This document shows positions 1 to 64,000 of a DNA stretch of 64,000 nucleotides, piece by piece. The stretch is from positions 4,065 through 68,064 of the forward strand of contig JAWKSP010000003.1 in NCBI GenBank assembly GCA_041389025.1. The letters run 5' to 3'. Within the stretch, counting starts at the first letter, position 1, and each line of letters starts with the position of its first letter. The stretch comes from Minisyncoccota bacterium. GTDB taxonomy: Bacteria > Patescibacteriota > Minisyncoccia > Phycocordibacterales > UBA918. A program made the position numbers and the translations under genes. The notes beneath the pieces were generated by a model. That model was given only the letters and a program-made list of their open reading frames with translations, made no database searches and was not told the origin of the DNA.

Positions 1-62
1 GGTGTTACTTCCTCAGCGATGGTGTGTAGGGCAGGGTGATTTTCCGGCACTAATTTAGTCAT
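1..62 (-). CDS. Partial CDS at the window edge (N-terminus only). Possibly peptide deformylase, reading MTKLVPENHPALHTIAEEVTP on the minus strand.
   Basis: Reverse-complement of 1-62 starts with ATG and reads like the Def N-terminus (pdp.L....a..V). A priA-def arrangement is common. The rest of the gene lies outside the window. Confidence 0.3.
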   Translation of the reverse strand, partial: MTKLVPENHPALHTIAEEVT

Positions 63-105
63 AATTAAACATTATTATTTTCGAAAAATAACACATTTTT
101 ATTAC

Positions 106-2001
106 TTAGACAATACGATTTGGATCAACTTCGATTTTTATATAAGGGGGTAAACTTTTTAGTAATTCAACAAAATTAGTAATTTTCTCACGGTCGCCGG
201 AAAGCCTAAAAAGAGCATAGCGTAAAATCTTATTTTCAGAGGAAAGTGGATTGTTGTAGAAGTGACCATCGTATTTTTGGGTAACTTTTTTTATTAAGTC
301 TTCAGTCTCTTTAACAACGTTTTTATTGCCGGACCAGCTAAGTAAAAAGAAAGTAGAGAAAGAAGGATAGTTTAAACTTTCCCGTAAAGCTAATTCGTCG
401 TGATAAAAACTGTCCAATTGTCCTTGTTTGGCATATCGTAGTAAGTCGTCTGGTTTGGATCTGGTTTGTACTAAAACTTCTTTGTGAGAGATATCACGAA
501 GTTGAAGGAGTAATCTAAAAGTATCTTCATCAGCGCGCCAAGTTGGAATGGTGCGGGTAGCGTCCATAGATATTACGGCACTTAAATTAATACCTTTAAT
601 AGTCAGATAAGGTAAAGTCATTTGAGTACCAACCAAAATCACACCTTTATTGTCATAGAAATCACCGATTATTTTTTTGGCTTTTTGTCTAGTGCTAGCG
701 GTTTGCCCATCAAATAAAATCACTTTGTGGTTGGGAAAAATTTCTTTACATTCATCGTAGACGTGTTGAATTCCAATACCGCGTTGTTTTAATCGCCAAG
801 AACCACAGCTGTCACAAGTGTCAGCTGCTCGAACTCGTCGTCCAGAAGTACTACTAACAAACCAACGTTGTTCGTCACCTTCTTTGTTGTAGGTTCTGAG
901 TAGGGAGTAGGGAGTGTGAGAATCGGGGCAGCGGAAAATATAATTACAATCAACACAGTTTACGACAGGAGCAATTCCTCTTCTAGCTCCATACAAAAAT
1001 ACTCGACCTCTAGCTTCTAAGGTGCTGTTCATGCGTCTTTTTAGTTCTGGTGAAAACAATGCAAAGGGTGTGTTGGGAGTGGATTTATCTTTTTGTTCAA
1101 TAATTGTAAAGGGAGTAGGAAAGGCAATCCGTTTGGTTTCTTGGCTGTGAGTGGTATAAAACTCAAAACGACGTCGATGCTCATCTTCAGCTCGGGGCAA
1201 AATATCACCCATCAATAAGCTTCGACCAGTTACTTTGGCGTGTTTTATGATAGCGGTTCGGTGGTCTAAATAAGGTCGAGTGCGGTTTTTGTATAAGTGA
1301 CTAGCTGACTGTTCAACTATGATTGATAGTAGATCCACTCGGTCTAAGTAAGTGTGTGAGGGGGTGGTAATAATAACTTTAGCTAAGCTGGTATCTTCAA
1401 AAGCTTTATAAGCGGCTTTTCGTTCAGTTTTATTTTGATATGGAGAAAATTTTACAATTCGATCTTCAATACCATGTGATAAATGTTTTTCAGCATATTC
1501 AAGATCAATAGAGTTTGGTACAACAAACATAACTGAACCACGCTTAGCTAAAGTACTTCTGATATGGGTACGATAAGCGACATAGCGTTCTTCTATTCGG
1601 GCCGTAATAACTTGTGGGGTGGAATCTTCTTCGTGGGTAAGGGTGGAGACGGTGGGGTAATTGTATTGACCGTCTTTTACTTCCGGTGGGAGAATTTGAT
1701 AAAGAATGCCTCCTACTGAACTTGGATAAATTTTGGTTAATTCATTGGCGGTTTTACGTAAGCAGTCAGGAATAGTGGTGGTGTCAGCTTGGGTGGGAAG
1801 TTTGCGTAAAGCAAAACCAGCTCCTTTTAAGCTAGTTTTTGAGTCACTGGCAGATTTGGAGTTGGTGACAATTGCTCGATGTTCTTTGCCTCTAATTGGT
1901 ACTTTGATAAAGGTACCGATTGGGTAATCGGTACTACTAAAATAGGACAAAGTATCTAATTTAGTACCTTTGATAAGCGGAATTACCTCAATCACAAACA
2001 T
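106..2001 (-). CDS. priA: Primosomal protein N' (replication restart helicase PriA)
   Basis: 631 aa with a DEAD/DEAH helicase core and the PriA-typical Cys4 zinc-binding insertion (CVDCNYIFRCP...CDSCGS). Confidence 0.85.
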   Translation of the reverse strand: MFVIEVIPLIKGTKLDTLSYFSSTDYPIGTFIKVPIRGKEHRAIVTNSKSASDSKTSLKGAGFALRKLPTQADTTTIPDCLRKTANELTKIYPSSVGGILYQILPPEVKDGQYNYPTVSTLTHEEDSTPQVITARIEERYVAYRTHIRSTLAKRGSVMFVVPNSIDLEYAEKHLSHGIEDRIVKFSPYQNKTERKAAYKAFEDTSLAKVIITTPSHTYLDRVDLLSIIVEQSASHLYKNRTRPYLDHRTAIIKHAKVTGRSLLMGDILPRAEDEHRRRFEFYTTHSQETKRIAFPTPFTIIEQKDKSTPNTPFALFSPELKRRMNSTLEARGRVFLYGARRGIAPVVNCVDCNYIFRCPDSHTPYSLLRTYNKEGDEQRWFVSSTSGRRVRAADTCDSCGSWRLKQRGIGIQHVYDECKEIFPNHKVILFDGQTASTRQKAKKIIGDFYDNKGVILVGTQMTLPYLTIKGINLSAVISMDATRTIPTWRADEDTFRLLLQLRDISHKEVLVQTRSKPDDLLRYAKQGQLDSFYHDELALRESLNYPSFSTFFLLSWSGNKNVVKETEDLIKKVTQKYDGHFYNNPLSSENKILRYALFRLSGDREKITNFVELLKSLPPYIKIEVDPNRIV

Positions 2002-2108
2002 AAAGGGTATTGTACCAAAATCGCAACAAACCGTCAGGTTTGAGATTTTTTAAAATAAGAAATCTCACTTGGGAAAGTGAGATTCTAGTGACTTCATACC
2101 TTATTTAG

Positions 2109-2435
2109 TTATTTTAAAGTATGAAATAAGATTGATTGCCGTATTTCTGATACAAGCAGATCGTCTGTCTTTAAAAAGTAAAATGCGAACAACAAGATGA
2201 TAAATATTTTATTGAGTAGAAAAGCAAAGGCTACCACCTCACTATAATTGTTTGAAATTTTTCTTTTGATAAATATTTCCACACAGTACAAAATCACTGA
2301 TAGCACTGTAATTCCGGGTAATTTTAATACCTCTGACTGTAGATAATAGGACAAATATACCAAGACTGATATTGACATTAGTGATGTTACAAGAAACAAT
2401 ACTTTTTGTTTGCAAACATTATCTTCTCCTATCAA
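2109..2435 (-). CDS. Small hydrophobic hypothetical membrane protein
   Basis: 108-aa ORF with two or three predicted TM helices and no recognisable domain. Confidence 0.35.
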   Translation of the reverse strand: MIGEDNVCKQKVLFLVTSLMSISVLVYLSYYLQSEVLKLPGITVLSVILYCVEIFIKRKISNNYSEVVAFAFLLNKIFIILLFAFYFLKTDDLLVSEIRQSILFHTLK

Positions 2436-2487
2436 GAATGAACAAAAACATTTTTATAATAATATATAAAAAATGTTTTGTCAACTT

Positions 2488-4005
2488 TTAAAATTCATCT
2501 AAATACTTAATTTGAGCGCCGAGCGAAGCGAGGCGCTCTACTAGGTTTTCATAACCACGGTTGATACTGTAGATATTGCGAAGCACACTGTGTCCCTTAG
2601 CGCCAAGCATGGCGATGAGAAGGATGGTGGCCGGTCGTAAGGCTGGGGGACAGATAAGCTCGGCTGGTTTTAAGATAGTCGGACCGTTAATATAGATACG
2701 ATGTGGGTCAGCTAGTACTGTATCAGCTCCTAGTTTATCTAACTCGGTAAAATAAATAGCGCGTTTTTCGTAAACCCAGTCGTGAATCAGAGTTTGACCA
2801 GTAGCTTGGGTAGCGATAACGGCAAAGAAAGGTAGGTTATCAATATTTAAGCCAGGATATACTGCCGGATGGATTTTTTCGTGTAAGGCTACTAACTTTG
2901 ATGGTTTGGTAGTTATATCTACTAGCTTAGTGACACCATTATGGCTAAAGTAAGGTTTTGATTTTTTGTATTGGAAACCCATTTTTTCTAATTTTAGAAG
3001 CTCTAGTTCAAGAAATTCAATTGGACAACGAGTTATAGTAATGGCTGAGTTGGTTACAATGGCGGTAGCTAAGAAAAACATACTGTCAGTTGGATCTTCT
3101 GATAATGTGTATTCAATATCTTTTTTTATATTTTTAACTCCGGTTACTTTAAGAGTGGTAGTTCCAATACCTTCAATTTTGACTCCTAAAAGTTGTAGGA
3201 AACCACAAACTTCTTGCACCATGTAGTTGGCGGTAGCATACTTAATAGTGGTGGTTTCCGGCCGGCCGGCGGCGGCAAAAAGAGCGTTTTCGGTGACAGT
3301 GTCTCCTGATTCATAAAGAATTATCTCGCCGGCCGGCCGGCTTTTTGTTTCGACTTTAAAGGAGTCATCAGTGGTTTTTATATGGACACCAAAATTTTCT
3401 AAGGCGTAAAAATGAGGTTTAACCGTACGGCTGCCGAGTTTACAGCCTCCAGATTGTGGTAATGAGAAAGAGATGAGTTGGTGAATAAGTGGCCCTATGA
3501 ACATTACAATACTACGAGTGCGTTTAGCAGCTTCAACATCTATTTTTGTTAGAGAAAGTTTTTTGGGTGGAGTGATTTTAATTGAGTTGTCTTGCCATTC
3601 TACTTTTACACCAATACTTTCCAGTACTTCGATAATACGATGCACTTCTTCGATACGTGGCATACGGTGCAGGGTAGTGGTACCTTGATTTAAGAGACTG
3701 GCACAAAGTAAAGCCACAGCACCGTTTTTGGAGGTATTGGTTTCAATTTTGCCTTTTAGTTTATGTCCACCTTCTATTTCTACATTTACAGTACCAGGGG
3801 AAAGGGTGATGAGGTTTTTGCCCAATGCCTTACTAATTCGTTTTAGCATGTCAGCACTTAGGTTTTGTTTACCGCTCTCGATACGAGCGACGGCACTTTG
3901 AGTGGTGTTTAGTAATTTTGCTAAGTCGGTTTGGGTTAAACCTTTGGTTTCTCTTAGGTCGGCAATTTTGTTTCCAATATTTATCATAATGATAGAGTAT
4001 AGCAT
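2488..4005 (-). CDS. murA: UDP-N-acetylglucosamine 1-carboxyvinyltransferase (MurA) carrying an N-terminal XRE-family helix-turn-helix domain
   Basis: Residues 1-65 are a Cro/C1-type HTH (GLTQTDLAKLLNTTQSAVARIESGKQNLS). The remaining ~435 aa align end-to-end with MurA: catalytic Cys loop GGCKLGSRTVKPH and C-terminal RGYENLVERLASLGAQI. Confidence 0.85.
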   Translation of the reverse strand: MLYSIIMINIGNKIADLRETKGLTQTDLAKLLNTTQSAVARIESGKQNLSADMLKRISKALGKNLITLSPGTVNVEIEGGHKLKGKIETNTSKNGAVALLCASLLNQGTTTLHRMPRIEEVHRIIEVLESIGVKVEWQDNSIKITPPKKLSLTKIDVEAAKRTRSIVMFIGPLIHQLISFSLPQSGGCKLGSRTVKPHFYALENFGVHIKTTDDSFKVETKSRPAGEIILYESGDTVTENALFAAAGRPETTTIKYATANYMVQEVCGFLQLLGVKIEGIGTTTLKVTGVKNIKKDIEYTLSEDPTDSMFFLATAIVTNSAITITRCPIEFLELELLKLEKMGFQYKKSKPYFSHNGVTKLVDITTKPSKLVALHEKIHPAVYPGLNIDNLPFFAVIATQATGQTLIHDWVYEKRAIYFTELDKLGADTVLADPHRIYINGPTILKPAELICPPALRPATILLIAMLGAKGHSVLRNIYSINRGYENLVERLASLGAQIKYLDEF

Positions 4006-4015
4006 ATATGCTATA
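3998..4015. promoter_or_regulatory. 18-bp perfect palindrome TATAGCATATATGCTATA overlapping the HTH-murA start codon. Candidate operator.
   Basis: The sequence is its own reverse complement. It sits over the ATG (4003-4005, minus strand) of a gene that itself encodes an XRE HTH domain. Confidence 0.4.
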
Positions 4016-4123
4016 CAGTGCCAAAGATAAATAGTGGATTATAGCTGACGGTAGTCTTAGTGACACCTTAATGATACTTTGTAGTTTTTGGGAAAAGGGG
4101 TACTATAGTGTATCAATATTGAC

Positions 4124-5137
4124 ATGAGTTGGAATTTTACCCCAAAAATTGGAATTGATCTTGGTACGACCAGTATTTTGGTATTTGTCCCTGGGGAAGG
4201 GGTGGTACTTAATGAACCATCGGTGGTAGCCGTATCCGATGATAATAAAGTATTAGCGGTTGGAGCAGAGGCTAAGCGTATGATTGGTCGTACTCCTGAT
4301 ACGATTAGAGCTTATAGACCAATGAAAGACGGAGTAATTGCTGATTATCGAGTGACGGAAGCGATGCTTCGTTATTTTCTTCATAAGTCTTTGGGGAAAT
4401 TTAATATTTTTAAACCAGATGTGATGGTATCGGTGCCGGCTGGGGTAACTTCGACTGAGAGACGGGCGGTGGTAGAAGCGACTATAAAAGCTGGTGCTAA
4501 AAATGCCTATGTGGTAAAAGAACCAATTTTAGCGGCAATTGGTGCCGGTATACCAATTTATGAACCACAAGGACATATGATAATAGATATCGGTGGTGGA
4601 ACTATCGATGTGGCGGTGATTTCCCTAGGTGGAATTGTGGCTTCTAATTCAGTAAAATGTGCCGGTAACCGGATTGATGTAGCAATTGTGGACTATGTAA
4701 AGAAAACTCGTAATTTATCTATTGGTGAAAAGACTGCTGAGGAGATAAAGATAAAAATCGGTTCAGCTTTACCTTTAGAGGAAGAATTGGTGATGGAAAT
4801 AAAAGGTCGTGATGTAGTATCTGGCTTGCCACGAGTAACTGAAATGCGTACTAATGAAGTGGTACGAGCGATAAATCGTGAATTAAGAGAAATGATAAAA
4901 GCGATAAAGGATGTATTTCAAGAAACACCACCAGAATTAGCTTCAGATATTATTGATGGCGGAATAATTATGACTGGAGGTACTTCACAACTAAGAAACT
5001 TTGCCGAATTAGTCAAGCGTCGTACCGGAGTAAAAGCTAAGTTGGCTGACCAAGCCTTGTTTTGTGTGGTAACCGGTACTGGTGTGGCTCTTGAACATTT
5101 AGACACGTACAAACAAACAGTATTAGCTAAAAGATAG
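4124..5137 (+). CDS. Actin-like rod-shape protein MreB paralog (Mbl-like)
   Basis: IGIDLGTTSILVF...NEPSVVAV phosphate-1 motif with the MreB/actin fold throughout. It is a second copy, distinct from the mreBCD-linked mreB at 17910. Confidence 0.85.
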   Translation: MSWNFTPKIGIDLGTTSILVFVPGEGVVLNEPSVVAVSDDNKVLAVGAEAKRMIGRTPDTIRAYRPMKDGVIADYRVTEAMLRYFLHKSLGKFNIFKPDVMVSVPAGVTSTERRAVVEATIKAGAKNAYVVKEPILAAIGAGIPIYEPQGHMIIDIGGGTIDVAVISLGGIVASNSVKCAGNRIDVAIVDYVKKTRNLSIGEKTAEEIKIKIGSALPLEEELVMEIKGRDVVSGLPRVTEMRTNEVVRAINRELREMIKAIKDVFQETPPELASDIIDGGIIMTGGTSQLRNFAELVKRRTGVKAKLADQALFCVVTGTGVALEHLDTYKQTVLAKR

Positions 5138-5187
5138 AGACGGGGATAGTCTAAATAATTTTAGTGTATTTAAGCTAAAATAACCAT

Positions 5188-7929
5188 ATGTCTGAAGGAA
5201 TACCAAAACAATTCACTACTCCGGAGGAGGAGATAGCTTATTTGCGTGAACAAATAGCCAAACGCGAACAAGAGCTTTTAGCCAGAACACCTGAAGTCGA
5301 CCAATCTGATGTAGAAGCAGTTGGAAAACAAGAGATTAGAGAGTACGCTAGTTTTACTCCCAAAATGGTTCTAGAGAAAAATCATCAGCTGAAAGATACT
5401 GCTATTGCTATATCCGCTGAACAAGTCAGTGTCGCGTCTGATCCTGTAGAAGAAATCATGCAAGTTGCGACAGAGAAAGGAATTAAAAATGCTCTAACCG
5501 TTTTAGAAAAAATAGATAATGCTTATTTGGTCGATGAGGTACACCGTCGATTGGTTGAATATATTAAATCAGGAGTAGAGATGCAGGACTTAAAGGAGGG
5601 TACGCCAGCTTGGCATGTTCTTCACATGACTTTGTATGAAGTGACTTTGCCGGAGACAAAGTCAGTTAATGGACGTGAATATCAGTTAGCTGAGCTTATT
5701 GGTATGATGGAGCAGTTGTTTGCTGGCTTGCGAACAATTGGTTCAGAGCAATCACACAATCATTTTGCGATTGAAATTGCGGTGGCTGATAATAGCGACG
5801 ACATTGTTTTTTACGTGGCAATACCAAATAAGTTTGTAACTTTGTTTGAAAAGCAGGTTCTTTCCTTATTTCCGCATGCACAATTAATTCTCCAAGCTCA
5901 CGATTACAATATTTTTGTCGATAATGGTACTACTATTGTGTCTGAGGTTTCTCTTAAAAAACATCCGATTTATCCGGTGAAAACCCACGACAGTTTCGCT
6001 TCTGATCCCTTATCGGTGATTTTAAATGCTTTTTCAAAAATTGAACGAGAAGGTGGTGGAGCAGCGGTGCAAATATTGGTACGCTACCCGCAAAAAGAAT
6101 ACCGTAAAAGCTATGAAGGGGTCATAAAAAATATGCAAAAAGGTATGAAAGCCGGCGATGCCATTTCTCGTAGCTCACTTGGCGGTGAAATAATGGCCTC
6201 ACTGTCTGACTTTGTGTTTAGTAAATCAAACAAAGACGAAAACAAGGAAGTTGACTCAGATAAAATCCAGCTGTTCGGACAAAAAATAAAATCAGATATA
6301 GTGGAGACAAACATCCGTTTGGCGGTATCAGCTAGAGAAATTTCACGAGCAGAAGATATTTTAACCGAAATCGAATCCACTTTTCATCAATTTTCTTTGG
6401 TGGACGGCAACAGTTTTACCTTCAAGCGAGTAAGAGGAGGTTCGTTACGTCAGGCGGAACGACAATTTTCTTTTCGTGAATTTTCCAAGCATATTATCTT
6501 GCCGTTGTCTCTGACAGAGTTGTCTACCGTTATTCATTTACCTGCCAATGGCATCGCTTCTTCACCGCAGTTCAAGCAATCTCATGTAAATACCGCTCCG
6601 GCACCGACCGATATGCCGACCGAAGGTACTCTTCTTGGTATCAACACCCATCGCAATGTAGAGCGAAAAATCTTTATTACCGATGAAGATCGGGTACGAC
6701 ACTTCTATATTATCGGACAGACCGGTACCGGTAAGACATCATTGATGAAAAATATGATTGTGCAGGATATCGAGAGAGGCGATGGGGTGTGTATGATCGA
6801 CCCACACGGCACTGATATCGAGGATGTTTTAAGCGCGGTGCCGAAGGAACGTGAGCAGGATGTGATTTATTTTGATCCGTCACGACTAGATAAGATTGTC
6901 GCCTTAAACATGCTTGAGTATGACACGTCCAAGCCGGAACAAAAAACTTTTGTGGTCAATGAACTTTTTTCCATTTTCCAAAAGCTTTATGGTGGTAATC
7001 CTGAGTCAATGGGCCCAATGTTTGAGCAATATTTTAGAAATGCCACTTTACTAGTAATGGAGGATCCAGATAGTGGTAATACACTGATGGATATATCTCG
7101 GGTGATGGCTGATGCCAAGTACCGCAAAATGAAGTTGTCCAAGGCTACCAATCCGGTGGTGGTGCAATTTTGGAGTGAAATAGCTACCAAAGCCGGTGGT
7201 GAGGCTTCTCTGGAAAATATTGTGCCATATATTGTGTCTAAGTTTGATGTCTTTACCGCCAATGACTACATGCGACCGATTATCGGTCAGCAAAAATCCG
7301 CTTTCAATTTTAGACAAATAATGGACGAACGGAAGATTCTTTTGGTTAATTTATCCAAGGGTCGTTTAGGTGAAATAAATGCCAACCTTATTGGTATGAT
7401 TATTGTCGGAAAGATACTAATGGCGGCTTTGTCCCGGGTAGATGACCAAACTCGTGGCTTCCCACCTTTTTATTTGCATATGGATGAGTTTCAAAACGTA
7501 TCTACCAATTCTATTTCGGCGATTTTGTCTGAGGCTCGAAAATACAAACTCGGCCTTACAATCGCCCATCAATTTATCGCTCAGTTGGAACCGAGTATTA
7601 AAGACGCGGTGTTTGGAAACGTCGGTTCAATGGCTACTTTTCGAGTGGGAGCAGAGGATGCGCAGTTTTTAGAGTCACAATTTTCTCCGGTGTTTGGCGT
7701 AAATGACCTTATTAATATACCTAATTACAATGCGATAGTCAGGATATTAGCAAATGGTACGCCGACCAAGCCTTTTAATTTACGCACCATGCCTCCGGCA
7801 AAACTAGATCCAACCAGAGCAAATGCTCTCATTGACCTCAGTTATAGCCGATATGGACGATCAAGAGAGGAGGTGGAGGCGGAGATATCCGCTAGATATG
7901 CCAAAGAACCACCGGTTGGCTTAACTTGA
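5188..7929 (+). CDS. Large P-loop ATPase with a type IV secretion VirB4/VirD4 (TraC/TraG)-like C-terminal domain
   Basis: Walker A YIIGQTGTGKTSLMKNMI and Walker B-like HMDEFQNV. The C-terminal pattern RKYKLGLTIAHQFIAQL...VFGNVGSMATFRVG matches the T4SS ATPase family. There is no N-terminal TM segment and the N-terminal ~450 aa are unassigned. Confidence 0.55.
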   Translation: MSEGIPKQFTTPEEEIAYLREQIAKREQELLARTPEVDQSDVEAVGKQEIREYASFTPKMVLEKNHQLKDTAIAISAEQVSVASDPVEEIMQVATEKGIKNALTVLEKIDNAYLVDEVHRRLVEYIKSGVEMQDLKEGTPAWHVLHMTLYEVTLPETKSVNGREYQLAELIGMMEQLFAGLRTIGSEQSHNHFAIEIAVADNSDDIVFYVAIPNKFVTLFEKQVLSLFPHAQLILQAHDYNIFVDNGTTIVSEVSLKKHPIYPVKTHDSFASDPLSVILNAFSKIEREGGGAAVQILVRYPQKEYRKSYEGVIKNMQKGMKAGDAISRSSLGGEIMASLSDFVFSKSNKDENKEVDSDKIQLFGQKIKSDIVETNIRLAVSAREISRAEDILTEIESTFHQFSLVDGNSFTFKRVRGGSLRQAERQFSFREFSKHIILPLSLTELSTVIHLPANGIASSPQFKQSHVNTAPAPTDMPTEGTLLGINTHRNVERKIFITDEDRVRHFYIIGQTGTGKTSLMKNMIVQDIERGDGVCMIDPHGTDIEDVLSAVPKEREQDVIYFDPSRLDKIVALNMLEYDTSKPEQKTFVVNELFSIFQKLYGGNPESMGPMFEQYFRNATLLVMEDPDSGNTLMDISRVMADAKYRKMKLSKATNPVVVQFWSEIATKAGGEASLENIVPYIVSKFDVFTANDYMRPIIGQQKSAFNFRQIMDERKILLVNLSKGRLGEINANLIGMIIVGKILMAALSRVDDQTRGFPPFYLHMDEFQNVSTNSISAILSEARKYKLGLTIAHQFIAQLEPSIKDAVFGNVGSMATFRVGAEDAQFLESQFSPVFGVNDLINIPNYNAIVRILANGTPTKPFNLRTMPPAKLDPTRANALIDLSYSRYGRSREEVEAEISARYAKEPPVGLT

Positions 7930-7957
7930 TATGGTAGAATGATAAAAATTTTAACTT

Positions 7958-10900
7958 ATGAGTATGGAGAAATTTGGAGATAATAAAGGAAATAGATCGG
8001 ATGAAATTGTGAATGCTGAAATTATTTCAGAAGGTAGTGGACCAATTGGTTCTGGTGAGAGAAATGTTGTAAATGAAAATAACAGTCAAGAGAATCCAGA
8101 TAAGACTCAAGAAGCCAGCTCAGAAAAAGAGTCAAGTCTAGAAATCGAAGCGGAGCAACTTGATGATTCGGAGCAAGAGTTTGCTGATGCAGAAGGCAGG
8201 TTTAAAGCAATAAAAGACACTGCTGAGAAACTAAAAAGTGCAGTACCAGAAATATATAGTCATTTAAATTCAGCCGATTCAGCTATCAGTGCTTTTAATA
8301 ATATCAGAGAATCTGATGAAAGAATTAGAAAAAATTATATTTCAAGGTATCTTGGTGTTTTAAACCGAGCTATAAAGTCAATCAATGAATTAATTGATGA
8401 GAATAAAGATAAACTAGAGACGCAAGGTGATCAAGATCAGAAAGAGGAAGAAAAGGTTGGGCGGAATAATGATAGAAAATCAGAAAATAGTAAAGAGAAA
8501 AGTTCTCATCAGAAAGGACTGGTGGAGGCTTATGTTAATAAGTTCAATAAAATTTTTACAAAAAAATTTGGTAATTTAGACACCTTGGATAACACTGACC
8601 GTGGAAATCCAAATGGTCTGCCTGAGTATTTGATTAATGCAATAAAGGCTTTTAAAGCAAAAGAGGCTGAGGTTAAAAAATGGATAGCAAACACTGATTC
8701 TACAACCCAAAATTCAATAGTTGGTGTACAAACTTTACAAAATTTTGTAGCCGAATTAAGGGATTTAAAACATGCTACTCATGAAGCGCATACAAGATAC
8801 ACTAGAGAGAAGCTGGGTCTAGATAATTCAAAAGAGAGTGAAGATCTTGAAGTAAAAAAATCAGAAATTATCTCAGGGTTTAGTTCAGTTGAGTCTAAGT
8901 TTGAAAAAATAGCAGGTAATGCTAAAAGTACAGTTTCAAATGAAGATTTTCAGAAACTTAAGCCCGATGCAAGACGTGTTATTGAAGCGGGTAGAAATGC
9001 TATAAAAGAATTTAATGAATTAGCCAAAACCGAACCGACTGAAGAAAACTTAAATCAGCTAGAAGGAAAAAAGAGAGAGTTAGAATCTGTGATTGCCAGT
9101 TTGGCAAAAAAAGTTGGTGAGATGGAAGGAGTAGAAAAAGATACCGATAAAAAAACAGAAGAAGCTAATGAAGCTGAAAATGAAAAAGGGGATAACGGAA
9201 AAGAAAATAATGAAGATGTAAAATCAAAAAGTGATGATACTCGCACTGAAAATAATGGTGTAGTGGTTGATGTAGAAGAAAAACCAAAAGAAGAAATAAG
9301 TGTTGAGAGTGAAGACGTGGTGGCTGATGAAGAGGTTGTTGAAGGTCTGGAGTTAGATGAGGGTGAAAAAAAAGAAGTTGGAACAAACGAAGAAAAAGAT
9401 AATAAAGAAATTTTTCAAGCTGAAAGAAAGGAATGGTATGAAGCTAGGAAAAAATATTATGAAGATAAAAATGCCTACAATGAAGCGGTAGAGAGTTTTT
9501 ATAAAAATAGAAACTGGTTTGGAAAGGTGGCAGATAGCGCTAAAAGTTTTTTTGGCTTAAAACCAAAATTGCCAGAAGGAATTACTAAACTAGAAAATGA
9601 ATTTAAAAAATCTAGAAGCTCGTACGCTCGTGGTTTGGATTCTGTTTTGAAGAAACGGGCTATAGAAAAAAATACAAATTACGCGGGATTTGACGAAAAG
9701 GACAGTGAAGGTAATTCTACTAAAGCTTCAGACAAGATAAAACAGTTGTTTACGCGTAAGTTTGTTTTGCGTCCAAGTAAAGAAATATTGGATTTACAAA
9801 AAACTGAGATTCTAATTGAAGGACAAGTTGAGGCTGTAGGCAGGGTAATGACTAAGTTGAAAGAAAGTAAATGGTATGTACGAGGTGGAATTATAACTGG
9901 TGCGGCAATATTAGGTACAGCTAGTGGAGGTTTGTTGGCTGGAGGTTTGGCGGCGGCAACGGCTGGTTCTCGTATGGCTATTGGAGTTGGATCTGGTGTA
10001 GCTGCTGGTTGGTTGGCTGATAAAGGAATGAGTTTTAGGGTGAATAAAGCCGAAGCAACAGCTAAGGAGCTTATGGAAGGAAGTAATTTTTCAGTAGCTG
10101 ATATTGATAATTATGAAGAGGAGGTAATGCAAGCCTTACGAAAAGCCAAAGCTGCTCAGAGCCAAAGAACCGCTGCTATAGCAACCGCTGGTTTGGCTGG
10201 TGGTTTGGTTGGTGCCTACAACGCTCCTGATTCTATTGCTGGAGTTACGGATGTGACTGAAAAGGTTTCAGGTGGTTCGGGTGGTGTGGTCGGCGATGTT
10301 GTTTCTGGTGAAGAAATTACAAAAAGTATAAAAGAAGTACTGCACAAAATTGATTTAGGGGAAGATATACCTAATGACACCGCTGGTACCGAAACCGGCA
10401 TGGAGGTGGTTGATGATGCTAAAAAAGTAGTCGAAGAAAGCGTAGAACCGTTGACTAAAGAACCTGTAGAAATAATTAATAAATTAAATGTACCAATTTA
10501 TAACTTAAATGAGGTTGGGCAGTTCTATAACCACTTACATAATATTTCTATTACCGGCGCTGAAGGTTTGGAAGTGGATCAGTTGAGTCAAGTGAAGCAG
10601 TTTATACAACTTAAAGCCAACGACATCTTGTCTGGTGAACCGCACATGACGCCGCAAAAACTCGGTGCAGAATTACAGTCGTTACTGGAGAAGAAGTTTG
10701 GTGAAGAAAGTTGGTGGCAAGAGTCACCGATTGATAAGGTGGATATTGGTAATATAACCAAAGTTGGTTATGATTCTTATGTAGACGTTGACTCTTTAAA
10801 TAAAGATACCGCTCCTATAACCATAGAAACTGAAGTGGGAGAAACTGAAAATATTAGTAGCAATATTTACGAAGTGCAAGCCGGTGATAAGCTTTGGACC

Positions 10901-12130
10901 ATCATGGAAGATCAGTATGGTGATATTTTAAATAAACTACCAGAATCTGAGCATAATGAAGTTTTAGCTAAGTTGTTTAACAACGCCAAAACCAATCCGG
11001 AAATTATAGAAGCTCTGGGCTTAAAGGAAGGGGCTAACTTAGATTTGATCTATCCGGATGAAAAAATAAATATTGGTCCACTTGGTGAAGAGTTGAAAAG
11101 AATTATTGAATCAGAAGTGGATGGTCTACCAGTAAAAGGAGTCACTGGTGCGGTCAATATAGAAGCTGACGGACCAAGTGAGAAGATAGCAATTAACTTT
11201 GCTAGAGATGGAGTAGATAATCCATTTGCCACATCTGACACACTTCCAGTGGTTGAAAAAAATACCAACGGAACTGAGTTTATTGGAACAAAGGAAGAAA
11301 TAATACAGTTTGCGGTCAAAACTGGTACTCCAACTGAACTGACTTTAAGGATGAACGAGTTTGTGCAACAAACAGCCTCAGAAATATTGGCAAAAAATCC
11401 AAATATGGATGCAACTTCTTTCAAAAATGCTGTCTGGCAAGCGTTTACTAATGAATTTAAGGCTGAGCTTAATGGTAGCAACCAAATGATTCTGGCTTTT
11501 GAACCAAAGCCGGAAGTTTTTACGTCGCAAGCTACAAACAACATACCTCCACCACCACCCGGTAGTCCTGTTGGTGGAGTGCCACCAGATTTTGCTGGAC
11601 AATCTTCTGGTTCGCAAGAAATACCTCAAGGTCATGTTGAGATGACACAGGGGGTGGTTAATAATGGAATTGATATTAATAATATTAATATGGCTACTTC
11701 GGTAGAAGATTCTAACCTAAATCAAATGAGGGCTGAAATATTTGAAAAACCAGAAAACTTTGAGTCAACCGTCCTCAAATTTGCTGAAACGCACGAAGAT
11801 AATACTAGAAGTATTCTTGATTTTGGAAAGGATAGTGTTTTTGAAGTAGCTGGTGACATGAAAATAAATGACTTGGAACAAATTGTTGATCAGGGTAAGG
11901 AAGCTACTGAATCGTATTTTAACGATAACGGAGTCGATATAAAATACGAAACATTAGTTGCTTGGTTAAATGATTATGTAGATCAAGTTCGTTATGATCC
12001 GGTCAATAATCCAAATGGTTTATTGGTAACAGAAAATACTTCTTTACGTAACTTAGTGGAAAGAGACATCGTTATTTCAGCGTGGATGGAAAAACATAAT
12101 GGATCGGTAGGTAACGTTAATGTAGCTTAG
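7958..12130 (+). CDS. Giant (1390 aa) acidic coiled-coil protein with a central Gly/Ala-rich TM hairpin region, a LysM-like segment and a Pro-rich linker
   Basis: Uninterrupted ORF. E/K-rich coiled-coil N-terminal half. Hydrophobic GGIITGAAILGTASGGLLAGGLAAATAG and AAIATAGLAGGLVGAY segments. YEVQAGDKLWTIMED...IYPDEKINIG is LysM-like. PPPPPGSPVGGVPP linker. Confidence 0.7.
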   Translation: MSMEKFGDNKGNRSDEIVNAEIISEGSGPIGSGERNVVNENNSQENPDKTQEASSEKESSLEIEAEQLDDSEQEFADAEGRFKAIKDTAEKLKSAVPEIYSHLNSADSAISAFNNIRESDERIRKNYISRYLGVLNRAIKSINELIDENKDKLETQGDQDQKEEEKVGRNNDRKSENSKEKSSHQKGLVEAYVNKFNKIFTKKFGNLDTLDNTDRGNPNGLPEYLINAIKAFKAKEAEVKKWIANTDSTTQNSIVGVQTLQNFVAELRDLKHATHEAHTRYTREKLGLDNSKESEDLEVKKSEIISGFSSVESKFEKIAGNAKSTVSNEDFQKLKPDARRVIEAGRNAIKEFNELAKTEPTEENLNQLEGKKRELESVIASLAKKVGEMEGVEKDTDKKTEEANEAENEKGDNGKENNEDVKSKSDDTRTENNGVVVDVEEKPKEEISVESEDVVADEEVVEGLELDEGEKKEVGTNEEKDNKEIFQAERKEWYEARKKYYEDKNAYNEAVESFYKNRNWFGKVADSAKSFFGLKPKLPEGITKLENEFKKSRSSYARGLDSVLKKRAIEKNTNYAGFDEKDSEGNSTKASDKIKQLFTRKFVLRPSKEILDLQKTEILIEGQVEAVGRVMTKLKESKWYVRGGIITGAAILGTASGGLLAGGLAAATAGSRMAIGVGSGVAAGWLADKGMSFRVNKAEATAKELMEGSNFSVADIDNYEEEVMQALRKAKAAQSQRTAAIATAGLAGGLVGAYNAPDSIAGVTDVTEKVSGGSGGVVGDVVSGEEITKSIKEVLHKIDLGEDIPNDTAGTETGMEVVDDAKKVVEESVEPLTKEPVEIINKLNVPIYNLNEVGQFYNHLHNISITGAEGLEVDQLSQVKQFIQLKANDILSGEPHMTPQKLGAELQSLLEKKFGEESWWQESPIDKVDIGNITKVGYDSYVDVDSLNKDTAPITIETEVGETENISSNIYEVQAGDKLWTIMEDQYGDILNKLPESEHNEVLAKLFNNAKTNPEIIEALGLKEGANLDLIYPDEKINIGPLGEELKRIIESEVDGLPVKGVTGAVNIEADGPSEKIAINFARDGVDNPFATSDTLPVVEKNTNGTEFIGTKEEIIQFAVKTGTPTELTLRMNEFVQQTASEILAKNPNMDATSFKNAVWQAFTNEFKAELNGSNQMILAFEPKPEVFTSQATNNIPPPPPGSPVGGVPPDFAGQSSGSQEIPQGHVEMTQGVVNNGIDINNINMATSVEDSNLNQMRAEIFEKPENFESTVLKFAETHEDNTRSILDFGKDSVFEVAGDMKINDLEQIVDQGKEATESYFNDNGVDIKYETLVAWLNDYVDQVRYDPVNNPNGLLVTENTSLRNLVERDIVISAWMEKHNGSVGNVNVA

Positions 12131-12151
12131 TTTATTCGTTAAGACTTTTTT

Positions 12152-12466
12152 ATGATAAATTCATCAGACGAAAATGAAAAAGAATTAGAAGAAAATGAAG
12201 GTGTTCAAGTCGAATTGACGGAAGAAGAGGCGGAGTTTGCCGGAGAGATTGGTGACACTATCTTTGAGAGTGCTTTGATTCGGTATATGGCCGGTGAGTC
12301 TCCGGAAACAGTGGAAGAGTTTGAGACATTTATAAACCTAAACGCCAAAGCGGAGGATTTGCTGGAAAAACTTTATGAAAAATATCCTGAGTTTGGAAAA
12401 ATTCTAGATGAGGAGGCTTTGGCGATGAAAGAAGAGATAGATTCTTTCTCTGATGAAACTAAATAA
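12152..12466 (+). CDS. Small highly acidic hypothetical protein
   Basis: 104 aa, E/D-rich, no known motif, co-directional with the giant gene. Confidence 0.45.
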   Translation: MINSSDENEKELEENEGVQVELTEEEAEFAGEIGDTIFESALIRYMAGESPETVEEFETFINLNAKAEDLLEKLYEKYPEFGKILDEEALAMKEEIDSFSDETK

Positions 12467-12537
12467 AATAGCAAGGCAACAAAACTCACAGGCAGATTGA
12501 TGTTTCTTTTTTTAGATAATGATATTATTGAGGCAAT

Positions 12538-14283
12538 ATGAGCGACAAAAGTTCTTTAACCGTTTTTGATTTTAGTACACAGGCTGGTTTACGATCTGTT
12601 TTGGCAGCCGTTAGACAAAGTGAATTACCAGCTGAAGAGAAAAACCAATTAAAGGATTTAGTTTTACTTTATACTAGTGGTGGAGCTGATGAGTCAGTTC
12701 GTATTACTTTAGAAAAAAAGCTTTCTTTACATCAGTTAAAGCCGGTGGTTAATATTGTAAACAAAGAAAAGGAACAAAAAGTAGAAGAAAAACCAGAACG
12801 AACTCTGTCTTTTGGTAGTTATCGTCCGGTACCGGCCTTTTCTTTGCCGATCATAAAGGACACACCTGTGAAAGAGATCACTACATCTAAAAGAGAAGCA
12901 GAAAAAGATGTGGTTCAACCAAAAGATAATACATCTACAAAATCAGAACCGACTAAATTGGTCTCACAATCACCGGTGGAAGCTGAAAGCAAAGATAAAC
13001 ATAGGATAATTGACGAGGAGGAAGTACCTGAGTCGGTAGAATTAAAAAAAGCGCCGGAAATAAAAGAAAGGACGACTAATGAACTAAAACCAAATATTCT
13101 TACTTCGGTATCAAGATCAGGTTCTCAAGAGGCAGGTGAACCTGTGACTATAAAGGAAGAGCTTAAAATAAAAGAGCCTGTGTCGGTATCATTAGAAAAA
13201 GTTGTTCAGGCTCCACTTGAAACAAATTCTCCAAAGTCTAACCAAAGTCAGTCAATTGATAAATCTGACACAAATTCTAGTTCACCTACTACCACAAAGC
13301 ACTTAAACCGAATTCGTGAAATCAAGTCAATGGTTAATAAGAAGGTTGGCAACCCGGTTAATTTAGTTGATATAAACAACGAAGTTGGTAGAGAGTATAT
13401 GAATGCTTTACTTGAAGCTATGAAGAGCCTTGGTGGTGGACGCTCTGGTGAGTTGGAAAAAGCTATGGAAAGGTTGGAGCAGGCATACTTAGCGGTTGAA
13501 AAAGCTGTTTCTGAAAAGAGTCAACAGGTTTCGAATGATGGTTTTAAAAAAGATTCTGAAGATAAGCTTGGAGCACAATTTCAACCAAAGGAAGTTGATC
13601 AAAGTTTAGAAAATAATTTACCTAAAACTCGGATCGTTGATGAAACCACTATTCCTTATGCTACTGATAATTTAAATAATGAGAAAAACAACAACTCTGA
13701 TGATCGGTGGTTAAATAATAATGAGTCTGAACCAAAAAAATCGGTAGAGCAATCAGTAAAGGTGTCTAAATCAGTGTCTGTGCCAACGTCTGATAAATCA
13801 CAGCCTATTAACACAGAAAATGTACCAAGTCCAAATCAATTTTCGTCGGTTAATTCACCTAGAGTTGCTTCAATTGCTGAGCAAGTAAGAAATCTAACAC
13901 CTGATGACTTACCGAAAACCAAACACACTTCTGCTGAGGCAATGGCAAATCCACTGTATGTACCGGAGGTTGATGACGGATTGGAACAACTTTTGTCTGA
14001 TTGGCCTTTGTTTAAAAAAAGCGGTTTGTTTGGTACTGGGCCAAAAGGTTCAAATCACCCACTTTTTAAGCAAATTTCCGGCTTACAAATACCTATTATT
14101 TTAGCGGGAAGATTTGAAGGTTCAAATCAAGAAATCAGACAAAGTATCACCGACTACATGAATGGTTGGCGTTATGAACAAGGAATTATTTACGATAAGG
14201 GTGAAACTTTTGAAGTTTATCTAAGAAGAGTTATTAAGCATATACTCGATTCACAAAAACAAAAAACTCCAGCTCGTGTATAA
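12538..14283 (+). CDS. Hypothetical protein with a S/K/E-rich low-complexity centre and a conserved-looking C-terminal domain
   Basis: 581-aa ORF. The C-terminal ~110 aa (SGLFGTGPKGSNHPLFKQISGLQIPIILAGRFEG...) are non-repetitive. No match was recognised. Confidence 0.55.
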   Translation: MSDKSSLTVFDFSTQAGLRSVLAAVRQSELPAEEKNQLKDLVLLYTSGGADESVRITLEKKLSLHQLKPVVNIVNKEKEQKVEEKPERTLSFGSYRPVPAFSLPIIKDTPVKEITTSKREAEKDVVQPKDNTSTKSEPTKLVSQSPVEAESKDKHRIIDEEEVPESVELKKAPEIKERTTNELKPNILTSVSRSGSQEAGEPVTIKEELKIKEPVSVSLEKVVQAPLETNSPKSNQSQSIDKSDTNSSSPTTTKHLNRIREIKSMVNKKVGNPVNLVDINNEVGREYMNALLEAMKSLGGGRSGELEKAMERLEQAYLAVEKAVSEKSQQVSNDGFKKDSEDKLGAQFQPKEVDQSLENNLPKTRIVDETTIPYATDNLNNEKNNNSDDRWLNNNESEPKKSVEQSVKVSKSVSVPTSDKSQPINTENVPSPNQFSSVNSPRVASIAEQVRNLTPDDLPKTKHTSAEAMANPLYVPEVDDGLEQLLSDWPLFKKSGLFGTGPKGSNHPLFKQISGLQIPIILAGRFEGSNQEIRQSITDYMNGWRYEQGIIYDKGETFEVYLRRVIKHILDSQKQKTPARV

Positions 14284-14291
14284 TAAGTCTA

Positions 14292-14942
14292 ATGATAACT
14301 TCCCACCATGCTTTTATTTGTTACTCTGATCTAGATAAAGAAGACTGCACTGAACTTTTTATTGATTATGTAAATAGAGATGATCTTGATTATTTCGAAA
14401 TAGAAGTTTTTGGTATTAGAGAAGCAAGGGAACTCATAAACAAAGCTTATCGAAAACCAGTTGCTGGTAAGTATAAAATAATCACTGTTAAAACTACAAA
14501 AATTACTACTGAAGCAGAGCAGGCTATGCTAAAGATTTTAGAAGAACCACCAACTTCGGCTATATTTTTCTTTATCATACCTCCTGATTGTTTTTTATTA
14601 CCGACACTAAGATCTAGATTTTTACTTTATGAACATCAGTTTACAAATGAAGATAACAAGGAAAGGTTTCTTATTAATCAAGAGTTTACAAACTTTGCTG
14701 AAAAAAAATACAAAGAGCGTATGGAAATAGTTACCATAAATATAACTAAAAAAGACGAAAAATGGATTTTTAAAATGAAAGAAGGTTTAACTTTAAGCGT
14801 ATCTAAACTTAAATATAAACTTAAGCCAAGTGTACTAACTAAGCTAAATATGATATTAATGACCTTAAATACTAGAGGTGCTTCCAATAAAATGTTGTTG
14901 GAAGAATTGGCTTTGGTTTTACCGGAAGAAATTAAACTTTAA
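14292..14942 (+). CDS. holB: DNA polymerase III delta-prime (HolB)-like clamp-loader subunit, short form
   Basis: MLKILEEPPTSAIFFFI...LPTLRSRF matches the clamp-loader sensor-1/SRC motifs. There is no Walker A and the protein is only 216 aa. Confidence 0.55.
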   Translation: MITSHHAFICYSDLDKEDCTELFIDYVNRDDLDYFEIEVFGIREARELINKAYRKPVAGKYKIITVKTTKITTEAEQAMLKILEEPPTSAIFFFIIPPDCFLLPTLRSRFLLYEHQFTNEDNKERFLINQEFTNFAEKKYKERMEIVTINITKKDEKWIFKMKEGLTLSVSKLKYKLKPSVLTKLNMILMTLNTRGASNKMLLEELALVLPEEIKL

Positions 14943-14959
14943 TAATTTTATTTAATTTT

Positions 14960-15502
14960 ATGGATTTAGAAACAGAAAAAAAATTAAGAGAAGTAACAGA
15001 ATGGTTAACTAAGGAGTATTCCGGTATTAGAACCGGTCAGGCCAGTGTGGCTTTGCTTGATAACGTGAGTGTAGAGAGTTATGGGGCGAGAGTGCCGGTG
15101 CAACAAGTTGGTTCGATTAGTATTGAGGATGCACGAACCTTGCGAATTGCTCCTTGGGACACAGGCCAAATAGTAGCTCTTGAAAAAGCGATTCAAGAAG
15201 CTGATTTAGGAGTATCTATTGCTACTGATTCAGCTGGAGTCAGAGTGATTTTTCCGGAGCTAACCAGTGAGAGAAGAGTTCAATTGACGAAATTAGCTAA
15301 AAGCAAGCTGGAGGATGCGCGAGTTTCAGTAAAAGCGATTCGTGATGATTTGATGAAGGATATTGATAAACAATTTAAAAATGGTGATTTGGGTGAAGAT
15401 GAAAGGTTTTCATTGCGTGACGGTGTTCAAGAGATGGTTGAAAATACTAATAATAAATTAGAAGCTTTATTTGTAAGTAAAGAGAAAGAGCTTGAAAAAT
15501 AG
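14960..15502 (+). CDS. frr: Ribosome recycling factor
   Basis: 180 aa. LTSERRVQLTKLAKSKLEDARVSVKAIRDD is the classic RRF signature. Confidence 0.9.
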   Translation: MDLETEKKLREVTEWLTKEYSGIRTGQASVALLDNVSVESYGARVPVQQVGSISIEDARTLRIAPWDTGQIVALEKAIQEADLGVSIATDSAGVRVIFPELTSERRVQLTKLAKSKLEDARVSVKAIRDDLMKDIDKQFKNGDLGEDERFSLRDGVQEMVENTNNKLEALFVSKEKELEK

Positions 15503-15514
15503 TGTTATAAATCT

Positions 15515-16615
15515 ATGTCAATTATTTTATTTCTTTTAGTTTTATTTGTTCTTATTTTAGTGCATGAGTGGGGGCATTTTATAATGGCTAAAAAAACTGG
15601 AATGCGGGTGGATGAGTTTGGTATCGGTTTTCCACCAAAGATGTTTGGGATCAAAAAAGGTGAGACCGAATATACTTTCAATGCTTTACCGATTGGTGGT
15701 TTTGTAAGGATATTTGGTGAAAATTTAGAAGCTATTCCAGACAGCGAAGGTGACAAAAGTAGAGCTTTTGGTTCAAGACCCAAATGGGCGCAAGCTGTGG
15801 TTTTGGTGGCAGGAGTTGCTATGAATGTTATTTTTGCTTGGTTTCTGTTTTTTATTGCTTTCACTATTGGTACACCAACTGCGGTAGAGGAATCAAAAGC
15901 TTCTGATGAGGCGGTTTTGTATGTGACTGGGATATTACCGAATAGTCCCTTAGAAGATAAGTTACCGCTTGGTGTCGAGATTACAGAAGTAGCTAGTGGT
16001 GAAGATTTTTTATCAAAACCTACTCCAACCACTTTTTCTGAATTTATTCAAAATCATCCAAATGAATCAGTAAATGTTACTTTCAAAGAGACTACAGATG
16101 ACTATACTACTATTACAGTCGAACCAAAGACTGGTTTGATTCCAAATGATGAGACTAAGGTGGCTGTTGGAGTTTCTTTGGCGATGGTGGAAACGGTTGA
16201 TAGAAGTTTTTTTGAGGCCTTGAGTGATTCTTTCTCAGCTACTATTAATGGTCTTAAAAACATTATAGTTGGTTTGTCAGTCTTGGTAGTTGGAGCTTTT
16301 ACCGGAACTTCTGATTTGTCACAAGTGGCCGGTCCGGTCGGTATCGTTGGTATGGTTGGTGATGCAGCTGAAGTCGGTATAGTCAGTCTGCTTATTTTTA
16401 CCGCGATAATCTCTTTGAATTTAGCGGTTATTAATCTTTTACCAATACCGGCTTTGGACGGAGGTCGTTTGGTGTTTGTGGCAATTGAGGCTGTTACTAA
16501 AAAAGAAATTAACCCAGTTTGGGCAGGACGTGTAAACGCGGTTGGATTTATTTTACTCATGATATTAATGGTGGTGGTGACATATAATGACATTATGCGT
16601 ATAATTACTGGTTAA
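15515..16615 (+). CDS. rseP: RseP-type site-2 zinc metalloprotease (M50)
   Basis: HEWGHFIMAK HExxH motif, multiple TM segments and the LNLAVINLLPIPALDGGRL motif. Confidence 0.85.
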   Translation: MSIILFLLVLFVLILVHEWGHFIMAKKTGMRVDEFGIGFPPKMFGIKKGETEYTFNALPIGGFVRIFGENLEAIPDSEGDKSRAFGSRPKWAQAVVLVAGVAMNVIFAWFLFFIAFTIGTPTAVEESKASDEAVLYVTGILPNSPLEDKLPLGVEITEVASGEDFLSKPTPTTFSEFIQNHPNESVNVTFKETTDDYTTITVEPKTGLIPNDETKVAVGVSLAMVETVDRSFFEALSDSFSATINGLKNIIVGLSVLVVGAFTGTSDLSQVAGPVGIVGMVGDAAEVGIVSLLIFTAIISLNLAVINLLPIPALDGGRLVFVAIEAVTKKEINPVWAGRVNAVGFILLMILMVVVTYNDIMRIITG

Positions 16616-16628
16616 TGAATTTAAAACT

Positions 16629-17894
16629 ATGCGACAGTCAAAATTATTTAACAAAACCAGACGAGAAGCACCGGCAGATGAACAAGCTAAAAATGCCCAG
16701 TTATTAATCAGAGCCGGCTTTGTACATAAGGAAATGGCCGGTGTTTATGCTTATTTACCACTTGGTCTTAGGGTGCTTGAAAAAATCAAAGCTATAGTTA
16801 GAGAAGAAATGGATGCGATTGGTGGCCAAGAATTAATAATGACTTCTCTTCAAAAGAAAGAGTTATGGGAAAGAACCGATCGCTGGGATGATGAGAAAGT
16901 GGACGTATGGTTTAAATCTGAACTTAAAGCTGGTGGTGAAGTTGGTTTTGGTTGGAGTCATGAAGAACCGATTGGTGAAATGGTTAAAAACTACATTGCT
17001 AGTTATAAGGACTTGCCAATTTATGTCTACCAGTTTCAGACCAAGCTTAGAAATGAACTAAGAGCTAAAAGCGGTATTATGCGCGGGCGCGAGTTTGTGA
17101 TGAAAGACTTGTATTCTTTTTGTGTAGACGGAGAAGATCATAATGTTTTTTATAATTCAGTTATCAATGCCTATAATCGGGTATTTGAAAGAGTGGGTAT
17201 TGGTGAAGATACGTTTACTACTTTTGCTTCCGGCGGAGCTTTTACTGAATTTAGTCATGAATTTCAGACTATATGTGACGCTGGCGAAGACTCTATTTTT
17301 ATTAATCGTGACAAAAAAGTTGCTATCAATAGCGAGGTTTTAAATGACGAAACTCTAGCAAAATTGGAAGTAAAAAAAGACGAGTTGGAGGAGGTGAAAA
17401 CGGCTGAGGTTGGCAATATCTTTAACTTTGGTCGGCAAAAAGCTGAGGATATTGGACTTTATTACAAAGATGAAGAGGGAAATGATATTGCGGTTTGGAT
17501 GGGTTCTTATGGAATCGGGATCACTCGATTAATGGGGGTAATAGCGGAAAAGTTTTCTGATGATAAAGGTTTGGTTTGGCCGTCCTCCATTGCTCCTTAT
17601 CAATTACACTTGGTTGGTTTAAATATGGAAGACGGGGCAATTGCTGACTGGGCCACTGGTATTTACATGAATTTGGTAGATAGGGGAAGTGAAGTATTGT
17701 TTGATGATCGTGATCTAAGAGCTGGTGAAAAATTTGCTGATAGTGATCTAATGGGTATTCCTTATCGAGTGGTTTTGAGTAAAAAAGCTAAAGAAGAAGG
17801 TAAATTTGAAGTGGTAAATAGAGCTACTGGAGAAATAAAATATTTGAATGAAGATGAATTGTACGCAGATTTTGATACTAACCTTGATACATAG
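16629..17894 (+). CDS. proS: Prolyl-tRNA synthetase, short form lacking the editing insertion domain
   Basis: ProS N-terminal signature (APADEQAKNAQLLIRAGFVHKEMAGVYAYLPLGLRVLEKI) and class II motifs. The 421-aa length is shorter than canonical bacterial ProS. Confidence 0.85.
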   Translation: MRQSKLFNKTRREAPADEQAKNAQLLIRAGFVHKEMAGVYAYLPLGLRVLEKIKAIVREEMDAIGGQELIMTSLQKKELWERTDRWDDEKVDVWFKSELKAGGEVGFGWSHEEPIGEMVKNYIASYKDLPIYVYQFQTKLRNELRAKSGIMRGREFVMKDLYSFCVDGEDHNVFYNSVINAYNRVFERVGIGEDTFTTFASGGAFTEFSHEFQTICDAGEDSIFINRDKKVAINSEVLNDETLAKLEVKKDELEEVKTAEVGNIFNFGRQKAEDIGLYYKDEEGNDIAVWMGSYGIGITRLMGVIAEKFSDDKGLVWPSSIAPYQLHLVGLNMEDGAIADWATGIYMNLVDRGSEVLFDDRDLRAGEKFADSDLMGIPYRVVLSKKAKEEGKFEVVNRATGEIKYLNEDELYADFDTNLDT

Positions 17895-17909
17895 TACAAT
17901 CTATAACCA

Positions 17910-18983
17910 ATGAATTTTTTTACCAACAAAGTAAATAAACTATTGTCAATGGTGTCAACAGACATGGCGATTGATCTTGGAACAGCCAATATTTTGGTTT
18001 ATGTAAAGGATAAAGGAATTGTTTTAAATGAACCGACAATTGTAGCAATAAATAAGAAGACTGGACAATTGGTCGCAGTTGGGCAAGAAGCAAAATTTAT
18101 GCAAGGTCGCACTCCACAGCATATCGAAGTGATAAGGCCTTTGGTAGATGGGGTAATTTCTGACTTTGAGGTGACAGAAGAAATGCTTGGATATTTAATA
18201 AATAAAGTACAAGGTGATGTTCGTTCTTTTGTGGCTCCACGTATGCTGATTGGTGTTCCTTCGGGAATTACCAATGTAGAAATGCGGGCGGCTCGTGATG
18301 CAGCTAAAAATGCCGGTGCTAGAGACGTGTTCTTGATAGAGGAGCCGATGGCGGCAGCAGTGGGAGCAAAGCTACCTATTAATAAAGCAGCTGGCAATAT
18401 GATTATTGATATTGGTGGCGGTACAACTGATATTGCTGTTATATCTTTAAATGGAATTGTGGTAGCAAAAAATTTACGAACGGCTGGTGACCATCTAAAC
18501 TCAGCGATTGCTTCTTATGTTCGGGATCAATTTAAGGTTTATGTGGGTGATAAGACAGCTGAGGAGGCAAAAATTGCTTTAGCTTCAGTGCGAGAAGGTG
18601 GAGGTGAAAATGAGATGGTGATTCGAGGTCGTGATGTCATGACTGGTCTACCAAGAGAGGTTATTATTACAGCTAATGATGTTAAGGATGCAGTAGCTGG
18701 ACAAATTGATGGTATTATAGAATCGACTAAGGCCGTACTTGAAAAAACTCCACCAGAAGTACTGTCTGATGTTATGCAACGAGGTATACATGTCTGTGGT
18801 GGTGGTGCATTGATACCGGGATTGTCTGGCTTGCTTGAAGAGAACTTGCAGGTACCAGTAATTATTGTACCGGACCCTTTGCGCTCAGTGATTAGAGGGG
18901 CGGGAGTGGTGATCGAGAATTTCGAATCATATGAAGAAATACTTATCGACAACGAGGGGGAATTATCATCTTACTCCACATAA
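17910..18983 (+). CDS. mreB: Rod shape-determining protein MreB
   Basis: MAIDLGTANILVYV...NEPTIVAI motif. It is followed directly by mreC, mreD and pbp2. Confidence 0.9.
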   Translation: MNFFTNKVNKLLSMVSTDMAIDLGTANILVYVKDKGIVLNEPTIVAINKKTGQLVAVGQEAKFMQGRTPQHIEVIRPLVDGVISDFEVTEEMLGYLINKVQGDVRSFVAPRMLIGVPSGITNVEMRAARDAAKNAGARDVFLIEEPMAAAVGAKLPINKAAGNMIIDIGGGTTDIAVISLNGIVVAKNLRTAGDHLNSAIASYVRDQFKVYVGDKTAEEAKIALASVREGGGENEMVIRGRDVMTGLPREVIITANDVKDAVAGQIDGIIESTKAVLEKTPPEVLSDVMQRGIHVCGGGALIPGLSGLLEENLQVPVIIVPDPLRSVIRGAGVVIENFESYEEILIDNEGELSSYST

Positions 18984-19953
18984 ACAAAAAAGACGAAAAC
19001 GGTGGTTAATCCTAGTAATTGTCTTTATAACAGTTGGTTTAGTTTTTCCTTGGTTTATTTCAAAAGTATCTGAGGTGGTAATGTATCCGGTGCATTCGGT
19101 GGTCGGTTGGATAAAAAATTCTGATGATGCAATACCAGTTTATTTACGTTCTCGCAATGAGTTATTGGCTGAAATAGAGCAAATTAAAGCGGAGCAAGAA
19201 ACAAAAAATGGTACTCAACTAACAATCAGAAAGTTATTGGATGAAAATATTGCATTAAGGTTAATGCTTGGAGTTTCTACTTCAACTGATAGAGTGGTGG
19301 CTAAAGTATTATCAAGACCGAATACTTTGGCTTATGATTTTTTACAAGTCGATCAAGGAGAAAAACAAGGAGTGAAAGTAGGGGCGGCTGTTTACTCTGG
19401 TTTGGATTCGGTGGTGGGTGTGGTGGTGCATGTGGCTGAAGAATATTCTTTTGTCGAACTTTTTACATCTCCTGGTTTTCGGTCAACTGCTTTTGTGGTT
19501 GGACCAAATGTATTTAGTACTCTTGAAGGAATGGGAGGTGGTATAGCTAGAGTGCATCTTCCTCAGGGTTTGAGTCTCACGGATGAACAGATTGTATTAT
19601 TGCCTGGGGTGTTTGATGGGGTCTATGGTGAAATTGTGTCGGTGGAGAACCATCCCACTCAACCGGAACAGTATGGTTATGTATCTCCGGCTGTGGCGAT
19701 GAGTAGTTTGTATTTTGTGTCTATTGATAAAAAAGTTATTAGCCTAAAGACTACTGAAGAAATAAAAGACGAGGTAAAGGAGATGGTTAGAGAGAAAACT
19801 CGTTTAGATAAAGATTTTGTTGATGCTATAAATTTTGCTGAGGAAGAATTGGTTGATGACTTTGAGTTGGCTACCACCAGTGCTGACATAGTTGAAGATA
19901 TAGATAATTTAAATATTGAAGAGACCGAAAACAGTTCAGTTACTGATTTATAA
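18931..19953 (+). CDS. mreC: Rod shape-determining protein MreC (the start coordinate is uncertain because the ORF overlaps the mreB 3' end)
   Basis: N-terminal TM segment, a coiled-coil segment and an MreC beta-domain-like region (GLDSVVGVVVHVAEEYSFVELFTSPGFRS). Position is between mreB and mreD. Confidence 0.7.
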   Translation: MKKYLSTTRGNYHLTPHKQKRRKRWLILVIVFITVGLVFPWFISKVSEVVMYPVHSVVGWIKNSDDAIPVYLRSRNELLAEIEQIKAEQETKNGTQLTIRKLLDENIALRLMLGVSTSTDRVVAKVLSRPNTLAYDFLQVDQGEKQGVKVGAAVYSGLDSVVGVVVHVAEEYSFVELFTSPGFRSTAFVVGPNVFSTLEGMGGGIARVHLPQGLSLTDEQIVLLPGVFDGVYGEIVSVENHPTQPEQYGYVSPAVAMSSLYFVSIDKKVISLKTTEEIKDEVKEMVREKTRLDKDFVDAINFAEEELVDDFELATTSADIVEDIDNLNIEETENSSVTDL

Positions 19954-20227
19954 AAATACTATGTTATTAAGAATATTTATATTTTTGTTAATAGCTTCAT
20001 TGTCCATAAGTCCTTGGTATTTTTTTGCTGTCCCTTTTGTTATTTGGTATCTATTTAATTTTTCCGGTTATGAGTTAATTATTTTAGCTATTTTGATTGA
20101 TGGTTATTTTGGAGCTTTCTATAACTTCCCTTACCTTAGTGTTGGTGTTTTAGTAGTGGTTTTTTTGGTTGATTTCATCAAACCATCATTATTGATGTAT
20201 ACTAAAAATAATGAAGTGGTTTCGTAA
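19916..20227 (+). CDS. mreD: MreD-like small polytopic membrane protein
   Basis: 103 aa, entirely hydrophobic, in the mreBCD operon position. Confidence 0.5.
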   Translation: MKRPKTVQLLIYKNTMLLRIFIFLLIASLSISPWYFFAVPFVIWYLFNFSGYELIILAILIDGYFGAFYNFPYLSVGVLVVVFLVDFIKPSLLMYTKNNEVVS

Positions 20228-21953
20228 AAAAAAGAGATCTAATATCGAGTTAGACGAAGTGTTGTTGGATGCTTCAAATTTACTCGGTTTAAATCTCGAT
20301 AAACTTGAAGGAAAAAGAGAGTTGTCGATTTCTAAATACAGCATATATGGTGTTGGAGCAGTTTTTACTTTGGTGGCAGTAGTTTTTTTGTTTAAGGTCT
20401 ATGATCTTCAGGTGGTTAGAGGAGCTGAATTAAGCGCTGTAGCTGAAGCAAATAGTATTGATCGAGATACTATTATTGCTGAGAGAGGAGTTGTTTATGA
20501 CCGGAATAATGAAATGGTAGTTTGGAATGAGGTAGATGAAAGAGGAGTTTATGATTTTCCGATTCGAGCTTACACTGACAGACTTGGTTTGGGACAGGTG
20601 CTTGGTTATGTTAGTTATCCTAAAAAAGACAATCGAGGATTTTATTACCGAACCGAATACATTGGTCGGTCTGGTGTAGAATCAGCCTATGATGAGACTT
20701 TGAAAGGGGTAAACGGACATAAGGTGGTAGCTACTGATGCCTTAAACAACGTTGTTAGTGAGCATGCTTTAGCTAATCCAGAATCGGGTAATGAAATACA
20801 TTTATCAATAGACGCTGAGTTATCTGAGGCAATGTATCAAATAATATCAACCTCTAGTGCGCAAGCTGGTTTTCGTAGTGGGGCGGGAGCAATTATGGAT
20901 GTGAAGACCGGTGAACTTATCGCTCTTACCAGCTTTCCAAGCTATGATCCGGAAATAATGGCTGATGGTTATGAGGTTGATATTATTCAGCAATATAATG
21001 ATGATGAACGACTACCATTTTTAAATAAAGTAGTCAGCGGTGCGTATACACCAGGATCAATTGTAAAACCTTTTGTAGCTTATGCAGCTTTAGCGGAAAA
21101 AGTAATCAGTCCCAATAAAGAGATTTACAGTAATGGTCAAATTGTTATACCAAATCCATATAATCCAAGTAACCCGTCTCGTTTTACTGACTGGCGTGCG
21201 CATGGGTCTATGACGATGCGAGAAGCTATCGCTTTTTCTTCAAATGTATATTTTTATATCGTCGGTGGTGGATTACCAAAAAACGCGGTGCCACAAGCTG
21301 GCGTTACTAGTCCAATGACCGGTCTCGGTATAACCAAGATGGCAAAGTATTACCGTTTGTTTGGACTTGGTTCTTTGACTAATATAAACATTGCTGAAGA
21401 GCAAGCTGGAGTAGTACCAGATCCAGAGTGGAAAAGAAAAGTGTTTGACGATGATTGGCGTTTGGGTGATACCTACTTTACAGCAATCGGACAATTTGGT
21501 TTTTTAGTTACACCAATCCAAATGCTGAGAGCTTATGGTGCTTTGGCAAATGGTGGATATTTATTGTCTCCACATGTTATAAAAGGTAAGCAGGGTGATT
21601 CTGTTAATTTGAATCTAGATTCAGACTATTTACAAATCATACATGAAGGTATGCGAAAAACAGTTAATTATGATGGTGGAACTGCTAGAGCTTTAGAACG
21701 AAAAGATGTGGCGGTGGCTGCTAAGTCTGGTACAGCAGAGATCGGTGCGGGTAACGCCTATGTAAACTCTTGGGCGGCGGGATTTTTCCCTTATGAGGAT
21801 CCTAAGTACGCTTTTATCCTTATGATGGATAGAGCGCCACGTAGTAACGCGCTTGGTGCCACCAGAATTATGGGGGATGTGGTAGAATGGATGTCGAAAA
21901 ACCGACCGGAGTATTTAGGAATCAAAGAAGCCAAAATAAGCGGTGAAGAATAA
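20211..21953 (+). CDS. mrdA: Penicillin-binding protein 2 (elongasome transpeptidase)
   Basis: N-terminal TM segment and the transpeptidase motifs SxxK (GSIVKP), SxN (FSSNVY) and KSG (AKSGTAE). Confidence 0.85.
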   Translation: MKWFRKKKRSNIELDEVLLDASNLLGLNLDKLEGKRELSISKYSIYGVGAVFTLVAVVFLFKVYDLQVVRGAELSAVAEANSIDRDTIIAERGVVYDRNNEMVVWNEVDERGVYDFPIRAYTDRLGLGQVLGYVSYPKKDNRGFYYRTEYIGRSGVESAYDETLKGVNGHKVVATDALNNVVSEHALANPESGNEIHLSIDAELSEAMYQIISTSSAQAGFRSGAGAIMDVKTGELIALTSFPSYDPEIMADGYEVDIIQQYNDDERLPFLNKVVSGAYTPGSIVKPFVAYAALAEKVISPNKEIYSNGQIVIPNPYNPSNPSRFTDWRAHGSMTMREAIAFSSNVYFYIVGGGLPKNAVPQAGVTSPMTGLGITKMAKYYRLFGLGSLTNINIAEEQAGVVPDPEWKRKVFDDDWRLGDTYFTAIGQFGFLVTPIQMLRAYGALANGGYLLSPHVIKGKQGDSVNLNLDSDYLQIIHEGMRKTVNYDGGTARALERKDVAVAAKSGTAEIGAGNAYVNSWAAGFFPYEDPKYAFILMMDRAPRSNALGATRIMGDVVEWMSKNRPEYLGIKEAKISGEE

Positions 21954-22006
21954 AAATTTGACCGACTGGCTTAAGTAAGTATAATTGGGTAAATTTTTTA
22001 AAGCAT

Positions 22007-22477
22007 ATGAACGATACACAAGCATTTTTAACCGCAGAGAAGTTTGAGGAACTAAAAAAGGAACTTGAACATCTAAAAACCGTTAGACGTAAAGAGGTAG
22101 CCGAATCATTAGAATACGCGAGAAGCCTTGGTGACTTATCAGAAAACGCTGAATACCAAGAGGCTCGTGATATGCAAGCGGCGATTGAGGAAAGGATTGG
22201 TTACTTAGAAAAAGTTATAAAAGAGGCTAAAATTGTTGCTCATGAAAAGAAGGGTGGAGTGGTTGGGCTTGGATCAGTAGTTTCTATTCAAAAAGATAAA
22301 GAAAAAGATACTCGTACTTACACTATCGTTGGTTCAGATGAAGCTAATATTCATGAACATAAGCTTTCTTACTTATCACCGCTAGGTGAAGCCTTGATGG
22401 GTAAGAGTAAAGGTGATGACTTTACCTTTGACACTCCGGCTGGGAAGCAGAAGTATAAGGTGCTTAAGGTAGAGTAG
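22007..22477 (+). CDS. greA: Transcription elongation factor GreA
   Basis: 156 aa with the GreA N-terminal coiled coil (GDLSENAEYQEARDMQAAIEERI) and an FKBP-like C-terminal domain. Confidence 0.9.
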   Translation: MNDTQAFLTAEKFEELKKELEHLKTVRRKEVAESLEYARSLGDLSENAEYQEARDMQAAIEERIGYLEKVIKEAKIVAHEKKGGVVGLGSVVSIQKDKEKDTRTYTIVGSDEANIHEHKLSYLSPLGEALMGKSKGDDFTFDTPAGKQKYKVLKVE

Positions 22478-22514
22478 TGATTGAAAAAAATGCACGGCAA
22501 GATCCTGTGCTATG

Positions 22515-22551
22515 AAAAGCGGGACAATCTCTGATTGTCCCGCTTTTCATT
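22515..22551 (+). terminator. Rho-independent terminator after greA
   Basis: aaaagcgggacaat / attgtcccgctttt, a 14-bp stem with a 5-nt loop followed by a T-run. Confidence 0.7.
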
Positions 22552-22582
22552 TTCTACTTTTTCAGCTAAACTGTCTTTTATT

Positions 22583-24076
22583 ATGTCATCACTGGAAGAA
22601 ATTCGCGAGGAGCGTTTGAAAAAGAAAAAAGTCTTAGAAGGAGCCGGAGTTAATCCGTATCCGGCTGAGTGTAGTCGAACTCATGAAATATCCGATATTA
22701 TAAATCACATGGCTGATCTTCTCGAGAGTCAAGCGGTGGTACGTTTGACTGGGAGAGTAATGGCTTTGCGTCGACATGGTGGCTCAGCCTTTATTGATTT
22801 GTTTGATGGTACGACTCGCTTACAATGCTTTATTTCCAGAGATAAGATAGGTGAAGACTCTTATAAACTTTTTATCGATAGTGTAGACATCGGTGACTTC
22901 ATAGAGTGTGTAGGTAGTATGATAACGACCAGACGGGAAACTTACGCTCTTTCTCTTACCGAATGGAAGATGCTCACTAAGTCACTACAAGCTATTCCGT
23001 CAGAGCATTTTGGATTAAAAGACGACGATGAGCGTTATCGAAAGCGTCATTTAGATTTACTGTTAAATGATGAACTGCGAGATTTGTTTATTAAAAAAGC
23101 TCGCTTTTGGCAAACGATTAGAAATTTCATGATTGAACATGGTTTCTTAGAAGTGGAGACTCCTTATCTTGAAGTAACTACCGGCGGAGCAGAGGCTAGA
23201 CCATTTATGACTTATCATAATGATTATGATATGGATGTTTATCTTCGTATTTCAATTGGTGAGCTTTGGCAAAAGCGTCTAATGGCGGCTGGTTATCCCA
23301 AAACTTTTGAAATTGGACGAGCTTTTCGAAACGAAGGTACTAGTCCGGAGCACTTACAAGAGTTTACCAATCTAGAATTCTATTGGGCCTACGCCAATTA
23401 TCGAGATGGTATGAAGTTGGTACGTGAACTTTACCAGAAGATTGGCCTAGAGGTGTTTGGTACTACAAAATTTTCGGCTCATGGACATGAGTTTGATTTA
23501 GCAAATGAATGGGTGGAAATAGATTATGCGGAGGAAGTGGAAAGGCAAACTGGAGTTGATATATTTGTAGCTAGTGAGGAAGAGATAAAAAGTAAACTAG
23601 CTGAATTGAATGTAAAGTATGATGGGGACACAAGAGAAAGGCTGATCGATACTTTGTGGAAGTATTGTCGTAAAAGTATCACTGGACCGGCTTTTCTTAT
23701 TAATCATCCGATTACTGTAGCACCTTTAGCCAAAGCTCGAGCTGACGGAAAAACAGTGGAAATGTTTCAGCCAATAATTGCCGGTAGTGAAGTGGGGCGG
23801 GGATATAGCGAGCTTAATGATCCAATTGATCAAAAACAAAGGTTTGAAATTCAACAACAACTGATTGAACGTGGTGATGATGAGGCTATGATGCCAGACT
23901 GGGAGTTTGTTGAAATGCTTGAGCATGGTATGCCGCCAACTTGTGGTTTTGGTTTTGGTGAACGTTTATTTGCATTTTTAGCTGGGAAACCTATCCGTGA
24001 GACCCAGTTATTTCCGTTAATGAAGCCGAGGGAAAAAGATGTGAGTGAACGCGGTGCTGAAGTAAGTGGAGAATAG
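22583..24076 (+). CDS. lysS: Lysyl-tRNA synthetase (class II). The start is set at an internal ATG downstream of the greA terminator.
   Basis: OB-fold N-terminal domain (RLTGRVMALRRHGGSAFIDL) and class II motifs (FRNEGTSPEHLQEFTNLEFYWAY). The 22535 start given in the track overlaps the terminator hairpin. Confidence 0.9.
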   Translation: MSSLEEIREERLKKKKVLEGAGVNPYPAECSRTHEISDIINHMADLLESQAVVRLTGRVMALRRHGGSAFIDLFDGTTRLQCFISRDKIGEDSYKLFIDSVDIGDFIECVGSMITTRRETYALSLTEWKMLTKSLQAIPSEHFGLKDDDERYRKRHLDLLLNDELRDLFIKKARFWQTIRNFMIEHGFLEVETPYLEVTTGGAEARPFMTYHNDYDMDVYLRISIGELWQKRLMAAGYPKTFEIGRAFRNEGTSPEHLQEFTNLEFYWAYANYRDGMKLVRELYQKIGLEVFGTTKFSAHGHEFDLANEWVEIDYAEEVERQTGVDIFVASEEEIKSKLAELNVKYDGDTRERLIDTLWKYCRKSITGPAFLINHPITVAPLAKARADGKTVEMFQPIIAGSEVGRGYSELNDPIDQKQRFEIQQQLIERGDDEAMMPDWEFVEMLEHGMPPTCGFGFGERLFAFLAGKPIRETQLFPLMKPREKDVSERGAEVSGE

Positions 24077-24091
24077 TTATAGTTGAATATA

Positions 24092-24128
24092 AAAAACCGA
24101 TGGATTTCTTTAGGAATCCATCGGTTTT
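24092..24128 (+). terminator. Rho-independent terminator after lysS
   Basis: aaaaaccgatggatt / aatccatcggttttt hairpin with a T-run. Confidence 0.7.
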
Positions 24129-24189
24129 TGTATACATTTTAGATAGTTTATTAAAGTTATACCCATTTTTTCATACAAAGTAGTTGCTA

Positions 24190-24235
24190 GTGGGATGAAG
24201 TGGTGTAGAATATAGGTGTGGTGGGAGATAGTGGT
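24190..24235 (+). promoter_or_regulatory. Array of GTGG(G/T) boxes with ~10-bp phasing upstream of mraZ. Candidate MraZ operator plus promoter.
   Basis: GTGGG at 24190, GTGGT at 24200, GTGGG at 24221 and GTGGT at 24231, with a TAGAAT -10-like element at about 24206. MraZ is known to bind phased GTGGG repeats in its own promoter. Confidence 0.5.
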
Positions 24236-24264
24236 ATGTTTCTAAAAAATGAAATATACTGAGG

Positions 24265-24330
24265 GAGTGAGTTTCCGAATCCGCCACAACCGTCTCCACA
24301 TTAGGTTGCGGTTGGTTCGGAGACTCACTC
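24265..24330 (+). other. Long imperfect hairpin (17-bp outer stem plus 6-bp inner stem) in the mraZ 5' leader
   Basis: GAGUGAGUUUCCGAAUC pairs with GGUUCGGAGACUCACUC (two G-U wobbles). The inner pair is CAACCG/CGGUUG. There is no trailing U-run, and it ends 14 nt before the mraZ ATG. Confidence 0.45.
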
Positions 24331-24343
24331 AAACTATCGAGTT

Positions 24344-24778
24344 ATGTTAATCGGCGAACACAAGCATACGTTGGATCCCAAGAAAAGGCTGTCCTTACCG
24401 TCTAAATGGCGTAAGGAACTTGGGAAAAAGCTAGTGGTAACCCGAGGACTCGATAACTGTCTCTTTGTATATCCGCTCCGTGAGTGGCAGAAGATCACTG
24501 AAAAAATTGGTCAACTGCCACTCGGACAGGCGGATACAAGAAGTTTCAATCGATTCTTCTTGTCAGGAGCAGTAGAAGTGGAGGTAGATTCAGTTGGACG
24601 TATTCTCGTGCCAGACTTTTTGAAAGATTTTGCGCACCTAGGTACAAGCGTTGTGCTTGCAGGTATACATGATCGTATCGAAATTTGGGATGAGGAAAGA
24701 TGGACTGAGTACAAACGCAAGATTGAAATCGAAGCTGATTCACTTGCTGAAAAACTCGGTGAAATAGGTGTCCTATAA
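24344..24778 (+). CDS. mraZ: Transcriptional regulator MraZ
   Basis: 144 aa, MLIGEHKHTLDPKKRLSLPSKWR with the double SpoVT/AbrB-like MraZ fold. It is the first gene of the dcw cluster. Confidence 0.9.
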   Translation: MLIGEHKHTLDPKKRLSLPSKWRKELGKKLVVTRGLDNCLFVYPLREWQKITEKIGQLPLGQADTRSFNRFFLSGAVEVEVDSVGRILVPDFLKDFAHLGTSVVLAGIHDRIEIWDEERWTEYKRKIEIEADSLAEKLGEIGVL

Positions 24779-24794
24779 AGCTACTAAATTCTGT

Positions 24795-25712
24795 ATGACC
24801 AAACACATTACCGTTTTAGAAGACGAAGCAGTTTCTATCCTAAATTTAAAATCTAATAGCGTGGTGGTAGATGCAACTTATGGCGGTGGCGGTCATGCTC
24901 TAAAAATCTGTCAACAGTTAAGCGAGAAAGGTATTTATATTGGTATAGATATCGATGAGCAAGCTTTTGAAAATAGAAAAACAGAATTAAAACTTACTAA
25001 ACCGACTAAACATCTAATTAACGATAATTTTTCTAACTTTGAGAAAATATTAAGCTCTTTAAATATAAAAAAAGTAGATGCAATATGAGCTGATTTAGGT
25101 TGGAGAACTGATCAGTTCGAACTAGGAGGCAAAGGGTTTTCTTTTGATAAGGAAGAACCATTATTGATGACTTTTGGCGCAACCGATAAATATTTATTTA
25201 CTGCACATGATCTGGTTAATGGTTGGGCGGAAGAGGATATTGCAAATGTCATATATGGCTATGGAGAGGAAAGATACGCTAGGAGGATTGCTAAAGCGAT
25301 TGTTAAACATAGACAAGTAGAACCAATCAAAACTGCTAAAGAACTAACAGAAGTTATCAAAACAGCTGTTCCATTAAGTCGATCAAAAATTAATCCGGCT
25401 ACTAAAACTTTTCAGGCATTAAGGATTGCTGTTAATGATGAATTGTTGATTTTAGAAAAATTTATTGATTCAAGTAGTACCTTTTTGGCTGATGAGGCAG
25501 TGTTAGCCATTATAAGTTTTCATAGTCTTGAAGATAGGATTGTAAAACTGAAATTTAAAGAATTGGCTAATAGTGAAAATTTTTCACTTTTGACAAAAAA
25601 ACCTATTACTGCCACAGAGGATGAATTATTACTAAACAAAAGAGCTCGTAGTGCAAAACTTAGAGCAATAAAAAAGACTGAAAACAAAGATGAAGAAAAA
25701 ATTTTTAAATAA
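24795..25712 (+). pseudogene. rsmH: 16S rRNA m4C1402 methyltransferase RsmH (MraW), interrupted by a single in-frame TGA at 25086-25088 with no frame change
   Basis: The upstream part carries the SAM motif (VVDATYGGGGHA). Downstream, the same frame reads ADLGWRTDQFELGGKGFSF, matching the RsmH DLGVSSxQLDxxxRGFSF motif. The two ORFs are separated only by the TGA. Confidence 0.7.
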
Positions 25713-26001
25713 ATATGATAATTTTATAACACCGACTTGTTTGGTAATACTTTTTTGTGCGGTGATTTTGTATATGTATTTTCTAAGTCTTTCAGTTATG
25801 CATGTGGTAATGCGTAAAGAGGCCTTAAATAATTTAAATGAATTACAAGCAAAAATTGCTAAATTAGAATCCTCCTACATAGAAGCTCAATATCAAATCA
25901 GTAGTAAAGTTTCTACTATTGAAGGTTTTAGTGAGACTAGTAATAAAATATTTGTTAATTTGTCTGATGATAGTTTGGTGCTTAATACCGAGGTGCGGTA
26001 G
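25690..26001 (+). CDS. ftsL: FtsL-like cell division protein
   Basis: 103 aa with one TM segment then a coiled coil, positioned between rsmH and ftsI as in dcw clusters. Confidence 0.5.
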   Translation: MKKKFLNKYDNFITPTCLVILFCAVILYMYFLSLSVMHVVMRKEALNNLNELQAKIAKLESSYIEAQYQISSKVSTIEGFSETSNKIFVNLSDDSLVLNTEVR

Positions 26002-26010
26002 TGTAATGTT

Positions 26011-27726
26011 ATGAGAAAGCAGATGGTGGTTAGGGTTAGAATTATTACCGGAGTGGTTTTGATGTTGGCACTTTTTTTGGTATTGAGACTTTATAATTTG
26101 CAAATAACACAAAGTGAGGCTTATTTAGAGAAGGCTGATCGGCAATATGTCTATACAAAACAAGATTTATATTCACGTGGTTCGATATTTTTTACTACTA
26201 AAGATGGAGAAAAAGTTTCTGCAGCCTCAATCGGTTCTGGTTATTTATTAGCCTTTAACCCTAGTCAGATAGTTGATTCCGGTGATGCTTGTAATAAGCT
26301 TGAGACTTTTTTGAGTATAAGTAAAGACGAATGCAAAAGAAAAGCTACCCTTGAAGGGCGAACTTATGTTGAAATAGAAACAACTTTAACAGAGGAACAG
26401 ATGGAACAAATATCAGATTTGCATATTACTGGTGTGTATTTATATAGAAATCAGTGGCGATATTATCCGGCTAATGATTTATTAGCAAAGACCATCGGTT
26501 TTATTGGTTATACTGATGAGGACGATAAACTTAGAGGTAAGTATGGTCTGGAAAGATATTATGATGAGATCTTATTTCAGGAAAACCAAGTCAGGTCAGT
26601 CAATTTTTTTGCTGAGATTTTTACTAATTTAGGTGATTTGGTTTACAAAAAAGATGAAGAAGAAGATGGTGATATTGTCACCACTATTGAACCAACAGTA
26701 GCTAGGATGTTGGATAATATCTTAAGGGAAACAAATGAAAAATATGACAGTAAAATGACTGGGGCCATAATTATGAATCCGCAGAACGGTGAGATATATG
26801 CTATGGATACTGTGCCGGGATTTAATTTAAATAATCGAGCAGAGGCAACGGTAGAAGATTTTCGTAATCCTTTGGTTGAAGATGTTTATGAATTTGGATC
26901 AACAATAAAAGCGCTCACTATGGCGGCTGGTCTTGATAGTGGAGCGGTCACACCCCACTCAACTTATGATGATAAAGGTTTTGTGACTTTGGATAAATTT
27001 ACTATTAGAAATTTTGACGGCCGTGGTCGTGGGGTGGTTGATATGCAAGAGGTGCTCAATCAATCTTTAAACACCGGGGTGTCCCATGTTGTAAAACAAA
27101 TGGGAAAGGATAAATTTAGGGATTATTTTTTAAGTTTTAAGCTTGGTGGTGAGACAGGGATAGATCAGCCAAACGAAATTTATGGTCTGGTTGAAAACTT
27201 AAATTCACCGCGTGATGTAGAATATGCCACTGCTTCTTTTGGTCAAGGTATTGCACTTACACCGATAGCTGTAACCAGAGCTTTGGCAATTCTGGGTAAT
27301 GGTGGCCATTTGGTTACACCACACATTGCTTCTTCAGTTCAATATAAAGATGGAACAGTCAGAGAAATTCGTTATCCACAAGGGAAGCAAGTAATATCAA
27401 AAGAAACTAGTGAAGAAATATCTCGAATGTTGACGATAGTGGTTGATGAAGCACTGGCTTATGGTGAATATTCTATGCCAAATCACACCATTGGAGCCAA
27501 AACCGGTACGGCGCAGATCGCCAATCCAAACGGTAAAGGTTATTATGAAGATCGTTTTTTGCATTCATTTTTTGGCTATTTTCCAGCTTTTGACCCAAAG
27601 TTCATTGTTTTCATGTATACTGTAGAGCCGAAAGGAGTTAGTTATGCGTCTCAAACTTTAACTGAACCCTTTATGAATATAACCAAGTTTTTAATAAATT
27701 ACTATAATGTTCCACCAGATCGTTAA
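26011..27726 (+). CDS. ftsI: Penicillin-binding protein 3 (FtsI, divisome transpeptidase)
   Basis: N-terminal TM segment and the SxxK (GSTIKA), SxN (SLNTG) and KTG (KTGTAQ) motifs. Confidence 0.85.
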   Translation: MRKQMVVRVRIITGVVLMLALFLVLRLYNLQITQSEAYLEKADRQYVYTKQDLYSRGSIFFTTKDGEKVSAASIGSGYLLAFNPSQIVDSGDACNKLETFLSISKDECKRKATLEGRTYVEIETTLTEEQMEQISDLHITGVYLYRNQWRYYPANDLLAKTIGFIGYTDEDDKLRGKYGLERYYDEILFQENQVRSVNFFAEIFTNLGDLVYKKDEEEDGDIVTTIEPTVARMLDNILRETNEKYDSKMTGAIIMNPQNGEIYAMDTVPGFNLNNRAEATVEDFRNPLVEDVYEFGSTIKALTMAAGLDSGAVTPHSTYDDKGFVTLDKFTIRNFDGRGRGVVDMQEVLNQSLNTGVSHVVKQMGKDKFRDYFLSFKLGGETGIDQPNEIYGLVENLNSPRDVEYATASFGQGIALTPIAVTRALAILGNGGHLVTPHIASSVQYKDGTVREIRYPQGKQVISKETSEEISRMLTIVVDEALAYGEYSMPNHTIGAKTGTAQIANPNGKGYYEDRFLHSFFGYFPAFDPKFIVFMYTVEPKGVSYASQTLTEPFMNITKFLINYYNVPPDR

Positions 27727-27734
27727 ATCAGATT

Positions 27735-29021
27735 ATGAAAGATTTTTTTAAAAAAATAGTAGTTCAAATACTCACTTTAGAAGCTAGAATCGTTTTAAAA
27801 AAACATAAACCAACTATTATTGCTATTACTGGTAGTGTCGGAAAGACTTCCATGAAAGACGCTATTTATAGTATTTTAAAAAATCATTACGTAACTAGAA
27901 AAAGTGAAAAAAGTTTTAATTCAGAAATTGGTATACCTTTAACTGTGCTTGGTTTACCAAATGCTTGGCGAAATCCTTTTTTGTGGCTTAAAAATATTGT
28001 TGACGGTTTCTTTATCGCTTTTTTTAGTAAAGATTATCCAGATTACTTAATTATAGAAGCTGGTATTGATAGACCAAGAGATATGGAACATTTAACTGCT
28101 TGGCTTAAACCACATGTGGTAGTGTTGACTAGATTTCCAGATGTACCGGTTCATGTAGAATATTTTTCTAGTCCAGAGGCGGTAATTGAAGAAAAAATGA
28201 AATTACCACTGGCTTTAGACGCTGACGGAATAGTTATCTATAATCATGATGATGAAAAAATAAAAGAGAAGTTAACAGAAATTAGACATAAAGCAATCGG
28301 TTTTAGTCGTTACTTGGAATCACATTTTACGGCCAGTAAAGATGTTGTTTTTTATAATGATGATGTACCAAGTGGTGTTTCTTTTGTTTTAAAAAACCTC
28401 CAAGAGCAAGTTGAGGTTAAAGTTAACGATGTAGTTGGTCTGCAGTCAGTCTATACGGCCACGGGTGCCATCGCGACCGCTGTGTCATGTGGCGTTTCCT
28501 TGAATGAAGCAGCTAAAGCTATGGTCCATCATGCGTCACCGGCGGGAAGAATGAAGATTGTTAAAGGTATCAAAGGATCAGTTATTATTGATGATACATA
28601 CAATTCGTCTCCGGCAGCTTGTAAACAAGCCCTTATTACTTTAAAGGAAATAAAATATGCCAAAAGAAAGATTGCAGTACTTGGCGATATGTTGGAACTG
28701 GGTCGATTTTCGGCTAACGAACATGAAGCGGTTGGTGAATTAGTAGCTAAAACTGCTGATATTCTGATTACAGTTGGAGTGCGAGCTAGGAGAATTGCTA
28801 AGACTGCTTTGGAAAATGGTCTTACTGATAAAACTGTTTTACAATACGATGATTCGCTTAGAGCTGGTAAAGAGTTACAAAATTATCTTCAGTCCGGAGA
28901 TGTGGTGCTGGTAAAAGGTTCGCAAGGAATTAGGGCAGAAAAGATAGTTGAAGAAATTATGCAAGAACCAGAGAAAGCCGGTGAGTCGTTGGTTAGACAA
29001 GATTCTTTTTGGAAAAATTAA
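27735..29021 (+). CDS. murF: UDP-MurNAc-tripeptide--D-Ala-D-Ala ligase (MurF)
   Basis: Mur ligase P-loop (IIAITGSVGKTSMKDAI) and the MurF-type DDTYNSSP motif. Confidence 0.75.
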   Translation: MKDFFKKIVVQILTLEARIVLKKHKPTIIAITGSVGKTSMKDAIYSILKNHYVTRKSEKSFNSEIGIPLTVLGLPNAWRNPFLWLKNIVDGFFIAFFSKDYPDYLIIEAGIDRPRDMEHLTAWLKPHVVVLTRFPDVPVHVEYFSSPEAVIEEKMKLPLALDADGIVIYNHDDEKIKEKLTEIRHKAIGFSRYLESHFTASKDVVFYNDDVPSGVSFVLKNLQEQVEVKVNDVVGLQSVYTATGAIATAVSCGVSLNEAAKAMVHHASPAGRMKIVKGIKGSVIIDDTYNSSPAACKQALITLKEIKYAKRKIAVLGDMLELGRFSANEHEAVGELVAKTADILITVGVRARRIAKTALENGLTDKTVLQYDDSLRAGKELQNYLQSGDVVLVKGSQGIRAEKIVEEIMQEPEKAGESLVRQDSFWKN

Positions 29022-29077
29022 TTTTAGTGAAAATCAAAGATGACGAAATGGTATTAAATATGATATAGTCAAGCATT

Positions 29078-29392
29078 ATGTTTGGAAAATTAAAACAATT
29101 TGCCCTGAAAAAGGTGCTTGAATCACAACTTAAAAACGTGCCGGAAGAACAAAGAAAAATGATCATGGAGATGATTGAGAAAGACCCAGCTTTGTTTGAA
29201 AAAATTGCCAAAGAAATGCAAGAGGAAATGAAAAAAAATGGCAATAATCAAATGGCCGCTGCTCAGAAAGTTCTGCCAAAGTATCAACAGGAAATTTTGA
29301 CGGTAATGAGTCCAGAAATGCGAGAACAATTAATAAAAATGCAAATGGGGGCTCAAGGACAATTTAATGCGGATGGTTCAATTCGTAAATAA
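29078..29392 (+). CDS. Small K/E/M-rich hypothetical protein
   Basis: 104-aa ORF with its own terminator downstream and no recognised motif. Confidence 0.4.
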   Translation: MFGKLKQFALKKVLESQLKNVPEEQRKMIMEMIEKDPALFEKIAKEMQEEMKKNGNNQMAAAQKVLPKYQQEILTVMSPEMREQLIKMQMGAQGQFNADGSIRK

Positions 29393-29404
29393 ATAGTAAT
29401 CAAC

Positions 29405-29434
29405 AAGACAGTCAATAAATATACTGTCTTTTTG
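29405..29434 (+). terminator. Rho-independent terminator
   Basis: aagacagt / actgtctt stem followed by TTT. Confidence 0.55.
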
Positions 29435-30034
29435 GTTATACTATTAGATATGAATGAAAATAAGAAAATTCTACTTATTTGTGGTCATCCGAACGCTGAC
29501 TCATTAACTGGTGATATGATCAGCTACTATCAACTAGCGGCTGAAGAGGTTGGGTATGATGTGCAACGGGTAAATTTAGGAGAGTTGAATTTTGATCCAG
29601 TTTTACGCAAAGGTTATAAAGAGATACAGTCTTTAGAACCAGATTTGGTTTCTTTACAAGAAAAAATACTATGGGCTGACCATTTGGTAATTGTTTATCC
29701 AAACTGGTGGTGTAGTATGCCGGCCCTGCTTAAGGGTATGTTCGACCGGATCTGGTTACCGGACTTTGCTTTTAGTTTTGTTGATGAAAAAAAGAAAAGA
29801 GAAAAGAAGTTAGAAGGTAGAACAGCACGGGTAATTATTTTATCAGGTTTTGAAACACCGTTTAAAACTTGGTGGAAGTACGGTGATTTTACCAATGAAA
29901 TACAGTACGGAATTTTAGATTTTGCCGGTATCAAGACTAGTGTAACGGCTATGGGTCCGTGTGAGCAAGTGGATGAAAAAAGACGAGAGAAATGGGAAAG
30001 AGAGGTGGCGGAATTGGGTAAAAAAGGTATATAA
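29432..30034 (+). CDS. Flavodoxin-like fold NAD(P)H-dependent oxidoreductase (MdaB/KefG/NQO-type)
   Basis: KKILLICGHPNADSLTGDMIS...HLVIVYPNWWCSMPALLKGMFDRIW matches the Flavodoxin_2 family. Confidence 0.7.
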   Translation: MVILLDMNENKKILLICGHPNADSLTGDMISYYQLAAEEVGYDVQRVNLGELNFDPVLRKGYKEIQSLEPDLVSLQEKILWADHLVIVYPNWWCSMPALLKGMFDRIWLPDFAFSFVDEKKKREKKLEGRTARVIILSGFETPFKTWWKYGDFTNEIQYGILDFAGIKTSVTAMGPCEQVDEKRREKWEREVAELGKKGI

Positions 30035-30057
30035 TAAAAGGTAGAAACAAAACAAAA

Positions 30058-30092
30058 GCAACTTTTTGCCATTGACAAAAAGTTGCTTTTGT
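30058..30092 (+). terminator. Terminator hairpin overlapping a TTGACA -35 box for the downstream lipoprotein gene
   Basis: gcaactttttg / caaaaagttgc 11-bp stem with a T-run. TTGACA is at 30073-30078 inside the right arm. Confidence 0.6.
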
Positions 30093-30142
30093 GATATCAT
30101 ATATTTAAATTTGATTAACATTTTTAGGTCGGGAGGCCCAAA

Positions 30143-30481
30143 ATGAAAAAAGTTCTTTTAGTAATTTTTTTGGTGTCACTGCCATTTTTGACAGGCTGTG
30201 GCCCGTTGCCGTATTACCCTACTAGTGTCCATGGTGGTATCCATGGTGGTGTATACCCTAGTGGAGTTGGGTACGGTAGGGTAGGTTACCCTGCCCACGG
30301 CGACTACCGCCCAATGAGGCGAGGGACGTCATTTAATTTTCCCGAAAGTGTTCAACACTTTCGGGGTAGGGTAAACGCCGTTGGGAATTTTCCAAATCAC
30401 GTCCCTACTCATGTAGGGAGAGATGGAATGTTTAGAAATAAGGGTGGATACACCCTTCCTCCACCGACACCAAGGTGGTAG
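30143..30481 (+). CDS. Gly/Pro/Tyr-rich small lipoprotein
   Basis: Signal peptide with an LTGC lipobox followed by GGIHGGVYPSGVGYGRVGYP repeats. Confidence 0.6.
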   Translation: MKKVLLVIFLVSLPFLTGCGPLPYYPTSVHGGIHGGVYPSGVGYGRVGYPAHGDYRPMRRGTSFNFPESVQHFRGRVNAVGNFPNHVPTHVGRDGMFRNKGGYTLPPPTPRW

Positions 30482-30486
30482 TGGGC

Positions 30487-30520
30487 GCGTTGTGTAAGAG
30501 GTTTTACACAACGCGTTTTA
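30487..30520. terminator. Bidirectional terminator between convergent genes
   Basis: gcgttgtgtaa / ttacacaacgc stem flanked by A/T runs on both sides. Confidence 0.6.
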
Positions 30521-30527
30521 TAAATTT

Positions 30528-31466
30528 CTAATACACCTCCCGTAACATCTTTACATGTTCTTCATAACTGTTAGAACAATGAAAACCACCATACTGATCA
30601 TGAAAATAAAACAGACAGTCGGTTACGCGAGGATTGAGAGCTGCTACCACCGCTTCTGGCGAAGGGTTGGAAATCGGTATTGGTGGCAGACCGGTATTTT
30701 TATAAGTATTAAAAAGTGAGTCGATATACTTATCGTTAGGATTAACTTTAGGCCACCATGTCGGTTCGTACGGGTTGCTACCACGTACGTACTGTAAGGT
30801 AGCGTCGAGCTGTAGCGGCATATCAATAAAAATCCGGTTCCAAATAATTCCTGAAATGTAACGCATGTCATTAAAATCGTAAGCTTCACGTTCTAGCAAG
30901 GAAGCAATGATCAGTGTCTCCTTTAAAGAAACTTTATTGCTTATATCATCACTATAACGAGCGTATATTTCGTTACTGAATTTTTGATTTAAAGTATCAG
31001 CTAAAGTGGTGGGATTGATATCTTTATCTACTACATAGCGACCTGGAAAAAATTTTCCATCAGCTAGAATTGGTTTATTGTTAGTAATTAATTTAGCAAA
31101 CTTTTCTCTTTCTTCTTTTGACCAGTTTAAAATGTCACCAAAATTTTTTATAATTTCTTCTTTTCTTTCACCAGGGTAAATTACTAGAGTACGACTGCGT
31201 GGTGAAGCTAATAATTGATAAAATTTAGTTTGGGTTAAATCGTTTAAAAGTCGATCAAACCATTGTTCGGGACGATAATCATTTTTGGCTAAATTCAAAT
31301 ATTTGTTAGCAAAATTTTCCACTTCAGGATTTTCAATAATTTCTTTTTTGTCCGGATAAACTCCTAAAGGGAAAGGCTCAACATTGATTTTTGTAACCAA
31401 CCGTTCCTTAGGATTAGGATCTTTTTTTATCGTGAAGGTAGAAAAGGTAAATAAAATCAAAAGCAA
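30528..31466 (-). CDS. mltG: Endolytic murein transglycosylase MltG (YceG-like), copy 1
   Basis: LIIASLLEREA...LQLDATLQY...NPYEPTWWP...GLPPIPISNPSPEAVVAALNP are YceG-family motifs. Confidence 0.8.
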   Translation of the reverse strand: MLLILFTFSTFTIKKDPNPKERLVTKINVEPFPLGVYPDKKEIIENPEVENFANKYLNLAKNDYRPEQWFDRLLNDLTQTKFYQLLASPRSRTLVIYPGERKEEIIKNFGDILNWSKEEREKFAKLITNNKPILADGKFFPGRYVVDKDINPTTLADTLNQKFSNEIYARYSDDISNKVSLKETLIIASLLEREAYDFNDMRYISGIIWNRIFIDMPLQLDATLQYVRGSNPYEPTWWPKVNPNDKYIDSLFNTYKNTGLPPIPISNPSPEAVVAALNPRVTDCLFYFHDQYGGFHCSNSYEEHVKMLREVY

Positions 31467-31637
31467 AAAAGCGGTACAAAAACCAAAGTCAGTTTGGCTG
31501 AACGCTTAAATTTTCTGGTGTACCTTTTAGTAATTCCTAATCTTCTGAACTTTCTTGGTAAACGCATGTTTTTATAATTTTACACTATTACCAATAAAAT
31601 TTATTATAGTTGAATAATGGTGTGTTAGTATGTTGTC

Positions 31638-32474
31638 ATGCAAAGAAGTTTCGGACGTGAAATAGCAAGCGTGATCCTTAGAGTTTTTGCGGTGGTGCTT
31701 ACAGTTATTTTAATAATTGTTTCAATTGGGACATGGTATAGCTATGATGGTATTAGTGATGGTTGGTGTAATGTAGCGATATTTCCGATCGAAGGGGTGA
31801 TAGTACCATACAAGGCATATGATCAATTTCCGCTAATAGTTACCCCAAATGCGATTAGGGACTTTATTACACAATCGGAAAACGACTCTTATATACAGGC
31901 AATAATGTTTGAAATAAATTCTCCTGGCGGTACACCGGTAGCATCAGAGCAGATCAGTGAAGCTATAAAGACTTCTACTCTACCGACTTTAAGTTTAATT
32001 GGTGACATTGGAACGTCAGGTGGGTATCTGGCGGCTTCTGCAGCTGATCGGGTAATAGCTTCACCGATGTCTGATGTTGGCAGTATTGGGGTGACCATGT
32101 CCTATACTGAAGAATCAAAGAAGAATGAAGAAGAAGGTGTTACCTTTGTTCAATTGTCAACTGGTGAGTTTAAGGACGCCGGTAATCCAAACAAGCCTTT
32201 AACGGAGGCTGAGCGAACTTTATTTGAAAAAGATTTACAATTGATTCATGATCAATTTGTAAAAGAGGTGGCAGAAAATCGTGGTAAAGAAATTTGGGAA
32301 ATCCAAGCTTTAGCCGATGGTTCAGCGGTGACTGGTGGAGAGGCCTTAGATAAAGGATTGGTTGACCGATTGGGAGGTCGAGAAGTGGCTAGAGAAGAAT
32401 TAGCTAATATGTTGAATTTAAATATCAATGAAGTAACTTTTTGTGAATATCAAGGAAGTTTATTGCCGTTCTAG
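31638..32474 (+). CDS. sppA: Signal peptide peptidase SppA (S49, 36K type)
   Basis: N-terminal TM segment, INSPGGTPVASE...GDIGTSGGYLAASAADRVIASPMSDVGSIGV with a ClpP/crotonase fold. Confidence 0.8.
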   Translation: MQRSFGREIASVILRVFAVVLTVILIIVSIGTWYSYDGISDGWCNVAIFPIEGVIVPYKAYDQFPLIVTPNAIRDFITQSENDSYIQAIMFEINSPGGTPVASEQISEAIKTSTLPTLSLIGDIGTSGGYLAASAADRVIASPMSDVGSIGVTMSYTEESKKNEEEGVTFVQLSTGEFKDAGNPNKPLTEAERTLFEKDLQLIHDQFVKEVAENRGKEIWEIQALADGSAVTGGEALDKGLVDRLGGREVAREELANMLNLNINEVTFCEYQGSLLPF

Positions 32475-32522
32475 GTTTGATTATTTGCTTTGTAATACCT
32501 TGTTTGTTAACATGAGTGTATT

Positions 32523-32750
32523 ATGAAACGTCACTATGTATTCGGGAGTCTTTTTGCCGAACCATCACTGATTGAAGGTGTGGGTAGTGTTGTAGATATT
32601 GGAGCTACAATGCAAAGATATAATGAATCAATGTCTGAAAAAGAAGCTGATATTATTGCTCTAAAAAACGATTGGATGGCTGTCGGTGAAGATCTAGATA
32701 AATCCATTAAAAACTATGAGCAAAAAGAAGAAGAATCAAAAAACAGTTAG
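32523..32750 (+). CDS. Small hypothetical ORF
   Basis: 75 aa. It overlaps the next ORF in another frame and coding is uncertain. Confidence 0.25.
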   Translation: MKRHYVFGSLFAEPSLIEGVGSVVDIGATMQRYNESMSEKEADIIALKNDWMAVGEDLDKSIKNYEQKEEESKNS

Positions 32751-33171
32751 ATCTTTACCTCATTCGTTTAATAATTCTCCAAATGAAAGAGGGGTTGTAG
32801 TTCACAAGCAACACGTAAGGCATTCATTTTCTGGCCCATTACCGCATCCTGATGTGTTACATAGATTTGAAGAAGTTTCGCCTGGAGCGGCGGAAAGGAT
32901 TATAAAAATGGCTGAAGAACAATCTTCACACAGACGTAATCTTGAAAAGAAAGTAATTGAGTCTGATATATATCGTTCAAAATGGGGTCAAATACTTGGT
33001 TTTATAATTGCAATTGTTGGTTTGTCTGTATCGGCTGTAATTGGAGTTTTTGGTAATCCGGTGGCAGGAAGTATTATGGGAACAGGAACAGTTGCTGGAC
33101 TGGTTTGGGTTTTTATGTACGGCAGTCGCCTTAAATCTGAAGAATTAAAAGAAAAAAAAGAAGATTTATAG
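32716..33171 (+). CDS. DUF2335-like membrane protein
   Basis: SGPLPHPDVLHRFEEVSPGAAERII followed by two TM helices. The start codon is uncertain. Confidence 0.5.
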   Translation: MSKKKKNQKTVRSLPHSFNNSPNERGVVVHKQHVRHSFSGPLPHPDVLHRFEEVSPGAAERIIKMAEEQSSHRRNLEKKVIESDIYRSKWGQILGFIIAIVGLSVSAVIGVFGNPVAGSIMGTGTVAGLVWVFMYGSRLKSEELKEKKEDL

Positions 33172-33206
33172 TAAATTTATAATTAAAATGTTACGCTAGC
33201 CACCAT

Positions 33207-34304
33207 ATGTCATTATCTGTTGGAATTGTCGGGTTACCAAATGTTGGTAAATCTACTTTATTTACCGCTCTCACTAAAAACGAGGTGCTGATTGCTAATT
33301 ATCCGTTTGCTACGATTGATCCGTCGGTAGGAGTTGTAGCGGTGCCTGATGGGCGATTGGCGACTTTGTCCGCTATTTCTGGTTCATCAGAAATTATTCC
33401 CGCGGTAGTGGAGTTTGTTGATATTGCTGGGTTGGTGCAAGGAGCTTCAGCGGGTGAAGGACTTGGTAATAAATTTTTGGCAAATATCCGCGAAACCGAT
33501 ATGATTGCGGAAGTGGTGCGTATCTTTGAAGATAGTGATGTACATCACGTGGCAGGAGGAGTGAATCCACTTTCTGATATAGAAGTAATTAACCTCGAAC
33601 TGATTTTGGCTGATGCGGAGACAGTGAGTAAAAGATTGGGAAATGTAGAGCGTGACGCGAAGCGAGGTGACAAGGAGGCGGTAATGGAGAAAGAACTTTT
33701 GGCTAGACTTTTGCCACATCTAGAAGCTGGTAAACTGGCTAACTCGTTTGAAATGTCAGATGATGAAAAAAAGATTGTCAGACACTTGCATCTTTTAACC
33801 ATGAAGCCTTTCTTGTATGTTTGCAACAAAAAGACCGATGCTTTTAACTTGGATGAACAAAATGATGACCGATGGCAAGATCTCTTAAATTTTTTCGAGA
33901 CAACCGGAGCGGAGTATGTGGTGGTGGATGCCGGAATGGAGCATGAACTTCGTGACATGTCAGAAGAAGAAAAGAATGATTTTCGTCGTGAGTATGGTGC
34001 GCAAGATAGTGGGGTAGAGAGTCTGATTCGTGCTTGTTATCACCGACTTGGTCTCATGAGTTACTTCACGACTGGTGAGAAAGAAACCAGAGCTTGGACA
34101 GTACCAATCGGCTCTTTGGGGCCAAAAGCAGCAGCGGCTATCCATACTGACTTTGAGAAAAAATACATCCGGGCGCAAGTAGTGACTTTTGATGATTTAG
34201 TACAGGCAGGCTCGCTCGCTAAAGCTCGTGAACAAGGCAAACTTCGTACTGAAGGGAAGGAGTATGTGGTACAAGATGGAGATGTGATTGAATTTTTGAT
34301 ATAA
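33207..34304 (+). CDS. ychF: Ribosome-binding ATPase YchF (Obg-family)
   Basis: G1 motif GIVGLPNVGKSTLF plus a TGS C-terminal domain. Confidence 0.9.
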   Translation: MSLSVGIVGLPNVGKSTLFTALTKNEVLIANYPFATIDPSVGVVAVPDGRLATLSAISGSSEIIPAVVEFVDIAGLVQGASAGEGLGNKFLANIRETDMIAEVVRIFEDSDVHHVAGGVNPLSDIEVINLELILADAETVSKRLGNVERDAKRGDKEAVMEKELLARLLPHLEAGKLANSFEMSDDEKKIVRHLHLLTMKPFLYVCNKKTDAFNLDEQNDDRWQDLLNFFETTGAEYVVVDAGMEHELRDMSEEEKNDFRREYGAQDSGVESLIRACYHRLGLMSYFTTGEKETRAWTVPIGSLGPKAAAAIHTDFEKKYIRAQVVTFDDLVQAGSLAKAREQGKLRTEGKEYVVQDGDVIEFLI

Positions 34305-34359
34305 GACGATTTATAGATCACTTTACTGGCTCCTTTGCTGTTATACTAAACTAATAATT

Positions 34360-35097
34360 ATGAACACGGAAATTTTGGTATATATACTACTTGGCTTTTC
34401 CTCGTTCTTTTTTGTGGTTGTACCAATGTCGGCGGCGGTGGTTTTAAATCCTTTGTTATCACTTATTGTTGAGCCACATACAGCTATAGGTCTAGTGGCG
34501 TTCTTTTTTATGGTGAATAGTTTGGTAAAAACAATAGTCTTCCGAAAAGATGTTTTGCCGAAATATATAAAAAAGATGTTACCAATATCGATAGTTATGG
34601 CAATGATCGGTACTTATGTTGTCGGTCTTGTTTCATCAATGATGCTACTTGTACTGATATTCATTATGTCAGCTTATTTTCTCCTTAAGAAAATATATGA
34701 AATGTACAATGTACAAGAGAGACGTAAAAATATACATGAACCAACTTTAGTGATAGTAAGTATAATTTCAGGTTTTATGCAGGGTACTGGACTTGGTGCG
34801 GGTGGTGCGTTGCGAAAAGTGTATTTATTGTCTGAAAACATTAGCTTGCAGCAAATGCATGGCACAACATCTCTCATAAGTTTCGTTGTTCTGTCCTTTG
34901 CCTTCCTTGTGCGTCTAGAGACAGAACAACTAACTTTAGATCAAGTAATACCTATTGTATACATTGTTCCAATTATAATAGTTGCTACTTTGTTTGGTAA
35001 AAAAGTCTTGGGAAGGTTGTCTAAAAAGACCGCTGATGTAATAGGTATTATAGCTATGCTTCTAATAACGGTCTTTTTAGGGGTTAGTTTGTTTTAA
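34360..35097 (+). CDS. TSUP (TauE/SafE)-family membrane transporter
   Basis: Seven or eight TM helices with the SGFMQGTGLGAGGALRKVYLL Gly-rich motif typical of DUF81/TSUP. Confidence 0.55.
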   Translation: MNTEILVYILLGFSSFFFVVVPMSAAVVLNPLLSLIVEPHTAIGLVAFFFMVNSLVKTIVFRKDVLPKYIKKMLPISIVMAMIGTYVVGLVSSMMLLVLIFIMSAYFLLKKIYEMYNVQERRKNIHEPTLVIVSIISGFMQGTGLGAGGALRKVYLLSENISLQQMHGTTSLISFVVLSFAFLVRLETEQLTLDQVIPIVYIVPIIIVATLFGKKVLGRLSKKTADVIGIIAMLLITVFLGVSLF

Positions 35098-35104
35098 TCT
35101 CTGC

Positions 35105-35161
35105 ACCGAAGGGAAGGAATACGTGGTGCAGGACGGAGACGTGATTGAGTTTTTGATATAA
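35105..35161 (+). repeat. Orphan duplicate of the last 19 codons plus stop of ychF (TEGKEYVVQDGDVIEFLI*), diverged only at synonymous positions
   Basis: Aligns to 34248-34304 with 7 mismatches, all third-codon-position and synonymous. It has no start codon and lies directly after the TSUP gene stop. Confidence 0.8.
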
Positions 35162-35228
35162 ACCACCTTTTGCTTGACAAAACTATTTAAATATGCTATT
35201 ATTTAAATAGTTCAATCATTGAAAAAAG

Positions 35229-35573
35229 GTGAAAAAAATGGTTATTACTATTAATAAAGAAAAAGATAAAGTTACTTTTTATCTATTAATGTCAATTTTT
35301 GCTTTAACTTTAACCGGTATCTTACTGGTAGGAGCAAATATTTTAGCTTTTATTTTAACCTATTCAGGTCCATTCTTGATCCTGGCTTTGATTTTTGCAT
35401 TGCTTCGTGCGGTGTTTATAGTTAAAGGAAGGGCGGTGAGGAGTAAAAATAAAAAGATGAAATACGGAAAATTGGCAAATAGATTTGGTCTTTTATCTAA
35501 GGTATCGCTATACATAACCTTAGCTTTGGTTTCTGTAGCATTGATCCTTACACTTTTTGATTTCATTTTTTAG
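35229..35573 (+). CDS. Small membrane protein (3 TM)
   Basis: 114-aa hydrophobic ORF followed by two terminators. Confidence 0.4.
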   Translation: MKKMVITINKEKDKVTFYLLMSIFALTLTGILLVGANILAFILTYSGPFLILALIFALLRAVFIVKGRAVRSKNKKMKYGKLANRFGLLSKVSLYITLALVSVALILTLFDFIF

Positions 35574-35595
35574 TTTTAGTCCTTTAATCGGGAGA

Positions 35596-35644
35596 GTGCT
35601 ATCTTATACATATCTAGTATGTGCACTAAGATAGCGCTTTTTTA
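35596..35644 (+). terminator. Rho-independent terminator (12-bp stem, large loop)
   Basis: agtgctatctta / taagatagcgct followed by TTTTTT. Confidence 0.55.
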
Positions 35645-35660
35645 ATACTTCATATTACAA

Positions 35661-35696
35661 AAACCTCGCAAATAATTTGCGAGGTTTGTTTTTTTT
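35661..35696 (+). terminator. Rho-independent terminator
   Basis: aaacctcgcaaa-taat-ttgcgaggttt followed by T8. Confidence 0.7.
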
Positions 35697-35780
35697 ATAT
35701 TGTCTAGTAATGGTTAGCAAATTTATGTTACTCTATGATTAAGCGACTTAGTGTTCATTAAATTTTAGAGGAGGTTTATT

Positions 35781-35969
35781 ATGCCGTTACCTTCGGTTGA
35801 GTTAGTGCTCTTAATCTCGTTAATTCTTATAGGAATTATACTTTGGTTTTTTAGGTCAAAACCAAAACCTTGCCCATATTGTAAAAGTATCGAAACTGAA
35901 GTTATACAGCGTAACGAGAGAAGGTGGATTTTGTATTGTAGGGATTGTAGTAAAAGCAGTGGTTTGTAA
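35781..35969 (+). CDS. Small membrane-anchored zinc-ribbon protein
   Basis: Strong SD (agaggagg). One TM segment then CPYC...18...CRDC. Confidence 0.45.
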   Translation: MPLPSVELVLLISLILIGIILWFFRSKPKPCPYCKSIETEVIQRNERRWILYCRDCSKSSGL

Positions 35970-36115
35970 AAAGTATCTGTTCATTAACTAAAAAATAACC
36001 CCGACTACTTTGTAAAGTGTCGGGGTTTCTGATGTGATGTCTATGTTTTAGACTTTGGGATTATAATATATTTTATTTATTTTCGTCAAATTAAGAGGGT
36101 TTTTGGTTTGAAAGT

Positions 36116-36385
36116 TTAACTCAAGTTACTCGGAGGATTCATTTTTTGAACTGGGCTGATTACATTTGGATTCCATTCGGCGGTTATTTCACCATGTTCT
36201 TTTTCGAATTCGGCTAGTTGGTGGGTAAGGTACTGCTTTAGTCTTTTGGCGTGCTGTGGGGTGAGTGAATAAATAGTGCCTTGGTTGCCTGAGCTTAGAG
36301 CCATCACGAAATATTCTGGGGTAAATCCGACATTAATGCTCTCACAAAATAACTTTGGGGCTTTTTTCAAATCTTCTGGTTTCAT
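36116..36385 (-). CDS. DUF3467-like small protein
   Basis: NVGFTPEYFVMALSSGNQGTIYSLTPQHAKRL resembles the DUF3467 pattern. Confidence 0.45.
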   Translation of the reverse strand: MKPEDLKKAPKLFCESINVGFTPEYFVMALSSGNQGTIYSLTPQHAKRLKQYLTHQLAEFEKEHGEITAEWNPNVISPVQKMNPPSNLS

Positions 36386-36573
36386 ATAAATCCATTATCT
36401 CATAAAATTAAGTAAAACAAAAAACAAAAATATGACCTTAGGGGGGGGAGGTTACGACGGAAAATGTTGTCTCTCGGTTATTTTCTGTATAAATTAATTA
36501 GCACAGGTATCAGTTTTTAAAGTTACAAACAAAATCTTGAATTAGTGTTATTTCTTTAGGTTATAATAACGGC

Positions 36574-37713
36574 ATGGAAAAAGAAGATGATCTTACTTCA
36601 GATAAATATAAAACCTACAGCATAAAAGAGAGTGCTGAGGAAGAGTTGATGTCTGCGCAAAAGTCTTTGTTAAAAGTAGTTTTGTTTTTTGTTACTCTTT
36701 CTTTTATTTCTTTTGCTTTAGTTCGGGAAATTGAAGTGTTCGTACTCCCTTTTATTATAGTGATGCTACTTTTTATATTTTATCTCATAAATACTTTTTT
36801 AATTTATTGGGATAGAAGAAGAAAATTCTGGGATATAGTAGCTTCGATTCATGATTGGGATTTGGGTTTTAAGTTTGAAAATGAAGCCAATTTTCTTTTC
36901 GGTAAAGGAAAAACTTTCTCTGCCAATTACATTAACGGTAAGTTTGCTGATGCTGGATTTCATATTTTTGAATTAGTTGGAAGAAGATCTCCGTTTACAG
37001 CTTTTGTTTTTGAATTGGACAAGAAATTTCCCCATTGTTATCTAGATAGAAAAGATAATAAATACAGTAGGACAAATGAGTTGATACCACTAACAACTAT
37101 CCCACCTCAGTTTGCTAAGTTTTATGAGCTCCATGTTCCAAAGAAGTATGAGATTGAATTGTTGCAAATATTTAACATAAACACTTTAGCCTACTTGCTT
37201 GATAGTAATACGAATTATGATGTTGAGTTATATGAAAATAAATTAATTATCATACATAAACATCGTTTTGATTCGGTAGAAGAATTCGAAATTGAAATAC
37301 AAAAAGTTGAAAAACTTTATAATCAAATGAAAGGAGATTTAAAGACTTTTAGTTACTCTAAGATTGGTGACTTATCTCCTATGTTGGATGAGGTGAAAGT
37401 AGATCAATATAAGAGGTTGTATGGATTGAAAAAGGTAATATTTTCTTTTATATCTTCTATTATTTTTGATAGTAGAGTAACAAATGAAAAGTTGCTAAAA
37501 CTTACACGATACTTTTTACTAATACAAATAATAATTTTTATAATAATTACTTTGTTGTTTTTATTAGCTATTTTTATCGAACCTTCTTTTTTTGACTATA
37601 ACATTACTTTACCCTTTATAATTTTAATAGGCGTCCTTGCTTATATTTCACTTATTCTTAAGTCATGGTATGAGATAAGGACTTCCAAAAGATATAAGCA
37701 TTTGACCAAATAG
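36574..37713 (+). CDS. Hypothetical polytopic membrane protein
   Basis: 379 aa with TM segments at both ends and a soluble middle. No motif was recognised. Confidence 0.5.
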   Translation: MEKEDDLTSDKYKTYSIKESAEEELMSAQKSLLKVVLFFVTLSFISFALVREIEVFVLPFIIVMLLFIFYLINTFLIYWDRRRKFWDIVASIHDWDLGFKFENEANFLFGKGKTFSANYINGKFADAGFHIFELVGRRSPFTAFVFELDKKFPHCYLDRKDNKYSRTNELIPLTTIPPQFAKFYELHVPKKYEIELLQIFNINTLAYLLDSNTNYDVELYENKLIIIHKHRFDSVEEFEIEIQKVEKLYNQMKGDLKTFSYSKIGDLSPMLDEVKVDQYKRLYGLKKVIFSFISSIIFDSRVTNEKLLKLTRYFLLIQIIIFIIITLLFLLAIFIEPSFFDYNITLPFIILIGVLAYISLILKSWYEIRTSKRYKHLTK

Positions 37714-37765
37714 CATTTTCCACATTCTACAAATTTATGGCATACTGTCATTTGTAAATAAGCTT

Positions 37766-40700
37766 ATGCATAAAAAATTTGATTCAAGCGCCATTGAGAA
37801 AAAGTGGCAGGAAATTTGGGAAGAGGAGGGGATTTATAATGTTGGCGCGCGTGATACCAGTAAAGAGAAAGAATACGTGCTGATCGAGTTTCCTTATCCG
37901 TCTGGGAATCTCCATATAGGACACTGGTATACATATGCAGTGCCTGATATTTATGTGCGTTACCAAAGAATGAATGGCAAGCAAGTCTTGTTCCCGATGG
38001 GGTTTGATGCTTTTGGGTTGCCGGCGGAAAACGCGGCTATTAAGCGGGGACTGGATCCAAAAGGTTGGACTAATGACAACATTGCTTACATGAAAAACCA
38101 GCTGAAGAGCATGGGTAACGCTTTTTCTTGGGATAAAACTACGAGCTCGACCGACCCTGAATACTACAAATGGACCCAGTGGATGTTTACGCAATTTTTT
38201 GAAAACGGGATTGCTTACCGTGGTAAGGGGGTGGTTAACTGGTGTCCAGGGTGTAACACAGTGATTGCTAACGAGCAGGTGGTGGCTGGGAAAGATGGAG
38301 ACGAGTGTGAACGCTGTGGACACAAGATTGAAAAGAAAGAAATGCCACAGTGGATGCTAAAGATCACTGAGTACGCCGACAGACTGGTAGATGACTTGGA
38401 TGAAATTGATTGGCCGGAGCATATCAAAGAAGCGCAAAGGCAGTGGATTGGCAGAAGTAAAGGAGCGGAGATTGATTTTAAACTAAACCTACCGACTTAC
38501 AGCGGACAAGTGCTGTTTGCTTCCAATAATAAAGGAAAGTTGGCGCGTATGCGGAAGCTGGTCGCTGAGACTAGTTTGGATATAACTCTTATCTCATTAG
38601 AAGAAGCGGGAATTACTGATACTGAAGTTGTGGAAGACGAGAACGACTTGGCTTTAAACGCCAAGAAGAAAGCTTTGCACTTTGCTAAGCAGACTGACTT
38701 GCCGGTCTTGGCGGACGACACGGGTTTTTTTGTGGCCGGTGAAGAGCTTGATCCGGTGACGGTAAAGCGGAATGCTTTGGCTGGTATAGATGAAAAGACT
38801 CTTACGATAGAAGAGGTGGGAGAAAAGATGGTGGTGTATTATGCAGAGATTGCAAAAAAACACGGTGGAGAAGTGGAAGCAGAATGGAAGAATGCCCTTT
38901 GCTTAGTGATGGATGGACAAGTATATATGTCAGAAGGGGTACGGCCGGTGATTTTGACTGATGAAGCTGTCGGAAACTATGATCCATATCTGCCGGTGCG
39001 GGCTTTGTATAAAGCCAAAGCGACCGGTAAGCATGCTTTGACTCATAATGAAGAAGAGGAGCTAATGGAACTTCAGCCTATCACTGACGCGATTGAAAGA
39101 GTGTTTGAGCCGAAAGTAACTGTCTTTACCACTCGGCCTGACACTCTTTATGGAGCGACTTATATGGTATTGGCACCAGAACATGCTCTAGTAGAGAAAA
39201 ATAAAGATAGGATTGAAAACTGGAGTGAGGTAGAAGCTTACATAAAGCAAACTAAGCAAAAAGACGAGCAGGACAGACTAGATAACACCAAAGAAAAGAC
39301 CGGAGTGAAGCTCGAGGGGATTATGGCGACCAATCCAGCCAGTGGCGAAGAAATACCAGTCTACATTGCTGACTATGTACTCGGTGGCTACGGTACCGGA
39401 GCTATCATGGCGGTACCGGCGCATGATGAGCGAGACTTTGCTTTTTCTTACAAATATAAAATTTCTAAACCGAAAGAGGTTATAAATATTCAAAAAGAAA
39501 TCAACGAAAAAGTTTTGAATCGTGGAAATGGTGTAGGTGTTGTTCATTGGGATCCTGAGATGATACAAATAACAGATTTGAATACTGGAAAAATATTGGG
39601 ATTTAAGTATAGGTTAGGTGATGTAAGTTGTCATACTTGTTACGGTAAATTAATAAACTCCGCTGAATTTGACGGTATGAACTCCGAAGAAGCAAAATTA
39701 GCTATTACCGAAAAAGTGGGTGGACGGATGACAAATACCTACCGTTTGCGCGATTGGTCTATTGGTCGACAGCGTTATTGGGGGGTACCAATCCCGATTG
39801 TATATGACTCGAGTGGAAAAGCACATGTAGTACCAAAAGAGCATTTACCGTGGACTTTGCCTGAAGATGTGGACTTTACCCCAACTGGTGAGCCACCACT
39901 GGCTAAGAGTGAAGCTTTGAAAAAAAGAACCGAAGAAATCTTTGGTAAAGGTTGGACACCGGAAGTGGAGACTATGGATACGTTTGTGGATTCGTCTTGG
40001 TATTTCTTGCGCTACTTGGATAATAAGAACGATGACGAGCTGTCGTCTTTAGAAAGACAGAAAGAGTGGATGCCGATCGATCTATATTTTGGTGGAGCGG
40101 AGCATACCACTATGCACCTGCTGTACTCACGTTTTTGGCAGAAAGCTTTGTATGACCTAGAGTTGGTGACTGAAAAAGAACCGTACAAGAGGCGAGTGAA
40201 TCGTGGGCTTATCCTTGGTCCCGATGGTAACAAGATGAGTAAGAGTAAAGGAAATGTGATTGATCCGGATGAGCAAGTAGCTAGAGTGGGAGCTGATACG
40301 GTCAAGATGTACCTAGCTTTTATGGGGCCGTATGAGGGAGCTAATTATCCGTTCGATTTAGGGGGAATTGCTGGTATTAGGCGCTTCTTGGAGCGAGTTT
40401 ATGGACTTGATGATCATGTCAAAGACGAAGAAGATGAGAAAACTACCAAACTTCTGCATAAAACTATCAAGAAAGTAAGAGAGGATATTGAGAATTACAA
40501 GTTCAATACCGCGATTAGTGCCATGATGGTGTTTGTAAATCACACTGAAAAGTCTGGTTTGACTAAAGATTCCTACCTGGCTTTCCTTAGACTTATGGCT
40601 CCATTTGCACCGCATGTGACGGATGAGTTGTGGCGACCGGAAGGGAAAGGACAGTCAGTACATATAGATAGTTACCCGGTAGCTGACGAAAAGTTGATGG

Positions 40701-40897
40701 TGGATGATGAGGTGACTCTAGGGGTGCAGATTAACGGCAAGCTCCGCGGTCAGGTGACGATTTCTCCAACGGCTAGTGAAGAAGAAGCTAGAAAAGCGGT
40801 AGAAAGTAATGAGGATCTACAAAAACACTTGGCTGATAAAGAAATTGTTAAATTCATTTATGTGCCAAAGAGGATTGTTAACATAGTGGTGAAGTAG
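37766..40897 (+). CDS. leuS: Leucyl-tRNA synthetase carrying a ~210-aa Ham1/RdgB (ITPase)-like domain inserted just upstream of the CP1 editing domain
   Basis: HIGH (NLHIGHWYTY) and KMSKS (GNKMSKSKGN) motifs. Canonical WIGRS.G.EI.F and TVFTTRPDT flank residues ~241-449, which contain VLFASNNKGKL, LPVLADDTGF and GNYDPY matching RdgB/ITPA motifs. Confidence 0.9.
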   Translation: MHKKFDSSAIEKKWQEIWEEEGIYNVGARDTSKEKEYVLIEFPYPSGNLHIGHWYTYAVPDIYVRYQRMNGKQVLFPMGFDAFGLPAENAAIKRGLDPKGWTNDNIAYMKNQLKSMGNAFSWDKTTSSTDPEYYKWTQWMFTQFFENGIAYRGKGVVNWCPGCNTVIANEQVVAGKDGDECERCGHKIEKKEMPQWMLKITEYADRLVDDLDEIDWPEHIKEAQRQWIGRSKGAEIDFKLNLPTYSGQVLFASNNKGKLARMRKLVAETSLDITLISLEEAGITDTEVVEDENDLALNAKKKALHFAKQTDLPVLADDTGFFVAGEELDPVTVKRNALAGIDEKTLTIEEVGEKMVVYYAEIAKKHGGEVEAEWKNALCLVMDGQVYMSEGVRPVILTDEAVGNYDPYLPVRALYKAKATGKHALTHNEEEELMELQPITDAIERVFEPKVTVFTTRPDTLYGATYMVLAPEHALVEKNKDRIENWSEVEAYIKQTKQKDEQDRLDNTKEKTGVKLEGIMATNPASGEEIPVYIADYVLGGYGTGAIMAVPAHDERDFAFSYKYKISKPKEVINIQKEINEKVLNRGNGVGVVHWDPEMIQITDLNTGKILGFKYRLGDVSCHTCYGKLINSAEFDGMNSEEAKLAITEKVGGRMTNTYRLRDWSIGRQRYWGVPIPIVYDSSGKAHVVPKEHLPWTLPEDVDFTPTGEPPLAKSEALKKRTEEIFGKGWTPEVETMDTFVDSSWYFLRYLDNKNDDELSSLERQKEWMPIDLYFGGAEHTTMHLLYSRFWQKALYDLELVTEKEPYKRRVNRGLILGPDGNKMSKSKGNVIDPDEQVARVGADTVKMYLAFMGPYEGANYPFDLGGIAGIRRFLERVYGLDDHVKDEEDEKTTKLLHKTIKKVREDIENYKFNTAISAMMVFVNHTEKSGLTKDSYLAFLRLMAPFAPHVTDELWRPEGKGQSVHIDSYPVADEKLMVDDEVTLGVQINGKLRGQVTISPTASEEEARKAVESNEDLQKHLADKEIVKFIYVPKRIVNIVVK

Positions 40898-40924
40898 TAA
40901 TGGTAAGTGTCAGGACAGAAAAGT

Positions 40925-40953
40925 TTGACCTTTTTGTGTAGTCATGTTATAAG
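40925..40953 (+). promoter_or_regulatory. Sigma70-like promoter (TTGACC, 17-nt spacer, TATAAG)
   Basis: Consensus-like boxes about 45 nt upstream of the 40996 ORF. Confidence 0.45.
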
Positions 40954-40995
40954 TTAAAGTGAAATTTTAAGGAATTCACAAAAATAAACAAAAAT

Positions 40996-42018
40996 ATGAT
41001 TTCATTTAAACCAAAACAAATAACCAAAGCCCTACTCGGTGTTTTACCAGAGCGGGCGGCTGATGTTTTGACTAAGCGTTATGGCCTAAATACCGAAGGC
41101 CAAACCTCTACTTTGGAGGCAATTGGTCAATCATATGGTATTACCAGAGAACGAGTACGTCAGATTGAGAATTACGGTATTCAATCAATTCAACGTTCAG
41201 AAGAATATAAAAAACATTATGATCTGTTTATAGAAATGCAGAGTTTAATTGATAAGTTGGGTGGAGGAATGATTGCTGAAAATGTCTTACTTGATGAATT
41301 GACTAACGATCCAATTATCAGAAATCATATTTATTTTTTGTTAGTAGTGGGTGATCCTTTCTATCGCGGAAAAGAAAATTCTGATTACACACACCGTTGG
41401 TTTGTGGAAAGAAAAGTGGCTGATAATGTTGAAAAGGCTCTTAAAAAAGTTCAATCAACTTTAAGTACTGACGAACTAATTACTGAGCAAGAAATATTAA
41501 ACCGTTTTCGTGAGCATTTGGCTGAGGTTGGTCAAGATGATGAAAATGTACTACGACGTTGGCTTTTGATTTCAAAACAAATTGGTCGTAACCCGCTAGG
41601 AGATTGGGGGTTAGTCAGTAGCCCAAATGTTCGAGTGAAAGGTATCCGTGACTATGCTTATCTAGCGGTGAAGCGTCATGGTTCACCAATGCACTTTAAA
41701 GAAGTGGCTGAGTCTATTCAAAATCTATTTGGACACAAAGCTCATATAGCTACAACTCACAATGAACTAATAAAAGATAAACGTTTTGTTTTAGTTGGTC
41801 GTGGTCTTTATGCTTTGACTGAATGGGGCTATACTGCTGGTGTTGTCAAAGATGTGCTTCGTGAAATCTTGGCTGAGGAAGGTCCTTTAACTCGTGATGA
41901 ACTTATAGATAAAGTACGAAAAGAAAGGTATGTAAAGGATAATACAATCGTGGTAAATCTGCAGGATGTTAATCTTTTTAAACGATTAGCCAATGGAACT
42001 TATACTTTGGCTGAGTAA
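40996..42018 (+). CDS. Sigma-70 region-4 (HTH) domain protein with a C-terminal domain of unknown function
   Basis: The N-terminus TLEAIGQSYGITRERVRQIENYGIQSI is a sigma-70 r4 signature. Sigma regions 2 and 3 were not detected. Confidence 0.6.
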   Translation: MISFKPKQITKALLGVLPERAADVLTKRYGLNTEGQTSTLEAIGQSYGITRERVRQIENYGIQSIQRSEEYKKHYDLFIEMQSLIDKLGGGMIAENVLLDELTNDPIIRNHIYFLLVVGDPFYRGKENSDYTHRWFVERKVADNVEKALKKVQSTLSTDELITEQEILNRFREHLAEVGQDDENVLRRWLLISKQIGRNPLGDWGLVSSPNVRVKGIRDYAYLAVKRHGSPMHFKEVAESIQNLFGHKAHIATTHNELIKDKRFVLVGRGLYALTEWGYTAGVVKDVLREILAEEGPLTRDELIDKVRKERYVKDNTIVVNLQDVNLFKRLANGTYTLAE

Positions 42019-42034
42019 AATTGCAAGAATTTAA

Positions 42035-42077
42035 AAACAACACTCACAGACTGGTCTGTGAGTGTTGTTTTTTTGTA
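42035..42077 (+). terminator. Rho-independent terminator
   Basis: aacaacactcacagac / gtctgtgagtgttgtt 16-bp stem followed by T7. Confidence 0.75.
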
Positions 42078-42094
42078 GTACAATAACAAAACAA

Positions 42095-43423
42095 ATGTCA
42101 GATTTATTTGGATCAATATTTCACTCCATTGCCGGACCACTTTTGGTGTTTATAGGTTTTTTTGTGATGTATAAAGCAATGGGTGTTTTTGGGGTAGATT
42201 TTTCACCGATCGCTTCTATTGCTTTAGCCCTTACTCCTATTTGGTTGCCACTTACTCTCTTCTATATTACTTACGACCGTTGGATGTGGTATGTGCGACT
42301 AAAATTTACTATTGATAATGGTCGTACCACTTTAAGGCTTCATTTACCACAAGAGGTTTTAAAATCACCGGAAGCCATGGAGAGTGTCTTTACACACATT
42401 CACAATGTACAAACTCCTGATAATTTAATGCAGTCATACATAGATGGTAAACATCCGCTAATCTTTAGTTTTGAGTTGGTTTCAATCGGAGGTGAGATTC
42501 GTTTTTATATAAATGTACCAACCAAAAAAACTAAAAATGCTGTTGAGGCTCAGTTGTATGCTCAGTACCCAGGGATTGAGATTGTTGAGGAACAGTTTGA
42601 TTACACTGATGAAGTAACTTGGAATCCGGATAAGTATGAAATGATGGTTTTTCATATGGGCAAAAAAGAAAATGAAGTTTTACCAATTAAGACTTATATT
42701 GATTTTGGCTTGGACAAAATGCCTAAAGAAGAAGAAAAATTTGAGCCGATGGCAGCTATGATCGAGCAAATTTCTAAAATAAAACCATACGAAAGGGTTT
42801 GGGTACAATTTTTAGTGGTTCCACATACTAAAAAAGCTTTTAAAAACGGTTATTTGGTTTATAAAAAACCAACTTGGGAAGGGGCGGCGCAGGCAGAGGT
42901 GGAAAAAATAATGAAACGCGACAAAAAAACAACTACCGACCAAGATACCGGCGAAAAACAAACCAATCTAACTCCGCTGGAAAGAGAAAAGGTGACGGCT
43001 ATAGAAAGAAATGTTGGAAAATATGCTTACGAAACAACAATAAGATGGGTGTATATAACTGAGACTGGTAAATTCGATGGTGACATTATTGGGCCGATTA
43101 TCCGTACTTTTGCTCAGTATGACATCATGAATAGAAACGGAGTAGGGGTTCGCTGGAGAACTGATTTTAATTATAATTTTATCTCCGATCCTTCTGGCAG
43201 AAAGAAAGCTTACTGGAAAAAAGAAGAATTGATGGATTATAAATTACGTGAATATAATATACGTGATAAAAGAGATTATGCTGACAAACCAAAAGTTATG
43301 TCGGCCGAGGAATTGGCGACGATGTTTCATATTCCCGGTAGTACAGTGATAACTCCGTCAATGCCTCGTATCACTTCCACTCGCAAGGAAGCTCCGAGTA
43401 ATCTACCGGTTGGTAATTGGTAA
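42095..43423 (+). CDS. Membrane-anchored hypothetical protein
   Basis: Two N-terminal TM helices then a ~350-aa soluble domain ending ELATMFHIPGS. The start is set downstream of the terminator. Confidence 0.5.
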   Translation: MSDLFGSIFHSIAGPLLVFIGFFVMYKAMGVFGVDFSPIASIALALTPIWLPLTLFYITYDRWMWYVRLKFTIDNGRTTLRLHLPQEVLKSPEAMESVFTHIHNVQTPDNLMQSYIDGKHPLIFSFELVSIGGEIRFYINVPTKKTKNAVEAQLYAQYPGIEIVEEQFDYTDEVTWNPDKYEMMVFHMGKKENEVLPIKTYIDFGLDKMPKEEEKFEPMAAMIEQISKIKPYERVWVQFLVVPHTKKAFKNGYLVYKKPTWEGAAQAEVEKIMKRDKKTTTDQDTGEKQTNLTPLEREKVTAIERNVGKYAYETTIRWVYITETGKFDGDIIGPIIRTFAQYDIMNRNGVGVRWRTDFNYNFISDPSGRKKAYWKKEELMDYKLREYNIRDKRDYADKPKVMSAEELATMFHIPGSTVITPSMPRITSTRKEAPSNLPVGNW

Positions 43424-43493
43424 TACCGTAAGACCATCGAGGCTTACTTAGTAAACCAAAACTTCATGTTATACTTATAACTCTTAGCAATTT

Positions 43494-44522
43494 ATGGAAG
43501 ATGAATTTATAATCGAAAATCCGTCTGAGACTGATAATTCGTTTTTCAATAAAGAAAAAAATAGCCAAAAAGTGGGTAAGCGAAAATTTTTTTTGACCAC
43601 TTTCTTTCTTTTGATAATTTTTAGTGTCATTTTTATCTACTACTTATTATTACCACCAAAAACTTTTCCGATTAACAGTGAAGTGGAGATTATAAGTGGT
43701 GCGACAGTGGAAGATGTGGCGGAGTTAATGAAAGAAAAGGGTTTTGTTCGATCAAAATCTATTTTTTACCTATATTTTGTTCTATTTGAGGACGCCACAA
43801 CTATTAAAGCCAGTATTTATGCTTTCTCTGAACCTTTAACGGTGCCAAATCTAGCTTCTGAATTAACTCTTGGTAATTATTCCCATAATTTAATAAAATT
43901 TACCCATATTGAAGGGGAGACGGTGGAGGAAATGGCTGTGCATGCTACTGAGGTTTTGCCAAATTTTAACCCTGATAATTTTGTTGATAAAGCAAAAGAT
44001 TTAGAGGGAAAATTATTTCCCGATACTTATATGGTGCCGGTTACCTACAATGAAGAAGAGTTGTTAAATTTACTTTTACAGACTTTTGATGAGAAATTAG
44101 AACCATTAAAAGAAAAAATTGATGATCATAATTTATCCTTAGATCAAATCATCATTCTTGCTTCTATTTTGGAACGTGAGGCTAATAGTGGTGAAAGTAT
44201 GGGTATGGTTTCTGGTATTTTACAGAACCGTATGAGGATTGGTATGCCATTACAGGCTGATGCATCGATTGGTTATGTATTAGATAAACCTTTATCACAG
44301 TTAACCGCCGAAGATTTAAAAATAGAATCTCCTTATAATACTTATTTAAATGTTGGTCTGCCTCCAACACCAATTGGCAATCCTGGTTTAGAGGCTATCA
44401 CTGCTGTACTTGAACCAACAGAGACAGAGTATTTATTTTATATTACTGGTGATGATGGTAATTTTTATTATGCAAAAACTTTTGAAGAACATAAAAGAAA
44501 TATTGCTAATCACTTGCGCTAG
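43494..44522 (+). CDS. mltG: Endolytic murein transglycosylase MltG (YceG-like), copy 2
   Basis: ILASILEREA...LQADASIGY...SPYNTYLNVGLPPTPIGNPGLEAITAVLEP. Signal-anchor at the N-terminus. Confidence 0.8.
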   Translation: MEDEFIIENPSETDNSFFNKEKNSQKVGKRKFFLTTFFLLIIFSVIFIYYLLLPPKTFPINSEVEIISGATVEDVAELMKEKGFVRSKSIFYLYFVLFEDATTIKASIYAFSEPLTVPNLASELTLGNYSHNLIKFTHIEGETVEEMAVHATEVLPNFNPDNFVDKAKDLEGKLFPDTYMVPVTYNEEELLNLLLQTFDEKLEPLKEKIDDHNLSLDQIIILASILEREANSGESMGMVSGILQNRMRIGMPLQADASIGYVLDKPLSQLTAEDLKIESPYNTYLNVGLPPTPIGNPGLEAITAVLEPTETEYLFYITGDDGNFYYAKTFEEHKRNIANHLR

Positions 44523-44530
44523 GTGATGGT

Positions 44531-44603
44531 GTTTGAGGGAAATTAGAGCGTTTTGGGTTTTTGCTTGGGGGGCTCTAAACCAAAACGCTCTAATTTCCTC
44601 AAA
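44531..44603. repeat. Long inverted repeat (25/26-bp arms, one bulge) with a 22-nt loop and no U-run
   Basis: gtttgagggaaattagagcgttttgg ... ccaaaacgctctaatttcctcaaac, located between mltG-2 and mnmA. Confidence 0.7.
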
Positions 44604-44656
44604 CTGTAGACTATAGACGAATTAGATTTTCTTTGTTAGCGTGTAGTGTTATTACT

Positions 44657-45721
44657 ATGGATAAGAAAAGAAAAGTATTTGTTGGACTATCCGGTGGAGT
44701 GGATTCATCGGTAGCCGCTTTACGTCTTATAGAACAAGGTTATGATGTAACCGGTGTTTTTATTAAAGTTTGGCATCCGGATTTTTTAGTTTGTAATTGG
44801 GAAGAAGAAAGACTTTCTGCTATGCGGGTAGCTGCGCATCTCGATATACCGTTTCTTACTTGTGATGCTGAAGCTCGGTATCGTGATGATGTGGCACAAT
44901 ATTTTATATCAGAATATGTGGCGGGAAGAACTCCAAATCCAGATGTAATGTGTAATAGACATATAAAGTTCGGGTCATTTGTTGATTTTGCTAAAGCTCA
45001 TAAAGCCGATTTTATAGCAACCGGACATTATGCACGAAGAATTGACAAAAACGGCAAAGCGCAACTCTGCCGTGGTATAGACAAGGGTAAAGACCAATCT
45101 TACTTTTTGTGGACTCTTACCAAAGAACAACTAGAATACACTTTGCTTCCGGTTGGTGATTCTGAAAAAGAGGTAATCAGAAAAGAAGCAACTAGCGCCG
45201 GTTTGCCAACTGCTACAAAAAAAGACAGTCAGGGAGTTTGTTTTTTGGGCCATATAGATATTCCTGATTTTATTTCACATTTTACCGAACTAAAGGAAGG
45301 AAATGTTTTAAACGAGACAGGAGAAGTAATTGGTAAACATCGGGGGGCGGTTGTCTACACCTTGGGGCAAAGACACGGTTTTGTTGTTGATACTAAAGAT
45401 GATCAACGTTCGGTTTATTATGTGAAAGCTAAGAATATAGATAAAAATACTATTACGGTTAGTACTGATAAACCAGTTTTAGAAAAAACAAATACATTAC
45501 TTTTAATAAATACTGTTTTAAGAGAAGATCTGATTGTGGGGGAAAAAGTACAAGCTCAGACCAGATATCGACAAGAACCGTTTGTGGTTGAGGTAACTAA
45601 TTTTAAAGATAATAAACAAATTGAATTGAAGCCAGAAGATGATATTGAAGCAGTAGCTAAAGGTCAGTCTTGTGTATTATATAAAGATAATCTTTGTCTC
45701 GGAGGTGGTATTATAGCTTAA
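44657..45721 (+). CDS. mnmA: tRNA-specific 2-thiouridylase MnmA
   Basis: PP-loop VFVGLSGGVDSSVAA, catalytic Cys residues and an OB-fold-like C-terminus. Confidence 0.9.
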   Translation: MDKKRKVFVGLSGGVDSSVAALRLIEQGYDVTGVFIKVWHPDFLVCNWEEERLSAMRVAAHLDIPFLTCDAEARYRDDVAQYFISEYVAGRTPNPDVMCNRHIKFGSFVDFAKAHKADFIATGHYARRIDKNGKAQLCRGIDKGKDQSYFLWTLTKEQLEYTLLPVGDSEKEVIRKEATSAGLPTATKKDSQGVCFLGHIDIPDFISHFTELKEGNVLNETGEVIGKHRGAVVYTLGQRHGFVVDTKDDQRSVYYVKAKNIDKNTITVSTDKPVLEKTNTLLLINTVLREDLIVGEKVQAQTRYRQEPFVVEVTNFKDNKQIELKPEDDIEAVAKGQSCVLYKDNLCLGGGIIA

Positions 45722-46554
45722 TGTCGATAAAAATAACTAAAGCTGATGGTAGTACTGAATATTTCAAAGTAGAAAAATTGCGTCGCTCATTACGTCGTTC
45801 CGGAGCTGGAAATGATGAGGTAAAAATGGTGGTTGATAAAATCATGGGAGAAATCTATGAGGGAATGCGGACTCAAGAAATATATCGTCGTGCATTTGAG
45901 TTATTGCGAACCGATGAAAAAAGGTCGGTAGCTGCCAGATATTCTTTACGTCGAGCTTTATTTAGTTTAGGGCCAACCGGATTTCCGTTTGAAAGGTTTT
46001 TGGCAAGGTTGTTTGAATATGACGGTTACAACATAAGAACCGGTATCACTATTCATGGTCGGTGTGCACCGCATGAGCTGGATGTAGCTGCTTATCATGA
46101 TACACACAGCTTTGTTGGCGAGGCTAAATTCCACGCAAGACCAGGCATAAAAACTGATTTGCAAGTAGTGATGTATTCCTACGCCAGACTTTTAGATTTA
46201 CAAGAGAAATCCATTTGTAACGAGGCAGTTTGCGGTATAAAAGAATTTTGGTTGGTAACAAATACAAAATTCACTTCTACAGCCGAAAGATATGGTGAAT
46301 GTGTGGGAGTAAAAATGCTCAGTTGGGATTATCCACGACGTGACAACCTACACGATCGTATCCAGCGAGCTAAGATTTATCCAATTACTGTCATACAGGG
46401 TTTGTCTATGAGTCAGATCACTACTCTTATCAGTCACGATATTATAATTTGCAGTGATTTATTAAAAAAGCCACATATATTGAGTAGCTTACACATATCT
46501 AGCAATAAAAAAGAGAGGGTAATGCAGGAAGTAGAAGAGATCTGTGGTAAATAG
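45721..46554 (+). CDS. ATP-cone domain fused to an Mrr-like (PD-(D/E)xK) restriction-endonuclease-fold domain
   Basis: N-terminal ATP-cone (IKITKADGSTEYFKVEKLRRSLRRSG). The middle region has an Mrr_cat-like ELDVAAY...GEAKFH D/E-x-K motif. Confidence 0.55.
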   Translation: MSIKITKADGSTEYFKVEKLRRSLRRSGAGNDEVKMVVDKIMGEIYEGMRTQEIYRRAFELLRTDEKRSVAARYSLRRALFSLGPTGFPFERFLARLFEYDGYNIRTGITIHGRCAPHELDVAAYHDTHSFVGEAKFHARPGIKTDLQVVMYSYARLLDLQEKSICNEAVCGIKEFWLVTNTKFTSTAERYGECVGVKMLSWDYPRRDNLHDRIQRAKIYPITVIQGLSMSQITTLISHDIIICSDLLKKPHILSSLHISSNKKERVMQEVEEICGK

Positions 46555-46600
46555 GCGTTTAAAATTCATTTCTTGTCAAGATTAAGCCTGTTTTGTCATG

Positions 46601-46609
46601 TGCTATAAT
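46601..46609 (+). promoter_or_regulatory. Extended -10 promoter element TGCTATAAT
   Basis: TGnTATAAT about 40 nt upstream of the ATG at 46650. Confidence 0.4.
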
Positions 46610-46649
46610 TCAGACATTACTATATTCATTCAGAAAATCAAAAAGTAAC

Positions 46650-47228
46650 ATGACAGAAGAAAAGCAAGAAGGACAAAAAACAGTAGTTTCATTTATCGTT
46701 GGTCTACTAATTGGTGGGCTTTTGGTGTGGGCCTTTTCCGGTCCAAGTACTGAAGCTCCAGATGAGAAAATGGACGATGAAAAAGAACAAACGGAAGACA
46801 AAGAAGATAATAGTTCAAATGTAGATGAATCAAAAACTAGTGTTGACGGAGATGCGATGTCGGCTAGTGTAACAAAATCAGTTACTACTAAAAAAGACGA
46901 ACCAAAATTATCAGTAGGTGACGGTAAGGTGGTGGTAAACGACCAACCAGCTTCTGCTTCAATCAAGATGGAAAGTGCCACCTATCCGGTTAGTGAAGGT
47001 TGGATTGGAGTACGTGAGTACAACAATGGTCAGCTTGGCTATATTTTGGGAGTGGTACGCTTTAGTGAAGAGCAGGGATTGGTACCAAGTGACATAATAT
47101 TACAACGAAGTACAACTGCTGGAAGAGAATATGCGGTGGTAGTATATGAAGAAAACGGCGATCGTTCTTTCAATTTAGCTGATGATAAGCAAATTGATAC
47201 TATCTTTGCTACTTTCAAGGCTGAGTAA
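46650..47228 (+). CDS. Membrane-anchored acidic hypothetical protein
   Basis: N-terminal TM segment (VVSFIVGLLIGGLLVWAF), an acidic linker and a C-terminal beta-rich domain. Confidence 0.5.
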   Translation: MTEEKQEGQKTVVSFIVGLLIGGLLVWAFSGPSTEAPDEKMDDEKEQTEDKEDNSSNVDESKTSVDGDAMSASVTKSVTTKKDEPKLSVGDGKVVVNDQPASASIKMESATYPVSEGWIGVREYNNGQLGYILGVVRFSEEQGLVPSDIILQRSTTAGREYAVVVYEENGDRSFNLADDKQIDTIFATFKAE

Positions 47229-47254
47229 GATTAACTAGGTCTTAGAATTTAAAG

Positions 47255-47296
47255 AAAATAGCGGTTGGCTAAAGCCAACCGCTATTTTCTTTTAAG
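47255..47296 (+). terminator. Rho-independent terminator
   Basis: gaaaatagcggttggc-taaa-gccaaccgctattttc followed by TTTT. Confidence 0.8.
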
Positions 47297-47337
47297 CTTG
47301 CAGTAACCGTATAACAATAAACTTACTTGCAACGCTA

Positions 47338-47366
47338 TTGACTAAAAGTCAATTTAATGTTATATA
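47338..47366 (+). promoter_or_regulatory. Sigma70-like promoter (TTGACT, 17-nt spacer, TATATA)
   Basis: Consensus-like spacing upstream of the 47420 ORF. A GGAGG SD lies 8 nt before the ATG. Confidence 0.5.
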
Positions 47367-47419
47367 TTAGGTCGAAGTAGAGTTGTTTCTAAACCGCTAA
47401 TTACCTTTGGAGGTAAGTA

Positions 47420-47824
47420 ATGGAAAAAAATCAAAAGCCAAAAAAAACAGCCTTTGAACGGATTAAAGGGTTGAAATTTTTCAAAAAATCCAAAATATGC
47501 TTTGTTCTTAAACCTAAGAACAGAGAGTATTTTGAAAAATTATTTGAATTTCTTAAGCCTAAACAAAAAAAAGAAATTTTAGCTGAGATGTCGAAATTTG
47601 AGGCAACTACCGGCGAATGGAAGTTTCTGGCTGAAAAATTTAAAAGCGAGCACTTAAAAAAATTTGCTTTTAAAATGTTTAAGGAAGTGGCTGCAGAAGC
47701 TATTACCGAAGTTTCTGTTGAGATTGATCAGTTTGTTGATCGTATTGATTTAGGTGACCCTGAAGAAAGAAAAGTGAATTTTTTCAATAAGTTTTTTGCC
47801 AGAATGAAAAAAAAGTCAGCTTAA
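47420..47824 (+). CDS. Small lysine-rich hypothetical protein
   Basis: 134 aa with a strong SD and no recognised motif. Confidence 0.5.
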   Translation: MEKNQKPKKTAFERIKGLKFFKKSKICFVLKPKNREYFEKLFEFLKPKQKKEILAEMSKFEATTGEWKFLAEKFKSEHLKKFAFKMFKEVAAEAITEVSVEIDQFVDRIDLGDPEERKVNFFNKFFARMKKKSA

Positions 47825-47845
47825 TCAACTTAACGTTTGGCTCAA

Positions 47846-47888
47846 AATCCCATACATCAAATACAGCATGATGTATGGGAGTTTTTAT
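47846..47888 (+). terminator. Rho-independent terminator
   Basis: tcccatacat / atgtatggga stem followed by TTTTT. Confidence 0.6.
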
Positions 47889-47918
47889 TATATTAAAGCA
47901 AAATGTTATACAGCCTAT

Positions 47919-48707
47919 ATGGCAGAATTTAAAAAACGGTATAATCCCAATCGAAATTTTGATTGGAACTATGGTGGGGCTAACTGGAAGTTATCTCGCT
48001 CAAAAATTGAATTATTTACCGAGTGTCCGCGGTGTTTTTATTTGGATAACAAACTAGGCACAGCTCGTCCGCGTGGACCGGCTTTTACCCTAAACGTAGC
48101 AGTAGATGAATTATTCAAAAAAGAATTTGACGCTTATCGAGAAAGAGGAGAGAAGCACCCGCTTATTCTTGAAAATAAAATAGACGCCGTACCGTTCAAG
48201 CATGAAAAAATGGACGAATGGCGTGATAATTTTACTGGTATTACTTATAAGCATGAACCGACTGGTTTTATAGTGTCTGGTGCGGTAGATGATATTTGGG
48301 TAAAACCAGATGGTAGCTTGATTGTGGTTGATTATAAAGCTACTTCAAAAGAAGGGAAGATAGAAACTTTAAGTGACAGTGCGTGGGAAGATTCATACAA
48401 AAGACAGATGGGAGTCTATCAGTGGTTGTTGGAGAAAAATGGCTTTGTGGTAGATAAAACCGGCTATTTTGTCTATGCCAACGCTTTAAAAGACGGGGAT
48501 AGTTTTGACGATACTTTGGTATTTGAAACTACTCTAGTGCCTTGTGAGGGAGAAAACGACTGGATAGAAGAAACTTTGCGAAAAATTAAAACAGTTTTGG
48601 ATAGTGGTGATATACCACCGAGTGGTCAAGACTGTGAGTATTGTCCATACCGTGAGGCAGCTGGAAAAAAACTATTAGCAATACATCATGCCAACAAGAA
48701 AAAATAA
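47919..48707 (+). CDS. PD-(D/E)XK nuclease of the Cas4/RecB-like family with an Fe-S-type Cys cluster
   Basis: N-terminal CPRC, core D...VVDYK motif and C-terminal CEYCPY, i.e. the Cas4/AddB-nuclease Cys arrangement. No cas genes are nearby. Confidence 0.6.
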   Translation: MAEFKKRYNPNRNFDWNYGGANWKLSRSKIELFTECPRCFYLDNKLGTARPRGPAFTLNVAVDELFKKEFDAYRERGEKHPLILENKIDAVPFKHEKMDEWRDNFTGITYKHEPTGFIVSGAVDDIWVKPDGSLIVVDYKATSKEGKIETLSDSAWEDSYKRQMGVYQWLLEKNGFVVDKTGYFVYANALKDGDSFDDTLVFETTLVPCEGENDWIEETLRKIKTVLDSGDIPPSGQDCEYCPYREAAGKKLLAIHHANKKK

Positions 48708-48969
48708 AGAAACAGATAATTTTAAAGAAAAAGTGCGCGGGGTAGTGCGTAAAATTCCGGCCGGTCAGACTAAGTCATATGCTGAGGTGGCACGTCTGGC
48801 GGGACACCCTAAGGCTTATCGAGCAGTAGCCAATATAATGGCCGCTAATCATGATTCAACAGTGCCTTGTCATCGGGTAATTAAAAGTGACGGTAGTGTT
48901 GGTGGTTATAATGGTGGTGGACCGACAGCAAAATTGAAAAAATTATTAGAAGAGGGTTGGTTACCCTAA
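48688..48969 (+). CDS. Methylated-DNA-protein-cysteine methyltransferase DNA-binding domain protein (Ogt C-terminal domain only)
   Basis: The PCHRV active-site motif with the Cys retained, and an HTH AEVARLAGHPKAYRAVANI. Confidence 0.75.
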   Translation: MPTRKNKETDNFKEKVRGVVRKIPAGQTKSYAEVARLAGHPKAYRAVANIMAANHDSTVPCHRVIKSDGSVGGYNGGGPTAKLKKLLEEGWLP

Positions 48970-49023
48970 TTGAGGCAAAAGATTATTCACTAAACTGGAT
49001 TAGGGTGGTAAACTAGAGATGTT

Positions 49024-49623
49024 ATGTACTCCTATCGAATAGAGCAAGCGGTGCGGGCGGCTTCTGTGCTTCATAAAGATCAGTTACGAAAAGGCTCTAT
49101 GCCTTTTCCGTATATTACTCACTTGATAGCCACTGCTTTTACTTTACTTGATTACACTGATGATGAGGATGTGGTGATAGCGGCCTTGCTACATGATACT
49201 TTAGAGGACACTGACTACACAATTGATGAGTTGCAAGAAGATTTTGGTGGTAGGGTTAGGGAGATTGTGGAAGCGGTAACCGAACCAAAATATAAAGGTG
49301 AACATAAGTTAAATTGGCGGGAAAAGAAAGATACTTATGTAAAGCAATTGAAACACGCTCCACAAGAAGCCCTTCTGGTGGCGGCAGCCGATAAGATTCA
49401 TAATTTTCGTACGATTGTAGAAGATTATACCGACGACTATAACCGTTATGTGCAAGATTTCGGTAATAATTTTGAAGATAGATTAGAAGTCTATCAAGAT
49501 ATTTCTGACGTAATAAATAATCGCTTGCATAGTCCGATTAAAGATGAATTTAATCATGTTTTCGAACAGTTTAAAAATTTTTTACAGGATATAATTGACA
49601 CCGATGAGGTTATCTATGATTAA
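49024..49623 (+). CDS. HD-domain phosphohydrolase (RelA/SpoT-type HD, small alarmone hydrolase-like)
   Basis: H...HD...LHDTLEDT motif arrangement typical of the (p)ppGpp hydrolase HD domain. No synthetase domain is present. Confidence 0.7.
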   Translation: MYSYRIEQAVRAASVLHKDQLRKGSMPFPYITHLIATAFTLLDYTDDEDVVIAALLHDTLEDTDYTIDELQEDFGGRVREIVEAVTEPKYKGEHKLNWREKKDTYVKQLKHAPQEALLVAAADKIHNFRTIVEDYTDDYNRYVQDFGNNFEDRLEVYQDISDVINNRLHSPIKDEFNHVFEQFKNFLQDIIDTDEVIYD

Positions 49624-50908
49624 GCATAAAGATTTTAATTTTATAAAAACAGTACAAGATATAAGTGAGTATAGTCTAAAAACAAATCGTCTCACGGTAT
49701 TGTATAAACACATTCCTGATACTGGGGTAATAACCAGTAATATTGTGTATTTAGCTGGAGCTCGTGACGAACTTATAGGTGAAACAGGAGTGGCACATAT
49801 GCTAGAACATATGGTTTTTAAACCAACCAAGTACGATAAAGAACGTGGTTTAAAGGATTCGGGAGCCATGAACTTTGAACGAAATACCGGCTCGGTTTTA
49901 AATGCTAATACTTGGAAGGATCGAACTTGCTATTATTTTTCGTATCGGAAGGAAAATTTTTCCAGAGTCTTACAAATTGAAGCTGAAAGGATGCAGGATG
50001 TTTTGCTTATTGATGAAGAATTTAAACCAGAACGTACAAATGTACTTAGTGAGTATGATATGTATAACGGTGAGCCGGAGTTTGCACTTTCGGTCGCTAT
50101 GGTTGGTACTGCTTACCATTCACATCCATACGGTCATGAGACAATTGGTTTTCGTGAGGATATTGAACGTTATACCACTGAAAAATTACAGCGTTTTTAC
50201 AAACGTTTTTATAGTCCAAATAACGCTACTCTAATAGTGGTTGGTGATATAGATGAAAAGTCTGTTTTGGATAAGGTAGCTGATTTGTTTAAAAATATAG
50301 CACCTGATCCAACGGTAGAAGATAGACCGGTAACGGTAGAACCAAAACAGGAAGGGGTAAGAAGGGTGGAGGTGGTACGTGCTGGTAATACCAATATCCT
50401 AGCCATTGGAGTTAAACATGGAGGATTTCCAACTAAAAATTGGTTTGAGACGATGCTTACTTTTAAGATGTTGGCAGGTGGAGCTGACAGTCTTTTTGGT
50501 AAACATTTGGTTGACACAGGATTGGCTTCAGCTGTGTCTTTTATGCAAGAGCCTACCAAGGATGAGAATTTAGGTATTATTTACATAACCTTAGCTGGTA
50601 AAACAAAGTCAGAAAAAATCGAAGAAAAAGTTCTACAGCTAATAAAAAATATTGACCAAAAGTGGCTTAAAAAACGCTTGAAAACTACAGTAGCAAAAGC
50701 TATCAGTAGTGAACTTTACGGTCGTGATAGTAGCTTAGATATTGCCGGAGAAATGACTGAGTATATTGCTTCTGGAGATTGGTCGACCTACTTTAAGACT
50801 AAAGAATTGTTAAGTAAAATTACTGTAAAAGACATTGAAAAAAATATTCAAGAATTATTTACTGAAACCAAGATGACGATTGGAAATTATAAAAGCTTCA
50901 AACAATAA
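49616..50908 (+). CDS. M16-family zinc peptidase (active subunit with HxxEH)
   Basis: HMLEHM inverted zincin motif and M16 N- and C-domains. Confidence 0.8.
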   Translation: MIKHKDFNFIKTVQDISEYSLKTNRLTVLYKHIPDTGVITSNIVYLAGARDELIGETGVAHMLEHMVFKPTKYDKERGLKDSGAMNFERNTGSVLNANTWKDRTCYYFSYRKENFSRVLQIEAERMQDVLLIDEEFKPERTNVLSEYDMYNGEPEFALSVAMVGTAYHSHPYGHETIGFREDIERYTTEKLQRFYKRFYSPNNATLIVVGDIDEKSVLDKVADLFKNIAPDPTVEDRPVTVEPKQEGVRRVEVVRAGNTNILAIGVKHGGFPTKNWFETMLTFKMLAGGADSLFGKHLVDTGLASAVSFMQEPTKDENLGIIYITLAGKTKSEKIEEKVLQLIKNIDQKWLKKRLKTTVAKAISSELYGRDSSLDIAGEMTEYIASGDWSTYFKTKELLSKITVKDIEKNIQELFTETKMTIGNYKSFKQ

Positions 50909-50912
50909 AATT

Positions 50913-52199
50913 ATGGAAATCAAAACTACAGATTACGATAACTTCAAATGCAGTGTTGTAGCCAAAGATACACCAGTAGTTTCTGTTATCATAACCGCTG
51001 ATTTACACGCCAGTAACTCACCACAAAACACTTTAGTTGGTGAACTTTTGACTGACTTATTGTTGGCTGGAGCTGGAAAATACAGTCGAGATGATTTTTT
51101 GCAGGCGGTAGCGGCTTTAGGTTCAAGTATAAACGTCTCGTTTAGTCAAGGACGACTGACTATTTCGTTAAAGTCATTAGCAGAGAATCTCTCTAAGACT
51201 TTAAAACTATTAGAAGTAGCTATCACAAATCCAACTTTTTCAACTTCCGAATACAAGCGAGCCACAAAGACTGTTAAAAATTCTTTAGAATTATATAAAG
51301 AAGAAGCGCGTACTTTGGCGGAAGATGCTTTAAAACGGTCTTTTTACGGAGAAACTGACCGACATTATCGGTATGAGCCGGTCGATTTAATTAAAGCATT
51401 AAATAAAATAAAATTAACTGATATAAAGAGTCTGCATAAAAGTTTTTTGACCACTTTTTGGTTTGTAAGTATCGGCGGTAACAAAAAATCAGTTAAAACT
51501 ACTTTGAGCTTATTTAAAAGACTAAAGAAGAAACCAGTTGTACCAAAAACAAATATGGCAATCGCTGTTTTAGCGGAAAAGAGTAAGAAGTCTAAAGTTT
51601 TAGTTGAGTTAGTGTCGAGTAAACAAAACGTAGAATTTTCTATTGGCGGGCATTTGCCTTTTGTTTTGGGGGATAAAGATTTTATGGCTTTTACCTTTGG
51701 TTTGACGGTTTTAGGTAAGTGGGGAGGGTTTGCTGGTCGATTAATGAGTACAGTACGAGAAAAAGAAGGACTTACTTATACAATCTATGCTCGAACAGAA
51801 GGTGTATCGAAAACTGAAACTGGCTATTGGCGGATTCTGACTTTTTTCGCACCAAAAGATGCGGTAACAGGAGTAAAATCAACTTTACGTGAAATTAAAA
51901 AAATTTATCAAGAAGGAATTACAGAAGAAGAGTGGGGTAGATTTAAAGAAATTTTAAAGACTGGAGAAGCTTTAAGTTATGATTCTTTAGCTGGAACAGT
52001 CAGTTTGGTGCATAGTGCTTTAGTATCAGGTATAGATTACGAAGAGTACAAAAAATATCAAAAAATGCTTTATGAGGTTTCAAGAGAGGATATAAATAAA
52101 ACCTTAAAACAATATCTGCTTCCAGAAAATGTTGTTATAAGTGCTGCCGGACCGATTGATAAGAAATTGGAAAAAGAGTTAAAGATGGTAATAAAATAA
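50913..52199 (+). CDS. M16-family peptidase partner subunit (no zinc motif)
   Basis: M16 fold similarity without HxxEH. This is the typical pairing downstream of the active subunit. Confidence 0.65.
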   Translation: MEIKTTDYDNFKCSVVAKDTPVVSVIITADLHASNSPQNTLVGELLTDLLLAGAGKYSRDDFLQAVAALGSSINVSFSQGRLTISLKSLAENLSKTLKLLEVAITNPTFSTSEYKRATKTVKNSLELYKEEARTLAEDALKRSFYGETDRHYRYEPVDLIKALNKIKLTDIKSLHKSFLTTFWFVSIGGNKKSVKTTLSLFKRLKKKPVVPKTNMAIAVLAEKSKKSKVLVELVSSKQNVEFSIGGHLPFVLGDKDFMAFTFGLTVLGKWGGFAGRLMSTVREKEGLTYTIYARTEGVSKTETGYWRILTFFAPKDAVTGVKSTLREIKKIYQEGITEEEWGRFKEILKTGEALSYDSLAGTVSLVHSALVSGIDYEEYKKYQKMLYEVSREDINKTLKQYLLPENVVISAAGPIDKKLEKELKMVIK

Positions 52200-52302
52200 A
52201 ACATCACTAGATGTATTTATAAATCAACAATATATAAAGTGTTAAAAAGATTTATCTGTTATTTCATATGTTAAAATTTTAAGGTGGCTATATAGAAATA
52301 TT

Positions 52303-52539
52303 ATGATAAAAGAAGAGAGTGGTTTTAAAATATCTTATGCTTTGTCCTTAGCTTTGCAACTAGGTTTTTTAATAGCTTCTTCCATCGTTGGTTTTTTAGG
52401 AATAGGTCTTTGGTTGGATAGTGTTTTTGAAACTGGGCCAACGTTCTTGTTGCTCGGACTTGTATTGGGTGTTGTGACTAGTGTATATGAATCGTATTCT
52501 TTAATGAAGCCTTTTACTAAAGTTAAGAATAAAAAATAA
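52303..52539 (+). CDS. Small membrane protein preceding atpB (AtpI/AtpZ-like)
   Basis: 78 aa with 2 TM helices, located at the head of the atp operon. Confidence 0.4.
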   Translation: MIKEESGFKISYALSLALQLGFLIASSIVGFLGIGLWLDSVFETGPTFLLLGLVLGVVTSVYESYSLMKPFTKVKNKK

Positions 52540-52541
52540 TT

Positions 52542-53279
52542 GTGTTAGATATAAATCTTCAGGCTGAGTACGTCATTGATCTATTCGGTTTTTACGTAAC
52601 CAATACTTTCTTAACCACTCTTGTAGCCAGTTTTCTTTTAATATTTTTAGCTACAACACTTTATGCTTACAGAGATAACAAAAAAAACTTTTTTGTAAAA
52701 AGTTGGCAGATAACTATTTACGAACTCTTGAAGCTGACCGACTATGTGACTGGTGATAGAAAGTTATCCAAAAAAATATTTCCAATTGTTGCAACTTTAT
52801 TTCTTTTTGTTTTTGTTACTAATCTAATCGCACTTATACCAGGTTTTTTGGGCTCTTTTTACGTTGATATAAATGATGAACATTTATCTTTATTTAGGTC
52901 CCCAAACAGTGATCTTACTACCACTTCAGCTTTAGCTATAATTGCTGTCTTTTCTATACAATATTTTTCAGTAAAGATGATAGGGTTAGCTAATTATATA
53001 AAAAAGTTCTTTAATTTAAGTGGATTTTTACCTTTTATTTTAGGCTTATTTGAAGCTATGTCTGAATTACTACGTATTTTGTCATTCTCATTTAGACTTT
53101 TTGGTAATGTTTTTGCCGGAGAAGTTTTGTTGACTGTAATTCTTTTTATAACACCTTTAATATTACCAGTACCATTTATGGTGTTGGAGGTTTTTGTTAG
53201 TGTTATTCAAGCCTTTATATTTTGTATACTTACTCTTACTTTTATCAGGCTTAGTGTTTCAAAGCATTTAGTAGGATAA
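52542..53279 (+). CDS. atpB: F0 ATP synthase subunit a
   Basis: Conserved SFSFRLFGNVFAGEVLL (essential Arg) near the C-terminus. Polytopic. Confidence 0.85.
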   Translation: MLDINLQAEYVIDLFGFYVTNTFLTTLVASFLLIFLATTLYAYRDNKKNFFVKSWQITIYELLKLTDYVTGDRKLSKKIFPIVATLFLFVFVTNLIALIPGFLGSFYVDINDEHLSLFRSPNSDLTTTSALAIIAVFSIQYFSVKMIGLANYIKKFFNLSGFLPFILGLFEAMSELLRILSFSFRLFGNVFAGEVLLTVILFITPLILPVPFMVLEVFVSVIQAFIFCILTLTFIRLSVSKHLVG

Positions 53280-53340
53280 CTTTTAAAAATCAGAATAACA
53301 CTTTGTTATACTAATCGTGTAGAGAAGTAAGATAGTTTTT

Positions 53341-53556
53341 ATGACACAAGATCCATCAGCGTTCACTATGGCAATCGGAGCTATTGGCCCCGCTCTTGCT
53401 ATTGGTATGATTGGAGCCGCCGCTCTCTTAGCAATGGCTAGAAATCCAGAAATTTCCGACAAGATTCAGGTAGCAATGATAATCGCCATTGCTTTTGCTG
53501 AGGCTATAGCAATTTATGTATTAGTAATAGCCTTAATACAAAAATTTGTTGGTTAA
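53341..53556 (+). CDS. atpE: F0 ATP synthase subunit c
   Basis: 71-aa hairpin with a GxGxGxG N-terminal helix (AIGPALAIGMIGAAA) and a carboxylate in the C-terminal helix. Confidence 0.85.
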   Translation: MTQDPSAFTMAIGAIGPALAIGMIGAAALLAMARNPEISDKIQVAMIIAIAFAEAIAIYVLVIALIQKFVG

Positions 53557-53601
53557 AATCAATCTACTGTCCGTTTACGTGAGACTTAGTGCATCTTTAT
53601 T

Positions 53602-53970
53602 ATGCATTTGCTAGGTACTTTAGGAATAAATATATGGCTTTTAATTGCGCAAATTATAAACTTTGCGCTTTTGTTGTGGATAATGAATAAGTTAATTTAT
53701 AAACCTTTAATCAATCGAATCGAAAAAGATGAGGCTATTATCGATAAAGCCCTTAAAACTGAAGCCGCTTTAGTTGAAAAAGAAAAAAAACTAGAACAAA
53801 AGCAAAAGCGTTATGAAACTAAGTTTAAAAATAAAGCAAAATTAATAATTTCAGAAGCTGAAGAAATAGCTGAAGAAATAAAAAAGACAGCCAAGGAAGA
53901 AGCGGAGCAAGAAAAGTCATCGGTATTAGCACAAATTCATCAGCGTTTACGTGAAGTTGATAGACTATGA
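53602..53970 (+). CDS. atpF: F0 ATP synthase subunit b (short)
   Basis: One TM segment and a long K/E-rich helix. At 122 aa it is shorter than typical b subunits. Confidence 0.7.
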   Translation: MHLLGTLGINIWLLIAQIINFALLLWIMNKLIYKPLINRIEKDEAIIDKALKTEAALVEKEKKLEQKQKRYETKFKNKAKLIISEAEEIAEEIKKTAKEEAEQEKSSVLAQIHQRLREVDRL

Positions 53971-55425
53971 AAGACAGTGTGTCTAAAATTGGAAAAATAG
54001 TTTCTTTTTATGCTGGGGTGGCTAGCATAAAGGGTTTAAAAAATGTTTTTGTACATGAGGTTTTGAATGATGAAAATAACCAGCCAGCGGCAGTTGTGAT
54101 TGGTTTTGATAACGAATACGTGGAAGCACTTTTTGTAGATGAAAATTTTGATATAACCAAACCTGTATATGCTTCCGGTAAACCGTTCTCCATTTCGGTT
54201 TCTGATGCTTGGTTGGGTCGAGTGGTGGACGGGTTTGGTCGTTCGATTGATGGTTTTGCTCCGATTCCCGAGGGTAAAGAAATGTCAGTTTTTCTTCAGG
54301 CACCACCATTGATTCATAGAAAACCAATTACCAGACCGTTGATTACCGGAATTAAGATAATAGATGCTACCTTGCCTCTAGGCCGTGGTCAAAGAGAGTT
54401 AATTATCGGTGATAGAAAACTAGGTAAAACTACTTTAGCTACTGATGTGGTTTTAAATCAAAAAAAATCCAAAGATCCAGTTTATTGTGTTTATGTTTTA
54501 TGTGGACAAAGAACAGCAAAATTAGTTAATTTAAAAAAGCAACTAGAAAAAAACAATGCTACTACCTATACTATCGTCATAGCTGCTTTAGCGAGTGATT
54601 CTTATTTATCACAATATTTGGCTCCTTTTGTGGGTTGTACTATAGCTGAACATTTTCGTAATACTGGTCGTGATTCTTTGGTTGTTTATGATGATTTGTC
54701 AAAACATTCTAAGGTTTATAGAGACGTGTCACTTATTTTAAGACGTGTACCTGGTCGCGAGACTTACCCTGGAGATATATTTGCTTTACATGCTACTTTA
54801 CTTGAACGAGCGGCTCAATTATCGGATGATCAAAGTGGAGGTTCTTTGACGGCTTTACCGATAGTTGAAACTTTAGAGGGTGATATTACCGCTTTTATAC
54901 CAACTAACATTATATCGATTACCGATGGTCAGATTTATTTAGAAAAAGGGCTGTTTAGAAAGAAATATTTACCAGCGGTAAATATTGGTTTGTCGGTTTC
55001 AAGAGTAGGAGCGGTAGTGCAACCGCCGGTATTAAAATCTGTTCTGGGTGGAATTCGTTTAATTTTAGCTCAACACAAAGAGTTACAAAAGTTGTCTCAA
55101 CTTGAGACTGTGGTCAGTGAAGCTGCTAAAACAAATATTCATCGTGGAGATTTACTTTTAAAAATTTTAACTCAACCAAAACATACTTTGGTTACTTTTC
55201 CTGAACAAACTATTTTATTTTATGCAGTTGAAAGTGGTTTTTTTGATGATTTGTCTGAAAATGAGTGGTTAGATTTTATGCATTTTTTCCTCAGTTTATT
55301 AAGGAGTCGTTATCAGAAGGTCTTACAAAGTATAGCTTTAGGAGTTTTTGATGATAAATCAAAAATGAAAGTTAAAGCCATCGTTGATGATTTTAAATCA
55401 GAGTTTATAGTGCAAAAGAAACAAT

Positions 55426-55448
<23 letters not shown>
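53967..55448 (+). CDS. atpA: F1 ATP synthase alpha subunit
   Basis: GRGQRELIIGDRKLGKTT Walker A in the alpha context, with alpha-type N- and C-terminal domains. Confidence 0.85.
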
Positions 55449-57631
<2,183 letters not shown>

Positions 57632-57635
<4 letters not shown>

Positions 57636-57865
57636 AATGCTCTATCTCCAAATTAAAGACTACAACAATCATTGACGATGTTTTTAATGTTACAGTTCCA
57701 ACTTCAACTGGAGAAATAAACATCAGATCAAACCATGCTGAATATTACGGGGTTACAGTAACAGGTAACGTATTGGTGATAAAAAATGATCAAACCAAAC
57801 AAACTTTCGGTATAGATTCAGGGATTTGCATGGTAAAAGATAACGAAATTTTGATTATTCAATAA
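57632..57865 (+). CDS. atpC: F1 ATP synthase epsilon subunit, beta-sandwich domain only
   Basis: 77 aa in the operon-terminal position with an epsilon-N-domain-like pattern. The C-terminal helical hairpin is absent. Confidence 0.55.
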
Positions 57866-57895
57866 GATATGTGTTCATTATTTATGCTACCTAGA

Positions 57896-57966
57896 TTGAC
57901 AGACTAATCTAAGAAGTGTATTTAAACTACATTTGCTATTGACATTTTAGTAAAAAAGTGTATAAC
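57896..57966 (+). promoter_or_regulatory. Two tandem sigma70-like promoters (TTGACA-17-TATTTA and TTGACA-16-TATAAC)
   Basis: Both have a TTGACA -35 and share an aagtgtat spacer/-10 context upstream of the 58023 ORF. Confidence 0.45.
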
Positions 57967-58022
57967 ATTTAAGAATTTGTAATTTGATTTTCAGATAAAA
58001 CTTTTAAAAAAGGAGGCTGAAA

Positions 58023-58496
58023 ATGCCAATGTTCATGTTTGAAATCGTGCAATCTGTCAAAGGTTCTCCTAATCCATCAGTTTATGATGAAGGATTGTCG
58101 TATACACCAGAACTTAGCGGAGCAGCTATGGTTGTTTACTGGGAATTTTTAAACGAAGAGGTTGCCAAAAAACACATAATAATAACAGATCATATAACCG
58201 AAAAAATTCCAGCTAGTGATAATCCTATTTGGTCTAAATACAGACAACTTGGTTCTGGTCTTGATATTTTTTATATCAAGCAACTGACTCCAGAAGAGGA
58301 GCTTGAGGTCAAAATGGCCATGGCTCGGGTGTTGTATAAAATGTATTTTGAGCTACTAGATCAGGAAACATTTGAAAGATTAACCGGACTAACGGTTAGT
58401 GTGGAAACATTGACGGAGCCAACAGCGCGAGAAAAAGGCCTTTTTTATAAAGAAATAAATGAAATAGTAGCTGAGGAATTTTACTGTGCTGTATAG
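58023..58496 (+). CDS. Hypothetical protein
   Basis: 157 aa with a strong SD (aaaggaggctgaaaATG), followed by a terminator. No motif was recognised. Confidence 0.5.
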   Translation: MPMFMFEIVQSVKGSPNPSVYDEGLSYTPELSGAAMVVYWEFLNEEVAKKHIIITDHITEKIPASDNPIWSKYRQLGSGLDIFYIKQLTPEEELEVKMAMARVLYKMYFELLDQETFERLTGLTVSVETLTEPTAREKGLFYKEINEIVAEEFYCAV

Positions 58497-58516
58497 GTAG
58501 TGAAATTCCTTAGTTA

Positions 58517-58559
58517 AACCGATATTGCGTTACTTAGTCACACAATATCGGTTTTTTTT
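58517..58559 (+). terminator. Rho-independent terminator
   Basis: aaccgatattg / caatatcggtt stem followed by T8. Confidence 0.75.
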
Positions 58560-58564
58560 GTTTC

Positions 58565-58632
58565 AATCCTCGCAAAATTGCCTTATTTAGTATAGTATAA
58601 TTTGGTTTTAGACACTTACGTAGTATTTTATA
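58565..58632 (+). repeat. Left copy of a 68-bp imperfect direct repeat carrying promoter-like boxes (TTGCCT...TATAAT)
   Basis: aatcctcgcaaaattgccttatttagtatagtataatttggttttagaca...gtattttata. About 85% identical to 61804-61872. Both copies start right after a terminator T-run. Confidence 0.8.
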
Positions 58633-58659
58633 CAAAAGTTTTATTGATACACCATAATG

Positions 58660-58688
58660 TTGACTTATAAGCAAATATATATTATATT
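58660..58688 (+). promoter_or_regulatory. Sigma70-like promoter (TTGACT, 17-nt spacer, TATATT)
   Basis: Consensus boxes about 85 nt upstream of the 58771 ORF. Confidence 0.45.
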
Positions 58689-58703
58689 CGCGTGAGTAGG
58701 TTA

Positions 58704-58740
58704 AAGCCTTTTTCGAAAGGTTTTGTTATTTTTTGTTTTT
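58704..58740 (+). other. Leader hairpin plus U-rich tract (terminator/attenuator-like) in the 5' UTR of the 58771 gene
   Basis: AAGCCUUU-UUCG-AAAGGUUU (8 bp, one G-U) followed by uguuauuuuuuguuuuuu. It lies between the promoter and the SD. Confidence 0.4.
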
Positions 58741-58770
58741 TGAATTGTAATTACTTATTAGGAGATTGAG

Positions 58771-59391
58771 ATGAGTTCAAAATCATCGCAACAAAAAAAT
58801 GTTAAAGTCAAAATTCTGATTCGTGGAATTTACCCAATACTTATGAATCCAGCTACGGAAGAGCTATTAAACCAACTTCCCGGAGCAGGTATATCGGCGG
58901 GGGCAAAGAAACCGAATAAAGACAGGACTCGTGAAGAGATTGCGGAAAGTCGAGTGATTCGAGATAAGAAGACAAAGAAAGTCGGTATTCCTGTCGAGTA
59001 CATGTATTCTTGTCTTAAGGAGGCGGGTCGTCATGTAATCTTTGAGGGTAAGAAGAAGATTTCTACCGCTGATTCTACTTTATTGTTTTCGTTTATGTCT
59101 ATTGACGAGCAATTTTTTCCGTTTATTGATCAAGATAGCGGTTATGAAATAGATGTTAGACGCGGAGTTAATCGTACCACCAAAGGCGCACAAGCAATCG
59201 TGCGTCCAAGGTTCGATACTTGGGCTTTTTACCTTACTATTGAGGTCGACACCAATGAAATCAATCTGGAAAAAGTCCGTATGGTGTTTGATCAGGCTGG
59301 TAAGAAAATTGGCTTGGCGGATTTTCGCCCTACCTGTAATGGGCCTTTTGGTCGGTTTGTGGTGGAAGAATGGAAAGAGATAAGTGCATAA
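58771..59391 (+). CDS. Hypothetical 206-aa basic protein; weak resemblance to a RAMP/Cas6-like Gly-rich C-terminal loop
   Basis: SD aggag. N-terminal beta-strand-like VKVKILIRGIYPILMNP. C-terminal IGLADFRPTCNGPFGRFVV Gly-rich segment. The Cas6/RAMP resemblance is an unverified guess. No confident homology. Confidence 0.5.
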   Translation: MSSKSSQQKNVKVKILIRGIYPILMNPATEELLNQLPGAGISAGAKKPNKDRTREEIAESRVIRDKKTKKVGIPVEYMYSCLKEAGRHVIFEGKKKISTADSTLLFSFMSIDEQFFPFIDQDSGYEIDVRRGVNRTTKGAQAIVRPRFDTWAFYLTIEVDTNEINLEKVRMVFDQAGKKIGLADFRPTCNGPFGRFVVEEWKEISA

Positions 59392-59468
59392 GGTGCTGTA
59401 CTGTACGGTACTGACCTGTGCGGTACGGTAAAGTAATCTGAAGTACTCTAGTCAACTCTTTTCTAAGG

Positions 59469-59559
59469 AGCTCGGTCCCTGTGAAGTCCAACTTCACAAA
59501 CCGAGCTATGTTCCGAGGATGTGTATCCTCGCTGATGATTCCGAAAGGATGAAAACAGA
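59469..59559 (+). ncRNA. Structured module A: 16-bp bipartite hairpin, AUGUUC linker, 6-bp hairpin (loop UGUGUA), CUGAUGA, 3-bp GAAA-tetraloop hairpin, GAAA
   Basis: AGCUCGGU...UGUGAAGU-CCA-ACUUCACA...ACCGAGCU. Then CGAGGA-UGUGUA-UCCUCG CUGAUGA U-UCC-GAAA-GGA-U GAAA ACAGA. Confidence 0.55.
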
Positions 59560-59636
59560 ATCATATAATGTATAGGCTCTCTCGTGAGGCGTACTGTCTG
59601 GTACTGCTTTGTACCGAATTGTCCCGTGAAGTGCGG

Positions 59637-59724
59637 ATCCGTGTCCCTGTGCTTCTGCATAAACACGGATAGCTCTCAAGGTGTGTACCTTGACTGATGA
59701 TCCTAAAAAGGTGAAAGTAAAAGA
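59637..59724 (+). ncRNA. Structured module B: diverged copy with compensatory changes in both small helices
   Basis: AUCCGUGU...ACACGGAU hairpin, AGCUC linker, UCAAGG-UGUGUA-CCUUGA CUGAUGA U-CCU-AAAA-AGG-U GAAA GUAAAAGA. Both small helices covary relative to module A. Confidence 0.55.
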
Positions 59725-59805
59725 AATTCACACAGTCTCGTATTTTAAGCTTTTGACCTGTTTAGATGCGTGTACAGCCGTGAAGACTAGTATTCTCTTC
59801 TTTGG

Positions 59806-59908
59806 AGTCTGGTCCCTTTAAGTTATATTCATAAAATATAACTTAAAAACCAGACTATGTTCCGAGGATGTGTATCCTCGCTGATGATTCCGAAAGGATG
59901 AAAACAGA
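59806..59908 (+). ncRNA. Structured module C: the 3' 52 nt are identical to module A, while the upstream hairpin has a different, fully compensated sequence
   Basis: AGUCUGGU/ACCAGACU outer stem (A has AGCUCGGU/ACCGAGCU). The inner stem is 12 bp, UUAAGUUAUAUU/AAUAUAACUUAA, unrelated to A's. The AUGUUC...GAAAACAGA core is then identical. Confidence 0.55.
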
Positions 59909-59950
59909 GGTATTTTGAAAATCAAATATTCTCAAAACAGGAGAGAAATT

Positions 59951-61738
59951 ATGAAACATCTTGCTCAATTTTTTCCGTTTGAGCGTTATCCGTCAATGAC
60001 AGATAATCAAGAAGCAGCCTTTAATTTTCTGGATAGTAATCAAAATGGTGGTATTATCGAAGCTCCTACCGGTACTGGTAAGACATCAATCGGTTATACT
60101 TGGCTGTCTTCATTCAAAGGAACTCGTTTCTATTTGGTGCCAAATAAAACTTTGGTACAGCAAGTAGTAGCGATGTTTCCCGATACTAAACCAATGTACG
60201 GACGTAACGAACATTCGTGTCTGTATTACAAGGATCGTGATTTAAGAGCTGATGAGGTGCCTTGTTCGTTATTGCGTAATTGTCCTCATAGGGTACTTGA
60301 AAGTGGTGAAACATATAGTCCTGGTTCAACTCCTTGCCCGTATTTGAAACAAAAGTACGAGGCTGGTTTGGGTGGGGGTATTATAGTTGCTACTTACGCT
60401 TTTTATTTTTACTCTGTTTTTCTGTTAAGACAGTTTACACCGACAGCTGTAGTAGTAGATGAGGCGCATTCGATTGCTAGAAGTATACGAGCAACTCTAG
60501 AATTTCGTATTACTGACCGTAAGCTTGTTTCTATTATTAAAACGCTAAAATCAGTAAAAGCAAAACAGGCTGGATTGATGGAAAAGTTTTTAAGTGAAAT
60601 GAAACTTGTTGTAAAAAAGCGTTCGCCTGGCAAGAGAACCTCAGATTCTATATTGTCGTACGATGAAATTGAACGTCTACTTAAGTGTCTTAACAGCATG
60701 GATATCAAAGAAATACGCAATGACATTAATAATGCTGTTCGTAAGTCTATTATCAGTCCGGTAGATGATTTTGAGATGTTAAAACAGTTAGACGTTATAA
60801 CTCGTGAACTTTATCGATATGTTAAGTCTTTAGGGTTTTCCCTGCCGCCTAAGCAAGAAAAAAGTAAAAAAAGACTTAATCCACTCGCTTTTACTTATGC
60901 CTTTTGGACAAGGAAAAAAGAGGGTGACGGTAGTGTTTGCTGTGAACTTATTGTGAAGGATCATTTTGTAGCTGGTCTTATAAAAGCTATGCTTCCAGCG
61001 AACTGTCTGGCGTGTTCTGCAACTATTGTTGATCCTAAAATGCTTTCATTTGAAACTGGAATTGAGGGTAAGTTTTTATCCTTGGGTTCAGGTTTTGATA
61101 ATGAAAAAACAGCGGTATTAATGCCAACAGATACACCAAATCTGGCGGTTAAAGAGCGGAATAAAAAAGATGTTACTAAGGCAATACGTCTTATGGTTAG
61201 GTCTGCTAAAGATTTAGCTCATGAAAACAAGCGTTCAGTTATTTTAGTTGTGTCTGAACTGGAGAGGCAAAAGGTATTGAAGTTTGCCACAGAAGAAGGT
61301 TTGACAGTAGTGTCTAACAATGAGAAGGAGAGTGCCAGACAAGCAATTTCACGCTTTGTTCAAGGAGAGGGGATGTGTTTGGTAGGTACTGTTGCTAATT
61401 ATGGTCAGGGTATAGATTTACCTGATGGTATGGCACCGGTCATTTTCTATTTTCGTCCAGCCTACCCTAATCCCAATGATCCGCAAACTGTATTTGAAGA
61501 AAATAGATACGGTAACGCGAGATGGGGTATATGGAATTGGCGAGTTATGATCGATCTCTTACAAGTACGAGGAAGAAACGTTCGTTCTGTAAGTGATAAA
61601 GGTGTAACAATACTGGTATCACAACAGTTTAGGCGGTTTGCCCGCACAGCTCTTCCAGAATGGCTTAGACCAGCCTATGTTAACGATAAAAATTTTGCTG
61701 AATGTTTATCTGAGGCAAAAAGAATAATTGATAGTTAG
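59951..61738 (+). CDS. XPD/DinG (Rad3)-family Fe-S cluster DNA helicase
   Basis: Walker A IIEAPTGTGKTS, DEAH-type VVVDEAHS, a four-Cys cluster between them (CLYY...C...C...C) and the helicase C-terminal_2 motifs (VGTVANYGQGIDLPD...GR..R). Confidence 0.75.
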   Translation: MKHLAQFFPFERYPSMTDNQEAAFNFLDSNQNGGIIEAPTGTGKTSIGYTWLSSFKGTRFYLVPNKTLVQQVVAMFPDTKPMYGRNEHSCLYYKDRDLRADEVPCSLLRNCPHRVLESGETYSPGSTPCPYLKQKYEAGLGGGIIVATYAFYFYSVFLLRQFTPTAVVVDEAHSIARSIRATLEFRITDRKLVSIIKTLKSVKAKQAGLMEKFLSEMKLVVKKRSPGKRTSDSILSYDEIERLLKCLNSMDIKEIRNDINNAVRKSIISPVDDFEMLKQLDVITRELYRYVKSLGFSLPPKQEKSKKRLNPLAFTYAFWTRKKEGDGSVCCELIVKDHFVAGLIKAMLPANCLACSATIVDPKMLSFETGIEGKFLSLGSGFDNEKTAVLMPTDTPNLAVKERNKKDVTKAIRLMVRSAKDLAHENKRSVILVVSELERQKVLKFATEEGLTVVSNNEKESARQAISRFVQGEGMCLVGTVANYGQGIDLPDGMAPVIFYFRPAYPNPNDPQTVFEENRYGNARWGIWNWRVMIDLLQVRGRNVRSVSDKGVTILVSQQFRRFARTALPEWLRPAYVNDKNFAECLSEAKRIIDS

Positions 61739-61767
61739 TTGTAAAATTTAAGATAACTTTATCTTGA

Positions 61768-61802
61768 ATGGCAAGGAGTTTTTAACTCCTTGCCATTTTT
61801 TA
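61768..61802 (+). terminator. Rho-independent terminator after the helicase gene
   Basis: atggcaaggagtt-ttt-aactccttgccat followed by T6. Confidence 0.8.
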
Positions 61803-61803
61803 T

Positions 61804-61872
61804 AATCCTCGCAAAATTACTTTATTTAGTATAGTATAATTTGGTTTTAAACAACCTAAGTGGTATTTTATA
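61804..61872 (+). repeat. Right copy of the 68-bp direct repeat, abutting the alaS start codon
   Basis: aatcctcgcaaaattactttatttagtatagtataatttggttttaaaca...gtattttata. The alaS ATG is 10 nt downstream. Confidence 0.8.
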
Positions 61873-61881
61873 TTTGAAATT

Positions 61882-63828
61882 ATGAGTGGGAACGAAATCA
61901 GACAAAAATATTTGGAATTTATGGAGAAAAATGGTCACGCGGTCATACCGTCGGCTGCTTTGGTGCCCGAGAATGACCCAACTACGCTGTTTACCGGTAG
62001 TGGGATGCAGCCTTTGATTCCGTATTTGCAGGGTGAGGCGCACCCCAACGGGGTGCGCCTCACGGACTCTCAAAAATGTTTCCGCGCCAATGATATCGAA
62101 GAAGTGGGAGACAACCGTCACACTACTTTTTTTGAAATGCTTGGTAACTGGTCTTTGGGTGATTATTTTAAAAAAGAACAGTTGCGGTGGTTTTTTACCT
62201 ACCTAGTAGACGAGGTTGGACTTGATCCAGAGCGTATCTACGTCACTGTGTTTGCGGGAGACGAGAGTCTGGGTATTCCGGCTGATGAAGAATCGGTGGC
62301 TATTTGGCAAAAATTATTTAAAGAAAAGGGAATTGAAGCCAAAGCGGTGCATGTTGGGAGTGAAGAAGCAGGTTATGAGCTTGGTATGCAAGGTGGGCGT
62401 ATTTTCTACTATGACGCTGGTAAAAACTGGTGGAGTCGTTCTGGTACACCAGATAAGATGCCGGTAGGAGAGATTGGGGGTCCTGACAGTGAGGTTTTTT
62501 ATGATTTTGGTCCAGAATATGCCACTCATCCTGATTATAAGGATAAAGCGCCACATCCAAACAGTGACTCAGGACAGTTTGTGGAAATCGGCAACTCGGT
62601 CTTCATGGAGTATGTGAAGCAGGAAGATGGTAGTTTTACTAAGTTACCACAGCGTAATGTTGATTTTGGTGGCGGCTTAGAGCGTATTGCGGCGGCTAAA
62701 AATAACGACCCAGATATATTTAAGATAGATTTGCTGTGGAATGTGGTAGAAAAAATAGAAAATTTATCTAAGCGTACATACAAAGATAACTTAGTGGCTT
62801 TTCGAGTAATTACTGATCATATTCGGGGAGCAGTTTTTTTGATTGCCGATGGTGTCTTGCCCAGCAATACTGATCAAGGTTATTTTGTACGTCGTCTTTT
62901 ACGTCGCTCAGTCCGTTTTGCCGATCAGTTAGCGGTGCCGGCGGGGAAGTTTGCTGAGTTGGCAGCTGGAGTAATTGATACTTATGGTGAACATTATCCA
63001 GCCCTTAAGACTAAGGAAAAGGAGATTGAGTCAGTAATTGCTAAAGAAGAAGAGCAATTTAGAAGTACTTTAGAAAGTGGTCTGAAGCAGTTTAATAAAA
63101 TTTCCTTACAGGTACACGTGACTTCCAAGGAGGTTGATGGGAAGAAGGTGATCGATAAAAGTGTAGCACCAGTGGCAAAAAAAGCGATTAGTGCACAAAA
63201 TGCTTTTGATCTATACACTACTTATGGTTTTCCGATTGAACTCACCGAGGAGATTGCGACAGAGAAAGGCTTGGTGGTGGATCGAGTTGGTTTTGAAAAA
63301 TTGATGTTAGAACATAGAGATAAATCACGCGTTGGAGCCGAACAGAAATTTAAAGGAGGCTTGGCTGATCATTCAGAAAAGGTAGTGCAGTATCATACGG
63401 TTACTCACTTGCTGTTAGCTGGTCTCCGCAAGGAACTTGGTGATCATGTGCATCAAGCCGGCTCAAATATCACTGGTGAGCGCTTACGCTTTGATTTTAC
63501 GCACCCTGATAAGGTTCCTCGTGAGGTTTTGGATAAGGTAGAGGAGTATGTTAACAATGCCATTAAAATTGGTGGGGAAGTAACAATTGAAATGTTACCA
63601 AAGGAGGTGGCACAAGCCGATAAGACTATCGAAGCTAGTTTTTGGGAGCGATATCCGGATGAAGTTAAAGTTTATACTATCAAAGGAGCTGATAATACAG
63701 TGTTTTCTAAGGAGTTATGTGGCGGACCACACGTGAAAAGATTGGCAGAAATTTCTGGAAATTTTAGGATAACAAAAGAAGAATCTTCCTCGGCTGGAGT
63801 GAGAAGAGTTAAGGCGGTTTTGGAGTGA
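61882..63828 (+). CDS. alaS: Alanyl-tRNA synthetase (catalytic, tRNA-recognition and editing domains; no C-Ala domain)
   Basis: Class II catalytic core, editing-domain HxxxH (HTVTHLL) and CGGPHV zinc motifs. It ends at 648 aa. Confidence 0.9.
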   Translation: MSGNEIRQKYLEFMEKNGHAVIPSAALVPENDPTTLFTGSGMQPLIPYLQGEAHPNGVRLTDSQKCFRANDIEEVGDNRHTTFFEMLGNWSLGDYFKKEQLRWFFTYLVDEVGLDPERIYVTVFAGDESLGIPADEESVAIWQKLFKEKGIEAKAVHVGSEEAGYELGMQGGRIFYYDAGKNWWSRSGTPDKMPVGEIGGPDSEVFYDFGPEYATHPDYKDKAPHPNSDSGQFVEIGNSVFMEYVKQEDGSFTKLPQRNVDFGGGLERIAAAKNNDPDIFKIDLLWNVVEKIENLSKRTYKDNLVAFRVITDHIRGAVFLIADGVLPSNTDQGYFVRRLLRRSVRFADQLAVPAGKFAELAAGVIDTYGEHYPALKTKEKEIESVIAKEEEQFRSTLESGLKQFNKISLQVHVTSKEVDGKKVIDKSVAPVAKKAISAQNAFDLYTTYGFPIELTEEIATEKGLVVDRVGFEKLMLEHRDKSRVGAEQKFKGGLADHSEKVVQYHTVTHLLLAGLRKELGDHVHQAGSNITGERLRFDFTHPDKVPREVLDKVEEYVNNAIKIGGEVTIEMLPKEVAQADKTIEASFWERYPDEVKVYTIKGADNTVFSKELCGGPHVKRLAEISGNFRITKEESSSAGVRRVKAVLE

Positions 63829-63833
63829 TGGAT

Positions 63834-63898
63834 AGTGGGTGGATAGTATAAAATGGCCGCGGGCTTTGCCCGCGGCCATTTTATACTATCCACCCACT
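63834..63898. terminator. 31-bp perfect inverted repeat with a GC-rich core (bidirectional terminator-like), 3' of alaS
   Basis: agtgggtggatagtataaaatggccgcgggc-ttt-gcccgcggccattttatactatccacccact. Confidence 0.6.
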
Positions 63899-63939
63899 AA
63901 ATTTATTAAAATTCTAAATTTTAGTATAATAAAGCCACT

Positions 63940-64000
63940 ATGGCTCTTTTTTCTTCGGAAGACGAAACAAAATACGGAGTGATTATAGATATTGGGTCGG
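63940..64000 (+). CDS. 5' end of a downstream ORF (MALFSSEDETKYGVIIDIGS...), possibly an actin-like-fold ATPase
   Basis: ATG at 63940 in frame to the window end. The VIIDIGS phosphate-1-like motif is only a weak hint. Confidence 0.25.
   Translation, partial: MALFSSEDETKYGVIIDIGS

Follow-up and report, generated by a model that had tools for sequence, protein, structure and literature searches.

A predicted Ham1/ITPase-fold domain nested in the CP1 editing domain of a Paceibacterota leucyl-tRNA synthetase, and relatives nested in or encoded beside LeuRS

Few enzymes have been studied as well as the aminoacyl-tRNA synthetases, whose known fidelity devices are editing domains of the CP1/INS type and free-standing trans-editing factors. 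The CP1 domain of leucyl-tRNA synthetase (LeuRS; Pfam PF13603) is a classic case of a catalytic domain nested in another; it is mobile and handles the 3' end of the tRNA. Histidine-triad (HINT) hydrolases, which act on aminoacyl-adenylates made by LysRS, are small nucleotide hydrolases that deal with a synthetase by-product. A class Ia synthetase joined to an unrelated catalytic domain has been curated as an exception family, NCBIfam NF040702 (isoleucine--tRNA ligase, N-acetyltransferase domain-containing). A Ham1-type pyrophosphatase tied physically to a nucleotide-consuming enzyme is known from the potyvirids CBSV and UCBSV, in which HAM1 partly stays attached by a covalent bond to the RNA polymerase NIb, a link reported to raise fitness (PMC8893687). 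As for nesting, a 2026 survey classed PF13603 as insertion-exclusive, with the role of host in zero of 213 events (PMC13114784). In the literature, searched through open-access papers only, we came across no account of a Ham1 or NUDIX domain within LeuRS, nor of insertions in the synthetases of CPR bacteria.

The stretch of DNA analysed here, a 64-kb window, carries a leuS open reading frame from a Candidatus Paceibacterota (CPR) metagenome-assembled genome. The gene and its parts are as follows.

37766..40897, + strand: leuS, bacterial-type leucyl-tRNA synthetase, 1043 aa (ORF; TIGR00396)
37766..38485, + strand: N-terminal half of the Rossmann catalytic core, Zn module and first CP1 strand, aa 1-240 (Pfam tRNA-synt_1 at aa 13-227; strand 231-240 in the full-length AF2 model)
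37913-37924, + strand: HIGH motif, aa 50-53 (located in the translation)
38486..39112, + strand: predicted nested Ham1/ITPase-fold domain, aa 241-449 (PF01725; hhalign; AF2; Foldseek; alignment to the stand-alone protein P0001)
39113..39805, + strand: remaining part of CP1, from aa 450 to about 680 (PF13603 match starting at aa 449 and covering profile positions 21-145)
39128-39145, + strand: TTRPDT editing motif, aa 455-460 (translation)
39419-39436, + strand: AHDERD editing motif, aa 552-557 (translation)
39512..39715, + strand: second hypervariable insertion site in CP1, aa 583-650, holding lineage-specific filler
39806..40897, + strand: C-terminal half of the catalytic core, anticodon-binding domain and C-terminal domain (Pfam Anticodon_1, aa 895-1006)
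40232-40246, + strand: KMSKS motif, aa 823-827 (located in the translation)

The protein is a bacterial LeuRS. It scores 882.6 bits against TIGR00396 (leuS_bact; cutoff 548.4), and its synthetic motifs (HIGH and KMSKS) and CP1 editing motifs (TTRPDT and AHDERD, both nearly invariant in an alignment of 107 LeuRS) are all intact. It is identical to NCBI MEZ4104542.1 and has 100% identity to database protein P0017. We would like to note that the GenBank record for this LeuRS is labelled only "non-canonical purine NTP pyrophosphatase".

In the window LeuRS the WIGRS motif (aa 227-231) and TTRPDT lie 223 residues apart; most of 120 related LeuRS have a gap of 18 residues, so the turn itself normally takes up just 4-5 residues, and the insert adds about 205 residues between CP1 strands one and two. 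The initial annotation had pointed to a large extra segment ahead of TTRPDT, which stands, and had put the normal spacing at 12-15 residues, which is too short. An 803 aa LeuRS 74% identical to the window protein (P0032) lacks the insert and reads ...EIDFALSTGEKVTVFTTRPDT. The insertion point follows the WIGRS...EIDF strand and precedes the VTVFTTRPDT strand, at the tip of the first beta-hairpin of CP1, between T. thermophilus LeuRS residues 235 and 240, splitting PF13603 between about profile positions 14 and 21. On the topology of the insert relative to CP1, which had been raised from the outset, the full-length AF2 model places it between confident strands 231-240 and 450-455. The nesting is three levels deep, with the Ham1-like domain within CP1 and CP1 within the Rossmann core, and the insert spans the same extent as the entire stand-alone subfamily protein P0001 (213 aa). 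Among LeuRS that are about 75-80% identical the insert is patchily distributed (neighbour-joining tree without support values).

The proposal that this segment is a Ham1/RdgB-like domain was borne out by profile, profile-profile and predicted-fold evidence. The insert meets the Pfam gathering score for membership of the Ham1/ITPase family: PF01725 (Ham1p_like) was matched at 46.2 bits with the whole protein and at 50.0 bits (E 4.3e-13) with aa 241-449, the gathering score being 22.5. The HMMER match covers only the N-terminal half of the profile; hhalign against SHR-bearing Ham1 proteins aligned the full length of the insert (residues 7-208) with a probability of 99.96% and an E-value of 5e-39. 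The AF2 model of the isolated insert has a pLDDT of 95.1 and a pTM of 0.88, and within the full-length LeuRS model the domain is likewise predicted with confidence (pLDDT 85.9, pTM 0.77). A Foldseek search of the PDB with the insert model retrieved the Coxiella Ham1 protein 3TQU (E 3.6e-12, TM 0.72-0.76) and gave TM 0.66-0.76 to RdgB/Ham1, and the top 32 PDB matches are all of the Ham1 fold, with TM up to 0.79 (29 RdgB, Ham1, ITPA or archaeal NTPase chains and three chains of the KomBC complex). We therefore regard the insert as having the RdgB/ITPA (ITPase alpha/beta) fold, as a prediction and not a solved structure. Maf proteins were considered and rejected, as their chains appear only from Foldseek rank 33 onwards with TM 0.35-0.43 and E-values of 1e-5 or weaker, and there is no Maf Pfam match. 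The insert does not reach the RdgB/HAM1 equivalogs (NCBIfam TIGR00042, NF011397 and relatives), scoring 24-43 bits where the cutoffs are 145-272, and its stand-alone relatives likewise score 27-53 bits against these models.

The motifs quoted in the initial annotation (VLFASNNKGKL, DTEVVEDEND, LPVLADDTGF, ALCLVMDG and GNYDPYLP) are all found in the translation. Residues were assigned by alignment as listed below.

38528..38539, + strand: N255..K258 (NNKGK), putative phosphate-binding loop, equivalent to RdgB N10 and K13
38633..38671, + strand: E290...N298...K302 (VVEDENDLALNAKKKA), equivalent to RdgB E41 and K53 (alignment including canonical RdgB)
38714..38719, + strand: D317-D318 (LADDTG), equivalent to RdgB D68-D69, the second Asp invariant
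38753..38779, + strand: DPVTVKRNAL subfamily signature, aa 330-338, in place of the canonical G-x-P-G-x-x-S-A-R
38981..39010, + strand: DPYLPVRALY, aa 406-415, in place of the canonical GFGYDP(I/V)F base-binding loop (MAFFT and hhalign alignments)

Judged from these alignments, the catalytic and phosphate/Mg2+-binding residues of the Ham1/ITPase family are all present in the insert. RdgB E41, K53 and D69 we take from RdgB structures to be catalytic or to bind phosphate and Mg2+; PDB 2PYU is a D69A variant of the E. coli enzyme, reading ADASGL for ADDSGL. RdgB K13 and N10 are experimentally important (PMC8893687). Across 46 nested, stand-alone and canonical sequences, with an average column identity of 42%, K258, E290, K302 and D318 are invariant and N255 and N298 are at least 90% conserved. 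The ITP/XTP-specific signature and pocket are, by the same alignments, not met. SHR corresponds to ITPA residues 176-178, and selectivity needs R178 (PMC5075207). No SHR signature was found in the insert, as the initial annotation had also remarked, either in the alignment or by hhalign: the equivalent helix reads PITDAI (aa 438-443), and KN.ISHR falls opposite a gap in hhalign. MAFFT and hhalign place DPYLPVRALY against GFGYDPVF in different registers, neither of which yields an SHR equivalent, and because the two conflict at this loop we make no residue-level claim about base stacking. The DPVTVKRNAL signature is invariant in the subfamily alignment behind our locus scan, and the subfamily has gained conserved basic residues (R261, K334-R335, R393 and R412). 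From the loss of SHR, the replaced GFGYDP loop and the sub-cutoff equivalog scores we infer an altered specificity, for which there are no biochemical data.

Compared with RdgB, Ham1 and ITPA (PF01725; 3TQU, 1K7K, 2Q16, 4BNQ, 2J4E), the insert is alike in predicted fold (TM 0.6-0.76) and length, and shares the N-terminal phosphate-binding loop and the Glu, Lys and Asp catalytic residues. It differs in having no SHR, in having D-x-Y-(F/L)-P-x-R-x-L-Y where those enzymes have the GFGYDP loop and D-P-V-x-V-K-R-N-A-L for G-x-P-G-x-x-S-A-R, in an additional helix (YY..IA..HGG), and in being nested in or linked to LeuRS, whereas they are free-standing. The potyvirid HAM1 shares the physical tie to a nucleotide-consuming enzyme; in contrast to the LeuRS insert, which has a remodelled pocket and is nested in a synthetase editing domain, it is a canonical ITP/XTP-preferring enzyme joined end to end in a polyprotein, with a polymerase as its partner. 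The insert repeats, one level down, the nesting of CP1 in the LeuRS core, and contrary to the pattern in the survey, PF13603 is itself the host here. The NF040702 family concerns another synthetase and another added enzyme, and the window LeuRS falls outside it, scoring only 82.9 bits where the cutoff is 1999. HINT is a functional analogy for one candidate substrate only, its fold and chemistry being unrelated and no fusion being involved.

By sequence comparison, the insert falls within a distinct Ham1 subfamily, found in Patescibacteria and DPANN archaea. Its members occur as free genes of about 205-215 aa (among them P0001 from Nanoarchaeota and P0143 from Parcubacteria), as domains nested in LeuRS at this position, or as a gene directly upstream of leuS. 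That such a subfamily exists, recurrently in or beside LeuRS, goes beyond the initial annotation, which had suggested a survey of LeuRS for the insertion. Our scan of GTDB yielded 38 species-level loci, 22 with the domain nested in LeuRS at aa ~235-263 and 16 stand-alone. All came from one pattern, [DN]P[VA]xVKRNAL, built on a 15-sequence alignment, and owing to this single scan pattern they are biased to the closer clade. Of the 16 stand-alone genes, seven are encoded upstream of leuS and on its strand, and the other nine have no leuS in the fetched flanks. The leuS-upstream copies are found in Uhrbacteria-like bacteria and in Nano- and Pacearchaeota with archaeal-type LeuRS. At two archaeal-type loci (L009 and L019) the gene lies 22-26 nt upstream of leuS (TIGR00395 965 and 832 bits), and a third (L002) repeats the arrangement of the gene upstream of an archaeal-type leuS; the Uhrbacteria adjacencies count as roughly one event because their synteny is shared. 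In a neighbour-joining tree of the domain, again without support values, the archaeal leuS-adjacent copies fall inside a clade of LeuRS-nested bacterial copies. Ranked with a two-sequence seed profile (the window insert and P0001), nested representatives scoring at least 110 bits are all in LeuRS, except P0147 (a free fusion of Ham1-like and Ser_hydrolase domains) and P0157 (a 280-aa partial sequence), and two further LeuRS sites hold other, weaker family members (P0173 and P0188). The repeated nesting in, or encoding beside, LeuRS points to an undescribed enzyme partnership. No second Ham1 gene was found in the 64-kb window.

A complication is that LeuRS of this lineage host other hydrolase modules and that weaker members of the family occur in unrelated hosts. 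NUDIX, HAD, alpha/beta- or serine-hydrolase and nucleotidyltransferase-like modules occupy at least two LeuRS sites in all combinations, and one and the same site holds two unrelated NUDIX types in close relatives. The weaker family members are nested in topoisomerase I (TopA), AlaRS (with guanylate kinase), a Pyr_redox_2 pyridine-nucleotide oxidoreductase and a class II synthetase, often accompanied by NUDIX, HAD or serine-hydrolase modules. Fusions outside LeuRS combine Ham1-like with HAD, NUDIX with Ham1-like, and Ham1-like with Ser_hydrolase domains (P0147, P0182 and P0283). At the second CP1 site, where NUDIX or other modules are found in sister LeuRS, the filler of the window protein has no family match in Pfam or NCBIfam, a pLDDT below 50 at aa 587-625 of the full-length model, and a GC content that drops to 0.37-0.39. 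With no Pfam or NCBIfam signal and a low-confidence model, a NUDIX remnant at this site was rejected.

We also considered whether the insert could come from a chimeric assembly or a frameshifted fusion of genes, or be an intein-like mobile element excised from the mature protein. Such a reading might draw on the presence and absence of the insert even among close relatives and on the fragmented leuS of one related locus (L001), and is effectively refuted; we give it hardly any credence. The frame is unbroken over 1043 codons, at least 22 species-level genomes and many metagenomes share the architecture, and AF2 folds host and insert jointly, with confident strands at both junctions. Insert and host gene have the same GC content, as in a fully ameliorated sequence. 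There is no intein/Hint Pfam match, and N241 at the start and K450 after the end are not splice-competent, an intein needing Cys/Ser/Ala at position 1 and Cys/Ser/Thr at the +1 extein position; the scan is able to see inteins, since it found a genuine one in P0169. As for the L001 fragments, stop-codon recoding was suspected and rejected, because tblastn shows the frame changing from one piece to the next, which means frameshifts rather than in-frame stops. Between the window and locus L003, dN is 0.160 for the insert, 0.143 for the editing domain and 0.161 for the C-terminal core, with dN/dS about 0.08.

With what function the domain is kept remains a matter of inference. The initial annotation had left three options, action on misactivated adenylates, action on non-canonical NTPs, and a catalytically dead structural module, the last of which is disfavoured by the invariance of K258, E290, K302 and D318 in all 46 sequences together with an insert dN like that of the host. 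A broader version would have the ITPase fold bind nucleotides as a sensor or regulator, or form a structural or tRNA-contacting appendage on the mobile CP1 domain, with little or no hydrolysis. The heavily remodelled specificity half of the pocket, with SHR gone, would suit this, as would the new conserved R261, K334, R335, R393 and R412, as potential contacts for RNA or for a regulatory polyphosphate nucleotide; however, the invariant residues are precisely those for Mg2+, triphosphate and catalysis, in nested and stand-alone copies alike, and stand-alone homologues of the same length are expected of an enzyme rather than an appendage. We consider it improbable. The reading that we prefer, with moderate confidence, is a working nucleotide pyrophosphohydrolase of non-ITP specificity acting with LeuRS, whose substrate is not established and for which biochemical data are lacking. 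The domain would catalyse Mg2+-dependent attack on the alpha-phosphate of a purine-nucleotide-like substrate other than ITP or XTP, and may clear a nucleotide that is made by LeuRS or interferes with it; nesting or operon linkage would keep the enzyme stoichiometric with LeuRS and local. As a guess, we rank dinucleoside polyphosphates, or ATP analogues keeping the polyphosphate chain, ahead of released non-cognate aminoacyl-adenylates. The conserved Lys and Arg residues favour a polyphosphate substrate and so disfavour aminoacyl-AMP.

The main rival to this LeuRS-coupled hydrolase is an active house-cleaning enzyme, a pool sanitiser and possibly the sole Ham1-type enzyme of the cell, that hitch-hikes without any mechanistic tie to leucylation on a large, essential, constitutively expressed host with permissive surface loops, the kind of protein into which small hydrolases come to be fused or nested in reduced genomes. 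The many hydrolase module types at two or more sites of LeuRS relatives, including two NUDIX types at one site, speak for it, as do the family members in TopA, AlaRS, a Pyr_redox_2 protein and a class II synthetase, the free fusions with HAD, NUDIX and Ser_hydrolase, the patchy presence among similar LeuRS, and the want of another Ham1 gene within the window. It leaves unexplained why, in Uhrbacteria and in two archaeal lineages whose archaeal-type LeuRS differs in structure, stand-alone genes immediately precede leuS, why the strongly scoring nested copies are all in LeuRS, and why entry occurred at three LeuRS sites; moreover, a plain ITP/XTP sanitiser sits badly with the lost SHR and base-binding loop. 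We regard it as unlikely, yet a serious contender. Against the LeuRS-coupled hydrolase we have counted that the unrelated hosts of weaker members and the other LeuRS modules fit generic domain hosting, that modules are fused together outside LeuRS, that nine stand-alone genes have no leuS nearby, that the Uhrbacteria adjacencies are about one event, and that the trees carry no support. A stronger form of coupling, in which the domain is a dedicated partner of LeuRS and a new quality-control or protection module in CPR bacteria and DPANN archaea, we hold to be doubtful at present. It would destroy an adenylate-type nucleotide arising from or poisoning LeuRS, such as non-cognate aminoacyl-AMP from pre-transfer editing, Ap4A-type by-products, or a natural leucyl-adenylate mimic or ATP analogue taken up from the host, and the partnership would be strong enough to have been re-established, by nesting or operon, with bacterial- and archaeal-type LeuRS.

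The occurrence of a nucleotide-pyrophosphatase fold in LeuRS or beside leuS across two domains of life leads to a testable proposal, namely that in some organisms leucylation is coupled to nucleotide hydrolysis. The LeuRS labelled solely as a pyrophosphatase is a mis-naming in GenBank that this analysis exposes, and the CP1 editing domain proves able to host an insertion, against the generalisation of the survey (PMC13114784). Even if the domain is a hitch-hiker, the LeuRS of Patescibacteria would be a hub of nested hydrolase modules (Ham1-like, two NUDIX types, HAD and serine hydrolase). If the substrate is a by-product or inhibitor of LeuRS, we would be dealing with a new mechanism of fidelity or protection, and a function would also be assigned to a Ham1 subfamily that is now automatically labelled as ITP/XTPase.

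The insertion lies within a single long open reading frame whose features, in window coordinates and residues of the encoded protein (aa), are as follows:

37766-40897, + strand: leuS, 1043 aa, bacterial-type leucyl-tRNA synthetase (LeuRS)
aa 50-53 and aa 823-827: synthetic motifs HIGH and KMSKS
38486-39112, + strand, aa 241-449: Ham1-like insert, nested in the CP1 editing domain
aa 455-460 and aa 552-557: editing motifs TTRPDT and AHDERD
39512-39715, aa 583-650: second, hypervariable CP1 insertion site, with a ~65-aa filler of pLDDT <50

The protein scores 882.6 bits against the TIGR00396 profile (cutoff 548.4) and contains the Pfam tRNA-synt_1, LeuRS editing (PF13603) and anticodon-binding domains, and all four motifs are near-invariant across 107 related LeuRS. 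The same sequence is deposited as GenBank MEZ4104542.1, from a Candidatus Paceibacterota MAG, which places the organism in the CPR/Patescibacteria. Its sole name there is "non-canonical purine NTP pyrophosphatase", taken from the nested domain; a Nomurabacteria protein 87% identical to it is named leucine--tRNA ligase. The name given to MEZ4104542.1 looks like a mis-annotation due to the insert. The genes near leuS (a Sigma70_r4/HARE-HTH protein, YceG, YchF, and AlaRS) are consistent with CPR/Patescibacteria, as are the low GC and uniformly positive GC skew of the window. The skew is positive in all 2-kb bins of positions 1-64000, and the + strand carries nearly every long ORF, consistent with the entire window lying on one leading-strand replichore. 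An Rfam scan of the 64 kb returned no family at threshold (no tRNA, rRNA, or riboswitch), and no Pfam match at E <=1e-4 was obtained for the ORFs at 7958-12130 (1390 aa), 42062-43423 (453 aa), and 36574-37713 (379 aa), the last of which is directly 5' of leuS and is membrane-protein-like. In the ORF at 5188-7929 (913 aa), a HerA/TrwB-like ATPase segment is the sole recognised part.

The initial annotation had reported extra residues between conserved segments of LeuRS, and the spacing from WIGRS to TTRPDT bears this out, being 223 residues in the window LeuRS, whereas most of the 120 related LeuRS compared have 18. In an insert-free relative, P0032 (803 aa), the sequence runs EIDFAL-STGE-KVTVFTTRPDT; in the window LeuRS, EIDFKL and KVTVFTTRPDT are separated by 205 residues, and the flanks of the insert map to residues 197-235 and 240-301 of the Thermus thermophilus LeuRS (1H3N). 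From this alignment and mapping, the insert stands in for a four-residue turn between CP1 strands 1 and 2. The Ham1 match that had been anticipated for aa 241-449 was obtained with this segment alone (Pfam Ham1p_like, 50.0 bits, E 4.3e-13, gathering score 22.5), with the HMMER alignment extending over the N-terminal half only. Profile-profile comparison of the subfamily to 28 Ham1 proteins bearing SHR, the ITP/XTP-specificity signature, covered the whole domain (probability 99.96%, E 5e-39). An AlphaFold2 model of the insert, with 46 homologues as input, is confident (pLDDT 95.1, pTM 0.88). The PDB structures that match it best, at E 3.6e-12 to 1e-7 and TM 0.6-0.79, are Coxiella Ham1, E. coli RdgB, S. 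aureus Ham1, archaeal NTPases, and human ITPA; Maf proteins are only distant matches. In the full-length LeuRS model (pLDDT 85.9, pTM 0.77), the predicted Ham1-type fold is unchanged and is seated between CP1 strands 231-240 and 450-455.

Residues K258, E290, K302, and D318, which correspond to RdgB K13, E41, K53, and D69, are invariant in an alignment of 46 nested, stand-alone, and canonical RdgB sequences with a mean column identity of 42%, and N255 (RdgB N10) is conserved at >=90%. The importance of RdgB K13 and N10 has been shown experimentally (PMC8893687). In Ham1 enzymes the specificity pocket is made by the SHR signature, whose Arg is required for substrate selection (PMC5075207); the signature is absent from the insert, as the first reading of the sequence had also indicated. 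Where canonical enzymes have a GFGYDP loop and a G-x-P-G-x-x-S-A-R motif, the subfamily has D-x-Y-(F/L)-P-x-R-x-L-Y and D-P-V-x-V-K-R-N-A-L, as well as an additional helix, YY..IA..HGG. Scores of the insert and its stand-alone relatives on RdgB equivalog profiles are 24-53 bits, against cutoffs of 145-272. Given the residue conservation, the motif replacements, the SHR loss, and these scores below cutoff, the insert belongs to the Ham1 family and fold but falls outside the RdgB/ITPA equivalogs; the half that carries the chemistry is conserved, and the half that recognises the base has been rebuilt. In a comparison of the window with the related locus L003, the insert has a dN of 0.160, the editing domain 0.143, and the C-terminal core 0.161 (dN/dS ~0.08, with dS saturated), and the GC of the insert equals that of its host gene. 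The insert is not a decaying passenger.

When 1.84 billion representatives were searched exhaustively with a profile, 18 proteins were retrieved at E <1e-30 and 92 at E <1e-10, a mixture of stand-alone proteins (205-215 aa) and nested copies. We also built a local seed profile from two sequences, the window insert and the stand-alone P0001 from Nanoarchaeota, taking >=110 bits as strong; all nested representatives at this level are in LeuRS except P0147, a free fusion of the Ham1-like domain to a serine hydrolase, and P0157, a 280-aa partial protein. Scanning a single genome for each GTDB species, with one peptide pattern only, gathered 38 loci from Paceibacterota, Kaiserbacteria, Uhrbacteria, Dojkabacteria, other Patescibacteria, and two DPANN archaea. 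In 22 of these the domain is nested within a LeuRS ORF of ~1000-1560 aa, at aa ~235-263, and in 16 it is stand-alone. No canonical rdgB is present within the 64-kb window.

Seven of the 16 stand-alone genes precede leuS in the same orientation. Five of the seven are in Uhrbacteria-like genomes and were counted as approximately one event because all share the synteny DinB / LD-carboxypeptidase / Ham1-like / leuS. The remaining two, one from Nanoarchaeota and one from Pacearchaeota, have the order aIF-1A / Ham1-like / leuS with gaps of 22-26 nt:

L009, 5569-9319: aIF-1A / Ham1-like / archaeal-type leuS, intergenic gaps ~20-80 nt
L019, 5558-9367: the same order and range of gaps

This gene order suggests a single translation-related operon. 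The LeuRS of both loci are archaeal-type (TIGR00395, 965 and 832 bits), and the Nanoarchaeota arrangement is repeated on the metagenomic contig L002. All trees were NJ only; in that of the domain, which has no support values, the archaeal leuS-adjacent copies fall inside the clade of LeuRS-nested bacterial copies, and the leuS-adjacent copies of Uhrbacteria form a clade that is sister to another one of nested copies.

In this lineage, LeuRS serves as a host to small hydrolases generally. LeuRS that are ~70-80% identical in common regions have no insert (~800 aa), a Ham1-like domain only, a NUDIX domain only (~940 aa), both (~1130-1155 aa), or alpha/beta-hydrolase or HAD modules, and Ham1-like and NUDIX inserts are both patchy among near neighbours in the core tree. 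P0194 and P0226 hold NUDIX and Ham1-like domains together at the hairpin site, and weaker family members occur after CP1 (P0173) and in the anticodon-binding domain (P0188). At the second CP1 site, where GC dips to 0.37-0.39, the window filler has no family match, P0018 (87% identical) has an unrelated ~78-aa filler, P0019 and P0031 have two unrelated NUDIX types, and P0036 has a ~186-aa insert. P0155, which is a different LeuRS, contains a nucleotidyltransferase-like segment, with Pfam matches below the curated cutoff. At L001 6869-10301 (GCA_037975565.1, JBBCBH010006136.1), a leuS with Ham1-like and NUDIX domains is in >=6 pieces in different frames, reflecting either long-read assembly indel errors or a pseudogene; the downstream Sigma70_r4 gene is the same as in the window. 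Lower-scoring Ham1-like members (P0169, P0184, P0181, P0179, and P0221, all weaker profile-search members) are nested in topoisomerase I, AlaRS, a pyridine-nucleotide oxidoreductase (Pyr_redox_2), and a class II aaRS, accompanied in AlaRS by guanylate kinase and serine hydrolase and once in DNA topoisomerase I by NUDIX and a LAGLIDADG intein. Free fusions outside LeuRS join Ham1-like to HAD, NUDIX to Ham1-like, and Ham1-like to serine hydrolase. Multi-enzyme mosaics of essential proteins appear common.

Both the diversity of modules in LeuRS and the non-LeuRS hosts would be accounted for if, in reduced genomes, nucleotide house-cleaning modules simply attach to proteins that are large and essential, the insert being a generic sanitiser. 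We consider this possible but rather unlikely, as it leaves unexplained why the gene is immediately upstream of leuS in archaea whose LeuRS architecture differs, why the nested copies that score strongly are restricted to LeuRS, and why insertion into LeuRS took place at several positions. That the domain is a non-catalytic sensor or appendage seems improbable, being opposed by the conserved catalytic residues and strong purifying selection, and we give scarcely any credence to an artefact or intein. On the strength of that same conservation and selection, and of what the generic sanitiser fails to explain, we lean, with considerable reserve, toward the insert being an active nucleotide pyrophosphohydrolase of non-ITP specificity that works with LeuRS; its activity is inferred, without biochemistry. 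The substrate of such an enzyme would still carry a polyphosphate chain, as would an analogue of ATP or a by-product of adenylate chemistry of the ApnN type, a suggestion resting on the retention of all triphosphate-binding Lys and the gain of extra conserved Arg/Lys. Aminoacyl-AMP seems a less likely substrate. These statements on the substrate are all inferred and do not rest on direct evidence.

The insert shares its predicted fold and, by inference, its chemistry with RdgB/ITPA. One studied precedent for a Ham1 enzyme covalently tied to a nucleotide-using enzyme comes from potyvirids, in which HAM1 is linked to the NIb polymerase (PMC8893687). Class Ia synthetases with extra catalytic domains are already known (e.g., NCBIfam ileS_w_GNAT), the sequences are already public, and the Pfam domain is picked up by automatic pipelines; our literature search found no paper on Ham1 or NUDIX domains in LeuRS, nor on a leuS-linked Ham1 subfamily. 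A 2026 domain-insertion survey (PMC13114784) classed the LeuRS editing domain as insertion-exclusive, with no case in which it was a host, whereas in the window it is one. P0080 and P0108 have, at the hairpin site where the window LeuRS carries its Ham1-like domain, a different ~195-aa module, which precomputed Pfam lists suggest is an alpha/beta-hydrolase or HAD, the domain not having been mapped to the site. If this placement is confirmed, the hairpin site would be a reusable insertion point.

Follow-up and report, generated by a model that had tools for sequence, protein, structure and literature searches.

What is the 3.24-kb unit that lies upstream of alaS between two ~70-nt direct repeats, and how did it come to be there? 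We analyzed it within a 64-kb window (the whole stretch of DNA studied) from the chromosome of a Candidatus Paceibacterota (CPR) MAG. We suggest, with a probability of about 0.85, that the cassette is a horizontally acquired, helicase-associated VIPR system bounded by ~70-nt copies of its insertion site. VIPR (Viral Interference Programmable Repeat) dates from 2026 in its first description and is presented in the accessible preprint text as a family of RNA-guided DNA-binding systems (bioRxiv 10.64898/2026.04.26.720920). The cassette is a further member of this already published family. A preliminary description, made from the sequence, had proposed an accessory RNA-guided module, and the profile match to Vipr of phage SUSP1, together with the published VIPR work, bears this out.

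Borders and origin of the cassette

The cassette is delimited by the following features.

58557 to 58632, forward strand: left direct repeat, duplicating the alaS promoter region and located after the hairpin terminator of the 157-aa gene upstream
61766 to 61798, forward strand: intrinsic terminator closing the cassette, with a 15-bp stem and T-run
61796 to 61872, forward strand: right direct repeat, the promoter copy next to alaS, with its end 9 nt from the start codon of that gene (ATG, 61882)

The repeats are 90% identical over 58 nt (58557-58614 versus 61796-61853) and 72% identical beyond this core, to 58632 and 61872, with a 1-nt offset; over the 68/69 nt originally described the identity is about 85%. 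Within the 64-kb window the 20-mer TTTAGTATAGTATAATTTGG is present in the two repeats only (0.03 matches expected by chance), and exact matches to the 15-mer AATCCTCGCAAAATT are likewise confined to them. Alignment and window search confirmed the reported near-identical repeats around the unit, and each copy does start after a terminator, with a hairpin and T-run at 58516-58554 (left) and 61766-61798 (right). The second promoter, leader hairpin, 206-aa ORF, structured RNAs, helicase gene and terminator listed earlier are all present. The promoter region is indeed duplicated, but the TATAAT box proposed as its -10 element was not upheld. The alaS promoter blocks kept in relatives are CTCGC(C/A)A and the extended -10 TG(G/C)TATAGT, and since they contain TATAGT, this is more likely than TATAAT to be the functional alaS -10.

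Neither vipr nor the helicase gene was detected upstream of alaS in the relatives (0/63). In the closest of them (AlaS 85% identical), where the homologue of the upstream 157-aa gene is retained, the promoter is single-copy and the cassette is missing, in agreement with the earlier proposal that an insertion duplicated the alaS promoter region. The same gene arrangement without repeats, which would have spoken for an ancestral state, did not occur among the 63. We consider it extremely unlikely that the cassette is an ancestral housekeeping DNA-repair operon of an XPD/DinG helicase and an uncharacterised partner. The helicase does belong to the XPD/Rad3/DinG repair family and the neighbors are the ATP synthase operon and alaS, but this reading is contradicted by the lack of the pair at the alaS site in all 63 relatives, by its unrelated sites in other genomes, and by the partner, a Vipr RAMP with guide arrays.

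Host-sequence repeats, 55-130-nt local copies, also flank the cassettes in three other loci (L002, L085 and L093), and the insertion sites are unlike in every locus compared. No integrase, transposase or other recombinase was found among the cassette ORFs between the repeats. The extra copy in L085 differs from the resident gene end by 5 synonymous changes and one I-to-V change in 18 codons; this mostly synonymous divergence suggests that the copy was imported. The L093 repeats consist of two conserved blocks split by unrelated spacers. A copy derived from the orthologous site of another lineage would be expected to show both patterns, unlike a fresh duplication in place. The cassette most likely arrived by recombination through a copy of the target sequence that it carried. 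A less probable, though possible, explanation is that the repeats arose in place, as a target-site or promoter duplication at insertion, or serve as att sites for a recombinase whose gene lies elsewhere. This would agree with the position of both copies exactly at the cassette borders, with the att-like layout of a 29-nt identical core between diverged arms, and with the lack of a recombinase in the cassette, but the L085 and L093 copies speak against it and the differing insertion sites argue against a single site-specific att. The accessible text of the preprint (bioRxiv 10.64898/2026.04.26.720920) does not mention flanking host-sequence copies.

The 206-aa protein is a Vipr RAMP

58771 to 59391, forward strand: vipr, 206-aa Cas7-like Vipr RAMP with the G-loop GLADFRPTCNGPFGRF

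The single-sequence search matched the 206-aa protein to SUSP1 Vipr (PDB 36pp_D, E=3e-4), and a strong match required a profile: the 37-sequence family profile matched 36pp_D over its full length (E=2.5e-14). The identity between the two proteins is about 20-25%, judged by eye from the profile alignment and not computed. The protein also matched phrog_4652 (2.7e-18). The AF2 model (pLDDT 88) has a RAMP fold, with Csm3 and type VII Cas7 as best Foldseek matches (E about 5e-7); the protein had been compared with Cas6 and is itself Cas7-like, and it did not turn out to be a well-known housekeeping protein. The SUSP1 residues contacting G2 and Y3 have invariant equivalents in the family (R138 to R145, D177 to D184, R179 to R186), W178 is aligned with the nearly invariant F185 (at least 90%), and H17, which contacts G1, is aligned with the nearly invariant N26. 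The Asn at this position fits the relaxed first position of the pentamers described below.

Guide RNAs separated by hammerhead-like units

The leader and the structured RNA modules (59392-59910) contain the following features.

58660 to 58688, forward strand: promoter-like site of the cassette, TTGACT-17-TATATT, 10/12 consensus positions
58704 to 58745, forward strand: terminator-like leader hairpin and, downstream of it, a U-rich tract
59392 to 59476, forward strand: vrRNA1 guide tract, 17 pentamers (xGY-NN register) that follow the vipr stop codon without a gap
59470 to 59506, forward strand: vrRNA1 tail hairpin, stem GCUCGGU/CCGAGC enclosing CCCUG...CAAA
59507 to 59560, forward strand: hammerhead-like unit 1, type III topology, core CUGAUGA...GAAA, putative cleavage after C59513
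59575 to 59644, forward strand: vrRNA2 guide tract, 14 pentamers
59637 to 59670, forward strand: vrRNA2 tail hairpin, within a covariance model R1 match (59612-59724, E=1.5e-25)
59671 to 59722, forward strand: hammerhead-like unit 2, covariance model R1, putative cleavage after C59675
59734 to 59813, forward strand: vrRNA3 guide tract, 16 pentamers
59807 to 59855, forward strand: vrRNA3 tail hairpin containing a long inner hairpin, within an R1 match (59781-59911, E=1.6e-26)
59856 to 59909, forward strand: hammerhead-like unit 3, covariance model R1, putative cleavage after C59862

The TTGACT-17-TATATT site is a candidate promoter of the cassette. A comparable hairpin and T-run is also located upstream of vipr in locus L002. 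Terminator calls gave no candidate site from the vipr stop codon up to 61766.

The three vrRNAs share one layout: a run of 14-17 xGY-NN pentamers, then a conserved tail hairpin, then a hammerhead-like unit of type III. The G falls in one phase in 11/17 pentamers of vrRNA1 (shuffle p about 1e-3), 13/14 of vrRNA2 (p<5e-5) and 10/16 of vrRNA3 (p about 1e-3). An array is present, contrary to the preliminary description; it is made of pentamer-repeat guides separated by hammerheads, and not of CRISPR repeats. Covariance model R1, built from other loci only with the window left out, gave exactly three matches in the 64-kb window, the three vrRNA sites, including vrRNA1 tail and hammerhead (59444-59562, E=8e-30). 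In relatives the tail and hammerhead show strong covariation, with compensatory changes in 18/22 pairs. Within the window, unit 2 has compensatory differences in stems I and II relative to units 1 and 3, while units 1 and 3 share 95% identity across 62 nt. No ribozyme precedes vrRNA1 on the 5' side.

We infer from these motifs that the hammerhead-like units self-cleave. Homologous units in related loci match Rfam Hammerhead_3 (RF00008) with 36-48 bits (best 47.8). The guides were searched against DNA in the window (no match above background), against IMG/VR with four 18-base skip-rule patterns (non-extending matches or none), and against 2.3 Mb of fetched loci, where nothing stood out. The cassette could be a genuine VIPR system that is decaying or inactive, with degenerate ribozymes, drifted guides and no current target; we regard this as improbable. 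In agreement with decay, the three units in the window carry U/U at positions 10.1/11.1 and a weak, A/U-rich stem III that is absent from the lowest-energy fold (MFE), and gave no Rfam match at E<=1; several pentamers lack the G (e.g., TCTxx), the target searches found none, and the nearby housekeeping gene atpD has frameshifts, which makes sequence quality or decay a concern. Against decay, both ORFs are intact, are preceded by good ribosome-binding sites and retain every residue that is invariant in the family, the stem II U/U variants recur in L008, L011 and L012, TCT-type pentamers near the tail recur in related loci, and the tail hairpins and hammerhead stems I and II are perfectly paired.

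The helicase is a conserved partner

59951 (ATG) to 61738, forward strand: accessory helicase (vap), 595-aa XPD/Rad3/DinG-family SF2 helicase

The helicase has Helicase_C_2, ResIII and DEAD Pfam domains, Walker A and DEAH motifs and four invariant cysteines (C90, C105, C111, C129). The suggested co-occurrence of the 206-aa protein with DinG-like helicases was found in about 25/26 distinct loci, counting those that offered enough sequence and a Vipr of at least 40% identity. Below 40% identity, including 75 viral contigs, the helicase is essentially absent, except for L137 and a weak partial match in L165. On this gene co-occurrence, the XPD-like helicase is evidently a conserved partner of this Vipr clade.

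Type IV-A CRISPR systems are mostly located on plasmids and act largely by transcriptional interference. A minimal or degenerate type IV-A-like system, with a DinG helicase, one RAMP and differently processed repeat RNAs, is a very unlikely reading of the cassette. The PADLOC profile PDLC01439 (typeIV_DinG, CAS-IV-A associated) does match the helicase over its full length (6e-41) and the small protein has a Cas7-like fold, but membership is contradicted on defining features: there is no CRISPR array in the 64-kb window, no second RAMP or other cas ORF in the cassette, and the sequence match of the RAMP is Vipr. In addition, the helicase, which has archaeal XPD as its closest match, retains four cysteines of the Fe-S type, while the FeS domain of CasDinG is only vestigial (PMC10450177); no CasDinG chain was matched at E<=1, and tblastn gave no match in 72,556 plasmids. 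The type IV-A comparison drawn earlier holds as an analogy and fails as an assignment.

Among VIPR systems, types III-V have enzymatic accessory genes, nucleases or helicases, according to the accessible text of the preprint (bioRxiv 10.64898/2026.04.26.720920). The cassette is probably VIPR type IV, because this text names types III and V as the only nuclease types.

Proposed working of the cassette

The transcription and hammerhead-cutting steps are derived from the sequence and comparisons, and the later steps from published VIPR work. The vipr gene, the three vrRNAs and the helicase gene would be co-transcribed, starting at the duplicate of the alaS-type promoter, at the promoter of the cassette itself, or at both. 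Cleavage by the hammerhead-like units, 3' of C59513, C59675 and C59862, would free the guide RNAs from one another and, by the unit 3 cut, the array from the helicase mRNA. Vipr protomers would polymerise along the vrRNA, one per pentamer, burying its conserved G and pyrimidine and displaying the two variable bases, with the tail hairpin capping the 3' end. The filament may then bind double-stranded DNA matching the NN dinucleotides, every third base being skipped. The XPD-like Fe-S helicase would then unwind or clear the bound target, in a role comparable to that of CasDinG, which type IV-A CRISPR requires, and a phage or other mobile element would be silenced or disabled.

Comparison with known systems

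The flanks of the cassettes resemble att-flanked integrative elements and Campbell-type insertions in the local-host direct repeats (55-130 nt) at both borders and in the identical core with diverged arms. A further resemblance, to insertion through a carried homologous segment, is that the L085 copy looks like the sequence of an orthologue. The repeats, however, enclose no integrase or transposase, and the sites vary between genomes.

Type IV-A (Csf complex and CasDinG) likewise pairs a RAMP filament on guide RNA with a DinG/XPD-family 5'-3' helicase, whereas the window cassette is without CRISPR array, Cas5, Cas6 and Csf1, its guide code is gapped, and its helicase retains the Fe-S cysteines and is nearer to XPD.

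Type III hammerheads (RF00008), including tandem arrays in phage-related DNA, share with the window units C3-A9 (CUGAUGA), G12-A14, the A15.1-U16.1 pair, C17, closed stems I and II and open stem III. The window units differ in the U/U at 10.1/11.1, in UUC or CUC cleavage triplets, in an A/U-rich stem III of 3-5 bp, in falling below any Rfam report threshold and in their probable role as array spacers that define the guide RNA ends.

The type II exemplar of VIPR is Escherichia phage SUSP1 (bioRxiv 10.64898/2026.04.26.720920, 10.64898/2026.04.26.720927; accessible text). SUSP1 and the window cassette share a single small homologous RAMP, one accessory gene, tandem-pentamer guide RNAs with conserved G and Y and two variable bases, and a conserved structured 3' tail, and both are without CRISPR array or adaptation genes. 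SUSP1 VIPR is located in a phage and the window cassette in a CPR chromosome among housekeeping genes. The published pentamer consensus, GGY/NN, is stricter than that of the window (xGY-NN), where the first G is relaxed and Asn is the H17 equivalent; the tail forms a pseudoknot in SUSP1 and, in the window, a hairpin whose loop is CCCUG...CAAA; the window guides are separated by hammerheads; and the accessory gene encodes a DNA-binding protein in SUSP1 and an Fe-S helicase in the window.

The accessible text of bioRxiv 10.64898/2026.04.26.720920 does not name DinG/XPD, Fe-S cysteines or a type IV CRISPR comparison and does not state ribozyme arrays for the helicase type. Hammerhead-interspersed vrRNA arrays are shown for types I and V (bioRxiv 10.64898/2026.04.26.720920). 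Like type IV-A, VIPR is reported to act largely through transcriptional interference. The VIPR variants in the accessible preprint text resemble the window cassette in two respects, the ribozyme-vrRNA array architecture and the helicase accessory gene.

Cassette anatomy and system identity

The 3.24-kb cassette directly upstream of alaS (ATG at 61882), in a Candidatus Paceibacterota metagenome-assembled genome, is bounded by direct repeats at 58557-58614 and 61796-61853. The copies are 90% identical across 58 nt, with weaker similarity continuing to 58632 and 61872, and each is preceded by a hairpin and a T-run. The right copy stops 9 nt short of the alaS start codon, and the 20-nt repeat core had no further copy in the 64-kb window (0.03 chance matches expected). 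An ORF survey of the cassette detected vipr and a helicase gene as the only genes between the repeats, in the following arrangement.

58660-58688, + strand, promoter-like site
58704-58745, + strand, terminator-like hairpin with U-tract in the vipr 5' leader, 3' of the cassette promoter-like site
58771-59391, + strand, vipr ORF, 206 aa
between the vipr and helicase ORFs, + strand, non-coding stretch of about 560 nt
59951-61738, + strand, helicase ORF, 595 aa
61766-61798, + strand, strong terminator

The leader hairpin may act as an attenuator or be left over from a terminator. At L002, another Vipr locus (Moranbacteria), a comparable hairpin with a T-run lies upstream of vipr (~5815-5850).

The cassette belongs to the VIPR family, first described in two preprints in 2026 (bioRxiv 10.64898/2026.04.26.720920, 10.64898/2026.04.26.720927). 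The re-derived repeat, ORF and terminator coordinates confirmed the contents and repeats given in the preliminary description, and its reading of an inserted, possibly RNA-guided accessory module was largely right: the finding is real, and the module is a VIPR system inserted at alaS. The locus consists of vipr and one vap gene, the helicase, and adaptation genes are absent, as are a CRISPR array and any Rfam CRISPR repeat within the 64-kb window.

Two observations concern the neighbouring genes. The atpD gene (ATP synthase beta subunit, 56274-57635) is split: its frame stops at 57287 (GIYQLSTY*), a conserved internal segment lies in a different frame, and the original frame is back from 57375. 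This pair of mutually compensating frameshifts suggests either a pseudogene or a misassembly. Immediately 3' of the alaS stop codon, a long near-perfect palindrome at 63826-63900 (GGATAGTGGGTGGATAGTATAAAATGGCCGCGGGC / GCCCGCGGCCATTTTATACTATCCACCCACT) is presumably a strong bidirectional terminator.

The Vipr protein

According to the available text of the two preprints (bioRxiv 10.64898/2026.04.26.720920, 10.64898/2026.04.26.720927), Vipr is a small ancestral RAMP that polymerises along a guide RNA of GGY/NN pentamers and binds double-stranded DNA through the NN bases, every third target base being skipped; this gapped RNA code for DNA recognition is proposed to be older than CRISPR.

The 206-aa protein had no usable match in Pfam, NCBIfam or PADLOC, and matched the phage family phrog_4652 at 2.7e-18. 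As a single sequence it matched PDB 36pp chain D, "SUSP1 Vipr protein", from the type II exemplar phage, at E=3e-4, and a 37-homologue profile raised this to E=2.5e-14 over profile residues 7-196 and chain residues 2-192. The AlphaFold (AF2) model (pLDDT 88) had its best structural matches in Csm3 and type VII Cas7 backbone subunits (E ~5e-7). Among cultured phages a single marginal match was found, in a Vibrio phage (E=1e-3). The homology and the model point to a small single-RRM RAMP with a G-loop and thumb, homologous to the characterised Vipr.

The G-loop residues D184 and R186 are invariant in the 37-homologue family and F185 is nearly so. In SUSP1, pentamer bases G2 and Y3 are held by residues that align with the invariant R145, D184 and R186 and with F185, while His17, the SUSP1 reader of G1, aligns with a nearly invariant N26. 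The relaxed first pentamer base of the window tracts would fit this His-to-Asn change. The coincidence of a relaxed first position with the loss of the G1-reading His goes beyond the available preprint text.

Guide tracts and tail hairpins

The non-coding stretch is composed of three units of one design, in which a pentamer tract is followed by a tail hairpin and then by a hammerhead-like motif. The tracts of the guides vrRNA1, vrRNA2 and vrRNA3 (59392-59476, 59575-59644 and 59734-59813) hold 14-17 pentamers each, with G at the second base in 11/17, 13/14 and 10/16 of them, respectively (phase bias against shuffles, p ~1e-3, <5e-5 and ~1e-3). The third base is mostly T and the last two are variable. 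The resulting consensus, xGY-NN, is looser than GGY-NN; the preprint text available allows a related consensus such as YNNNG beside GGY/NN (bioRxiv 10.64898/2026.04.26.720920) and gives a detection threshold of at least 4 pentamer units, 9-16 being typical. The window tracts would fit its "related consensus" repeats, and they appear to form tandem-pentamer vrRNAs adjoining vipr. Tandem Repeats Finder did not detect them because the pentamers are too degenerate. Other stretches of the window with a five-base G periodicity (for instance, at 13396 and 21661) were rejected as G-rich coding sequence without the GY pattern.

Each guide appears to end in a conserved structured 3' tail. The tail hairpin carries CCCUG...CAAA in its loop, and its 8-bp stem shows compensatory changes among relatives; it is a hairpin, whereas the SUSP1 tail is a pseudoknot.

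The variable dinucleotides of vrRNA1 at 59392-59440 are of low complexity (GC AC AC AC CC GC AC AA AA). If the skipped base is taken as the wobble position of a codon, they would give A-T-T-T-P-A-T-(K/N)-(K/N).

Hammerhead-like units

The pattern CUGAUGA-N12-GAAA with a 5' 7-bp hairpin occurs three times in the window, against 0.08 expected by chance. The layout is that of a type III hammerhead: stem III is the open one, stems I and II being closed, and stem I follows a U and a C. Every unit has U immediately before C17. Stem I (7 bp) and stem II (3 bp plus U/U) fold as predicted, and in both of them compensatory changes set unit 2 apart from units 1 and 3. The putative ribozymes carry the type III core (C3 U4 G5 A6 N7 G8 A9, G12 A13 A14, A15.1-U16.1, H17) and three predicted stems. 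Stem II opens with the U/U, and stem III is short, A/U-rich and missing from the minimum-energy fold.

An Rfam scan of the cassette and the whole window gave no hammerhead or other family at E<=1, and the RF00008 gathering threshold (48.5 bits) was not reached; the basis for calling the units ribozymes is accordingly the core motif, covariation and related loci. Many such units were detected at L008 and L010-L012, four loci whose Vipr is 62-78% identical over the full protein. Rfam hammerhead models matched 17 of them (16 Hammerhead_3, one HH9), those of L010-L012 scoring 36-47.8 bits, just under the threshold. In an alignment of 18 tail-plus-ribozyme units, all from these four loci and with the window excluded, 18 of the 22 predicted pairs showed compensatory changes. 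The covariance model built for tail plus hammerhead, R1, matched the window at three places and no others (59444-59562, 59612-59724 and 59781-59911; E 1e-25 to 1e-30) and also matched units in at least 8 further helicase-type loci. Cleavage is predicted after C59513, C59675 and C59862. "Hammerhead ribozyme-interspersed arrays" are listed in the available preprint text as confirmed by sRNA-seq at other loci (bioRxiv 10.64898/2026.04.26.720920).

Since no ribozyme separates vipr from vrRNA1 in the window, some other process must generate the 5' end of this guide. In the close relatives L011 and L012 arrays lie on either side of vipr, with up to 9 units in 2 kb, and a hammerhead stands directly 3' of the vipr stop codon with no guide ahead of it (L011 1180-1288, L012 1303-1411). 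Hammerheads are missing from the guide arrays of three further helicase-type loci: L004 (6700-7300, 9240-9560), L102 (1180-1250, 5100-5330) and L093 (200-330, 3260-3510). There each vrRNA apparently has its own TTGACA-like promoter and terminator hairpin, and arrays are also found 3' of the helicase.

The helicase partner

The 595-aa protein is a helicase of the XPD/Rad3/DinG family (Pfam Helicase_C_2, 3.9e-15). The Walker A motif APTGxGKT, the VDEAH motif and four cysteines (C90, C105, C111 and C129), which occupy the position of the Fe-S domain, are invariant in four homologues. Walker A, DEAH, Helicase_C_2 and a putative four-cysteine Fe-S domain in the first motor domain would place it in the SF2 group of XPD/Rad3/DinG enzymes.

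The nearest PDB chains are archaeal XPD (E ~1e-19), E. coli DinG being far behind, and no CasDinG chain was among the PDB matches at E<=1. In PADLOC, the type IV-A-associated DinG profile PDLC01439 matched over the full length (6e-41), and Csf4_0_IVA (PDLC01729) matched weakly (1.7e-5). A tblastn search gave no match in PLSDB plasmids or INPHARED phages. The FeS domain of CasDinG is vestigial and holds no cluster (PMC10450177). The XPD-nearest matches, the lack of a CasDinG chain among them, the weak Csf4 match, the absence from these plasmids and phages and the vestigial CasDinG domain together point to a putative XPD-like accessory helicase, which may work like CasDinG without being assigned to it.

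The helicase is a regular partner of the window's Vipr clade. Among distinct loci with a Vipr at least 40% identical and enough sequence, about 25 have an adjoining helicase and one lacks it. Loci with more distant Viprs, 75 IMG/VR viral contigs among them, had it at L137 only, apart from a weak partial match at L165.

Insertion beside alaS

Neither vipr nor the helicase was found upstream of alaS in any of 63 AlaS relatives (GTDB species genomes). The closest relative (AlaS 85% identical) retains a homologue of the upstream 157-aa gene and has, immediately 5' of alaS, a single promoter of the kind seen in the window (blocks AAACCTCGCAAAAT and GGTATAGTATAG); in other CPR genomes the Vipr-helicase pair lies at unrelated chromosomal sites. 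The cassette was therefore acquired, the right repeat being the promoter that alaS already had. The earlier proposal of an insertion that duplicated this promoter was thereby upheld by its own empty-site comparison.

Copies of host sequence flank three further cassettes. At L002 the 63-90-nt repeat spans the promoter of the NUDIX gene downstream together with the nine codons that open this gene. NUDIX genes bracket that cassette on both sides (5201-5644 and 9760-10224); what is repeated at the left border comes from the downstream gene alone, namely its promoter and start. At L093 the repeat takes in the 3' end (17 codons) and terminator of the upstream class II aminoacyl-tRNA synthetase gene, in two blocks 98% and 97% identical with unrelated spacers between them. 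At L085 it corresponds to the 18 codons that close the upstream gene, with five synonymous changes and one Ile-to-Val in the extra copy. The L085 pattern is the one that would be expected from purifying selection in another lineage; a duplicate newly made in place and then decaying would not produce it. Combined with the window repeats, in which diverged arms flank an identical 29-nt core, it would favour entry by recombination through a site copy carried with the cassette, either a Campbell-type single crossover or an att-like reaction in trans.

Such flanking repeats were absent at other loci (L004, L007 and several more), the cassette encodes no recombinase, and no shared motif was seen by eye at the cassette ends of the four repeat-flanked loci. 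The repeats flanking L102 were rejected as insertion-site copies; they are vrRNA tail, terminator and promoter units. Flanking host-sequence copies are not mentioned in the part of the preprint available (bioRxiv 10.64898/2026.04.26.720920).

A wider proposal is that the helicase-type VIPR cassettes of CPR are self-contained mobile units without a recombinase of their own, which would carry a copy of a chromosomal site (55-130 nt) and integrate at that site beside housekeeping genes, borrowing their promoters or terminators. A bolder version has the Vipr-vrRNA complex or the XPD-like helicase taking part in insertion; separately, the clade could be an evolutionary bridge between VIPR and type IV CRISPR. 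We regard this proposal as speculative and rather unlikely. The imported-looking host-sequence copies at four unrelated cassette sites provide a handle on how the module spreads. The ends of the present cassette are cleanly delimited, an empty site is available in a related genome, and the locus is a compact 3.2-kb construct usable in experiments.

Target search

VIPR targets are defined in the available preprint text by at least 80% NN match under the 1-nt-skip rule. A self-target scan of the window with 0-3-nt skip rules returned background only, the perfect scores being the guides on themselves. Four exact nine-pentamer (18-base) patterns matched 1, 5, 0 and 0 IMG/VR contigs, with no extension past the searched pentamers, and the exact vrRNA1 matches fall in coding sequence of low complexity, rich in Thr and Pro. 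When all 236 fetched loci (2.3 Mb) were scanned with mismatches allowed, nothing rose above the control skip rules. The large collections were scanned with exact patterns only, so the absence of targets is weak negative evidence.

Comparison with known systems

Types III-V of VIPR carry "nucleases or helicases" and types III and V are the only nuclease types in the available text (bioRxiv 10.64898/2026.04.26.720920); the helicase type is therefore probably type IV. The locus is a complete helicase-associated VIPR, predicted to be ribozyme-processed, in a streamlined Paceibacterota chromosome. Its value lies in the clean anatomy, the recurrent host-sequence repeats and the partnership with an Fe-S-type helicase that echoes type IV-A.

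We rejected type IV-A CRISPR-Cas itself, with which the preliminary description had compared the cassette: no array was detected in the window, and in place of Csf1, Cas7 (Csf2), Cas5 (Csf3) and Cas6 the cassette has a single RAMP, which matches Vipr. A type IV-A system has a CRISPR array, whereas this cassette has none. What is echoed by Vipr and its helicase is the type IV-A combination of a RAMP filament with a DinG-family helicase. The helicase that accompanies this group of Viprs is XPD-like and has four invariant cysteines, a point additional to the available preprint text; because this enzyme also matches a type IV-A DinG profile, VIPR and CRISPR share the combination of a RAMP filament and a DinG-family helicase.

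What the first reader, a model, noticed from the sequence alone, without database searches (positions are those of the whole stretch)
58771..59391. 206-aa protein of unknown function possibly partnered with the structured RNAs
It has a strong SD and its own promoter and leader. It is basic and carries a C-terminal Gly-rich loop (IGLADFRPTCNGPFGRF) and an N-terminal beta-strand (VKVKILIRGIYPILMNP). These are loosely reminiscent of RAMP/Cas6-type RNA-binding proteins that recognise stem-loops, but the similarity is weak and I cannot assign it. Its position directly upstream of three conserved hairpin modules makes an RNA-binding or processing role a testable hypothesis.
Basis: inference. Interest (0 to 1): 0.6.

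Follow-up and report, generated by a model that had tools for sequence, protein, structure and literature searches.

The report
Vipr RAMP protein with ribozyme-cut guides
The 206-residue protein is a Vipr protein, a small Cas7-like RNA-binding protein of the VIPR RNA-guided DNA-recognition systems first described in 2026. It sits with three guide RNAs separated by self-cleaving hammerhead ribozymes and a DinG-like helicase, so it is a new example of a just-described class rather than a new kind of system.

Summary
The ORF at 58771-59391 is real: 206 aa, pI 9.35, AGGAG 6 nt before the ATG, and a promoter-like site upstream.

A profile of 37 homologues matches the solved SUSP1 Vipr protein (PDB 36pp) over its full length (E 2.5e-14; hhalign 98%). 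An AlphaFold model (pLDDT 88) matches only Cas7-type RAMPs.

The 523-nt spacer downstream is a VIPR guide array, not a plain set of hairpins:
- It holds three tracts of 12-15 pentanucleotide NGY/NN repeats. Two of them are the only sites in the 64 kb that reach 8 of 9 in-register units.
- Each tract ends in a covarying stem-loop tail.
- Each tail is followed by a type III hammerhead ribozyme. Covariation over 12 copies from 7 loci supports the fold.

A DinG/XPD-like helicase follows. It is conserved downstream of vipr in 23 of 28 Patescibacteria loci and in none of 49 non-Patescibacteria genome loci.

The Cas6-type stem-loop recognition and processing role is not supported: the protein is Cas7-like, and the ribozymes supply the cleavage.

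VIPR systems, including hammerhead arrays and helicase accessory genes, are described in two 2026 preprints. I found no convincing target. Verdict: a new member of a known kind.

The parts
58557..58632 (.). Left copy of a roughly 76-nt direct repeat that bounds the cassette
   Evidence: The repeat is 58 nt at 90% identity, plus a 32-nt extension at 72%, to 61796-61872. Its 25-nt and 15-nt cores occur only at these two sites in 64 kb.
58660..58688 (+). Promoter-like site TTGACT-17-TATATT upstream of vipr
   Evidence: 10/12 matches. No promoter-like site lies on the + strand inside the array. That it functions as a promoter is inferred.
58760..58764 (+). Shine-Dalgarno AGGAG, 6 nt before the ATG
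   Evidence: Read directly from the sequence.
58771..59391 (+). vipr gene: 206-aa Cas7-like RAMP protein
   Evidence: PDB 36pp_D 'SUSP1 Vipr protein' matches at E 2.5e-14 over the full length. hhalign gives 98.1%. AF2 pLDDT is 88. The Foldseek top 50 are all Csm3 or type VII Cas7. phrog_4652 matches at 2.7e-18. The protein is 100% identical to MEZ4104565.1, a hypothetical protein of Ca. Paceibacterota.
59392..59466 (+). vrRNA1 guide tract: 15 pentanucleotide units, starting at the base after the vipr stop codon
   Evidence: 9 of 15 units are NGY in register, against 0-2 in the other four registers; binomial P = 2.5e-6. It is one of only two sites in the window with 8 of 9 in-register units.
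59467..59507 (+). vrRNA1 3' tail: GGA, an 8-bp outer stem, a CCC bulge and an inner hairpin
   Evidence: RNA fold z = -5.3. The outer stem covaries among 6 tails, with 47 of 48 standard pairs.
59506..59560 (+). Hammerhead ribozyme 1 (type III); predicted cleavage between 59513 and 59514
   Evidence: Rfam RF00008 covers model positions 1-54/54 at 25.9 bits, below the gathering score of 48.5; E = 4.5e-4 in an 86-nt search. Covariation is shown.
59575..59634 (+). vrRNA2 guide tract: 12 units, with the core 9 starting at 59590
   Evidence: 9 of 12 units are NGY in register, against 0-2 in other registers; P = 1.5e-7. It is the second 8-of-9 site in the window.
59635..59670 (+). vrRNA2 3' tail
   Evidence: It has the same GGA-NN-NNN-GT-CCC junction and an 8-bp outer stem; fold z = -3.8.
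59668..59722 (+). Hammerhead ribozyme 2; predicted cleavage between 59675 and 59676
   Evidence: CUGAUGA and GAAA cores with a 7-bp stem I and a 3-bp stem II. Rfam did not detect it. Its stem III is only 3 bp.
59734..59803 (+). vrRNA3 guide tract: 14 units, degenerate
   Evidence: 6 of 14 units are NGY in the register fixed by the tail, against 0-2 in other registers; P = 1.4e-3.
59804..59856 (+). vrRNA3 3' tail
   Evidence: Fold z = -6.2. The outer stem is compensated relative to vrRNA1.
59855..59909 (+). Hammerhead ribozyme 3; predicted cleavage between 59862 and 59863
   Evidence: It is 95% identical to the HH1 module over 62 nt. Rfam RF00008 gives a partial match of 16.1 bits.
59951..61738 (+). 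Accessory (vap-like) DinG/XPD-family helicase. The start is probably the ATG at 59951, after a GGAGAG, not the TTG at 59915.
   Evidence: Pfam Helicase_C_2 4e-15, plus DEAD and ResIII. PADLOC typeIV_DinG PDLC01439 6e-41 over the full length. phrog_2488 2e-38. A homologue lies downstream of vipr in 23 of 28 Patescibacteria-clade loci. The start is inferred from the MKH... starts in L003 and L010.
61770..61801 (+). Terminator-like hairpin plus T-run after the helicase
   Evidence: Read from the sequence: ggcaaggag-ttttta-actccttgcc followed by attttttt.
61796..61872 (.). Right copy of the flanking direct repeat, just upstream of alaS (ATG at 61882)

Best explanation
The ORF encodes a Vipr protein, the single Cas7-like RAMP of a VIPR (Viral Interference Programmable Repeat) system. 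The locus is a compact 3.2-kb cassette: promoter, vipr, three vrRNAs, and a DinG-like helicase.

Shown here:
- Homology and fold of the protein.
- The three pentanucleotide-repeat tracts, each with a covarying 3' tail.
- Three type III hammerheads between the tracts.
- Conserved synteny with the helicase.

Inferred from the characterised SUSP1 and P. fulva systems:
- The cassette is transcribed as one RNA from the vipr promoter.
- The hammerheads cut after C59513, C59675 and C59862. This would release vipr mRNA plus vrRNA1, HH1 plus vrRNA2, HH2 plus vrRNA3, and HH3 plus helicase mRNA.
- Vipr protomers polymerise one per 5-nt unit along each guide tract. They sequester the NGY triplet through the G-loop (D184, F185, R186), the thumb (R145) and strand 1 (N26), and they present the NN dinucleotides.
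- The filament reads double-stranded DNA as NN-x-NN-x with one skipped base per unit, forming an R-loop triplex.
- The helicase is then recruited to the bound target to unwind or clear it, instead of or in addition to simple transcriptional blocking.

The likely role is defence of the Patescibacteria host against phages or other mobile elements.
For: Protein:
- The profile hit to PDB 36pp 'SUSP1 Vipr protein' is E 2.5e-14 over residues 7-196.
- hhalign gives 98.1%.
- The AF2 model has pLDDT 88 and pTM 0.82.
- The Foldseek top 50 are all Cas7-type RAMPs with probability 1.0.
- Residues shown by mutation or structure to bind GGY or DNA in SUSP1 (H17, K82, R138, D177, W178, R179) align to N26, R87, R145, D184, F185 and R186. 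All of these except R87 are invariant or at least 90% conserved in the family.

RNA:
- The only two 8-of-9 NGY tracts in 128 kb of strand sequence lie in this spacer.
- The register is kept for 12-15 units up to a fixed GGA-NN-NNN-GT-CCC junction; P ranges from 1.5e-7 to 1.4e-3.
- The tails fold with z from -3.8 to -6.2 and covary.
- The hammerheads have invariant CUGAYGA and GAAA cores and a U16.1-A15.1 pair. Cells are 92.7% paired and 12 of 16 pairs show compensatory change, against 34-47% paired when partners are slid.
- Rfam RF00008 matches over its full length.

Context:
- NGY tracts flank vipr homologues in most of the fetched phage and bacterial loci with enough flank.
- The helicase is downstream in 23 of 28 Patescibacteria-clade loci.
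- There is no internal promoter or terminator in the array.
- There is no CRISPR array in the window.

Literature: VIPR architecture, hammerhead-interspersed arrays and helicase vap genes are described in 10.64898/2026.04.26.720920.
Against: - The first G of the canonical GGY is not conserved here; position 1 is mostly T. The G1-contacting His17 is Asn. The repeat is therefore the degenerate YNNNG type that the preprint mentions only in its methods.
- vrRNA3 is weak, with 6 of 14 units.
- The Rfam hammerhead scores are below the gathering threshold (25.9 against 48.5), and HH2 is not detected by Rfam at all. Stem III is only 3-4 bp in the window copies.
- The tail is a bulged stem-loop, not the SUSP1 pseudoknot.
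- No convincing natural target was found.
- Nothing in this clade has been tested experimentally.
- The helicase step is pure inference. The preprints say the role of accessory helicases is unknown.
Confidence: 0.85

Rival explanations
1. The protein is a Cas6- or Cas5-type endoribonuclease that recognises the three stem-loops and cleaves the precursor RNA at them.
For: It has a RAMP fold with a G-loop. Conserved hairpins lie directly downstream. Cas6 enzymes do bind repeat hairpins (established knowledge).
Against: All top structural matches are backbone Cas7 subunits, not Cas6 or Cas5. The homologue with a solved structure forms a filament, one protomer per 5-nt repeat. Each module carries its own hammerhead with strong covariation, so cleavage needs no protein. 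Relatives without hammerheads keep the repeats. No catalytic His/Tyr/Lys arrangement was identified, though this was not specifically tested.
Confidence: 0.04
2. The locus is a degenerate remnant or minimal variant of a type IV CRISPR-Cas system: a Csf2-like Cas7 plus a DinG helicase, with the RNA modules as decayed CRISPR repeats.
For: The helicase's best defence-library hit is PADLOC 'typeIV_DinG, CAS-IV-A associated', at 6e-41 over the full length. The protein is Cas7-like.
Against: No CRISPR array lies anywhere in the 64 kb. There is no Cas6, Csf1 or Csf3. The protein hits no Cas profile in PADLOC, Pfam or NCBIfam. The canonical Csf4 profile PDLC01729 hits only at 1.6e-5. The RNA has 5-nt periodicity, not repeat-spacer structure. 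The same architecture is conserved intact across many Patescibacteria, so it is not a decay product.
Confidence: 0.04
3. The gene and the RNAs are only neighbours. The protein is a phage-derived DNA replication or recombination factor. The hammerhead modules belong to an unrelated small mobile or self-cleaving RNA element inserted between two genes.
For: Phage homologues lie in early or recombination regions. Hammerheads occur in many phage and mobile contexts (established knowledge). The cassette is flanked by direct repeats.
Against: NGY/NN tracts accompany vipr homologues in unrelated phages and bacteria, with or without hammerheads. The first tract starts at the base after the vipr stop codon. 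Vipr-vrRNA complexes have been purified and solved for a homologue.
Confidence: 0.03

Closest known systems
VIPR systems (Vipr protein plus vrRNA), type II of Escherichia phage SUSP1 and a Pseudomonas fulva prophage (bioRxiv 10.64898/2026.04.26.720920 and 10.64898/2026.04.26.720927; PDB 36pp)
   Same: The protein is homologous over its full length, with the G-loop D-aromatic-R, the thumb Arg and the helix-1 basic residue retained. Guide RNAs lie next to the gene and are built of 12-15 pentanucleotide repeats with a structured 3' tail. The locus is a minimal two-gene unit without a CRISPR array.
   Different: Identity is about 26%. The repeat is NGY/NN rather than GGY/NN, and His17 is Asn. The tail is a bulged stem-loop rather than a pseudoknot. 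The guides are separated by hammerheads rather than being separate roughly 100-nt transcripts. The accessory gene is a 595-aa helicase instead of a small DNA-binding Vap. The host is a Patescibacteria chromosome, not a phage.
VIPR types with hammerhead-interspersed arrays (types I and V, fig. S19) and with enzymatic accessory genes (types III-V, nucleases or helicases), as listed in the same preprint
   Same: Both features, ribozyme-separated vrRNAs and a helicase accessory gene, are named in the preprint.
   Different: The text available here does not say which type combines a helicase with hammerheads, or whether Patescibacteria loci are included. By elimination the helicase type is probably type IV, because types III and V are said to be the only nuclease types. 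The hammerhead examples shown are types I and V. I could not assign the type, because figures and data S4 are not held.
Class 1 CRISPR backbone Cas7 proteins (Csm3 of type III-A, Cas7 of type VII)
   Same: The RRM core, thumb hairpin and G-loop fold are shared (Foldseek probability 1.0, TM 0.5-0.59). In the Vipr homologue, the protein forms a filament along a guide with periodic base flipping.
   Different: Sequence identity is 12-17%. The periodicity is 5 nt, with 2 nt read and 3 sequestered, rather than 6 nt. There is no crRNA repeat handle, no Cas5, Cas6 or large subunit, and no adaptation module.
Type IV-A CRISPR-Cas with DinG (Csf4)
   Same: A Cas7-like RNA-guided DNA binder is paired with a DinG/XPD-family helicase rather than a nuclease. 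The helicase matches a PADLOC type IV-associated DinG profile at 6e-41.
   Different: There is no CRISPR array and no Csf1, Csf3 or Cas6. The canonical Csf4 profile matches only weakly, at 1.6e-5. No solved helicase is detectable by sequence.
Type III hammerhead ribozyme (Rfam RF00008)
   Same: The cores are CUGAUGA and GAAA. Stems I and II are closed and stem III is open. The U16.1-A15.1 pair is present, and C sits at the cleavage position.
   Different: The score is below the Rfam gathering threshold. Position 10.1-11.1 is U-U in the window copies. Stem III is short.

Membership tests
VIPR system | Vipr protein homologous to characterised Vipr proteins | tested here: met
   PDB 36pp_D matches at E 2.5e-14 over the full length. 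hhalign gives 98.1% and E 9e-14.
VIPR system | GGY- and DNA-contacting residues of SUSP1 Vipr (H17, K82, R138, D177, W178, R179) | tested here: met
   They align to N26, R87, R145, D184, F185 and R186. Four are identical or conservative. H17 to N and W178 to F are substitutions that keep H-bonding and aromatic character respectively. All except R87 are at least 90% conserved in the family.
VIPR system | vrRNA of tandem pentanucleotide GGY/NN (or related YNNNG/NNNGG) repeats next to vipr, at least 4 and typically 9-16 units | tested here: met
   There are three tracts of 15, 12 and 14 units with 9, 9 and 6 NGY units in register. They are unique in the window. The variant is NGY, because the first G is not conserved.
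VIPR system | Conserved structured 3' tail capping each repeat tract | tested here: met
   An 8-bp outer stem, a CCC bulge and an inner hairpin occur in all three, with covariation among 6 tails from 2 loci. The shape differs from the SUSP1 pseudoknot.
VIPR system | Minimal locus: vipr plus one accessory gene, no CRISPR array or other cas genes | tested here: met
   vipr and the helicase lie between housekeeping genes. No CRISPR-like repeats occur in the 64 kb. No Cas profile hits were found for the protein.
VIPR system | Vipr-vrRNA ribonucleoprotein that binds dsDNA by the NN-x-NN code | not testable with these tools
   This needs pull-down, binding or repression assays. The computational target search was inconclusive.
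RAMP superfamily, Cas7-like | RRM (ferredoxin-like) core with thumb hairpin and C-terminal glycine-rich loop | tested here: met
   In the AF2 model, strands 10-19, 126-133, 140-148, 152-160 and 196-204 combine with helices 75-88 and 166-180. The Foldseek top 50 are Csm3 or type VII Cas7. The G-loop is G181-F196.
Cas6 endoribonuclease | Two RRM domains, repeat-hairpin binding and a catalytic site for crRNA cleavage | tested here: not met
   The protein has a single RRM domain of 206 aa. No Cas6 appears among the top 50 structural matches, and there are no Cas6 profile hits. Catalysis itself was not tested.
Hammerhead ribozyme type III (RF00008) | CUGANGA and GAAA cores, three stems in type III topology, NUH cleavage triplet | tested here: met
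   The cores are invariant in 12 copies. Stems I, II and III covary: 92.7% paired and 12 of 16 pairs compensated. The cleavage triplets in the window are UUC, CUC and UUC.
Hammerhead ribozyme type III (RF00008) | Score at or above the Rfam gathering threshold | tested here: not met
   HH1 scores 25.9 bits and HH3 16.1 bits, against a threshold of 48.5. HH2 is not reported.
Hammerhead ribozyme type III (RF00008) | Self-cleavage | not testable with these tools
   This needs an in vitro transcription and cleavage assay.
DinG/XPD (superfamily 2, Fe-S) helicase | DEAD/DEAH motor domains, Helicase_C_2 domain and a four-Cys cluster insert | tested here: met
   Pfam Helicase_C_2 4e-15, plus DEAD and ResIII. 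GTGKT and DEAH are read in the translation. Four Cys (HSC, VPC, RNC, TPC) are conserved in L010. Pfam DEAD_2 is below threshold (14.5 against 21), and there is no PDB hit by sequence.
Type IV CRISPR-Cas | CRISPR array plus Csf1, Csf2, Csf3 and usually Cas6/Csf5 | tested here: not met
   There is no array, and no such genes lie between atpC and alaS.

The most novel reading that the evidence does not exclude
The Patescibacteria clade could be a distinct, chromosomally fixed VIPR subtype. In it the whole system would be one self-processing transcript: mRNA, guide, ribozyme, guide, ribozyme, guide, ribozyme, mRNA. The Vipr filament would hand its R-loop triplex to a dedicated DinG-like helicase. 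That would make it a functional and perhaps evolutionary bridge between VIPR and the nuclease-free type IV-A CRISPR-Cas systems. The relaxed NGY repeat with His17 replaced by Asn would be a second dialect of the code. The flanking 76-nt direct repeats would mark the cassette as a mobile unit that travels between housekeeping loci of ultra-small bacteria.
Probability: 0.15. Interest if true: 0.7.

Novelty: new member of a known kind. Interest (0 to 1): 0.42.

Why it matters
VIPR is a newly reported RNA-guided DNA-recognition mechanism, proposed to predate CRISPR. Only the small DNA-binding-accessory type II systems have been studied biochemically.

This locus is a clean, compact example of a variant whose accessory helicase has no known role. 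It spans 3.2 kb and encodes one 23-kDa protein, three guides and three self-cleaving ribozymes.

It comes from the Patescibacteria, a lineage with few known defence systems. Its conserved synteny in 23 loci makes it a good starting point for two questions. What does a helicase do at a Vipr R-loop triplex? And does the NGY repeat use the same one-base-skip code?

For annotation, it shows that thousands of 'hypothetical' proteins of about 200 aa can now be named (7,729 cluster representatives). It also shows that ORFs called across their flanking repeat arrays are probably spurious.

Tried and rejected
- Pfam and NCBIfam gave nothing for the protein. PADLOC gave only a 0.037 hit to PD-Lambda-5_A, which I dismissed.
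- Rfam at gathering threshold over 64 kb, and at E<=10 over 1.7 kb, found no hammerhead. Only a search restricted to 86 nt recovered RF00008. The sR55 C/D-box and CRISPR-DR25 hits are by-products of the CUGAUGA core and stem II.
- Self-targets: the best NN-x-NN matches in the window and fetched loci are at chance level, for example 19 of 30 and 16 of 24.
- Viral-contig scans with 18-base patterns gave 1, 5 and 0 exact hits. None extended into flanking units, for example 19 of 28 and 20-22 of 34. I take these as chance.
- A metagenome scan with a 22-base pattern from vrRNA1 gave one hit, L021 1996-2027 on the minus strand. It lies antisense in a membrane-protein ORF on a 52% GC contig and reaches 28 of 34 on extension. 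Codon-periodic hydrophobic sequence inflates such matches, so I left this inconclusive.
- phmmer of the helicase against PDB gave no hit.
- A 7-of-9 NGY tract at 30245 lies inside a Gly-rich 112-aa ORF and is coincidental.
- I considered whether ORF157 (58023-58496) belongs to the system. It lies outside the direct repeats, has its own terminator, hits no family, and is not conserved next to vipr in other loci. I rejected it.
- I could not assign the VIPR type (I-VII), because the preprint's figures and data files are not held.
Full report
**Observation.** AGGAG lies 6 nt before the ATG. A TTGACT-17-TATATT site lies at 58660-58688. The protein is basic, with pI 9.35. Both quoted motifs exist. 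The C-terminal one is the most conserved stretch of the family: G181, R186, P187, G191, F193 and G194 are invariant in 37 homologues. The window comes from a Candidatus Paceibacterota MAG, and the protein is 100% identical to MEZ4104565.1, annotated as hypothetical.

**What the protein is.**
- Pfam and NCBIfam give nothing. PHROGs gives phrog_4652, of unknown function, at 2.7e-18 over the full length.
- A profile of 37 homologues (A1) searched against PDB sequences hits one thing convincingly: chain D of 36pp, 'SUSP1 Vipr protein', 202 aa, E 2.5e-14, covering residues 7-196. Profile-sequence comparison gives 98.1% probability.
- An AlphaFold2 model built on A1 is confident, with pLDDT 88 and pTM 0.82. 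In Foldseek against the PDB, all top 50 matches are backbone Cas7-type RAMPs (Csm3 of type III-A, Cas7 of type VII) at probability 1.0 and TM 0.5-0.59, despite 12-17% identity.
- The family is large: 7,729 cluster representatives at E<=1e-3 and 500 at E<=1e-30.

**What Vipr is.** Two 2026 bioRxiv preprints (10.64898/2026.04.26.720920 and 10.64898/2026.04.26.720927) describe VIPR systems.
- They comprise a roughly 20-kDa ancestral RAMP (Vipr), usually one accessory gene (vap), and vrRNAs made of 9-16 (up to 30) YNNGG pentanucleotide repeats followed by a structured 3' tail.
- One Vipr protomer binds each repeat. It sequesters GGY and presents NN. The filament reads dsDNA as NN-x-NN and forms an R-loop triplex.
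- Seven types are defined. The text names hammerhead-interspersed arrays (examples from types I and V) and enzymatic accessory genes, nucleases or helicases, in types III-V.
- The role of the helicases is stated to be unknown.

**Residues.** Numbering the SUSP1 sequence from the printed alignment reproduces the published residue numbers. These align to window residues as follows:

| SUSP1 residue | Role | Window residue |
|---|---|---|
| H17 | contacts G1 | N26 |
| K82 | non-target strand clamp | R87 |
| R138 | thumb, contacts G2 | R145 |
| D177-W178-R179 | G-loop | D184-F185-R186 |

All except R87 are invariant or at least 90% conserved in the family.

**The RNAs.** The 523-nt spacer between vipr and the helicase holds three modules of identical design.
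- *A 5-nt periodic tract.* Counting units with G at position 2 and a pyrimidine at position 3, only two starts in both strands of the 64 kb reach 8 of 9 consecutive in-register units. They are 59392 and 59590, both in this spacer. With the register fixed by the tail, the tracts have 9 of 15, 9 of 12 and 6 of 14 NGY units, against 0-2 in the other four registers. The background frequency is 0.0985, giving binomial P of 2.5e-6, 1.5e-7 and 1.4e-3. Position 1 is mostly T, so the motif is NGY/NN, the degenerate 'YNNNG' form the preprint mentions. The His17-to-Asn change may go with this; that is inference. vrRNA1 begins at the base after the vipr stop codon.
- *A tail.* It consists of GGA-NN-NNN-GT-CCC, an 8-bp outer stem and a variable inner hairpin. 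Fold z-scores run from -3.8 to -6.2. The outer stem forms 47 of 48 standard pairs, with compensatory changes, among six tails from the window and its closest relative L010.
- *A type III hammerhead.* Rfam's RF00008 aligns over its full length to 59506-59560 at 25.9 bits, below the gathering score of 48.5, and was found only when 86 nt were searched. HH3 is 95% identical in its module. HH2 has the same cores but was not reported. Because these scores are sub-threshold, I collected 12 copies from 7 vipr loci and counted pairs on the hammerhead structure. Cells are 92.7% paired, and 12 of 16 pairs have changes on both sides. Slid controls give 34-47% paired. CUGAYGA, GAAA and the U16.1-A15.1 pair are invariant. 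The predicted cleavage sites are 59513|59514, 59675|59676 and 59862|59863.
- A strict motif scan finds these three hammerheads and no others in the window.
- No promoter-like or terminator-like site lies inside the array. A single self-processing transcript is therefore the simplest reading; this is inferred.

**Context.**
- The downstream ORF is a DinG/XPD-family helicase. Its start is probably the ATG at 59951. It matches Helicase_C_2 at 4e-15 and the PADLOC profile 'typeIV_DinG, CAS-IV-A associated' at 6e-41 over the full length. The canonical Csf4 profile matches only at 1.6e-5, and phrog_2488 at 2e-38. It has four conserved cysteines. No solved homologue is detectable by sequence.
- The order vipr, then a 0.3-1.5 kb RNA array, then the helicase recurs in different housekeeping neighbourhoods.
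- In a scan of GTDB species genomes, 23 of 28 Patescibacteria-clade loci carry the helicase homologue downstream at E<=2e-32. The other five contigs end within 2.7 kb of vipr. None of the 49 non-Patescibacteria loci carries it.
- NGY tracts flank vipr in most of the fetched loci with enough flank, including phages.
- Hammerheads occur in a subset of loci: the window, L010, L024, L033, L037, L039 and L044.
- The window has no CRISPR array.

**Cassette boundaries.** A direct repeat of about 76 nt (58557-58632 and 61796-61872) brackets promoter, vipr, array, helicase and terminator. Its core occurs only at these two places in the window. The right copy is the region just upstream of alaS. The cassette therefore looks like an insertion that duplicated the alaS upstream region. 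This was not tested further.

**Targets.** Using the published NN-x-NN rule, I found no self-target. Eighteen-base patterns gave 1, 5 and 0 exact hits in viral contigs, and none extended into adjacent units. A 22-base pattern gave one metagenome hit that extends only to 28 of 34 positions. It lies antisense in a membrane-protein gene on a 52% GC contig. I regard all of these as unproven.

**Verdict.** The specific model, Cas6-type recognition and processing of stem-loops, is not supported. The protein is Cas7-like, its homologue binds the repeats rather than the hairpins, and ribozymes do the cutting. The locus meets every sequence-level criterion of a VIPR system. It combines two features the preprint lists: hammerhead arrays and a helicase accessory gene. 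It is therefore a new member of a known, very recently described kind. What remains open is the helicase's role, whether the NGY dialect follows the same code, the natural targets, and the VIPR type assignment.

Noticed in passing
window 58557-58632 and 61796-61872: A direct repeat of about 76 nt (58 nt at 90% plus 32 nt at 72%) brackets the whole vipr-array-helicase cassette. Its core is unique to these two sites in 64 kb. The right copy lies immediately upstream of alaS, which suggests the cassette inserted with duplication of the alaS upstream region.
   Followed up: partly
window 56274-57635: The ATP synthase beta-subunit gene (atpD) is split. The reading frame leaves at about 57265 and returns at about 57370. 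The intervening conserved peptide ([38 protein letters not shown]) is in another frame. These are two compensating frameshifts, either an assembly error or a pseudogene.
   Followed up: partly
L008 5248-5519 (Gordonia phage UmaThurman, NC_031249.1): Five consecutive NGY/NN periodic tracts lie directly after the vipr homologue gp39. They coincide with the annotated 'hypothetical protein' gp40 (locus 5256-5579), which is therefore probably a vrRNA array miscalled as a CDS.
   Followed up: partly
L003 9380-9581; L012 8252-8621; L014 8972-9096; L005 9332-9561: In relatives, further NGY/NN tracts lie downstream of the helicase, forming a second array. The window has none there, only a terminator and the right direct repeat.
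   Followed up: partly
L010 1328-1400 and L011 140-215: The closest relative (78% identical protein) carries an extra vrRNA, of about 12 units plus a tail, upstream of vipr. The window lacks this. Its leader holds only the direct repeat and a promoter-like site.
   Followed up: partly
L071 382-2186 (Deltaproteobacteria MAG): A very long run of periodic tracts lies upstream of a vipr homologue: 22 tracts scored on the + strand and 21 on the - strand. This may be a large or staggered array that reads as periodic on both strands.
   Followed up: no
window 58023-58496: A 157-aa ORF has no hit in Pfam, PHROGs, PADLOC or NCBIfam. It has its own terminator hairpin (58516-58554), lies outside the cassette repeats, and is not conserved next to vipr elsewhere.
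   Followed up: partly
L021 1996-2027 (-), metagenome contig Ga0105048_10163296: This is the single exact match to the first 11 NN units of vrRNA1 under the one-base-skip rule. It lies antisense within a 259-aa membrane-protein ORF and reaches 28 of 34 positions on extension. It could be a target or a codon-periodicity artefact.
   Followed up: partly
window 30245-30290: A 7-of-9 NGY periodic stretch falls inside a Gly-rich 112-aa lipoprotein-like ORF (30143-30481). I judged it coincidental.
   Followed up: yes
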